Shown one piece after another: positions 1-64,000 of a stretch of 64,000 bases of DNA. Source of the stretch: Piromyces finnis finn (lineage: Eukaryota > Fungi > Neocallimastigomycota); contig MCFH01000064.1 of assembly GCA_002104945.1 (NCBI GenBank), forward strand, positions 1-64,000. Direction: 5' to 3'. The position numbers and the translations under genes are program-made. The notes under the pieces were generated by a model that made no database searches, was not told where the DNA came from, and saw nothing but the letters and a program-made list of their open reading frames with translations. Each line of letters begins with the position of its first letter. Positions within the stretch are counted from its first letter, which is position 1.

Positions 1-565
1 GAGGATTTAGTTACCTTGAAAATAATAATAATAATAATGTTAATAATATTATATATTTTAAAATTTTAGCAATAACTAAATTAATATAGATAATTACTGT
101 GTCACAAATCAAATAAAGTTGGAAAAATTGAGCAACAATAAAAATCATATGATAAACTGCTAAAGAATCAGTAACAGAAAGTTGACTCAATTTATTTTCA
201 TCATTACTAATCTTGTAGTAATCATAAACTTTTTCTAACTTATGTCTATTTTGAAGGGTAACGTAAATCTCTAATGCTGTAATTACAGCAGCTTGAATAA
301 TAGCCCATCCAATTGCTTTTTTTCTCCAATTATGTTTTTCTTGAGGAAACTTTATTTTAATTAAATAAAAATAAATTGTTATAAATGTGACTTTGATATA
401 ACAATAAAAGGTTCTGACTTTTTATGCATAAAAAATAACATTATACTCAATGCATACCCAAACATCCAGATGAGTATTAATTTTATTAACAATTGGTACA
501 ATTTTATTATCTATTGCTTTATAAGGCCTTACAAATACATTTTTTAATTTTTTTGAGAAACCCAT
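1..565 (-). CDS. UPF0658-like multi-pass membrane protein, 5' part (runs off the window); paralog of 1906-3610
   Basis: ATG at 565. Spliced translation MGFSKKLKNVFVRPYKAIDNKIVP...DVW|FPQEKHNWRKKAIGWAIIQA...YHMIFIVAQFFQLYLICDT|VTKSS aligns with the neighbouring gene, with introns at the same positions. Confidence 0.75.
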
Positions 566-1905
566 TTTATATTTTTTTTTTTTAAAGAAAATTATATTTA
601 CAATAATTATATAAAATATTATATTATATCTATATTTAAATCATAATTATAAAATATAGTATTATTAATACAAAATCAATTCATATTATAAAGAAAATAA
701 TTGATTAGCAAAATTAACTTTTGAATTGAATTTATTAGTATAATAGTAATTTCAGCTATCTATGATCTTTCATTTTAGCAAATTTTATAATATATTATTA
801 TATATGCTTATACATTTTACCTTTTATTATTAAAATTGTTTATTTATCTTTTAAAATGTTCTTTTTTTATAAATAAATTTATAAATAAATGAAAAAAAAA
901 AAAAAAAAGCTTTAATACAACTTCTGAATGCTAATAAATGTATAAATAAATAAATAAATAAAATTAATTCAATATTATATATATATATTTAAAAAAAAAA
1001 AAAAGCATACATTTCTATTGTTATTATAATAAAAGTAGTATTAATTGTAATTAGTGGTATAAAAAATTAATATTTATATATTTATATTTTAATATTTCAT
1101 CTTTTGATAAAATTGTTTTATCGTTTAGAATTAATAATAATGAAAAAAAAAAAAAAAAAAAAAAAATTATTGAATTTTTCTAAAAATAATTCTTGACAAT
1201 TTCTTTTCCTTTCTTTTCTTTTCTTTTTTTTATAGTTGTTTATATAGTATTATTTGTATTCTTATTTCTTTTTGAAAGAAAAGTAAAAAAAAAAAAGTTT
1301 TATTCTGTTTTCTTTCTAATTAATTATGTTTTACTTTAGAAGAATATTTTTTTTTTTTTTAAAATATATATTATTATTTTATAATTTTATAATTATTTAT
1401 TATTATTTAAAGTTTTGTAATTTTTTTTTTTAATTATTTTTACATTAAAAAATTTATCCTTGAATTTCATTTACTACCATAAATTAATAATAAATTACAA
1501 AATAAAAGTAAAGAAAATTTTTATTATTCAAGAGTAAAAGAAAATTTTATTATTCCTTCATTCAAAAATTATTGTATTCTTTAATTTTATTTATTTATTT
1601 ACTAATATTGTATTTTATTAATATTATTTACTATAATTATCAAAAATAAATAAATGAATATTCAATTATCTATTTTATTTTTTTATTATTATTAAAAAAG
1701 TTTTTTTTTTTTTTTTTATAAAAAAAATTAGCTAGTTTACATATTTGATTTATATTATTCTCTGAATATGGAGAATAGAAAATTAATTTATATTAAAGAA
1801 AAAAAATAATAATAAATATTATTTTAATTGTATATAGAAATTTTGTTCTTTAAGAATTAAAGATAGATAGATAGAGTTTCAGAATTTTTATACTATTTTA
1901 TCGAA

Positions 1906-3610
1906 TTATTCAATACTCCATCTTTTTCCTGTATTATATGAACTTGATAATGTACTATTGTGGCTTGATGTTGGGCCTAAAACAATAGATAAGTATATTA
2001 TATTAGTATCATTAATAGAGTAGTAAAATTAATTATTGTCGCTATTATACTTACGAAGTGACTTATCCTTCTTTAAACCCTTTGGGAAGTTCTTAAAGTT
2101 AATTAAAGCAAATACAAATGTAATTATACCAGCAATAATTGAACTATAGCCTGTATATAAATAAAAAAAAAAAATAATAAATAAAATTATTCTTCTGTTT
2201 TTTCAATTTTCTTCTATAATTGAGTATAAACTTACAGGCTACAGATAAACTAATTTTACAATTTCTATATTTACGAAGACTGATTTTTTTTGTTTCATTA
2301 TATTCTTTTTCATCATAATAAATATCTGCTACATTATAAGTCATATATCCAATGGAGATACTTAATAATGCAATGAATAAACTCATATATACATAACTTT
2401 CCTTCTTGATTGCATAAAATCCCAAAAATAATATAATAAAGTTTACAATTAATAATGCACAATTGATTATTTTTGTGGGACCTTCAAAAATATTAGTTAC
2501 AACAAATATAAATATTTGAATTGTAAATGAGGTGAAGAAGAAAACATCAAGCTTTAAAATAGCTAAGAAAATTTGACAAAGCTTAAGACGATCTTTTATA
2601 GAAATGGAAAAGAATTTAATAAATATAAATTTTTTATATAAACATTATTATTTATTATTTTAATCATTATATATATTTATTGAACATAAAGACGAAAAAA
2701 AAAAAAAAAAAAACTTACTTTTAACACCAATATCGGCACCTAATTGTTTGAATACATTCCAACCAAAGATTTTATACAATCTTAATGCAATAACAACCCA
2801 ACCAATACAAAAGACTACCATAAGACCAATAATAATTAATTCATAAATTTCTCCTTGATGTAAAGAATTCTTCAATTCTTCAACACCTGTATCATCTTTT
2901 GATGTAATTTTGCTAATAATATCATTTTCATCATTCTCGTTCTCACTTGGGGTAACACCTTCTTTTGCTTGCCACCATTGGATAACTGAGTATCCACTTA
3001 AACCAATACTGAAAAATGTACCAATAATTAATTGAATTGTTGATGATTTTGATACCTATTTTTACATATTATATTTTTATTATTTAAAATTGTAAAAAAT
3101 ATAAAAAAAATTTAAAATTATAATTTAATAAATTTAATAATTTATAAAAAAAATAGATAATTTTATATTTACTGTATCACAAATAAGAAATAGTTGGAAA
3201 AATTGAGCCACTATAAAAATCATATGATATACTGTTAATGAATCTGTTGCAGTAAGTTCATTTAAAATTTGTTTATCATTAATTTGTATAGCGTATCCGT
3301 AAATGGCCTTTACTTGTTCAATATTTTTTTTAGCAACAATAAATTCTAAAGTTGTTATAATAAGAGCTTGAAGAATAGCCCAACCAATTGCTATTTTTCT
3401 CCAATTATACTTTTCTGAAGGAAACTTTACAACAATAATAATATTTACATTAATAAACTGTTGGTTTTCTTTGATATTTAATTTTATAAAAAGAATATTT
3501 ACCCATGAATCAAGATAATTGTTTAATGTATTAACAACTGGTATAATTTTATTGGTAAAAGCTTTATAAGGCTTCACAAAAATATTTTTCCCGTTTTTTA
3601 AAAAACCCAT
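1906..3610 (-). CDS. UPF0658-like (fungal Golgi-type) multi-pass membrane protein, about 6 exons
   Basis: GT-AG spliced hydrophobic exons with motifs FGWNVFKQLGAD, ILKLDVFFFTSFTIQ, NFPKGLK and C-terminal RWSIE* (TAA 1906-1908), resembling fungal UPF0658 proteins. One donor near 2280 is ambiguous. Confidence 0.65.
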
Positions 3611-6005
3611 TGGATATAATTTTTATTTATTATATAAAAAAAAAACTAACAAATATTGATTTCTTAAGAAATATATTTTTGAAATATATTTATATATAAA
3701 TTATATTTTTATAAAAATCAATAATTTATTTATTCAAAGTAAATGTCTTTAAATTATTATTGTTTATTTTATTATTTATTTTTACCTATTTTACTTTAAT
3801 ACTCTTCCTATTTATTATATATTTGTTTTTAATTGTTTTATTATTGGTAGTATTATTAATATTATTATTACAAAAAATAAAAAGAGATATTGACAAAAAA
3901 CTATAAATAATAATTATGTTAATTTTTGAATGAAATTTTTATCTCTATTTAACAATTGTAGGATAAAGTAACGATATGGTTAAATATTTGGTATTTGTTC
4001 TATAATTAAGTAAATCTATATAATTAATTAATTTATTAATTAATTTAATTTCTGGATATTTATTAAAAAAAAACAAAGGCAATTGCTTTTTATTATTATT
4101 GTTGTTATTTCTTGATTTTCAATCAACAACTAATTCATTCTTTATTATATTTATTAAAGAAATTGTAATTTAAATTGCGCTTTTTTTTATTTTATTTTAT
4201 TTTTTTTTTTTTTTTGGAGAATAAAAAAAAGAATAAAATATTTCAATCGAGAAAATATTGTAAATTTTCAATATATTATTAATTATTAAATAATTGTTAA
4301 ATAATATATTTAATAAATATATTATTTTATATTGAATGTTTATTAAAATATCAAAAAAGTTTAATAAATAGTAAAATTAATTAGAAATAATTATATATAT
4401 ATATAAAAAAAAAAAACATTTTTTTTGTTATTTATTGATAATTAATATAATCTTAAGAGTTAAACATATGGTTTATGATGATGCTTTATTTTTTAATAAT
4501 AAAATTTGAATTTAAATTAATATGTAGTAAATACATTAATGTAATATAATTATAATAATTCATATAATATACTTAATTATATTATAATTTATTAATTTAT
4601 GATATCAAATAAAAATAATTATATTATATTAATTGAAATTAAAAATTATGTTATTTTTCCATAAATATATGTATAATGAATATAGATAGAAATAATTTTA
4701 AAATACTATTAAATTAATAAATTGATTCGACCAATAGTATGGAAAAATTATCTAATTTATAATAAAATTAATATCATAGAATCATATAGTATTCATGTGT
4801 TAATACTTTAAAGTTATAGCTTAAATAAGTTGCAGAACCATAAAATACTATATATTTTGGATTATAATAATACAATAAAATCACTCAAAATTCTATAATC
4901 CCAAAATGATTCAAAAGTTCTATTAAAAGTACAAAAATACCAAATAAATCAATGAAATAGTAATATAAATAAATAAATATATTAAAATATTAATAAAGAC
5001 TAAAAATATTAAAAGGTGACTTAGAAATGTCTAATAATTATTAATGCTAAAATGAACATATTTTGAATATATGTTAATTTGTAATAATAAAAAATATATT
5101 AATGAAAAAGATATTTTAAGTTTTGTTAAATAATTAAGGTTGTTGTTTTTTTTCTTGCTCTTACAGTATACATTTATGGAAAATCAAGTTTTATATTCAA
5201 CCGTTCAAAAAGTTTGATATGTTTGAAATATCAACATTAGACTTAATATGTCAATTATAAATAGAATAAAAAAATTTTTTTTTCTTCTTAGAGAATTTCC
5301 TGAAACATTTGTATATATAATAAATATTATTAATTATTTAATTATATATTTTTATTTACTTTAATAATATTTTACATATTAAATTGAATATTAAATAATA
5401 TTGTAGTATTAGTATTTAATAATATTAAATGATATATAATATTATTGAAAAACACTACAATACTTTTAAAAATAATTTTGTTATATATTGTTTCAATTCT
5501 ATACTAGTTAGTGTAGTTTATTTGGATAAGTTCCACACATCTAAATAAATTTATAAAATAATACTCATAATAAAATGTTTTACTAATTATAATTATAAAA
5601 AAAAGTGTATAATTTTGTGATATAATTGGATATGGTGGTAATAATGGAAGAAAAATGTTATATATAATAATCATACAGAGAATTTTTTAAATTATTTTAT
5701 TTTTAATATTTATTGATTGATTTACTAGGATACTTGAGCTTATCCATGAATGACTAAAGTTCTTTTATATGAATCGTTGGTGAAAATACAATAATAAACG
5801 GATGTTATCTTATTGGTTAATACTAATACTCCATATATAAATACATTAATTTGTAATATTAATGCGTATTTTCAATATTTTAATACTATGGAACATAAAT
5901 ACTAGTATAATTATGTAACTTGTTAGGTATAATGACGCTTTGGGAAAATGAATTTACTAACATAACATACTATTTAACTATCACTTATCTCTAATCGTTG
6001 GTCTG

Positions 6006-6039
<34 letters not shown>

Positions 6040-7030
6040 ATACTATTTAAACTATTTCTTTCCTTATTATCAAAAATATTATATACCAATTGATCTATAA
6101 CTTTCCCTTCCATTTTAAAATCATTCAATCCACACTATAAAAAAATTTTATATATATATATTTTTTTTTTAATAAATAATATACACTTTAAATAAATAAA
6201 TATTACTCTTTTATTTTTATATAATTTAATTTGGTTGATTTATTGGGAAAGTTAAAATATATATAATTTCTTTTTTACTATTTTTTTTTTTAATTGTATT
6301 TGCCTTAATATTAAAATAATAAATAAATAAATAAATAAATAAATAATATTTGAAGATAGTTCAATTATACTTTCTTTTGTTTTTTGAATAACAAAAAAAA
6401 AACATTCTTTTCTCTATCTTATAATCATTATTACTATTTGGTATTAGTATTATTTTAAAATAGTTTGTTTTATTTTATTTTCTTTCTTTTATTATTATTT
6501 GTTTACTTTTTATTATATTATTATTGTTTTAATTATTTAATTATTTTTTTTTTATTTTTTTATTTATTTATATATTTATTTATTATTTTTTATAAGGTAT
6601 ACGGCCTGCTTTAGATATTACTTATATAAAATATAATTAATTTATAATTCATAATTTATTATTTTTTAATTATTGATTTTTTTTATTATATTAAATGATT
6701 TTTATAAAAAAGGGATAATATATAAATAGCTTTTATGCTGAAAATTTTGTTTTCAACTTTTTTCAAAAAAAAAAATGATGTATAAAAATCTATTCTTTTT
6801 TTCAGCTTTGGATTTTTTTGTAACTTATCTTCATTAATAATTTAATTTAATTTATATCTTTTTTTAAAAAATGCTTTTAGAAATGCCTTTTTGATTAAGG
6901 TAGTATTAAAAAAAAAAATAAAAAAAGTATATATATATATAAAGATAATATTTATATATAATTATATATTCATTTTATAAAATGATTATTATATATGAAT
7001 ATATAAATTTAAAAACTTATATCAATACAT

Positions 7031-8038
7031 TTAAAGGTCAGAACGGCAGCGTGGACCAGTTGGTTCAGAAGTTAAAGCAGTTAAACCAGTCTTTGGTTCA
7101 CAAGAGTGACGAGTTTGAGAACCTCTCTTTGGAACAACACCCTTACGTAATTGCTTAAGAATCTTCTTAACAGAAGATGGAGATAAATCTTCATAGTAGT
7201 CATCGTTAATAGACATAACTGGAGCGTTACAACAGGCACCAGCACATTCAACTTCAATTAAAGTGAACATACCATCCTTAGTAGTTTCACCAACGTTAAT
7301 ACCTAATTCCTTCTTGATAGTATTGAAAATTTCATCTGAACCGCAAACCTTACATGGAGTAGTACCACAAACTTGTAAAAGGTATTTACCTCTTGGTTCT
7401 CTGTGGAACATAGTGTAGAAAGTGGCGACTTCATAAACTCTGATTGGTGGAATTTCAAGGAATTCAGCAACAGCATTCATAACTGGAACACTACACCAAC
7501 CATGTTGACGTTGAGCAATATCTAAAAGTGGAATAGTAGCACCTCTCTTGTAATCATCTGGATATTTCTTTAAAAGTTCTTCAGCTCTCTTTAAGTTTTC
7601 TGGAGAGAACTATTATTTTTTAAATATATTATTTAAGTTTATTGATATTGTAAAGTTTTAAATTTAATCTATATTTAACATAAAATAAATATTACCTTGA
7701 ATGGGGCCATATTGGATGGTTTAGCATCAGTTCTTGGCTATATAAAATGTAAATTAAATTTTTATTAATATTCAAAAAAAAATTAAAAAGGTGGGGTAAA
7801 TAAAAATTTTTTCATATTTTTGACATTCTTTAAATAAATGAAAAAAAAATAAAATATTTCAAATAAACTCTCTTCCTTATTGATTATATTTATTAATTTT
7901 TTATAAAATATATATATTATATACCATAACATTTCTAGCAACAATTGGAGTTGAAGAAAGAGATCTGGCAGCTAATAAGCTAGCTTTTGGGAGGATAGAT
8001 TTGCTAAGTAATGAAGTAGTTGGCTTAAGAGCGAACAT
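7031..8038 (-). CDS. nuoE: NADH dehydrogenase 24-kDa [2Fe-2S] subunit (NuoE/NDUFV2) with organellar presequence; exons 8038-7925, 7737-7696, 7609-7031 (244 aa)
   Basis: Motifs YEVATFYTMF, QVCGTTPCKVCG and VECAGACCNAP (four 2Fe-2S cysteines). In-frame GT-AG junctions. Basic, acid-free N-terminus MFALKPTTSLLSKSILPKASLLAARSLSS. Confidence 0.95.
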
Positions 8039-9229
8039 TTTATGAAAATCTGTTTTAAATTAATAAATTGATTACAAAAATATTTGTTAATATTTTCATG
8101 TAAATATATTTATTTCAGTATTTATAGTTTAAATCCAATTAATTGATTCATTCATAAACTGTAAATTTCTTCTAATTATACTGATAGACAATAACTTTAT
8201 TTATGCTTTATTATGATATATATTATTTTATATTATTTATTTTCTTCTTTTTTTATTCTTCCATCCATTATTATTATCTATTACAACATCAATATAGACA
8301 TTAATCTTGTTGATTGATTATTTATACATTATTATTAAATATAATAATTAAATATCTTAAGTTCCTGATTTCTTTTTATATTTGATTTCTTTATACACTT
8401 CTTTCTATATGTATTTTTATATACATTATACACTATTATTTTATAATAATTATTGTTAAGTTAATCTTTACTATATTTACTTTATAAATTAAACAAAAAA
8501 TGAAAGTTAAAGAGTTAAAAAATAATAAAAAAAAAAAGTAAAATTTATTAAATATATATGATTTCTATATGTTACTTAATCTGTTTTTTTTTATATATAT
8601 TATTTATAAAATGCTAACTATTATATTGAATAATATATTATGTATATTTCCTAATACATTCAAAAATAATTAAATAGTTATAATCTAAATTTTTATTAAT
8701 GTATAGCTTAATAAATAATCTAAATTTTTTATATGTTCCATAAAAATATATAGTATAATATATATTCATTGTATATTGTATTATATTATAATATATTATT
8801 AATATAAAAAAACTTTTTTAAAATTTTTATTAATTTTTTATATTCATATATACAACCCGATTTGCTTTTTTCATATCATAAACCTATGTGGGGTATTATT
8901 ATCCAATCATATTTTTAAAAATTAAATAAATATTTCAGATAAAATTTTAAAATATTATAAAATAAAAGAATAACATTTTATCTAAAATTGTAAATTGCCT
9001 TTACATAAATAAATTGGATGATGGATAATGGAAAGAATGCAAAAAAAAAAAAATTAGAAGTTTATAAATTTTATAAATTTATATAAATATACAAAGATTT
9101 AGCTATTTTTTTTTTTTATTTTTAATAGAGCTATGAATAAAATTGAAAAATATCATAAAACTAATGATGTAGTATTATCCATTATTAGATATAGTAATTA
9201 TAGAAAATAATCATGACATATTAATTAAT

Positions 9230-9266
<37 letters not shown>

Positions 9267-11337
9267 TTATTAGTATTATTATTATTATTATTTCTCTTAT
9301 TGCTGTTATTGCTGTTATTATTATTAACTTTTTTTATAATAATGATTCCTTTTTAATTATTAATAATAATATAAAAAGATATTTTTGTTTTTATTTTAAT
9401 ATTTATAAAATCCTTCCTATAATAACCTAATTTAATAGTATTACAAGTTTAATTTTTAAATTTTTAAAAGTTGCTTTATATATATAAAATAATTAAATTA
9501 GTATTGAGATGTAATATTAAAAGCAAGTTAAAAAAATAAGTAATACCATTAATCAATAGTTATTTGATTCGAAAATTGTTATTAAATATTATTTAATATG
9601 TAGCACTTTCATAATTATATAAACTAATGTTCATTTAAAATAATTTTAAACTTAAAGAACGTACGTTCTCTTATTGACTTAAAAAAAAAATAAAATTAAA
9701 AAATATTACATACATATATAATAAATGAAAAAGTAAACATTATTGGCCATATAACTAAATTTTTATAATAAAAAATGTTTTTTTTTTTATAAAATATAAA
9801 TATCCTAAATATATATATGCTAAATATTTATACTAAAAACCGATACTTATTATGAATTTCTTTTTATCATTTCAAAACAAATAAATAATAGTAAAATTTA
9901 AATAATTAAGCATTAAATAAAAAAATAAAGATTAAAGTTTAAAAAATTTATTTTTTATAATTTATGGTAAAATTTTAAGCTTCATTCAATGTAATAATGC
10001 AATAATGTAAATGTAAACGTACTTCATTTTTAATTGTATAATTGTAATTGTAGTTGTAGTTGAAATCGTAATGTATTTTTTTTTATAATTTTTTATTATG
10101 AATCTATTATTTCATATTATAAAAGCAATAAAGCAATAAGTATATGAATAAAATATTAAGTAATTACAAAAAATAAATTTTACATATCACGTGTTATAGA
10201 AGTTTAGATTTATTACTTTCATATTTATATTTATCATTTTATTTATTTTTTTATTTATTAAAAACTACTATTATCATAAATATATGTTAACTCATGATAT
10301 TGTTATGATATTTTATAAATTATGATGAATTACTTTACATATATTAATGTGTTATTCTATGATTTGTTAATGTTAATAAACTAAATATTTATACTTATAT
10401 ATGTTTAAATCTAATGTATAAACCATAAACATAAATACTAAATATTCAAATATACATAATTATTAAAAAAAATTATTCTTTTTTTTTTTTAATATAAAAA
10501 ATTTGTATTTATTTATTTTTATTTCAACAATAAAAATAAATTGTTAAGAATAAAGAAGGAAAAAAAAAATAATTATAACGATTTTCATACTTTTTTTTTT
10601 CCTCTTAAATAAATAAAACAAAAAGAAAAAGAAAATAATTATAAAAAAATATAATATAAAAAATATATAATACAACACAAAATTAATAAAAAGAGAGAAG
10701 AAAGTAAATATTATCATTTTAATAAACAAAAATTAAATAAATCAAATAAAAATAAATAGAAAAAAACATATAGTAAAAATTAAATTAATCAGGAATAATA
10801 ATGAAAAAAAAAAAAAAAATAGAATATTATTAAAACAAAAAAAAAAAAAAAAAAAAAGATATCAATACAAATATAAATAAACTAATTAATATTTTTTATA
10901 TATTTGTTTATACTTGTTTCTTCAAACAATAATTATTAAATAATTATTGAAATTTAACAATTATAAATAATAAACAATTGTTTATATATAATAATAATAC
11001 AATAATATATTAATGTAAACAAAATAACAACATTATTTTAATTATTTTTAAATCATAAATTAATAAAAAGAAAAAAAAATAATATAGGTAATTTTTAAAT
11101 AAAAATATAAAAATCTTTAAAATATATATAAGTTATAAAAGTATAATACTAATAATAATTTATATTCTTTCTGTTTACTTTTTCTAATTTTATTTTTTTT
11201 TTTTTCAAAAAAATAAATAAATAAATATTCATATTATAAAAATCTTGCTAAAATAATAAAATATATTAATGTGATTGGAAATAATATTAATAAACAATAA
11301 ATATATTAAAACAGAATTTTAATAATATAAATAAACA

Positions 11338-14300
11338 ATGCTTTCAAAATTTGAAACAAAGTCAAATAGAGTAAAAGGTCTTTCTTTTCATCCAAAAAGA
11401 CCATGGATTCTTGCATCTTTACATAATGGTTCAATTCAACTTTGGGATTATAAAATGGGTACCTTAATAGAAAAATTTGAAGAACATGAAGGTTAATAAT
11501 TGTTATTCTATCTTTTAATTCTTTATGTATATATATAAAAAAAAATTCTGATGAAAAAAATAAAAGACTTTATTCTTCATAAATTTAATAATCAGTATAT
11601 AAATATTCATATAAATAAAAATATATATATGATATTGAGATACTGAGAATACTAGAAAGATAAAAAAAAGCAAATAATAATTATAATAAACAGTAGAAAA
11701 AATAAAGAAAAATAAAAAATAATAACAATAATAAAAAGTTAATATAATAAAAAGATTTAATTATTAATATTTATACATTGAATCAATCATATAGGTCCAG
11801 TAAGAGGTATCGCTTTTCATCCAACACAGCCATTGTTTGTTTCTGGTGGTGATGATTATAAAGTTAAAGTTTGGAATTGGAAACAAAAGCGTTGTCTTTT
11901 TACATTAACAGGTCACTTAGATTATATTCGTACAACTTACTTCCATCATGAACATCCATGGATTATTTCAGCTTCTGATGATCAAACTATTCGTATTTGG
12001 AACTGGCAATCAAGAAATTGCATTTCAATTCTTACAGGTCACAACCATTATGTTATGTGTGCTCAATTCCATCCAAAGGAAGATTTAATTGTTTCAGCTT
12101 CCTTAGATCAAACCGTAAGAGTCTGGGATATTAGTGGTATGTTTAATATTTTTATTATAAAGATTAATAAAATATAAGTTAAATACAAATTTTATTAATT
12201 AATGCTTAATAAAACAAAGGCCTTGTTAAGAAACATGCTGCTCCAGGAATGAATACTTTTGAAGATAATAGAAATAACAGAAATCAACCAGATTTATTCG
12301 GTACATCTGATGCTGTTGTTAAGTTTGTTTTAGAAGGACATGACCGTGGTGTTAACTGGGCTACATTCCACCCAACTTATCCATTAATTGTTTCTGGTGC
12401 TGATGATAGACAAGTTAAATTATGGAGAATGAATGGTATATACATTTATGCAATTTAATAAAATATAATGTATACAAAATATCAATATTAATATTATATA
12501 ATTTATAATATAGAAACAAAGGCCTGGGAAGTTGATACTTGTCGTGGTCACTATAACAATGTTTCAAGTGTTATTTTCCATCCTCGTCAAGAATTAATTA
12601 TTAGTGACTCCGAAGATAAAACAATTAGAATTTGGGATATGACCAAGAGAACATGCTTACAAACCTTTAAAAGAGAACATGATCGTTTCTGGGTTATTAC
12701 AGCTCATCCTGAACTTAATCTCTTTGCTGCTGGTAAATATATAAGCTCATTAAATTATTTTTTAAAAGTTTTTAAATTAAAATATTTCATTAATTCATTA
12801 ATTTATTGCATAAATATATATTAATGAAATTCAGGTCATGATAACGGTTTAATCGTATTCAAATTAGAAAGAGAAAGAATTGCATCAACAACTTATCAAA
12901 ACAATTTATTCTTTATTAAGGACAAAAATATTAGAATGTATGACTTTGATAGTAAAGATATTCCAATTATGCCACTTAGAACTGGATCAGGAACTTATAC
13001 TACTCCAAGAACTATTTCATATAACCCAATTGAAAATGCCTTACTTGTCTGTTATGTAAGAATATTATAGCTTTTATACAATTAATTTTAACTTTAAAAT
13101 TCTTTTAACATTATTTTCTAAAATATTGTATAAATTATTACAGACAACCGACGAAGGCATGTATGAATTATATATGTTACCAAGAGATCAAAGAAGTGAA
13201 AATCAAAGTTCAATTGAACCAAAGCATGGTAGTGGTCACAATGCAGTTTTTGTTGCTCGTAATCGTTTTGCTGTCTTCAATAAAAACGAACAAGTAAATT
13301 TCTTTTTCTTCTTTATAGATTTTTTAAAAAATAAAAGGAAAAAATATTTAATTCATTTTAAATAAAAATTACATATAGCAAATTTACATTAAAGATATTA
13401 ATAATGAAACAACTAAACAATTCAAAACCCCAGCTACTATTACTAATATATATTATGCTGGTGCAAGAAACTTATTAATGACAACTCCATCATCTGTAAT
13501 TTTATTCGACATTGAATCACGTTCAATCATTGCCGAATTAAATGCTAGCAACGTTCGTTATGTTGTCTGGTCTCAAAATATGTCTATGGTTGCTTTATTA
13601 AGCAAACATTGTAAGTTATAATAGAAATAATATTTTTGAAACTATGTAAAATTAAATTGAAAATACTAAATGTATTAATAATAATTTGATAAATAATCAA
13701 TTAAGCTATCATCATTGCTAATAAGCAATTAGAACAACTTTGCTTAATTCATGAAACTATTAAAATAAAGAGTGGTGCTTGGGATGAACTTGGTATTTTC
13801 ATTTACACAACTCTTAATCATCTTAAATACGTTCTTCCACAAGGGTAAATAACTTTAATTTTATAAAAATTATTATTAATATATATTTAAATGACTAATT
13901 GATTAAAAAATAAATAGAGATAATGGTATTATTCGTACTCTTGAACAACCAGTCTATTTAACTAAGGTTGCCAACCAAAATATTCACTGCTTGGATCGTG
14001 ATGGTAAACCAAGAGTTATGACAGTAGATCCAACCGAATATCACTTCAAGTTAGCTTTAGTCAACAAGAAATATGATGAAGTTCTTCGTATTATTCAAAC
14101 TTCCAACTTAGTTGGTCAATCCATTATTTCATACCTTCAAAAGAAGGGTTATGCTGATGTAAGTAAATTAATTTTTTAGTAAAATTATTATAATATTAAA
14201 ATAAAATAATTTGCTTTTATTTATTTTTATTTTTGTATTTTTTTTATTTCTACTTCATATTCTTATTATATTATTAATCACTATTTCTATTTTATAGATT

Positions 14301-16465
14301 GCTTTACATTTCGTAAAGGATGAAAATACTAGATTCGATATTGCTATTGAATGTGGTAATATTGATGTTGCTTTAGAAACAGCTAAATCATTAGATAATG
14401 AAGAATGTTGGAAGAGTTTAGGAGAAGAAGCTCTTCGCCAAGGAAAACATCAAGTAAAAGAATATTATTTTTATATATAACTTTATTATATTATAATAGC
14501 TTTTTAATTAATGATATTATATATTTATATAAAAAGGTTGTTGAATCTGTTTATCAAAGAATTAAGGATTATGATAAATTATCCTTCTTATACTTAATTA
14601 CTGGTAATACTGAAAAATTAAAGAAGATGTTAAAGATTGCTGAACTCCGTAACGATTATATGTCTCGTTACCATAACTCTCTTTACTTAGGTGATGTTGA
14701 AGAACAAATCAAAATGTTTAAAGAGCTTGGACAAGTTCAAATGGCTTATTTAGCTGCCAAGAGTCATGGTTTAGAAGAAGAAGCCGAAAAGATTTTAGCT
14801 GAAGCTGAAGTTACCCCAGATAAAATTTCATCACTTCCAACTAATGGTGTTTTATTAAAACCACCAACCCCAATAAACCGTCAAGAACAAAACTGGCCAT
14901 TATTAGAAATTTCAAGAAATATCTTTTCTAACTCTATGCTTCAAGAAAGTGAAAAGCCAACTCAAGTTATTGAACCAACTGGTACTGGTATGTTTGACGG
15001 TGTTGGTGAATGGGCCAACGACGATTTATCTTCAGATATGCCAGACTTAAATAAATTGAATTTATCTGCTGCTGATGCTGTTGACATTCCATTAGAAGAT
15101 GGTGGTTGGGATATTGATGTTGAAATTCCACTTCCAGAAGAACAACTTCAATCACCTATCAACACTGACTATGGTACAGCTATTACTCAAGGAATTAGTA
15201 GAAATGAACAATGGGCTCGTAACTCAAACATTGCTGTTGATCATATTGCTGCCGGTCAATTCGAATCTGCTATGAAGGTATATAAAAAATATATTTTTTA
15301 TTTAACAAAACTTTTTAAAAATTTTTACTGAGTTTATTATTATACTTTATTGTTGTATAATGTTTAATTTAGATCTTAAATAACCAAGCAGGTATTGTTA
15401 ACTTCGAAGTATTAAAGCCAATGTTTATGAGTATATATCAATCAGCCAAATCATACTTTAGTGGTGTTCCAGTATCACAGCCACTTTCCTTCCCAATCGA
15501 AAGAGTATGGGATGAAAATCCACACAAACTTCTTCCTTATGTCTGCATTACTTACCAAAATGTTCTTGCAAAATTACAAGAAGCTTACCAAGCTACCACT
15601 AGTGGTAAATTTACTGATGCTTTAACATGTTTCAGCACCATCTTAAATATGATTCCATTTGTTGTTGCTAGTAAACCAAGTGATCTTGATGAAGTAAAAT
15701 ATATATGATTCTATAACATTAAATAATAAAAACATATGAATATAATAAAATATATATTAATAATATTCATTTTTAAATTTAAATTTTATAATTTACTAGA
15801 TTAAAAAGATTGTTACATATGCTCGTGAATATATTCTTGGTTTAAAGATGGAAACTTATAGAAAGGAACTTCCAATGGATAATATGAACAATATTAAAAG
15901 AAATGTTGAATTAGCTGCATACTTCACACACTGTCAAATGCAACCAGCACATATACAATTATCTTTACGTGTTGCCATATCATTAAGTACTAAGGTAAAG
16001 AACTTTGGTACTACTTTAATATTTATTAGACGTTTACTAGAATTAAACCCAGCTCCACAAGTTGCTAATTGGGTAAGTTTCTATTATTATTGTTATTTAA
16101 ATAAAACACATAATATTCACTGATGATATTTAATGTGTAAATTAATGTAATTTCATAATTTCTAATATTAATGTCAATTGCATAATATAAAATATAATTA
16201 ATAATATTAACAGGCTAGATCTATGCAACAAAGATTAGAAAGAAATAATACTGATGAAATTCAACTTGATTACGATCAATATAATCCATTTGTTATTTGT
16301 GGTTATTCATACACACCAATTTACCGTGGTAATCCAGTTATAAACTGTCCATTCTGTAATGCATCATTTAAACCAGAATATGAAAATAAATTATGTCCAA
16401 TATGTCAATTAGCTTTAATAGGAACAAAAGCTACAGGATTAAAGAATATCGTTGAAAACAATTAA
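11338..16465 (+). CDS. COPA: Coatomer subunit alpha (COPI), multi-exon
   Basis: Starts [29 protein letters not shown], followed by WD40 repeats ([24 protein letters not shown]), [17 protein letters not shown] and a C-terminal Cys cluster (CPFCNA, CPICQ). All junctions read are GT-AG and in frame. Confidence 0.97.
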
Positions 16466-17039
16466 GTTTATAAATTTAAATAAACATTCTCTCACAAAAG
16501 AATATATATAAAACTTTTAACTTTAATTTATAAAAATAATTAATTTTTCTGTATTATTTTTTCTTCTTTATTTCAGAATGATAATTTTAAATCAAAACTA
16601 TATTAAATAGGAATTAAAAATAATATAACTACGTAAAACCTAGTATATAATATAATAAAAAAATAATAAAAGATCAATTCATATATTAAATATTTTAGTT
16701 ACATATATTTATAAAAATCAATAAAAATAACTTTAATAATAATATAACAAATAACAATACGAAAAGTAATCAATTATTACAAAAATAATAAATAATTTTA
16801 TAAATACAAAAATATATAAATAAATAAAACGAAAAAAAAAAAAAAAAAAAAAATAAGAAACTAGAAAATAAATATAAAATTAAATGAAATAAAAAAAAAA
16901 AAAAAAATTAAAATAAATAAAATAAATAATAAAAATTGTATAATCTCTTGTTTTTGTCATTTTATTTTTACTTTTCACTATAAATGTATCTCGAAAAATC
17001 AGTATATTAATATAGTTATTGTATTTTACATTGATATGT

Positions 17040-18300
17040 ACTCGATTCCAAAGGTTTTTTGCTATACCTATTTTGGAAATCTCATTCGACGAAGATATTT
17101 CTTCGTTTCCTATTCAATCTAACATTTACAAAAAGGTTCAAAAATTTTTATTTTCATTCAAGAGCTTTCTTACCAATAATTGTGTCCCTATTGGTTTAAA
17201 AAATATAGTCATTCATTCCTATATTTTAAATAAAGTCTTTTATTATGCTCCATTACTTGGTTCCAACAAAAATAGAACTCACAGAATCCAATCTTTTATT
17301 AATACTGCTATTATATGGAGTGTCAATAGCTTTCACAATAAAAGTCTAAATAACAAGGATTTTGTTTTTGAACAAAATTCATTTATTAGTCTATATGCTC
17401 TTACAAGAGATTTAATGATTCCGGCCCTTTCAGGCACTTGTGCTGCGTAACAAGTGAAATGCTTTGTTAAATAGAGAAAATCAAACTTTATTATTAAAGA
17501 TCTCGTCCGATCTATTCCTTCCATATCTCATTACTCTTGAGCCAAAGAATCTTTTTCTTTACATAAGAAACTTATGAAAATAAATATTAAAAGTACTAAA
17601 GATATTAGAGAACATTATTAGAATAATAGTAGCCTAAATAATGAAAGTAAAGCCCTCAGATATACTAACAACAAATTCCTTAATTCAAATCGCCTAATGC
17701 ATATCGATCTCAACAAACTTCACTTAAATTTAGGAATTACTTGGATTATTCGTATTCGATGCGGTTATGAAAACACTACCAGAATTGCTACCGTCAGTAA
17801 TAGAGTTACACCCAACTGCCCTTGTATCTATCCATGTTGCAGATATGATGAATAATCTTTTTATTATTGGATTTTAAGATGTTCTGTATTCTCTGAATGC
17901 AGAACTTCTTCACTTAGCTTTCTTGACGATCTTTTTACTCTTTTTCACAATAAATACAAAAATCAATTCATTACTTACTTCCCGAAATGGAAGTAAGAAA
18001 AACAATTTATAACTATATTTTTACGTTCCTTCTTGGTGAAACTTTAGTTTATGATGAGCTACAAATCGATAAGACGAAACAAAAATATTTAAATGAACAG
18101 CTTTACAGTTCATCAGGGTCTCACGTTCCATTTCTTACTAAAACAATCCCTATCATTAGTAGTTCAATGAAGCTCCTTTTTGATAGGTTTAGTAAGACAC
18201 TTAACGTAATCAAGAGCGCCGACGTCGTACCAATATGGCAAAGGAATATTCCTAATGTTCCGTACATAGTTCAATGTTATTATTTCCTCGAATGAAAACA
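17040..18300 (+). mobile_element. Decayed 5'-truncated non-LTR retrotransposon (thumb, C-terminal region and zinc-knuckle remnant)
   Basis: Translation aligns with the ORF at 49959-52283 (YYAPLLGSNK vs YFAPLLGSNK, SFISLY, IFTFLLG vs IFKFLLG, PFLT). Several in-frame stops (e.g. CAA*QVK, FVK*RKS, EHY*NN). Ends are approximate. Confidence 0.85.
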
Positions 18301-19105
18301 CTATGAATTCATGGGAAAGTTTAGTAGACACCACATTATCATAACTGATGTTACTTCTCTTTTTTATTTCATTTAATTTATTAGGTAGGGACCAATCCTA
18401 CACAGTACAAATTGCAAAGTCATTGAACTTTTATGTAATTCAAATAATTATTTTATTTTATTTTATTTTTGTATATATATTATATTATTTTTATTTATTA
18501 TTTATTATATCTATATGTATTATCCCCTAATATAATGTAATATTTCAAATTAAATAAATAAATACCAGAAGAACTGTATTCTCTTCCTAGTCTAAATATA
18601 TATAGTTATTGTGAAAATAACAAAAAAAAAATAAAAAATAACACAAAATTTTAATGGATTAAATAATTAATCATTATTATTATAGTTTTTTTCTTTGTTT
18701 TTTTTTATTATTGTTTTTTGTTTATTTGATTGTTTGTTTTTTAACATCGAAATCATGATTCTAATAGTTGGTCGTAAATAGAAAATAAATATAAATAAAA
18801 AAGAAAATTTAAAAAAAGTGAATATTAAATTTAATTTAATATTGAGCATTGTACATTAGATTATTTATTTACTATATTGTAAAAAAAATTTAGAAAAATT
18901 TAAAAAAAAAAAATTTAATAAAAAATTTTTTATTGTATATTAATTTTTTTTATTTCACTTATTATATCAATATAACTTTGCAATCTGAATTTTTAAAATT
19001 TAATTAGATATTTGTTTGCAATAAAATTGCAATTTTTTTTTTTTAAAAAAAAAAAAAAAAGAAAGAAAATTAATATAATAATAAAATACATTAATAATAA
19101 TAAAA

Positions 19106-20205
19106 ATGTTAAGATATACTAAAACGACAAAATCATGTTTTACACATGAAAATGTGAAAAATAAAAAATTAATCCTAAATTCAACAATTAATAAACCTGT
19201 AGTAACTAATTTCAATAAAATTAATGGCAATGAAAACAAAAATAAATCTAATATTAATAATTCTTCTTATATTAAAAAAGAATCTACAAAAACCTTGTTT
19301 AATAAATCAAAATCGACCAAAAGCACTCTTATTCCCTTAAAAAATAATACAAATGTTAATAATAATAAAAAAGAATAGATGATTATTTTAATACTTTGCT
19401 TAAAGACACTCTTCCTTTAAATGATCTAAGTCAAAATGAAAAAGATAAAAAAGAAACAGAAAAAAATAAATTACAATTAGAAATTCCAGATTCTTTTAAA
19501 AATTCAAATACAATACTTCCTCCAGTAAATTATAATGTTCAAAAAATACATCATAATCCTTTAAAAAATAAACCACTTCGAATTATAAATAATACTAACG
19601 ATGGAAAAATGGTAATAAAGCGGAAAAACTTTTCAAATTCCCAATTAAAAAATTGTCTCTTAGTTATATATGATGATATAATGTTTGATGATTTTGAGAA
19701 TAATCAGGAACATTTCAATAAAACAGATAATGACACTACTATAATTAAAAAAAATCAGAATTTAAATAAAGATGTTTATAATCTTATTTTAAATGAAATT
19801 AAATTTTGTTATAATACTACTAGTACAATAAATAAAACGATTATTGATAACTATTTGTCCGATAATAAGGTTGCTGAAGATAAATGTCGCTTAAAGAAAT
19901 CAAGCACAAATAATAGATCTTTTAATAAAATATTAGATGATATTTATAGCCTAAATATTAGTGATAAAAGTTGTAAAAATAGTAATAATACCACAATTGA
20001 AAAGAATAAGAATAAGACACTTTCAAATAATAATTCGATTTCATCTAAAGAACTGAATACAAGAATTGTACAGAAAACTCTTTTATCTACACTAAAAACA
20101 TCGATAACTCATAAAACTCGTAAAAGAAAATTTAGTAATAATATAAAATCAAATGCTAAACAAACAAAATTAAATTTTATTTCAAAAAAACAAAAAACAA
20201 TTTAA
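19106..20205 (+). CDS. Hypothetical Lys/Asn-rich protein split by a 1-nt frameshift at an A6 run (19367-19372)
   Basis: ORFs 19106-19378 and 19396-20205 fuse (NNKKRIDDYFNTLLKD) if one A is added. No recognisable domain. Confidence 0.5.
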
Positions 20206-21138
20206 TGTTAATATAAATTTAAAACTTTACTATATATCCATATTTAAATTTTAAATATATACATATGTATTTTTTTTTTTTTAACTTTTACATTAATTCA
20301 TAAAATGTAACAATATTTTAATAGCATATTAATACTAATAAATATAGCAATATTAGTTTTATTTTATTTTATTTTATACTTGTTCATTTTTATAAAATTT
20401 AAAAAAAATTGTTAGAGAAAAAGAAAATCCATTGTTTTTTATATATATATATACTTTTAATTATTTTTTTTTTTTTATCTTTAACATTATATATATCATT
20501 AAATATAATTTTATTGTATTATTTTTATCTATTAATAATTAATTTGTATCTTAAAATACTATAAAAATGAAATGACAATTCAATTCAAAATTTCTAAATA
20601 AAATATAAATAAGTATATATATATATATATGTACAAAAATTGCTTAATAATAGTTTTAAGAAGAAATAAACTATAATATAAATAAAAATATATAATAATA
20701 ATAAAAAAAAAATGAAAATTATTATGATATTCATTTAATTTTTATTTTTGTTTTTGTTTTTTGTTTTGTTTTTGTTTTGTTTTATAATTAAATTATGATT
20801 TAATAGTTGTTCTATAATTTTAAATTAAAAAGGAAAGAAAATAAAAAAAAAAAGAAAGAAAAAAATAAAACAAACTAATAATAAAAAAAAATTAATAAAT
20901 AAAAGAATATTAAAATAATGATAATATAGATATTATAATTTACTTAAAAAAAAAATTGATGAATTGCTTTATGTAAAATATTAAAATGATATATTGTTTT
21001 TGGTATGAATAATATTAAGTAATTAATATTATTAAACATTAAAGATAAAGATAATATAAATGAAAAATTATAGTGAAAGAAAAAGAAAAAAAAAAAATGG
21101 CTCTTTTTTTATATATTTTTTCATATTCAAATGAAAAT

Positions 21139-30223
<9,085 letters not shown>

Positions 30224-32203
30224 TTTTATTAATGATTTTACTATTCTTATGTTATTTCACAAAATTATCTGATTTTTTAATGTTAATTTTAATTAGTTAT
30301 ATAAATTATAGACAAAAATAAATTAAAAAAATGTAATTAAAAAAGTTATGAAATTGATATTAAAAAAAGATGAAACATAACATTAAATTAAAAATCTTAA
30401 TAGCATTAGCATTATTAATAAGTTCATTAGTTTATTAAATATAAATATTAATTAAATATTCCATCTTTAAAAATATTTCATCGTTATAAATAATCATTAT
30501 CTATAATGATTTCATAAATTTTATATCCTTTATATAATAATTAAATTGTAAAAAAAAAAAAAAAAAAAAAAAGAAGTAAAAGAGAGAAAAAGTTATTATT
30601 TCATAATTAATCATTTTTATATGTTTTTATATTTATTCTATATTTCAATAAATCCTATAGTATATATACATTGATTCTAAATTATTTTAACATTAAGATG
30701 ATATTTTGTATTTTTAATATTTTATTAACAGTTGAATTTTTTATATATATGAATATACTAATGAAATAAATGTTATAAATTTATATATAATTACTATAAA
30801 TGTTATTATAATTATAATTAATGAAAAAAAAAAAAATCCGAAAAATAATCCTCAATATATAATAAAACGTGAAAATCCAAAAATAATATAATAATTCATC
30901 AAATTTCAACAATTTTATTTTAAAAATTGAATCTTCAAAATCATCTTTTCAAATATTAGAATGATATGTTATAATTTTATAATATATTCCTTTGTAATTA
31001 AAAATATAATATTATATAATATATAATTAATTATAACTTTATATATATGTATAAATTTGTAAATTACCTTTTTAAAATGTTAATAATACTTGGTATATAT
31101 TAATATATTAATTCTTTTTAAATTTATTGTTTGAAGAACTTCATGTTTTATATATATATGCTATACTTCTTGAATTCAATATATTAAAGTCATCTAAATA
31201 CAATTAATGATTTATTGACTTATCTATATAATATGAATTTTTTTTTTTTTTTTTTTTTTTAATGTCTTATATTACAGATAGAATAAAATAATCTCTTTTT
31301 TTTATTATTAGTTAAAAAATATATATATAAAAAAAGTTTGCATTATATTTTTTATTCACATTTAATAATAATAATATTAGATTTTTAAATTATTCATATT
31401 TATCTATTTTATCATTATATCATTATCATATAATAAAAAAAAATTTCAATATAATAGAATTTTATATATATTAATAAATATACCAAATACTAATTATAAT
31501 AATTAAGATTTAACTTAATTTAATTATTCTATATTATATAATATATTATTATATTACTCAATAGAAATATATTACATTCAAAACTAAAATTGGATTGTTT
31601 TTAGAATGAATACCAATCTCATCATATATTATTCAAAATATTTAAATTTTTAATAAAAAATTAGATTATATATAAATTTTATTGATTCATAATTCTAATA
31701 TATTACTTGTAAATCAATTATATTATATATAAATAAATTTAAAGGCTTATTTTTTAAAAAGATGAAATTTTAATAATAAAAATAGTAATAATAATATTGT
31801 ATTTTAAATCATTCCTCTCCATTTTTTTTTATTAGCAATTGAGATATATAATCTTCAAACAAAGGTTTAATCAAATTCTATAAAAATTGATAGCTAATAA
31901 ATAATTAAAAAAAAAAATAAAATAGCATTTTAAAATTTAGATTTCATATAATTAAATAAGAAATGTAATTTTAAAATCAAATTTCAAATTTTAAAATCTA
32001 ATTATAAATTCTTAAATTTAAGATTAAAAATATTAAGATGCGAACAAAAAGTAAAATAAATTTTGTCTTTTATGTATTTAAAAAAAAACTTCCAGTATAT
32101 TTTTGATATTGATTAAATAGCATTAAAAATTGATTATTTTCATTAATTTCAAAAGTTTAAAAAAAAATTATTATTAAATTATTGAAATTAATAATTTTTA
32201 TCT

Positions 32204-32241
<38 letters not shown>

Positions 32242-32650
32242 TTTTTATGTCTATATTCATATGTAAGGATGTAGAATATCAAATATAATGATTATAAAAA
32301 TTAAATTAATTTAAATAATTATATTATCTTATAAGAAATTTCTTACTATTATCTATAAAAATGAAATTTTAAATAATCTATAAAATTATATATAATTTTA
32401 CCTTTTTTTTTTTTTTTTTTGTAATTTCTACTTTTATTGTTATTATTTAATTATATATATATATACTATTATAATATATACAAAATTAAATAAAAGAAAA
32501 AGAAAAAACTTTTTGTTTTTTGTTTGATTTTTACTATTTTTCTTCTATAAAATGTTTTTGTTGCTGTTATTTTTTGGTTAGCTTTGTTTTGTTTTTGTTT
32601 TTTTAATTATCATTATTGTAATTATTATTTTGCTTGGTTATTTTTATTAT

Positions 32651-35092
32651 TTATTTATTTTCATTATTTTTTCTAATGTATGAAGAAATAAATTCAATTA
32701 ATGATCTAGTTGGACGACCTATATAATTTAATTATATTTAAAAAAAATAATTTTTATTAATTATATATTGCAAAGAAAGAAAGAAAGAAAAATGATGAAT
32801 AATTTAAATATTTAAATTACTATATAAGCTTATTATTATTATTAAACTGTAATTATTATTTTTGTTACCTGACATTCCATTTCCTAATATATCATCATTT
32901 ATAGCTGTATCAACACTAGCAATATCTAAATGTGCAAAACGAAATGGCTTTTCATTTTTGTTAGTTTTTGGAACAAATTGTTTAACAAATAATGCTGCTG
33001 TGCAAGAGCCGCCACTACGACCTCCAGTATTAACTATATCAGCAACATTTGATTTAATAAGTTTATGATATTCTTCTGATAATGGCATACGCCAGAAAGG
33101 ATCGTTTGCTCTTTTACCAGCATGTTTTAAACTCTTCCAAAGTGAATTATCGTTGGTAAATGCACCACTGTAAACATTACCTAATGCAACATCAATGGCA
33201 CCTGTTAAAGTTGCAATAGTAATTAATGCACCATTTTTTCCCCTTTTAACAGGAAGAATATCTTGAGTACCAGCATAGAATAAACCATCGGCTAATAATA
33301 ATCTTCCCTCTTTTTATGTATTATTTTTACCATATTAATATAAATTATTTAATAAAATTAAAAGATTAATTTCTTTAAAAAAAAAACTGATATATTTGTA
33401 TATGAATATACAAACCAGCATCTGTATTGTCAATCTATTAGATAGAATTAATATATAAATTTTTGAAATTAAATTTCATTGCCAATAAAAAATTAATACT
33501 TAAATATAATGAAAAAAAAATAATAATAAATTAATATTACCTCAATAGATTTGTTATTACTAGCATAAACAACATCACCTGGTTTAACTGAAGTACTTGA
33601 TGGTAAATTTTCAGCTAAAGGAATAAAAGCTGCAATATTAATTGGTATCTGTAATTTTGCAACAGCTTTCATCATACCTATATATTTTAATTTTAATTAA
33701 AGTATTTTTAATAAATTTTGGATTACATTTCCAAATTAATAATATATATATTAATCACCAACTAAGCAAGCACCACCACCCATATCGCCTTATTTAGTGT
33801 AATTAAAATATATAATTACATTAATATAAATATTTATATTTAATAATAATTTAAATTAAAATTGAACAAAATTAAAAGTATATCATTAAAATATCACCTT
33901 TCATTGCTTTCATATCTTTTGCAGGTTTAAGAGAAATACCTCCAGAATCAAAACAAACACCTTTACCAATAAAGCCAATATCAGCTGTATTATCATTATC
34001 AATTCTACCACGATAATAAATTTCTAAAAATTTTGGTTCTTCAGCACTTCCTTTTGATACAGCTAAAAAAGCACCCATTTTTTTACTTTGTATCCATTCT
34101 TTATTACGAACAATAACTTCAATATTTTTTTCTTTTTGTAATATTTTGGATGCAGTATCACAAAATTGTGTTGGTGTCAAATAATTTGAAGGTAACTCAG
34201 AAAGATATCTTGATAAATTTTGAGCATCAGAAAATATCTTTCCTATTTTCCATTGTTCTTTTTCTTTTTCGTCTTCTTCTTCAAAAGTATATTTAATATG
34301 TTTATTTATTTTACCATTAAATATAGTTTTGTAATTATACTTTTACAAATAATAATAAAAAAATATTTAATAAAAAAAATAATAAGTACCCATATAAATA
34401 GTATGCAAAAATTATGATATGGTATAATTTAAAACAAGATATTTTAATAAAACTTACTGAACGAAGATGAACACCTTCAGAAACTGCTTTGTTATTATCA
34501 AAAGGACCAACAGAAATATTAACTGGGGTATTTATTAGTTTTAATATTGCACTTGAACCTAAAGCAGCCTATAAAGTTATAATATTTATCATTTAAATAT
34601 ATGTTAATATATAATATAATATATTTTATAGAGAAGAATAACTTAAATTAACATAAAAAAATAGTAATAATAATATTTAATAACATTTAATAATAATAAT
34701 AATAATAATAGTATAATAATAATAATAATTACAGCTCTTCTATTAATATCAGCATTAACTTTATTTCTTTCACCTAAACCAACCACTTGAATAATATCTG
34801 GAAGTTCATTTTTAATATCAGAAAAACCGAATAAACTTCTCATTTCAAATTTTTTTCCTTCAAAATGACTTGCTTTTAAACGTCTGTTTATTTCTTTTTC
34901 TATATATTCATTTTTTAAATCTTTAGTTAAATTCACTTTAAAGTCTTTCTTATTTTTATAAGCACAAATAATTAAAGCATCTGATTTTAAACGTCTTTGA
35001 TATATTCCATTAAAAATATTATTCCAACAAAAAATATTTTTATTTTGAAAAAGCCCATTTTGGACAAATTTTGAAGAAATTATATTTTGCAT
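32651..35092 (-). CDS. M17 leucine aminopeptidase, 8 exons, with presequence-like N-terminus
   Basis: M17 motifs IGKGVCFDSGGISLKP, MKGDMGGGA, NTDAEGRIILAD (split over a micro-exon), IATLTGA, GGSCTAALF, HLDIA and GRPTRSL. Stop at 32651-32653. Confidence 0.93.
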
Positions 35093-35437
35093 GTTTTTAC
35101 GTTTTATATTTCCAAAATTATATTATTTTTATTTTTAATAAATTCATACATTTATATATGTATAAATGATTTTAAATAAATTATTAAAAAATAGTTATAA
35201 AAACCTATATTATATTTTTTTTATTATATAACATATAACATTTTTTACAAAAATGTTTTATTACATTTCAATATTGAAAAGAATTATATATTTTTGTATA
35301 TCATTGTATACAAAAATTACAAAAATTTTAATTTTTTTTTTTTCTTTTTTTTTTGGTAATTGTTATTCATTTATATTTTAAATAAGATAAAAGAAAAATT
35401 TCAAAATTTTAAAATATCATAAAATATAAAAGTTATC
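35093..35437. promoter_or_regulatory. Putative bidirectional promoter (345 bp between divergent start codons)
   Basis: ATG of the aminopeptidase (35092, -) and ATG of cyclin H (35438, +) face away from each other. Called from geometry only. Confidence 0.5.
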
Positions 35438-37536
35438 ATGGAAGCATCATCGATAATAATTCCTTCAAATACCTCAATAAATAAAATTAATAAAAGTCAA
35501 GAAATCCATAAAGAAGAAATAAAAGAAGAAGAGGAACTTGATACAAAAAAAGAAGAAATCCAAAAAAATGAATATGAAAGCTTTCATTTGGCAAACTTAT
35601 ATGAACAAACAAGTCAATACAGACATTGGTTTTTCACTAAAGAAGAACTTAAAGAAATAAGAGAAGAAGTTAATAAAAAAGCTGTAGAGCAAATCAAAGA
35701 GAATATGCAAAAAGAATGGGTATACAAATGTTCATAATATACAATATTCAATTCATTTTTAAAAATTTTATAATGTATAATTATTTTTTTTATAATTTTA
35801 ATAATTTATTTAAAAAGGATTAAAAAAAAAAACTCAGAGTTTAATATTTTAAAATATAATTAAAAATAAAAATAAAAATAACTAATAAAATAAATTTAAA
35901 TAAAATGTATTTTATTAAAATAGTATTAACTAATATAATTATCTATGATATATATATTATAAAGGAATATCAAAAGCAAATTAATAGTAATATCGAACCT
36001 TTAAAACCAATAGATTTTATGACTGCTGATGATCAAAAAACACTTGCTCTTTTTTACGAAACTAAAATTATTGATTATTGTAGATTTTTTAAATTCAGTA
36101 ATAAAGTAGTGGTAAGGAAATGAAATAAAACTTGGCATATTTTTCATTATCAACTATATTATAAGCAAAATAGTTATTCTTTAAATAATTAATATTTAAA
36201 TTTCTAAATATTATTAACTTATATATAATAAAGGCTACTTCTATTGCATACTTTAAAAGATTCTATTTATATTGTTCAATGATGCAATATGCTCCAAAAA
36301 ATATAGTGTTAGTTTTTTAATTATTTAAAATTTAAAAATAAAATAATAATAATAATAATAACAATTAAATCACAAATTTTATTAAATTATGGAATAATAT
36401 ATTATTATATAAATAAATAATATTAAAATGTTCATTTATTGTTATTATCAAAATAGACTAACCTGTCTATTTTTAGCTTGTAAATCTGAAAATTCATATA
36501 TTCCATTGGATGAGTTTTTAAAGAAAGTCCCAAAAGGTCCATCAGTAGAAACAATAAAAGAATTAGAATTAACAGTATCTCAATATATAAGATTTGAATT
36601 CCAAATTCAATCACCATTTTGGGCCTTACATGGATTTTATTTAGATATACAAGTAAGTTAAAAAAAAAAAAGTAGTTGAATAATTAATTTTTCATTTATT
36701 TAAGTTTAAATAGTATAACAATATCTTTTATTGACTTTAATATATAAATATACATAATATACTTTATCAAATGTAATAGGCTTTTCTAAATGGTCCAGAT
36801 AAAGATACAGTAAATCTTGAAGATAATATTCAACGTAAACTTCAATCAACATTTAAAGGTTCCTATGATTATGCATATATCTCACTTTATGGAGATATAC
36901 CATTTACATATTGGCCATCGCAAATTGCTTTAGCATGCTTAATGGTGGCTTCAAAAAATAACGGTTTTACCGAAGATTTAGAAAGGTAAATTGGATGTTT
37001 CTAGAATAGTAATTTAATTTGTATACATCTTTATATATAATAATAATAATAATAAACTAATAATCCTATAATTTTTAATTAAATATATAGTTATATCGAA
37101 AATTTAGTTAAAGATCAAACCACTGAAAAAGCAGAAGAATTTCGTAGAAATATAAGCAATATTGAAAATGATATTAAACAATATGTCAAAATAGAAAAAT
37201 CGGTTGCTATTTCAATAGAAAGAAAACGTCAAGGTTGTCAGGATCCTGCTTTTAATCCTAAGTCAATTTTGTAAGTCAACACAAAAATAATAGCAATTTA
37301 GAATTATAATAATTCATTATTATTTTATTAAAATTTTATTTGTTTGTTTATATTTTTTTAAAATACAATCTATATATCATACTAGATACCAAAAACAAAT
37401 TGAAATGGAAAAAACTGAAAAGGAATTAAGACGTCAAAAGAAAATAAAATTAATGAATGAGCACAATATTCAAGACGATATATTTATGACAAATCCTAAA
37501 ATAAATAAAGATTTAGATGATGATGATGATGATTAA
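35438..37536 (+). CDS. CCNH: Cyclin H (Ccl1/Mcs2; CAK/TFIIH), 7 exons
   Basis: Motifs YEQTSQYRHWFFT, YFKRFYL, LTCLFLACKSEN, LELTVSQYIRFEFQIQSPF. In-frame GT-AG junctions. Stop at 37534-37536. Confidence 0.9.
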
Positions 37537-39953
37537 ATAATTTAATTGTTAAAAAAAAGTATATGTATATAATGATTTATTTATAAAATATTTTTTAAAT
37601 GTATTATACTATTTTTTTATTAAAAGAAAAATATTTATATATAAATTATTAAATAAAAAAAAAAAATAAATCAAAATGTAATCAAATTTATTAGATTAAT
37701 TTTTTAATAATGTAATTCTTTTTTTTTTTTTTTGATTAACTAGAAAAAAATATAAAAATCAGATAAAGGTTAGGGTAATTATAAGTTAAAGGGTTAAAAT
37801 GTTTTGATTAAAAGATTAGGATTTTATTAAATATTAATTTAAAAAAAAATAAAAAATTCTTAGACAATTTTATTTGATTAAAAGTAAAAATGTATAATTA
37901 AATATTAGTAATTAATAAAAGTTATACTATCATAGAAAAGTAAAGATATATATTAATTTTAAATATATTTTTAATTAAAGATTTATAATTATTATTTAAA
38001 ATAAATAATAATATTTTGGTTCTTAAATTAAAAAACTAATATTTATATAGATATAGATTTTTTATATTGTTTTTTTGAAGAGTAAAAATAATAAAAGCTT
38101 GGCTATAGTTTTTAAATAAAACATATTGAAAAGATTAATAAAAATATAATAAATAAAAAACTCAAAAGTGTAAAGTAATTATAAAAAAATATATAAAATT
38201 TTCTTATTATTGTTGCTTTTTTATTATATTAATCCATTATTAATAATTTAAAAATAAAAATATAACATCAAATTAATGAATTAAAGTTGTATGTTAATAT
38301 TATATTTTTCAAAGAAAAACAATTTACATATTACAATAACAATCTAATCAAATGATGCGTAAAATAATTAAAGTCATTAATTATTATGTTATCAATTATC
38401 ATATAAATCATACAAAAGAAGTGAATTAAAGTATGATTTTATAGTAAAATAACTTATTAAATAAGAGAAAGCAATTTATTTTAATTTTACAAATATTAAA
38501 TTGTAAATTAATAATATTATTTTAAAAACAAAAAATAAAATTTGAATTTTTTTTTTATAATATTATTAAAATAGTATTTTAATTTTTATATTATATTCAT
38601 AAGATATAAAATATATTTAATATTTCAATCTAGTAGAAAGACTGTTTTTTCCTGGATTTTTGAAATTTTAAAATTAGACCCTAAACTGGAAGCAAGATAG
38701 AATAATAGTTTTATAATAAGATTAGATTTACTATATTTAATATTCATATTCAGTTTATATCAACAAATACATATTGAAATTATATGATGTTAATTTTAAT
38801 ATATATTTAATATATTAACAAATTAAATAATCAGTTATACATAATTCATAATATTAAAGCGGATTATTCATTGAAAATGATTTAATGACTTAATGATTCA
38901 TATGCATCATTTACTTATCATTATTTTAGGCTTTTAATTCCGCTTTTTAAAAAATACATTGTAATAAATTGTATGAATTATATTAATGCTTTAAAATAAA
39001 TTAAAAATTCACCCTTTTTAATATTGTTATAATATAATAAATATATTAAAAATATATATTGGTAATATGATTGGCTTATAAAATATACTTCAATTAAATT
39101 AAAAAATGCTCACTTTTACATTATTAAAAAAAAATAGATGTAATAAAGTATTATCTTATATCGAAGTTATAGAAATTTAAAAGAAATTACCATTTCATAT
39201 ATTAATAAAATAATGATTCTTAATATATAGTGCTTTTAAATTGAAATATTATGTCATTTATCTAAAAGTATTTTTTCTTTTAACAAATAATTTCATTGAA
39301 AGTTTAAATATACTAAATAAATAAATAAATAAATATATTTATAATTTAATTTTATCGGGATTCTATGACTTTTTCCGCATATTATTCATTATTTTAAATG
39401 ATTCATTTGTATCAATATAGTTAATTTATAAATCACATGAAAATGCTATTTGATATAGATAAATAAAAAATTATTATTTCAAGTATTATAAAAGATAAAT
39501 GAAACTTTCTCCAATTAGTTATATTAAGTAGTTATTATTATATGGTATTATAATATAATATAAAAATTATATAAGAAAATTATAAAATAATAAGAAAATG
39601 AAAAGTGAAAAGAGAAAAAAGCACAATTAAATAATCGATTAAAAATAGTATATTTGAATAATGAAATGTCTTTTGATCCAATAATATTTCTTATCATTAT
39701 TACTATATAAAATTATGAAATTATATTATTTTTACTTATTTTTAATATTAAATAGAATTTTACTTTAATATTTAGAAATAAGTCAGTTAAATTTTATAAT
39801 ACTAATATTAATTTATTACAATGCTATAATATTATTTTTATTAATAATGAAATAAAATATTAAAGTATTTATTAATAGGACTTAAAAAGTTAAATAAATA
39901 AGTAATTAGCTAAAAAAAAAAAAAAAAAAAAAAATAATCGAAAAAATATCAAA

Positions 39954-41265
39954 ATGAAGAGCTTATTTATTATTTCTTTTATTATATTAGCTTTAGGATC
40001 AAGAACTTTCTGTTATTTTATAAAAAATCTTGGAAGAGATTTTGAAGTTTTAATAACACAATTTTAAATATTGATATTAAATTACCAAAAAAATAATATA
40101 ATGAATTAATGAAATCAATACCGGAATTACTACTATTGAAAATGTTCAATCACTTATTATGAAGTTGTTAATACCACTATTATTTTTATCTATGGCAATA
40201 AAACTGTGATTTATTAGAACTCTTCTATTAAGATTAGTGGAATGCTTTCAAGATTAAATAAGAAAGTTGGTTATAATCTTAAACATAGCCGTGATTTATT
40301 TGAAAGAAAAAATTATAAGTTAAGAGCTGAATTTAACGAATATACTTATATGCGCCAAAACCTTTCTTATGATATTATGAATAGAAGTGGAAAACCATCA
40401 ATTCAAGCCACTTTCTCAAGATTTACTATTAATGATAAATTCCTTGGTTTTTACACATTTATTGAAGCATTTAAGCTACATATGATTAAAAAACTTTTCA
40501 ATCTTGAAATCCCTAAAGATATGATTCTTTATCAAAATAAGGTTGAAGATTTTTTATTTAATGAAAAAGCAACTCCATTCTTTGTTAATTCTACTGCTAA
40601 GAAGAATGAAACAAGCAATTTTGAAGAATTTGAAAAAATTACTAAAATTATCATAATATTCAAGACTATTGAAGATTTTAAACCATATATTGATGTTGAT
40701 AGCTTTTTAAAACATTTAGCATTTGATTAGTTATTAGAATCCTTTGATTCTCTTATTATTACTGGTCATAATTTCTTTTTATACAAAGACCTAGCGATAA
40801 CAAATGGATTCTTTTATACTATGGTCTTGATTTTACATATGATTATGGCTTTGAAGAAAGTTTTGGTATGATCTATTGACCTTGCTGAATAATTTCTTTA
40901 GTAATATTTTAGTCAACACTTTAGTTTTGAAAGATAACACTTGTTTCAAAAACATTTTAAAGGAAATTTACCAGGTAGGGCTAATATTGTTAGTAAAGAA
41001 GAAACTGCTACCTATGAATTACTTCAAACTAGTACTGAAAATTATATTGATGATTATATGATTATAATGCAGGTTTAAACCTTTTATGGAAACTAAATTT
41101 AACATTACCTATAGAGAATTTGGATTTGGTCTAAAAGAAATTCAAGATGCATCTGTTACAGCTAACCCAAAACCCTTTTTTAACGAAATGATTGAGGCTT
41201 CAGAAGCTAACTCTATTAAACTAGTGATGCTTTTTAGTTTAGTTTTTTTCATTATTTTTATTTAA
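39954..41265 (+). pseudogene. CotH kinase-family pseudogene (intronless; signal peptide; hydrophobic C-terminal tail)
   Basis: MKSLFIISFIILALG leader and CotH-like core YKLRAEFNEYTYMRQNLSYDIMNRSGKP...INDKFLGFY...DVDSFLKHLAFD*LLESFD...GHNF. In-frame TAG at 40728, frameshift near 40790 and further breaks before 40240. Confidence 0.75.
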
Positions 41266-41487
41266 AAATATTAGAAATTATTATTTGATAATATTTTTAA
41301 ATGATAGAATTATAATAAAAGAAATGTAAAGAAAACCTTTTAATTTTAATAAATAATAAAATAGTTAATTATGAAATGGTATTTAATAATTAATATGATT
41401 CATATAATTAATAATAAAAATATATAAATAATAGTATTAAATAAAAAATTAAAAGTGATAATATAATGCAACAATAATTAAAACAAA

Positions 41488-41565
41488 AATAAATGAATAA
41501 ATAAATAAATGAATGGATAAATAAATAAATAAATGAATGAATGGATAAATAAATAAATAAATAAA
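41488..41565. repeat. Tetranucleotide microsatellite (ATAA/ATGA/ATGG)n
   Basis: Visible compound 4-bp repeat upstream of VPS36. Confidence 0.8.
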
Positions 41566-41715
41566 TTGTATTAAATTTATTTTCTTATAATTTTATTAAA
41601 ATTTTTTATTCCAATGTATTTTAATTAATGAAAATTTTATTATTTACAATATAATTAAAAAAAAAAAAAAAAAAGAATTAAATATATTTAAATAAATAGT
41701 AATAATGTATGAATA

Positions 41716-44700
41716 ATGGATTTTGATACTTTTGAATTAACAACAAACAATTATCCCGTGTTACAAAATAATGAAAAAATAGTTAAAAGACAGAATAATG
41801 TTACCATCTTAACTAAGTAAATTTTTTGTAATTAAAAATATATATATTTGTTATATAAAATTAATACCAATTTAAATATTTATTTATTTATTATTATTAT
41901 TATTTTTTTTTATATTATTACTTTTTTTATTTATAGTAAGCAAAAATACCAAAGAGGAATATTATATTTAACTAATTTACGATTATTATGGTTGAAGTTG
42001 GGATCTATAGAAAATAAAACAGTAGCAATAAATTTAGAAGATATTATATCAAAAGAAACAAATGTTAATTTCAGAATTTTATTTTATTTTTTAAAAAATA
42101 TATCTTATAATAAATAATAAATAAAAATAATAAATAACATTTAACAACAACAATAAAAAACAATAATAGTAGCAATATTAATTAACCAAATACTCTTATT
42201 TACATTATAATTTTATATCTATACATTTAATTATTTTGAAATTTAAATAATAAAAATTAATGCTTAAAAAAAATTCTTTGTATAATGAACATTTAAATAA
42301 TTAATATTTTTTAAAACAGTCAAATATTCTTTCAGCATCAACAATTAAACTTGAAATTAATAAATCAAAAAAAAAAGATGAAAGTAGTAATGATAACAAT
42401 AAAGAAAATGTTTCCTTGGAAGAATGGGAATGTCAAATTTGTAATCAGATGAATAATGGAGCCGATACTGTATGCGTTCTTTGTGGTGTTCCAAAAATAG
42501 AAGATAAGGGTTCTGTTGATGAAATTGATAATAAGCCAAAAAAGAAAAACGATGCTTATTCCAAACCTCCCGTTAGTTCCACAAGTGGTTATGTAAAGAA
42601 CGATTATAATAAAAATAATAATTTATCATTGTCATTTTCTCCTATCAGTTTAAATAAATCACTTCCAGAAAAACCTAAAGAAATTTTAAAATACGAATGC
42701 CCAGCTTGTACTTTTATTAACGAAGGAAATAATGATCAATGTAAAGTTTGTATGACTAGACTCGATGGTGTAAAACCTCTCCCTCCTCCTCGAACAAAAC
42801 CTATTATTTGTTCAATATGTTTTTATTCAAATGAACCTGATGCTACTGTTTGTTCAATATGCTCTATGCCATTAAAATATTGCGCATCAAGTTTTGATTC
42901 TGAATTTTCTAATACAAATAATAATAATAATAATAATTTATTATTTCCATCTAGTAACAGTTATATTAATTCTGCATCATCTATTCATTATCCCACCTTA
43001 GCAGAAACTTCAAATATATCAATACCTAATGGATATGATGTTATCAATCCATACAGTAATATAAGTATGGATGATACTTCAAAAGAAACTGATGATGATG
43101 ATAATGATGATGATGATTTTGAAAATACAACACCTGTAACTCCAAGTCAAGTATCTTCATTAAATAACTTAAAACAAGATACCATAAAAGTAAAATTATT
43201 ATTTAAATCTGGTCAAACAGCATTTTATAGTGATTTATCAACAACACTTAAAGAAGAACAATGGAAGAAGGTAATATATATATGTATATTTTTAAAAAAA
43301 CAAAAAACAAAATAAAACAAGCACCAAAGTAATAAAAATAAAATAAAATAATTTATTTATTAATTTCATGTAATTTTTTATAAACATTTTAAAGGTAAAT
43401 GTAATCGAAAATAAAACTTCTAAAGTTCAGCGTATTGGTGTTGGTATGCATTTTCTGCTTATACAATTAATATTTAATAAAAAAAATTTAATTAAAATTA
43501 AGTTATTAATTAAACATTTTTGAAAATGTTGCAATCATAAAAAAATAAAAAAAAGCTGGTGTTATACGTAATATTCAAGAAAGTCAAAAGAATACTAATG
43601 AAATAATGAATCAAGCATTCCAAGATTTGAATAATTTAATGAAAAAGGCATCTGAAATGGTACATTCATTTACAAAAAAAAAAAAAAATATTATAATTTT
43701 TACACTAAATCATTTATTATCTGATAACAATGTTACAAAATTGAAATATACTTATTTATATTTTATATATAAATTAATATTTCATATATAGGTTGCTATT
43801 GCTGAAAGTATAAGTCAAAAAATTAATAAAGATAATAGTATGGAAGGAAGTAAAGAACAAAATCAATTAAAAGAAATTATGCATGAACTTGGTATTTCAA
43901 ATCCAGTTACAAAGTAAATCACTAAAATAGTTTCCCCTTATATAAAACAATATCAATATATTTTTAATAAACATAATAAATTTTTTTAATAATGAATATA
44001 ATACTATTATAAAACTAATAATATAATAAACAGAAAATCAACTGGTGGTGTTTATTATCAAGAATTAGCAAAACAACTTTCACGTTTTATTATTAAACTT
44101 TTCGAAAAGCATAACAATGTTATGACCTTACCTGAAATTTACTGTTTATACAATAGAGCAAGGGGAGTTGGTTCGTATAAAATATACATAAATTTGCTTT
44201 ATATATAAATTTATTTTCGATAATTAAATTAAATATATTTTGTAAAAATCATTTTTTAATTATTTAATGGTATAAATATACATATATACAAAATTCAACT
44301 AGAACTTGTTTCTCCAGAAGATTTATATAAAGCTTGTAATATGTTTGAAAAATTACAAATTCCATTAAAATTAAGAAAATTTCAAAGTGGTCTAATCATT
44401 GTTGAAGATGATATCCTTTTTTTTATTTATAATCATTATTAATATTATTTGTTTTCTTAAACTTTTTTTATTCTTATAATATAAGGTTATTGTTTTTAAT
44501 TGAAATATTTACGTAGTAAAAGTGATGGTGAAATTTGTAATTTAATCACAAATTATATTAAAGATAAAAGTAATAATAATACTAGAGGAATTAATGCAAT
44601 TGAACTTTCTAAAGGTTTAAAACTACCAATTATTTTATTAAATGAATATTTAAAGGTATTTTTTTTTTTATAATTTTATTTTTTAAAACTATTTTTATTA

Positions 44701-44826
44701 AGATAATATTTTGTATAATTTTATAATTTATATTTTTTTAAAAAAAAGATTGCTGAATTTTCATGTTTGATTTGCCGTGATGAAACTATTGAAGGAATAT
44801 ATTATTATATAAATCTTTTTGTTTAA
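41716..44826 (+). CDS. VPS36: ESCRT-II subunit Vps36 (split GLUE domain with three NZF-type zinc fingers; WH domains)
   Basis: YQRGILYLTNLRLLW (GLUE), three CxxC..N..CxxC fingers, IGVAGVIR, AFQDLNNLMKKASEMV, YYQELAKQL, YCLYNRARGVELVSPEDL, LRKFQSG, CRDETIEGIYYY..F*. Confidence 0.92.
44411..44512 (+). other. U12-type (minor spliceosome) AT-AC intron in VPS36, 102 nt, phase 1
   Basis: 5' end ATATCCTTTT matches the U12 donor consensus RTATCCTTT. 3' end is ...TATTTAC. Branch-like TTTTTAAT at 44493-44500. Removal joins GAA GAT G|GT AGT AAA AGT GAT in frame. Confidence 0.88.
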
Positions 44827-46774
44827 GTGTATAATGGTGAAACCATTTATAATTCTTTTTCAAAAATTTTCTATCATTAAATTAATTAAAAAAAAAATAT
44901 TCTGTAAACAAATTTTAAATGGTATTGTAATATATAAAACTTTTATTTAAATATAAAACAATATAAATGATAATAAATAAAAATTGTAAAAAATAATCAT
45001 ATGAAATTACTAAAAAAAGAAAAAAAAATAGTAATAAAAAAAGACACTTTTTTTTTTTTATTTAAACCATCCAACAGACAACAAAAATTTATTATATTGA
45101 TACGGTGGTTTTTATTATAAAATTATTTATTATTATTATTATTTAAAAAATAAAATAAAATATAAAAATTATTCCAATTTCATAAGATTTTTAAAACTAA
45201 TTTTAGCAAAATTTTGACATTAGATTTAATATAATAACAACAATAACAACAATAATAATAAAAAATAAAATAATAGAAATATTATATGTAATCACTAATA
45301 TCTATAATACAACAATTATAGGTTTTATAAATTATTTATTTCGTTCAAATAATATTTATTTTATGTAATTTATTTTATGATATTCAAACCTATTTATTTA
45401 AAATTCTTTTCTTTGAATAATTAAGAGAATTATCCATTAAAAATGAAGTTCTGCTTATATTTCAATTTTAGGAAATATAATCTTTAATAATTTTATATTA
45501 ATTATTATCTTTAGAGTGACATAATATTTATCATGAGTTTTTTTTTTAAAATATTATGTAGGGTATAAGAAATAGAATTTTTAGAGTAGTTTGTATGTTT
45601 GTATTCGGTCTTTTAAAATAATAATTTTTTCAATACATTAAAATACGTTATTTTAACATTTTAAACAGTCATTTTACATTTTGAAATTCTTTGTATTTCC
45701 TTTTTAATACATTATATTTTATCCAATCATATTTAATCAAAAGAAAATATTAGAAAAAAATTTATGTTATTAAAATGATACATATCGTATTATTATTGTT
45801 ACAATAATGTAGGTGAAAAATCATCATTTTTTATAATTTTTTTTAGATCTATTCCTATTATTTGATGGAGTAGAAGTAAATAATACATATTATATTCTAA
45901 TATATTATATCATAATATTTTTATATAGTTTTTAATTTTTTAATTTAATTTTTTCATAGTATAAACCTTAATTTATTTTTTTTTATATCCATTTTTTAAT
46001 AAATAAAAATCCAATAATGTATATGTATATTAGAATTTAATAGAATAATAGAATCAATTTAGAAAGACAGAAATAAAACTTAAAAAAAAAAAATATTAAA
46101 AAAAAATTTCAATTAAAAAATCTCAATTAAATCTATATATTTAATTATACTAGAATATATTGATATAATATATTATTTACTATAATGATTGTTTAATAAT
46201 AATTATTATGAAAAAAAAAGAAATTAGGAAAAGAAAATAAGAAAAGCCAAAAAAAAAAAATTCTTCTTTTTTCTTTACACCAAGTTTAAAATTAATAATA
46301 AACAGATTAAAGTAATTTCTTTATATAAAGGCTAAAAAGAACCAAATTAATTTGTTTTTTTTTTTTTTTTTAAGAAAAAAGGATACCAAATTAATCTTTA
46401 TACATAGAAATTATATTATTTAATTTATTATTATATTTATATATATCCAATTCTTATTTAAACGAAAATAATACTTTTTAATAAAGTAATTAATTTATTT
46501 AACAAATTAATAATATCAAACGGATAAAACATTTAATTTAACGTATAACTCAATTTAATACAATTAATCATATTTAATAAGTAAATATCAATTATAAATA
46601 AACAAATTAATATATAAAGTGAACAAATATAAACGTGGAAAGTGTATAATCTTAAAAACTTTATACAGAATATCAATCTAACTCTAACGAAATATATATT
46701 ATTTTTATTTATTTATATATTAAATATTTGACATGATACAATTATTTTAGTTATATATTAATATAAGAAAAAAA

Positions 46775-49423
46775 ATGTCAGTTGTCGGTATTGATTTTGG
46801 AGGTCTCAACACTGTTATAGCAGTTGCTAGAAATAGAGGTATTGATGTTGTTTGTAATGAAGTCAGTAACAGAAAGACTCCGTAAGTATTATAAAAAAAT
46901 AATTATTTTTTTATATGAAATATAATAAAATTTAAAATTATTTAAAAATTCGTTACTTATTAAAACTTATATTTATTATATGAAATTTTATTTTATATTT
47001 AATATAGATCCCAAGTTTCTTTTGGTCCAAAACAACGTTACCTTGGTGAAAGTGCCAAGACTCAAGAAAATTCAAATTTCAAGAACACTGTATCACAATT
47101 AAAGCGTTTAATTGGTCGTCAATTCAGTGACCCAGAAATTCAAGAATATGAAGCTCCATTCATTAATGCTCAATTAGTTGAAGGTGATTGTGGTGAAGTT
47201 TCTGTTAAGGTTATGTATCAAAATGAACCAAGAGTTTTCACTTTCACTCAATTAGTTGCTATGTATTTAGGTAAAATTAGAGATATTACTTCTGCTGAAT
47301 TAAAAATTCCAATGTCCGATTGTGTTATCTCTGTTCCAGGATGGTTCACCGAAAAGCAAAGAAGAGCTTTAAATGATGCTGCTGATATTGCTGGATTAAA
47401 CGTTCTTAGACTTATCAACGATACTACTGCTTCTGCTCTTGGTTACGGTATTACCAAGACTGATCTTCCAGATCCATCATTACCAAATTGTAAGCCAAAG
47501 ATTGTTGCTTTTGTTGATATTGGTTATTCTAATGCTCAAGTTTCAATTGTTTCCTTTGTTAAGGGAAAACTTACTGTTAAGGGTACCGCCTACAATCCAA
47601 ACTTTGGTGGTCGTAACATTGATTTAGCTTTAGTTAAACACTGTGCTGAACAAATTAAGGAAAAATACAAGATGGATGTTTTAACTAACCCAAAGGCTAC
47701 TTTCCGTCTTCGTACTCAATGTGAAAAGACAAAGAAAATTTTAAGTGCTAATCCAGTTACTATCTTAAATGTTGAAAATATCATGAATGACCGTGATGTC
47801 AGCATGACTGTTAAGAGAGAAGAATTTGAAGAATTAATTAAGCCATACTTAGAAACTCTTGAACCATTACTTCAAGATGCTCTTAAGGTTGCTAAGGTTA
47901 CTATTGATGATATTGATTCTGTAGAACTTGTTGGTGGTACTACTCGTATTCCATGTGTTAAGAAGATTCTTAATGATTTCTTTAGTGGTAGTGATGATGC
48001 TACCAAGAGTAAGTTATCTACTACCTTAAACCAAGATGAATGTGTTGCTCGTGGATGTGCTTTCATGTGTGCTATTCATTCACCAGTCTTCAGAGTCAGA
48101 GATTTCACTGTTCAAGATTGTAATGATTATCCAATTGAAATCAACTGGGATAACAATACCTTCGAAGGTCCAGTTCCAGAAGGTAAGGTTGAAATTTTCT
48201 CTGTCGGTAACGCTGTTCCATCAGCTAAGAGATGTACTTTCACTTGCCCAATTGCTAACATTCCAAATGGTAATGCTGTTTCTTGCCAAATTAATGCCAA
48301 CTACATTTACGATAAAGCTGTTGAACGTGGTATGCCAAAGGCTATTGCCCCAGCTATTAGTGAATGGGTTATTAACAATATTAAGCCAGTTGAAAACTTA
48401 GAAGCTGAAAACGTTAAGCTTTCTGTTGTTGCTAAGTTAAATGCTAATGGTTTTGTTGAATTTACTGAAGCCAACTTAGTTGAAGAAGTTATGGTTGAAG
48501 TTAAAGAAGACAAAAAGGAAGAAAAGAAGGAAGAAAAGAAGGAAGGTGAAGAAAATGAAGAAAGTGGTGAAGCCATGGAAACTGAAAATGCTGAAGCTGA
48601 AAAGCAACCAAAGATGAAGAAGGTTACCAGAAAGCACCCACTTACTATTACTTCTAGAAATACTGCTCTTCCAACTTCAATTATGAATACTTATCGTGAA
48701 GCTGAAAACCAAATGCACGCTCAAGATAAATTAGTTATTGATACTGAATACAAGAAGAACGCTCTTGAAGAATACGTTTATGATACTCGTAGTAAGGTTG
48801 GTTACACTTACGCCGACTTTGTTGATCCAAGTATTAAGGATGACTTCTTAAAACAATTAGATGATATGGAAGACTGGCTTTACACCGATGAAGGTAGTGA
48901 AGCTACTAAGAGTGTTTACGTTAAGAAGCTCGAAGATTTAAAGAAGATTGGTGACCCAATTGCTTTACGTTACCGTGAATCCAATGAAAGACCAAACGCT
49001 GAACAAGCTTTAAGAGAAACTATTGCTCAATACCAAAAGCAAATCAATGCTGGTGATGACCGTTACGATCATATTTCTGAAGAAGAAATGAAGAAAGTTA
49101 CTGATGAATTAGCTAACAAAACTAACTGGTTAAATAATGTTATTGCCGCTCAAAATCAAAAGCAAAAGTGGGAAGATCTTGCTGTTACTAGTGCTGAAAT
49201 CTTAAAGGAACGTGAAACTATGGCTTTCACTATTAACCCAATTCTTAACAAGCCAAAACCAGCTCCACCAAAGGAAGAACCAAAGCAAGAAACTCCAGCT
49301 GAAGAAAAGCCAGCTGAAGAAGCTCCAAAGGAAGAAGCTGATGCTAATGTTGAAGGTGAAGACTCTACCACTCCAATGGAAGATGTCAAGTCTACTTCCG
49401 AATCTGCTATGGAAGTTGATTAA
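46775..49423 (+). CDS. SSE1: Hsp110/Sse1 (Hsp70 superfamily nucleotide-exchange factor), 2 exons
   Basis: MSVVGIDFG...[19 protein letters not shown]|[41 protein letters not shown]-terminal MEVD. Confidence 0.95.
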
Positions 49424-49826
49424 ATTCATTAATTACAACAATTTAAATATCGAATTTTTTTTCTTTTTTTACTCCATAAATTTTCATATAAATAATCAAT
49501 TATAAATAGTTCTATAATTTTAAAGAAAAAAAGAAAAGAAGAAAACTATTAAATGATGAATTAATTCAGGGGAATTACATACAACAAAATCTATTAATTT
49601 TAATTATACCTTAAAGTAATAAAAAAATAAATTTATAAATAGAGTTTTTTTTTTTTTAATTAAAAAAGAATAATAACAATAAAAAAAAAAGAAAAAAAAA
49701 GAAAAAAAAATTATATAAACTATTATAAATAATAATATTTTAGTTTTTTTTTTTTTTTTTATTTTTTTAGTAAAAAATTGTATAGATTTTTTTTTGTTTA
49801 ATGAAAAATAAAATAAAATAAAATAA

Positions 49827-49857
<31 letters not shown>

Positions 49858-49958
49858 TAATTATAAAAATAATTTAATAAATTTGTCTTTTTACATAATT
49901 TCCACTATATTAGTCTCATCAGATAGTAAAACATGCTTTTCTTTAATTAATAGAATAA

Positions 49959-52283
49959 ATGTATTCAAATTTAAATATATTAAAATGTTACAATACTTCA
50001 GATAATGATGCTCATGGTTTAAATTTTATTCTTAAATTATTTAACCGTATTTGGGATGGAGATTTCCCCAACTCATGGAATGAATCCAGTATTGTTTCTA
50101 TTCCTAAGAAGGGAGATTTGACAGATTGTGATAACTATCGAGGTATATCACTTATCAATAATGGTATTAAGTTGATTTCCAAAATTGTCACCACTAGAAT
50201 CTCAGAATATGGTCTAAAGAATAATTTCATTAGACCTGAACAATTTGGTTTTCGAAAAAAGGAAGAAAGTATCAGTCTTTTCATTTCAATCCAAGAAATA
50301 TGCCGTAGACGTCAATTAGATAATAAAGAGACATATTTGGCCTTTTTAGATCTCAGGAAAGCATACGATTCAGTCCCAATCGGTAATATTCTCCATAAAT
50401 TAGATTGTTTAGGAATCCGAGGTAAGAGTTTACAATTTATCAAAAATTTATATTTAACATCTAAGGCTAATGTCAAATTAGATGGACAATTCTCGAAATC
50501 TTTTGATGTGAAGAAAGGAGTCCGTCAAGGTTGCCCACTTTCTCCTATTCTTTTTAATCTCTTTATTAATGATATATTTAAAGAGTGTGAAGATCTCGGA
50601 GTCAGTTTAGGTGACACTCGATGCTGTGGTGGACTTTTTGCAGATGATATAGTTATTTGTGCTCCAACAAGAGGATGCTTAAAAAAGATGCTTAGAAGAG
50701 TTAATGAATGGGCCTTGTATAATGAAATGGAATTTGGTATCCAGAAATGTTCAACGATGGTGATTCGTCCTGAATCAATAGAAAATCAGATCAAGAGAGA
50801 TCCAACATTTTACTTAGCAGGACAACCCATTCCAACTACTGACTGCTACACTTATCTTGGTGTTCCATTTGATAAGAATTTGTCCCTTAAACCAGTAATT
50901 AAAGTTCTTAATAACAAGGTTTTGAAAGGACTTTTCTCAGTCAGTAAATTCTTAAGAAATCCTAATATTCCTATTCCTTTCAAAAAACTAGTACTTAACT
51001 CTCAAGTGATTAGCAGAGTTTCATACTTTGCACCATTACTTGGATCCAACAAAGCTAGGTCTAGGATTGCTCAGAAGCATGTTAACAAAGGAATACGATG
51101 GGTTGCCGGAGTTCATAAAGCTGTATCGTTTATATCTTTATACTCTATCTCAAAAGATTTGAATATTCCTCCATTGTCAGCCAAATGTGCGTTAGCTCAG
51201 GTTAGATGTTTTAACAAATGGAAAAACTCAAATTGTATTATCTCACACCTTGTCAATTACATTCCTAAATTTAGAAAATACACGTGGTGCAAATCAAGTA
51301 GGACACTTGATAAAAAACTAAAGAAACATGGAGATGTTAAAGCAGTTAAAAACTTTTATTGGAAAGATCTCAAAGGGAATTCAATCAAAGCGCAATATTA
51401 TGATGATAATAAATTTATTGAAACTAAAGATTTTATTAAATTATGTTATGAATACCCAGAGTTTGCCTATGGCTTCTACTGGCTCTTGAAAGCAAGAAGT
51501 GGATACAAGTTGGATGCTAGAGTTGCCAAAGCTGCTAAATTTGTTGATCCAGTTTGTCCTAACTACTGTCCATGTTGCAAGTGTGGTGTTCAAAGTATTA
51601 AACATTGGTTATTAGATTGTCCAACATTTAGAGATATCCGTATTAAACATTATGATTCCATAGTCCAGCTACTTAATTTTTTCAGTCAACGTAATTCCAA
51701 TAGTCCTATCAATAATAATGAAATTGATAATATCAGTAGAGATAGCAATAACATTAATAGTAATAGTAACAATAGTAGTAATAACAATAGTAATAGTAAC
51801 AATAGTAATAATAACAATAGTAGTAATAGAAATAGTAATAATAACAATAGTAGTTATAGAAATAATAATACTAGTAATGATAGCAATAGTGAAGATAATA
51901 ATTCTAATTTAGATAGTAATTTAATTAATGATAGTAATAGTTCTAATAATCCGGTGAATATTAATGTGTATGATTATTCTAGTGTGTGCAGTAAAATATT
52001 TAAATTCCTTCTTGGGGGAAGAAGTTTTAACAATATCAATTACAATTCAAGGGAATGGAAAGAACTTTGTAAGCGTCAGATTCAATCTGGTACTAATGAA
52101 GGAACACCATTCTTGACGGTAACCGCGGAACTTCTAACCAAAATCATGCCTTTTGCTATTGGCCAGCAATGGTCAATGTTCAAAAGGTTTGAAGCAACAT
52201 CCAAGAGCGTCAATGCTGAAGAAACAGTAAGACAGGCCAGGAGGGCCAGCGCAACCAATGGAGATCATAATTTTGTTCCATGA
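49959..52283 (+). CDS. LINE ORF2 fragment: complete RT domain, thumb and C-terminal CCHC knuckle; no endonuclease
   Basis: KKGDLTDCDNYRGISL, QFGFR, AFLDLRKAYDSV, GVRQGCPLSPILFNL, FADD, YTYLGV, CPCCKCGVQSIKHWLLDC. The start codon lies in flanking host DNA. Confidence 0.9.
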   Translation: MYSNLNILKCYNTSDNDAHGLNFILKLFNRIWDGDFPNSWNESSIVSIPKKGDLTDCDNYRGISLINNGIKLISKIVTTRISEYGLKNNFIRPEQFGFRKKEESISLFISIQEICRRRQLDNKETYLAFLDLRKAYDSVPIGNILHKLDCLGIRGKSLQFIKNLYLTSKANVKLDGQFSKSFDVKKGVRQGCPLSPILFNLFINDIFKECEDLGVSLGDTRCCGGLFADDIVICAPTRGCLKKMLRRVNEWALYNEMEFGIQKCSTMVIRPESIENQIKRDPTFYLAGQPIPTTDCYTYLGVPFDKNLSLKPVIKVLNNKVLKGLFSVSKFLRNPNIPIPFKKLVLNSQVISRVSYFAPLLGSNKARSRIAQKHVNKGIRWVAGVHKAVSFISLYSISKDLNIPPLSAKCALAQVRCFNKWKNSNCIISHLVNYIPKFRKYTWCKSSRTLDKKLKKHGDVKAVKNFYWKDLKGNSIKAQYYDDNKFIETKDFIKLCYEYPEFAYGFYWLLKARSGYKLDARVAKAAKFVDPVCPNYCPCCKCGVQSIKHWLLDCPTFRDIRIKHYDSIVQLLNFFSQRNSNSPINNNEIDNISRDSNNINSNSNNSSNNNSNSNNSNNNNSSNRNSNNNNSSYRNNNTSNDSNSEDNNSNLDSNLINDSNSSNNPVNINVYDYSSVCSKIFKFLLGGRSFNNINYNSREWKELCKRQIQSGTNEGTPFLTVTAELLTKIMPFAIGQQWSMFKRFEATSKSVNAEETVRQARRASATNGDHNFVP
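49981..49995 (+). repeat. Target-site duplication, left copy (TAAAATGTTACAATA)
   Basis: Identical to 52565-52579. Confidence 0.93.
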
Positions 52284-52518
52284 TAAAATTTCGATCTTTG
52301 GCTCGGTGTCCCATTGGAAGTCAAATACAATTATTATACTTTAGTATGATAGTGGCTTTCTTACTTTAATTAAAATTACTAGAATACATTATACCCAATT
52401 TTTATTCATTTGTGTTTATTTAAACATATTTTTTTTATTTTTATTTTATTTTAATTTTTATATTTCATGTATTATAATTTTAATTAAATTAATAATAAAG
52501 TTTAAAATATTTGATGCC

Positions 52519-52564
<46 letters not shown>
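49996..52564 (+). mobile_element. Young 5'-truncated non-LTR retrotransposon (LINE) with A43 tail
   Basis: Uninterrupted RT ORF, AATAAA at 52494-52499, poly(A) at 52522-52564, flanked by an identical 15-bp direct repeat. Confidence 0.95.
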
Positions 52565-52566
<2 letters not shown>

Positions 52567-52579
52567 AAATGTTACAATA
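52565..52579 (+). repeat. Target-site duplication, right copy (TAAAATGTTACAATA)
   Basis: Immediately follows the poly(A) tail and is identical to 49981-49995. Confidence 0.93.
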
Positions 52580-53058
52580 AATTTAAATTTACTACCTTTT
52601 TTTTAAAAAAAAAATTTATAGTTATAAACAAATATAAACTAATAAAGAATAAGATTGTAATTATATATCTGTAATTTTTGTTTTATTTTCAATAAAATTT
52701 ATCTTTTATTCCACCAAGTACCAGTTAATTATAATAACCTAAAAATTATATAAATAATTAATTAAATTTTTTAATTATTACTTATAAATTAATTTCCTAA
52801 TGAAATAAACTTTTTTATATACAAATTATATTTTCCATAGTTAAAGGAAAAAAATATAATAAAAACATTAATTTATAATTACTATATCATTTTTTTTTTT
52901 TTTTTTTTTTTTTTAATTTTACTTTTACTTTGTAATTAATATGTTGATATAAAATTTAAGTAAAATAAATTCATTAATTTTTGATTTTATTTTTAATATT
53001 GTTATAAATATTATATATTTGAAATTTAAAGTTATTTATAATATTCTAAAGGTTTATA

Positions 53059-56000
53059 ATGAATGAATATTATATTTCAAAAACTCCAATTGTAGAGAAA
53101 CTTGTAATTAAGGCAACTGATCAAGAATCTGTTGATGAACCATTGTTTACTAAGGAGATAAAGGATACAGACACAGTTAAAAAAAAGAAAGTTAGTTTCG
53201 GTGCATTACCATCTTTACATGATTATTTAGATGATAATTATTTTAAAGAATATGATAATTGTTTTCGGGGAAATTCTTTTAATTCCAATAAGTACAAAAG
53301 ATTATCATCTATTGAAGTCAATAAATTTGACTTGAAGAAAACAAAAAAAAGATCATTTAAAAAACGAAAAAAACAAGTTCCAATAAATTATTTTGAGGTA
53401 CAATATTCAAATTATTCACTATGTTCAAATAAAAAGAATAATGGTAGTGTTAAAAATATATCAAATAAAGAAAATGAAAAGGTAGATTATAAATGCCAAA
53501 ATAATATTATAGATACGTATCATAAAAAACCTTTTTCAGTAATTGACAAAAAATATAGTTCTTTAGCTAGAAATGAAACAGATAAACATATAAATTCTAA
53601 ATTAGATGATGAAAAAAAAAAACAACTTTTTAGTAGTAGTAATAATTCTCATTTAAATAGCAAAACTTTAATAAAAGGAAAAAATGATATTATTAAAAGA
53701 AATAAAGAAAAGAGATCAATTTTAACTGGTGATTTGATGGATAATCAATCTTCTAAAAATAATGAGGAAGAATATTTTTCAACAGAATTAATGCTCCAAG
53801 ATACTGATGATATTTTTCATATTAATGAAGATCTTTTTACTCCTGAACAACATAATGATATACTTTTACTTGAAAAAAATAATTATAATATTGCAAATTG
53901 TAAAAATCTGGAGTGTTTTAAGAAGAAACAGTTAGATAAAGTAAAAAACTCTGAACCATTAACTAAAACATCTATAAATGATACAGAAGATATGAAAATA
54001 GATGGAGATGATAATAAAATAAGTGTATATAATGTTTGTCGAAGAAGAAACCTTAAAAAAATTTCCAATATAATGAATTTAACTAAAAATATAACAAAAA
54101 ATAAAAGTATATGTATAGATTTTGATTATTGTGATAGTAGTAGTGATTCAAGTTCATCCTATTCAAATGATAGTAGTTATCAAAAACACAAAAAAGAATC
54201 ACATTCCAACAAGAAGAAACATGCTAGCAATAAAAATGAAAAAATAAATGATAAAGGAAAATATGATCATTTAATGAAAGAAAGTAATACTGTAGACGAA
54301 AAAAATATTGATAATAGTGCTTATGATTTAACATATAATATACCAATATCTTTCCAGAATAAAGAATTATTTAAATTTGCAAATGAAATATATAAAGGAG
54401 AAACTGAAGCATCACAAAATATAGTGCAAACTGAAGAGGAAAAAGAACTCGAGGAAGAAAGGTTAGCTCTTTTAAAGTATGTATTGCCTAATTTAAAGGA
54501 AAATGATCAAATAAGAAGAGATGAAATTATTAAAAAAAAAAAACAGATACAAAATGTTAAGAAAATATTTAATAAGAAGAAGGAAGAATATGAAGAAAGG
54601 GAAGAACAAATAAAGAGAGAAAGAGATCAAAATATTGATACAACAGAACAAAACCTAAAGATGACAAATGTTATTAAGGCTATTATTGAAAGATTAAAAA
54701 ATAATAAAAATAGTTTCAAATTAAATAAAGACATGTTTCGTAAAAATAAGGATGATAAATTACGTAATCTCCCATTGGAAGAATTAAATGCTTTATATCA
54801 TAAAGAATTAAATGAATTAGAAGGGGATGAATATAAAATTATTCCTTCTAATGTTAAGCAAGAAATTATAAGAAAAAATATAATAAAAAAGAGGTTGATT
54901 ACAGCTCCTCGTATGAAAGCATTTGGTATAAAGAGTAAATTTGATAAATCAAATGAAAATGATAACGGATTAAATATAAAGACTCCATCTATGTATATTG
55001 AACTTCAACACATGTTTAGTGATGAATACAATACATTAAAGAAAATATTAAACCATAAAAAGCATCATAGTGTTGATTTACTAACAAATTTAGATACTCC
55101 TTCAGAAAGTATTATGAGTAAGGTTGATAAGTTAAGAAATGGTGTTGTCAGTGAAAGAAATTTACACGAAAATGATGATGACGATACAGAAAAAGAGAGA
55201 GATCAACTTCATAATCGTAGAAAATCAAAAATTCATTTTCATAATCAGCATGTCCATAATTCTCGTAATCGTCACAGCCTTAAACCTAATGAAGATATTA
55301 AAAGAAAAGATATTGAAAAGGATAGTATAATGAAGAAGCATAGAAAAATGTCACACTTAGGTTCTATTAAGAAATTTAAATCCATTAGATTTTCTAGTAC
55401 AGTATTAAATAGTAATAAAACCATGAAAGTTTTAAATCCATTAAATACAAAATCAAAATTATCCAACGAAAAAATAAATGAATTAGAATATATAAAAAAT
55501 AAATCAAATTATATAATAAAAGATACAATTGTGGATAATAATAAGCATAATGCTATACCAACACCATATGGTTCATTAGATTATGATTTGTATATAGCAT
55601 GCAATCAACATAAATATTTCAGAAAGATTCAAAAGACTATTAATAAAAAGAAAAGGGAAGAAAATATTTTAAGAGAAAGAAGAAAGAGTAAATTTTACAT
55701 TATTCAGAAAAACAAATCATTAGCTAAGAGTTCTAGATTATTAAAAAGTCAAAGTATGAATACAGCTAATTCAACAAGTGAGGAAACTTTTATTGATGAA
55801 GATAGTAGCATATATACTACTTCTGTTTATAACCCAGAAGCTTTAAAAAAGGCTATTATGAATAATATTTCTAAAAAAAATATTAATTTATCATGTAAGT
55901 TATTTAATAATATTAATACTAATACTTTTGATGTAGATTCATCTAAAGCAATAGAAGAAAAAAAAGAAAATAATGATAGCATTTTAGTTAACAGTAATAA

Positions 56001-57963
56001 AGCAGATGCTTTTATAAATTCTCTAAATAGTAAGGATAAAAATAATGAAGCTAATTGTAATAATACTTCATCTTCATCTAAAACAATTACAACAACAGCA
56101 ACAACAACAGCAGCAACAACAACAACAGCAACAGCAACAGCAACAGCAACAGTAACAGCAACAACAACAACAACAACAACAACATCAACTAAGGTTTTAT
56201 CATCAAATAAGCTAAATGAAGAAAAAACTGAATCTATTAAAAATATTTGTGTTAATAATAAGGAGAAAAACAATTCGAATATTATTAATAATAAAGCTCA
56301 AAAAGGAAATACTAATAATAATATTACCAAAACAAAAACAAGTGAAAATGATACAAAATTTAATAATAAAAAAACTAAAAAGAAGAATGAACTTCTTAGT
56401 AATAAAAAATCTGTAGATAATCTAATGCCAAAAACAGGAGGAAACGGGAAATCTAAATCCAAGACAATGACTAAATCAATTCTTAAATCAAAAACTCCAA
56501 CTAATAGCTCAAGTAATATAAGACTAAAAAAAGGAAAGAAAGATTCAAAACTTTCTATTTCAACATCTTCAATAATAAAAAACAATTCTGAAAAATTAAA
56601 AAATAATAAGTGTGCAAATTTAAAGAATAATGAGGAAGCTAATGCAGGAAAAGAAAATAATGATACTACTACTACCACCACCACCACCACCACTACTACT
56701 ACTACTAATAATAATAATAAGTTGAACTGTATACAATTAGAAAGTGAGAATAATTTAAGTGGCAATAAAAGTATTTTAAAAAGTGCATCAAGCTTTTCAA
56801 AGAGATCTAGATGCAATAGTAAAAAACAAAAAGTATTATTTAAGGATTTAAATATTGATGATAATGAAGTTATTGTAAATATTTTGAGTAATAATTTACC
56901 AAAAAATACAGATGAAACTGAATATATTCGGGTAAATAAAGTTGATTATAGAAATGGAAGTCCCTCACTAAAGAAATCAAAAAATAATAATAATAAGTCA
57001 GAAATTGTTGAAGAATTTCAAAAAATTAATGAAAACACTAAACGTACAGTATATGCATATGTTGGTTTAGATAGAAATGTTAACTTTTATGATTATGATG
57101 AACTTCTCGGTAATATTGATATGGTAATGCCAAAGGACAAATTTTACCAAGAAATATCTGTATTTGAAGATACAGAAAAATTTAAGGAGTCTATGAATAA
57201 TGAATTATATAATCGTTATAAAATTAGGCCGCATACTGATGAAGGTATTGATATAGAAAAGATGAACGAAACAATAAATTGTGCATTTTCAATTATGGGT
57301 TATAATCGTGAAAGAAGAAAATTAGTAGAAGATGAAAAAACAGTTTGGCATAAACAAATTAATGAAGCTACAGATTTGTATGATAAATTAATAGAATTAG
57401 GTGTAGATATTGATAAAAGAATTCTTATAAATGCATTAGTTAGTCCAAAAGATGTATTACACATTAATAAAGATAATAATATGTTAAAAGATAAAATACG
57501 GAAAGAGAATGGTAAAAATTCTTCTTCCACTTCTGCTACATCCACTTCTCCTCCAACATCACCTTCATCATCTTCTGATAATAAGCATAAAGGATCATTA
57601 TCTAAAAATAGTATTTCATATAATTCTTTCCAATTCAATAATATTACAACAGACATATATAATAAATATAATTCAGTAAAGGCTAAAGTTAATACTTATA
57701 ATGAACTTATATATAATTATAGATTAAAAAGATTAATGAAGCAATTTATTAAAAAACGTAGACAATGTAAGAAAGAAATTAGAGAAAATAATATTATTGA
57801 ACTTCCATTTATTTCTTCTTTTCCTCGAAGATATAAATATGAAGATAATGAAAAATACCCTGTACAAGAATATAATTACTTTTATTCAGATAATTATATA
57901 AATCCATATCATAATTATAGATGTTTATTTTCAGATGACACATGCATATTCTATAGTTATTGA
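53059..57963 (+). CDS. Large intronless low-complexity hypothetical protein (1634 aa) with candidate PP1-docking motifs
   Basis: A 4.9-kb open frame in very AT-rich DNA is unlikely by chance. K/N/S-rich with Thr runs and a coiled-coil-like segment. No folded domain recognised. Confidence 0.75.
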   Translation: MNEYYISKTPIVEKLVIKATDQESVDEPLFTKEIKDTDTVKKKKVSFGALPSLHDYLDDNYFKEYDNCFRGNSFNSNKYKRLSSIEVNKFDLKKTKKRSFKKRKKQVPINYFEVQYSNYSLCSNKKNNGSVKNISNKENEKVDYKCQNNIIDTYHKKPFSVIDKKYSSLARNETDKHINSKLDDEKKKQLFSSSNNSHLNSKTLIKGKNDIIKRNKEKRSILTGDLMDNQSSKNNEEEYFSTELMLQDTDDIFHINEDLFTPEQHNDILLLEKNNYNIANCKNLECFKKKQLDKVKNSEPLTKTSINDTEDMKIDGDDNKISVYNVCRRRNLKKISNIMNLTKNITKNKSICIDFDYCDSSSDSSSSYSNDSSYQKHKKESHSNKKKHASNKNEKINDKGKYDHLMKESNTVDEKNIDNSAYDLTYNIPISFQNKELFKFANEIYKGETEASQNIVQTEEEKELEEERLALLKYVLPNLKENDQIRRDEIIKKKKQIQNVKKIFNKKKEEYEEREEQIKRERDQNIDTTEQNLKMTNVIKAIIERLKNNKNSFKLNKDMFRKNKDDKLRNLPLEELNALYHKELNELEGDEYKIIPSNVKQEIIRKNIIKKRLITAPRMKAFGIKSKFDKSNENDNGLNIKTPSMYIELQHMFSDEYNTLKKILNHKKHHSVDLLTNLDTPSESIMSKVDKLRNGVVSERNLHENDDDDTEKERDQLHNRRKSKIHFHNQHVHNSRNRHSLKPNEDIKRKDIEKDSIMKKHRKMSHLGSIKKFKSIRFSSTVLNSNKTMKVLNPLNTKSKLSNEKINELEYIKNKSNYIIKDTIVDNNKHNAIPTPYGSLDYDLYIACNQHKYFRKIQKTINKKKREENILRERRKSKFYIIQKNKSLAKSSRLLKSQSMNTANSTSEETFIDEDSSIYTTSVYNPEALKKAIMNNISKKNINLSCKLFNNINTNTFDVDSSKAIEEKKENNDSILVNSNKADAFINSLNSKDKNNEANCNNTSSSSKTITTTATTTAATTTTATATATATVTATTTTTTTTSTKVLSSNKLNEEKTESIKNICVNNKEKNNSNIINNKAQKGNTNNNITKTKTSENDTKFNNKKTKKKNELLSNKKSVDNLMPKTGGNGKSKSKTMTKSILKSKTPTNSSSNIRLKKGKKDSKLSISTSSIIKNNSEKLKNNKCANLKNNEEANAGKENNDTTTTTTTTTTTTTTNNNNKLNCIQLESENNLSGNKSILKSASSFSKRSRCNSKKQKVLFKDLNIDDNEVIVNILSNNLPKNTDETEYIRVNKVDYRNGSPSLKKSKNNNNKSEIVEEFQKINENTKRTVYAYVGLDRNVNFYDYDELLGNIDMVMPKDKFYQEISVFEDTEKFKESMNNELYNRYKIRPHTDEGIDIEKMNETINCAFSIMGYNRERRKLVEDEKTVWHKQINEATDLYDKLIELGVDIDKRILINALVSPKDVLHINKDNNMLKDKIRKENGKNSSSTSATSTSPPTSPSSSSDNKHKGSLSKNSISYNSFQFNNITTDIYNKYNSVKAKVNTYNELIYNYRLKRLMKQFIKKRRQCKKEIRENNIIELPFISSFPRRYKYEDNEKYPVQEYNYFYSDNYINPYHNYRCLFSDDTCIFYSY

Positions 57964-58382
57964 AATAAATCATTAGCAGTTTTTCATTTTTTTATCTTAT
58001 AAATATACATATAATGTTATGTATATTAATTATTTTATTAAGTAATGTTAGGTTACTTAAGCAAGAAAGCATTAAAATAATTTTTTAGCATTTCTATTTA
58101 TATAATGATAATGTGCATGTGCATATAAATAGGAGTATTTAGATATAATGAAATAAACCATTTTAATTTTATAATACTATCTATTCAATCAATTTTTTTT
58201 TCAAAAGTAATAAATGTACAATGTATATTGAAATTAATGAAATTATATTAAAAAGTAAGAAAATTATTAATTAAAATACATATTAAAAGCTAATATTTCA
58301 ATGAATACATTTATAAATGCATTACATTTAATATGTCATTATTAAAAAAAAAATTTACATTTTTATACACTATTATGAATTA

Positions 58383-61102
58383 CTATATCTTTTTACCAAT
58401 AGCTTCAACAATAAAACCGATTTTCTTAAGTTTATTGTGATTTAATATTAAACGACCATCAAATATAAATGCTGGTTTATTCATGTTATTATATATATTT
58501 TGGTAATTCAATGTAGTAAATTCATCCCATTCTGTACAAATAATGATTGCATCTGATTTATGTGCTGCGTCATATGCAGAATCACATATAATAGTATTTG
58601 ATATATTCTCTATATATTAGATATTATATTTATTAAAAATGAAATTTAATAAAGAATATCAATAAAATAATTTAATTATTTTGAAAAATGATAAATTATC
58701 GTATAAATATAATTACCATTAAATTCTTGTGGATCACTGTTTTCTTTAATATCATAATATATTTGTTCTTTTGTAACTTTAGGATCATAAATTTTTATTA
58801 TAGCATTTTCTTGTAGTAAAGCCATAACGATTGTTATTGCTGCTGATTCCCTATTTTATAGATATAATGTTGACTTATTAATAAAATATTCGAAATTACA
58901 AAATTGAAATATAAATTTAATTTTTTCATAATAACATTACCTAGTATCTTTAGTATTTTTTTTAAATGAAAATCCAAATACAGTAATACTTTTTCCAGAT
59001 AATGTATTAAAAAGCCTGTTTAAAATATTTTTAATAAATTTTGTTTTTCTATATTCATTCATTTTTATGACTTGCATCCAATAATCTGCCACTTCTGGAA
59101 GTTTAAATACATTACATAAGTAGACTAAATTTAGAATATCTTTTTTGAAGCAACTTCCACCAAAGCCTTAATAAAAATATGTATCATAAAATAATTGTTA
59201 GCATGGAATATTTGAATAATTTCTCATTTCTTATTAATTAAATTCTTATTATGAAATATATAATAAAATAGATATTTTTCTTTATTTATATATACTAAGT
59301 ATAAAAAATAAAAAAATTATTAATTTTTACTTACCAATGCTTGCATTAAGGAATTTTGAACCAATTCTTGTATCTAAACCACATGCATATGATACTTCTT
59401 GTATATCAGCACCCACTTCTTCACAAAGGGCGCTAAGAGCATTAATACTTGAAATTCTTTGAGCTAATAAAGCGTTTGCAGCCTAAATATTAAATAATAA
59501 TAATAATAATATAATAATAATATTATTATTATTATTAAAATAAATATTAATCATTTGATGTATGTTTTAGTAAAGATAAAATATTTTTTTAAGGCGTGAA
59601 GATATTTACTAGTTTTGATAATTCACTAGACCATAAACTCATTGTTATTATTTTTTCTTTAGGTATCCAATAAGAATATAATTGATATAAAAGATTTTGA
59701 GCTTTAATGCCTTCTTTTGTTTGAAGTCCACCAATTAACACTCTATCCGGATACAATAAGTCATTAATGGCGGTTCCTTCAGAAAGAAATTCGGGATTTG
59801 ATAAAATCTCAAAATGACATGAAGATTTTTCATTTTCAATGTTACGATTTTTTTTAAGTTTAATTTCTAATAAATCATCAAATATTGATTTATTTAGTTC
59901 TTGCTCTTGTCCTTGATAGAAAGTATTGGATTCACTACATGAATCTATATCCGTTAGAGTAGAATCATTATTCGAAATAGATGAAGAATCCATTGAATTA
60001 TTATAATCATCATTATTATTTATATTATTTATATTATCATTATGATAATTTATATTAAAGTTATTAACATTGAAATCTTCATTTTTAATATTTAATTCCG
60101 AATTATAATAATAATAATTAAAGTTATTTGATTTATTTATTGAGTTACTTATATTATTATTATTTTTGCTATGATTTTTTGGTGATAAGGTTTGTTTATG
60201 GGATAGTTTATTTGAATCTAGTATTGTTCTAATATGCTCTGCAGTTCTACATGGTACTGTTGATTTTTCAACAATAATTTTTGAATTTTTTGAAATTTGA
60301 GCAATTTTTCTTGCAGCACATTCAACATACCTATATATTTCATTATAACATATTTTAAATTATTTTTAATATTTATTTATACAAATATTATAATATTTTT
60401 TATATCAACATTCTGATTTATTATATTAATTAAAAATATATACTTTAAATCCGCTGCTTGTCCAGCACCGAAACCTTTCTTTTTTGTTGGTGTTCCAACA
60501 GAAATAAAAATAATATCTGAAGCATCAATTGAGGAATTTAAATCTGTAGTAAAAAATAAGTTTTTTCCTCTTTGCTTTTTAACAATATCTTCAAGTCCCG
60601 GCTCATATATTGGAAGCTTTATATAGAAATGGTTTTATTTTAATGTTTATATATAGAATTATTTTTGATATTATTAATATAAATATTTTTAAAATTTACT
60701 TTGGTAACTTTATTTTTTTTATATTTATTTTTTTATTCCATAATTTATTACTTTATCAGAATTCCAAGCATTTATTTTTTCATGAGAGATATCACATACA
60801 GTTACTTTTACCATGTTTTCAGGACATTTATAAGCCATGACGGCACTTGAAGTCCCACCTACATATCCTGCACCAATGAAACAAATATTTATAGGTGTTT
60901 CTAATGGGGAAATCCCAAAAGAACATGTATTTATATTTTCCTTAGTTTTTTCTGAATAAATGTTTTGTGGATATCCAGATATTTGATTAACATTTGTATT
61001 TGATAATATTGAATTATTTGAAAATTCAAATGTTTCTTTAAAATTCTTAATTGAATTAAATTGAGTAATTGGTGAATTAGGTGATATTTGAGAGGATAAC
61101 AT
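58383..61102 (-). CDS. UGDH: UDP-glucose 6-dehydrogenase, 7 exons, with N-terminal extension and large internal insertion
   Basis: [53 protein letters not shown]|[30 protein letters not shown]. Stop at 58383-58385. Confidence 0.95.
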
Positions 61103-62220
61103 TAACAATTTTGTATTAAAAGAAAGAAAATGTGTGAAAATATTACAGAAAATGTAGTAAATGGAAATAAAAAGATATTAATGATAAAACTGATATATAA
61201 TATATATTTATTTTTAATATTTTAATTTAGACTATAGAATGTGTATCATAATAAATTATAATTTTATTATTTTAATTACTATTAGATATATATATATTTT
61301 TAAAATGAATAAATTTTTATAAATATATTTTAAACTTTAATTATAAAATATAGGTAATAAGATAACAAATATTTAAAATAATTTTAAAATAAAAAGCAAT
61401 TTAAATAAAATAGAGATAAAAGTAAAAATTAGAAGCTACATTAAAAGGAAAGAATCCAATATTTATGTTAAATTTTCGAGTTTTTTTTAATTAAAAAATT
61501 TTTAATTTAAATAAATAAATCAAATTTTAATCTTAAATATTTGTAATAAATTATCGAAGTATTTTTTTTACATAAATTATTAATTAAAATGTTTAATTAA
61601 AAAAAATCAATGAATTGTAATTTTAAATTTTTAATTTTTTGTATATATAAAAAAAAATTCTTGTTTTATACTTTTTTTTTTTTTTTTTAAAATATAAAAT
61701 AAGAATTATAAAATTATTTATAACTTTAGGTTTACTATAATTTATTAACGATTTCCTCTTTATAGAAATCAGAAGAATTATTGTTAATAATTTTTTAAAA
61801 TATTGATTTTTTTTTTTCCTGATAATTTACATAATATTAATGAACATATTGGAATTCAAACTTTTTAATACTATAGTAATTAAATAGAGTAATTAATATT
61901 TTAATTAATTAATTATATATTTAAAATAAAAAGAAATAAAAATATGAATATTTGAATTTATTGAAATATAATAATTATATATAATTAATATATATATATT
62001 AATAAATAGCTATATATATTTTTGAAGAAAATTTTCATTAAATTATTTTTTGGTGGTAAATATAGTTTAATAATTGAAATGAGAAAGAATTATATTTAAT
62101 ACCATAATAGATGAAATACTATATATAATATATATATAAGACAAATAAACATGCTATAATTATTAAAGGAATAAATTGTAAGTACTACTTAGTTATAACT
62201 TATTAATATTCAAGGAATAA

Positions 62221-62263
<43 letters not shown>

Positions 62264-63266
62264 ATATTACTACTAATAATAAAATAATAATAATAATAAA
62301 AAAAAAATAACATTATAACTAATTAGTTGCTAAAGTTTTTGTTATTATCATTTTAATCTAGAAGAAAAATTTATAGTTTTGCTAAAATCAGAGACAAATC
62401 AATACAAGAATTTATGAATAATTTGTTTTGATTTCTAGTTTTTTATTCAAATTAAATATTAATTAGAGTATTTTTAGATATATTTACATGTAATATTTTT
62501 TTAAAAAATTTTAAATGATTTTAAAAATTATATATTAAAGTTGAAAGGTATATAATAAACATTTATAGTAAGTAAAACTTACATATAATAGAAAAATGAA
62601 GAAAAATAATTAGATATTTCAAAAATATAACTGAATTATATGAAATTTTCATTTTTGAATAAATTGATTCAATACCAAATTTATAAAATACCACACTAAC
62701 CTAATTTAATTATATAAATATCAAATCGATAAAAACCTTTTAAATTAATATTCCTTATTTCATATTATTATCATTTCTAATTTATTAGAATTATCATTTT
62801 CTTAAAAAAACCAAATACTAATTATATGTATTTCTCATTAATAACAATTCAATCATTTACATAAAATCGTTTTTCATCACCTTTTCATGAAATAAAAATA
62901 AGCATTCTTAATAAGCTATTATTTAAAATTATCATATATATTTTTATAGATATATAATTATTGTCTTTAGGGTTTCAATAATAAATTTTCCTTTTAATAC
63001 CTTCTTAAAAACAACAATTCCAATTATTTATGATCCATATATATATTTATCTTTAGGGGTCCTAAGGGGAACCCCCCATCCTTACAACCCTACGTATCTT
63101 TTCTAAATCATGTTTAACACCATTTAAAATAATTCTGTACACAAAAATTTAAATAGCTTCTCAATTTCAATTTTTTTTAATGGCTCTTCTTTATTTAACA
63201 AGAGTATTTTCTATTTTCATTTAGATTTCTTCATAATAAATTATTTTCAATTTATTCATAAATTAT

Positions 63267-63703
63267 CTAGTTAGCGGCAGCAGCAGCCTTACGGGCAGCG
63301 AAGGAACCCTTCTTAGCGAAACGTTGGTTACGGAGGAACTTTGGGTCAACCTATATATATAACATTATTATTAATATCTTCATTATTTTATTTAAAATTT
63401 CTTTATAATTATCATCTTTAATACATACACCTCTGAGAGATGGGTACTTGTGGTGTGGAGCACGCTTGATACCGTTTCTGTGTTGCTTACGGACTATTAT
63501 TATTATTAATATATAATTTAACAACTGCTTGTCTCTTACATTTTTATAATAATATTTAAAATTTATTGCATTTTCAACTTACTTTGGTTGTGGTTCTATT
63601 ATTATATATACAAATGTAAATATTAATACCATTTCATTTTATATAAAATATACATCATAATATTTTTTTTATTACTTACAGTGTGATTCTTACTCTTAGC
63701 CAT
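63267..63703 (-). CDS. RPL29: 60S ribosomal protein eL29, 61 aa; exons 63703-63680, 63595-63583, 63493-63429, 63350-63267
   Basis: Spliced translation [61 protein letters not shown]. All three introns are GT-AG. Absent from the ORF track. Confidence 0.96.
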
Positions 63704-64000
63704 TTTTTACTATTGTGCCTCTGTTTATAAGACTATTATAAATATATACATATATTATTAATACCATATTCATAACTTTAAAATAACCATCCATCAAATC
63801 TTTACACCCTTTATTTCACTAATGCACATTCAAATATATAACAAATAATAAACATCTAAACCTATATAAACATATTCATTTTAACATAATAACATAAAAA
63901 AGTATAGTTTACCTAAATGTCAAAAACAATTATATGATAATTAGGCAAGAAAGAAGGATCAAATAATATAAATTAAAAAATCTTTTGTTTAATTTTTTTT

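Follow-up and report, generated by a model that had tools for sequence, protein, structure and literature searches.

Positions 44,411 to 44,512 of the window, i.e. the whole 64,000-nt stretch of Piromyces finnis DNA analysed here, most probably form a phase-1 AT-AC intron of the U12 (minor-spliceosome) type within the gene for the ESCRT-II subunit VPS36. We put the probability of this reading at about 0.9. The preliminary description of this DNA had proposed the same class, and the assignment is supported because the intron has the defining sequence features, orthologues retain them, and transcripts of orthologous genes show cuts at precisely AT and AC. With the intron recognized, the P. finnis protein is corrected from 570 to 639 aa, and the C-terminal winged-helix part that ESCRT-II needs is regained. 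The kind of intron and its presence in P. finnis were already known (published 2023–2024). What is new is the corrected 639-aa model, an account of which public models are faulty, and the finding that gut fungi and Basidiobolus share the intron position.

The VPS36 locus and its AT-AC intron in P. finnis

The corrected gene model and the elements of the intron are listed below. Exons 1 and 2 come from mapping the public protein onto the locus, exons 3 to 10 from the exon map and its translation, and the position of the public stop codon from protein-to-locus mapping.

41716-44826, + strand: VPS36 (ESCRT-II subunit) coding region, corrected model, 10 exons, 639 aa
41716-41816, + strand: exon 1
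41937-42063, + strand: exon 2
42320-43270, + strand: exon 3
43395-43443, + strand: exon 4
43556-43659, + strand: exon 5
43792-43913, + strand: exon 6
44034-44170, + strand: exon 7
44303-44410, + strand: exon 8, ending ...LRKFQSGLIIVED plus G, the first base of a Gly codon
44411-44512, + strand: predicted U12-type AT-AC intron, 102 nt, phase 1, 12% GC
44411-44419, + strand: 5' splice site ATATCCTTT, with the U12-type AT-AC donor consensus
44493-44500, + strand: putative branch-site box TTTTTAAT, a U-rich version of TCCTTAAC, whose second A (44499) lies 13 nt before the intron 3' end
44511-44512, + strand: terminal AC at the intron 3' end, paired with the 5' AT
44513-44655, + strand: exon 9, (G)SKSDGEIC...LNEYLK, not in the public model
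44514-44516, + strand: TAG that ends the public 570-aa model
44656-44748, + strand: last intron, GT-AG, phase 0, at a position conserved in other fungi
44749-44826, + strand: exon 10, IAEFSCLICRDETIEGIYYYINLFV plus stop, not in the public model, aligning with the CRDETIEG end conserved in fungal and animal VPS36

The public locus (MCFH01000064.1, assembly GCA_002104945.1) and the window have the same sequence. Its public product (BCR36DRAFT_587157) has 570 aa and matches the window over residues 1-566, with 100% identity across the largest VPS36 exon. It is matched by the Pfam families Vps36_ESCRT-II (PF11605) and EAP30 (PF04157), and the gene has the domain plan of VPS36, i.e. an N-terminal GLUE domain and a C-terminal EAP30-type winged-helix region. 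Exon 8 aligns with the human VPS36 chains 3cuq_B and 2zme_B (E about 1e-7) up to the residue preceding the junction, and protein searches return named VPS36 orthologues across fungi and animals. The large exon 3 encodes RanBP2/NZF-type zinc-finger motifs (CxxC...CxxC) set between Asn-, Ser-, and Asp-rich low-complexity stretches, and its length varies widely among gut fungi. In the public record, the neighbors of VPS36 are a CotH-domain protein upstream (about 40218-40541) and an HSP70 downstream (from about 46775).

All VPS36 introns in the exon map are ordinary GT-AG introns except the one at 44411-44512. There, the upstream exon (...ATT GTT GAA GAT G) stops at 44410 and is followed from 44411 by ATATCCTTTT. 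If the frame is continued from 44411, it runs for 11 codons before a TAA, and neither GT nor GC occurs between 44402 and this stop. The intron ends in ...TTTTTAATTGAAATATTTAC at 44512 and the next exon opens with GT AGT AAA AGT GAT GGT; the phase is 1 because the GT of this exon completes the Gly codon begun by G(44410). We enumerated every in-frame, stop-free GT-AG, GC-AG, AT-AC, AT-AG, and GT-AC pair in the region, and among these only 44411-44512 retains all conserved residues, while every GT-AG option removes at least 24 of them. The preliminary description had placed an AT-AC intron of this extent here, with a U12 donor and no usable GT donor, with its terminal AC 13-14 nt after a branch-like box and with a phase-1 excision restoring the frame, and on each of these points it proved correct.

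Excision of the AT-AC intron is expected to yield a junction in which ...GAAGATG is joined to GTAGTAAAAG.... Removing 44411-44512 together with 44656-44748 gives the 639-aa VPS36, in which a conserved tail of 73 residues is restored. This tail (GSKSDGEIC...CRDETIEGIYYYINLFV) aligns without gaps with full-length gut-fungal relatives and also aligns to the conserved VPS36 ends of other fungi and animals.

The window is very AT-rich (14-31% GC in 2-kb steps), and the short motifs of the intron have to be read against this composition. The donor octamer RTATCCTT is found 4 times in the window, compared with 7.85 expected from shuffles, and on its own it is not rare in DNA of 16-20% GC. Its other three copies (30523, + strand; 46379, - strand; 53161, - strand) are rejected as chance matches, two being intergenic and one antisense to a + strand coding exon. 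The latter exon, at about 53050-53330, begins MNEYYISKTPIVEKL..., and the minus-strand GTATCCTT at 53161-53168 is its antisense and no splice site. Likewise, TTAAY lies 10-15 nt before 5.9% of all window positions, and because of this frequency in AT-rich DNA the P. finnis branch box taken alone is weak evidence. Of the 8 positions of the TCCTTAAC consensus, the box agrees at 5. The 13 nt beyond it read TTGAAATATTTAC; at about 12% GC, the presence or absence of T-runs says little on a polypyrimidine tract.

We infer from these sequence features that the minor spliceosome cuts the VPS36 intron. In the manner of established U12-type splicing, the U11/U12 di-snRNP would bind the donor ATATCCTTT and the branch box TTTTTAAT together, after which U6atac would replace U11 at the donor. 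The branch adenosine, about 13 nt from the intron end, would attack the donor, the 3' site at the terminal AC would be set by its short distance to the branch, and U4atac/U6atac.U5 would complete catalysis. G(44410) would thereby be joined to GT(44513-44514) to give the Gly codon, and the predicted product is the 639-aa VPS36 with a complete C-terminal winged-helix region. Gut-fungal boxes, including that of P. finnis with its three C-to-U changes, differ from TCCTTAAC mainly by C-to-U, and such changes could keep the pairing with the GUAAGGAA box of U12 in the form of G.U wobbles.

Orthologous introns and transcripts in gut fungi

In the VPS36 loci of Neocallimastix californiae, Anaeromyces robustus, and Piromyces sp. 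E2, the codon next to ...VED or ...IED is split after its first base, where ATATCCTT begins. The orthologous introns all end in AC at the same phase-1 point and measure 90 nt in N. californiae, 128 nt in A. robustus, and 82 nt in Piromyces sp. E2. Each of these three relatives carries a TTTAAY box 11-14 nt before the AC: the branch box is TCTTTAAT in N. californiae (second A 11 nt from the intron end), CTTTAAC in A. robustus (13 nt), and TTTTTAAT in Piromyces sp. E2 (14 nt). The interior of the P. finnis intron is only about 55-60% identical, with gaps, to those of the other three when the first 9 and last 22 nt are left out. Exon 9, by comparison, has 141 codon-aligned bases with no indels among the four genomes, at 82-87% nucleotide identity. 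The N. californiae intron shares codon position, phase, and donor with that of P. finnis; it differs in length (90 vs. 102 nt), in its diverged interior, and in its split codon, which is A|GT (Ser) rather than G|GT (Gly).

Transcripts locate the cut in two related genera. In three N. californiae transcript contigs, ...GAAGATA runs straight into GTAGCAAAAG..., so that the intron is cut exactly at AT and AC. In addition, an Anaeromyces-like cDNA contig, 86-100% identical to the A. robustus exons, joins A. robustus locus positions 6098 and 6227, which is an exact AT-AC excision. What exceeds chance is not the motifs as such; it is the placement of the donor exactly at the required phase-1 point and its recurrence at that point in Basidiobolus and three further gut-fungal genomes, with diverged intron interiors.

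The terminal dinucleotides of an intron do not decide its spliceosome, and the P. finnis branch box is degenerate, so the major (U2-type) spliceosome could be imagined to excise this intron as it does a few AT-AC introns. In such U2-type AT-AC introns, the donor resembles GTAAGT but with A at +1, and neither the ATATCCTT donor nor the TCCTTAAC box is present. The VPS36 intron has the same AT and AC termini but, unlike them, combines the ATATCCTT donor with a TCCTTAAC-like box. Moreover, the 9-nt U12 donor ATATCCTT is invariant in six genomes (P. finnis, N. californiae, A. robustus, Piromyces sp. E2, Basidiobolus, and Dentiscutata), and the TCCTTAAC-like box is kept at 11-14 nt, reaching the full CCCTTAAC in Basidiobolus. 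Excision by the major spliceosome is thus very unlikely, and the U12-type assignment is retained.

Public gene models and P. finnis RNA

The preliminary description had also predicted that annotation centered on GT-AG introns would mis-model this gene, and this is seen in several public records. The P. finnis model agrees with ours up to ...GLIIVED and then takes the tail ...VEDDIFT, with a junction product of ...GATGATATATTTACG. It is shortened to 570 aa and lacks 73 residues. This tail requires a 92-nt gap placed somewhere between 44413 and 44507, and all four possible placements of the gap are without GT-AG, GC-AG, or AT-AC ends. The A. robustus model (MCFG01000105.1; intron at locus positions 6099-6226) reads into the intron to a stop (...VEDDILLYIYIYY...). 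In Piromyces sp. E2 (KZ150760.1; intron at locus positions 7270-7351), VPS36 is split into PIROE2DRAFT_2761 and 2762, and the second of these models carries a forced GT-AG intron that deletes 25 conserved residues including LRKFxSG, exactly the loss that had been foreseen for a forced GT-AG intron. The N. californiae public model is correct at the AT-AC intron. Overall, one short intron breaks the VPS36 models of P. finnis, A. robustus, and Piromyces sp. E2, and probably those of two Gigasporaceae. Any minor intron will then mean a truncated or deleted protein in gut-fungal proteomes derived from such annotations.

We also examined P. finnis RNA, using a word-share test on 44303-44655. For each run, the share of sampled words that are present was recorded, and expectations were calculated from exon and intron lengths for four outcomes:

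AT-AC excision (44411-44512): expected word share 0.59
92-nt gap of the public model: expected word share 0.62
Forced GT-AG (44343-44516): expected word share 0.37
Intron retained: expected word share 1.00

A DNA run of P. finnis gave a share of 1.00, and this run may be the source of the assembly. Four P. finnis RNA assemblies from three studies gave 0.61 each, with both flanking exons present and the intron absent. These values exclude retention and the forced GT-AG intron, and they fit 0.59 and 0.62 alike. The exact AT-AC junction in P. finnis RNA is thus one that we infer. Searches for P. finnis transcript-derived proteins found only the shortened public VPS36 model. Metagenome contigs gave 0 matches to the spliced P. 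finnis junction and 0 to an exon 9 stretch specific to P. finnis; this collection evidently contains no sequence from the species, and the blank is uninformative.

It might be argued that the deposited 570-aa model is right, i.e. that about 92 nt are removed, that the protein ends in ...VEDDIFT at TAG 44514-44516, and that the downstream exons are untranslated, and the RNA share of 0.61 fits the 0.62 expected for this model as well as the 0.59 for AT-AC excision. But none of the four gap placements has GT-AG, GC-AG, or AT-AC ends, and the model drops 73 residues whose conservation extends from gut fungi to animals. The frame of exon 9 is also free of indels in four genomes, and the orthologous transcripts use the AT-AC junction. 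We therefore consider it highly improbable that the public model describes the true product.

The forced GT-AG intron at 44343-44516, which would give a shorter protein, is in frame and stop-free, and its equivalent is annotated in Piromyces sp. E2. However, it would start from a poor donor (GTTTGA) and remove 25 conserved residues with counterparts in human VPS36, and the share of 0.37 it predicts is far from the 0.61 of the four runs; we give it hardly any credence. There is equally little reason to think that the intron is not removed at all, be it by retention, decay of the gene, or a base-call error at 44411: the RNA assemblies are without intron words (0.61 vs. 1.0 expected), three other gut-fungal genomes and Basidiobolus likewise have A at +1 and C at -1, and the DNA run, though possibly the assembly's source, holds all words.

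Intron history and known minor introns

To compare the position of the VPS36 intron more deeply, public proteins were mapped back onto their own genomes by exact exon chaining. In Basidiobolus meristosporus, the homologous phase-1 site of VPS36 (SGLLVVQS|LSQSDD) is occupied by an AT-AC intron of 69 nt and 43% GC. Its donor is ATATCCTTTT, and its branch box, 12 nt upstream of the AC, is the full consensus CCCTTAAC. The same AT-AC intron is thus found in three gut fungi besides P. finnis and in Basidiobolus. By exon chaining, the VPS36 site is intron-less in Powellomyces hirtus and Rhizopus microsporus, as well as in two animals, the coral Dendronephthya gigantea and the hemichordate Ptychodera flava. 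The positions of the neighboring VPS36 GT-AG introns are common to the fungi examined.

In Dentiscutata erythropus (CAJVPY010003732.1), G|ATATCCTTT occurs at the homologous phase-1 place in the intron 8 region. The public model uses a GT located 5 nt upstream and a later AG, dropping five conserved residues, and the Gigaspora rosea protein has the same five-residue deletion. An AT-AC reading of the Dentiscutata locus restores ...VVESVTHSDE, which matches ...VVQSLSQSDD of Basidiobolus. Dentiscutata therefore probably shares the intron; the case stays at probable because a consensus branch box was not found near the AC, the only candidate, TTTTTAAC, being 41 nt away.

The VPS36 minor intron is old: Basidiobolus has it in common with the gut fungi, the Gigasporaceae probably do so too, and Powellomyces and Rhizopus have lost it. 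The simplest history is that such an intron arose early in the fungi and disappeared several times. More specifically, we lean toward the view that the intron is at least as old as the ancestor that gut fungi share with Basidiobolus and Gigasporaceae, close to the base of the fungi, with repeated losses (Powellomyces, Rhizopus, and presumably Dikarya). Under this history, the gut-fungal branch box would have drifted to all-U, pairing with U12 only via G.U wobbles or through compensating changes in U12, and most public VPS36 models in these lineages would be wrong because gene callers fail at the intron. A well-anchored minor intron that is conserved across very distant fungal lineages is useful to date the loss of minor introns.

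That these fungi splice minor introns is on record, and the VPS36 intron leaves this knowledge unchanged. Larue and Roy (2023, PMC10639083) report minor introns and minor snRNAs in both P. finnis and N. californiae, and the minor introns of N. californiae and B. meristosporus have been counted at 129 and 237, respectively (Olthof et al. 2024, PMC11347168). The proposal that the P. finnis genome has a minor spliceosome, made from the window, agrees with both surveys. Within the 64,000-nt window, no minor snRNA or other RNA family was found with Rfam at gathering thresholds. We did not find the VPS36 intron named in the text of PMC10639083 or PMC11347168, and a literature search for VPS36 with U12-type introns returned nothing relevant.

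Compared with the U12 AT-AC introns catalogued from early-diverging fungi (PMC10639083; PMC11347168), the VPS36 intron has the same ATATCCTT donor, a branch box near the 3' end, a terminal AC, and a non-zero phase. The public P. finnis model does not give it AT-AC ends. Its counterpart in Basidiobolus shares the position, the phase, ATATCCTTTT, and the terminal AC, and is annotated as AT-AC in the public model of that species. By contrast with the gut fungi, where the boxes have drifted toward U-rich versions, Basidiobolus keeps the full CCCTTAAC box in an intron of normal GC (43%).
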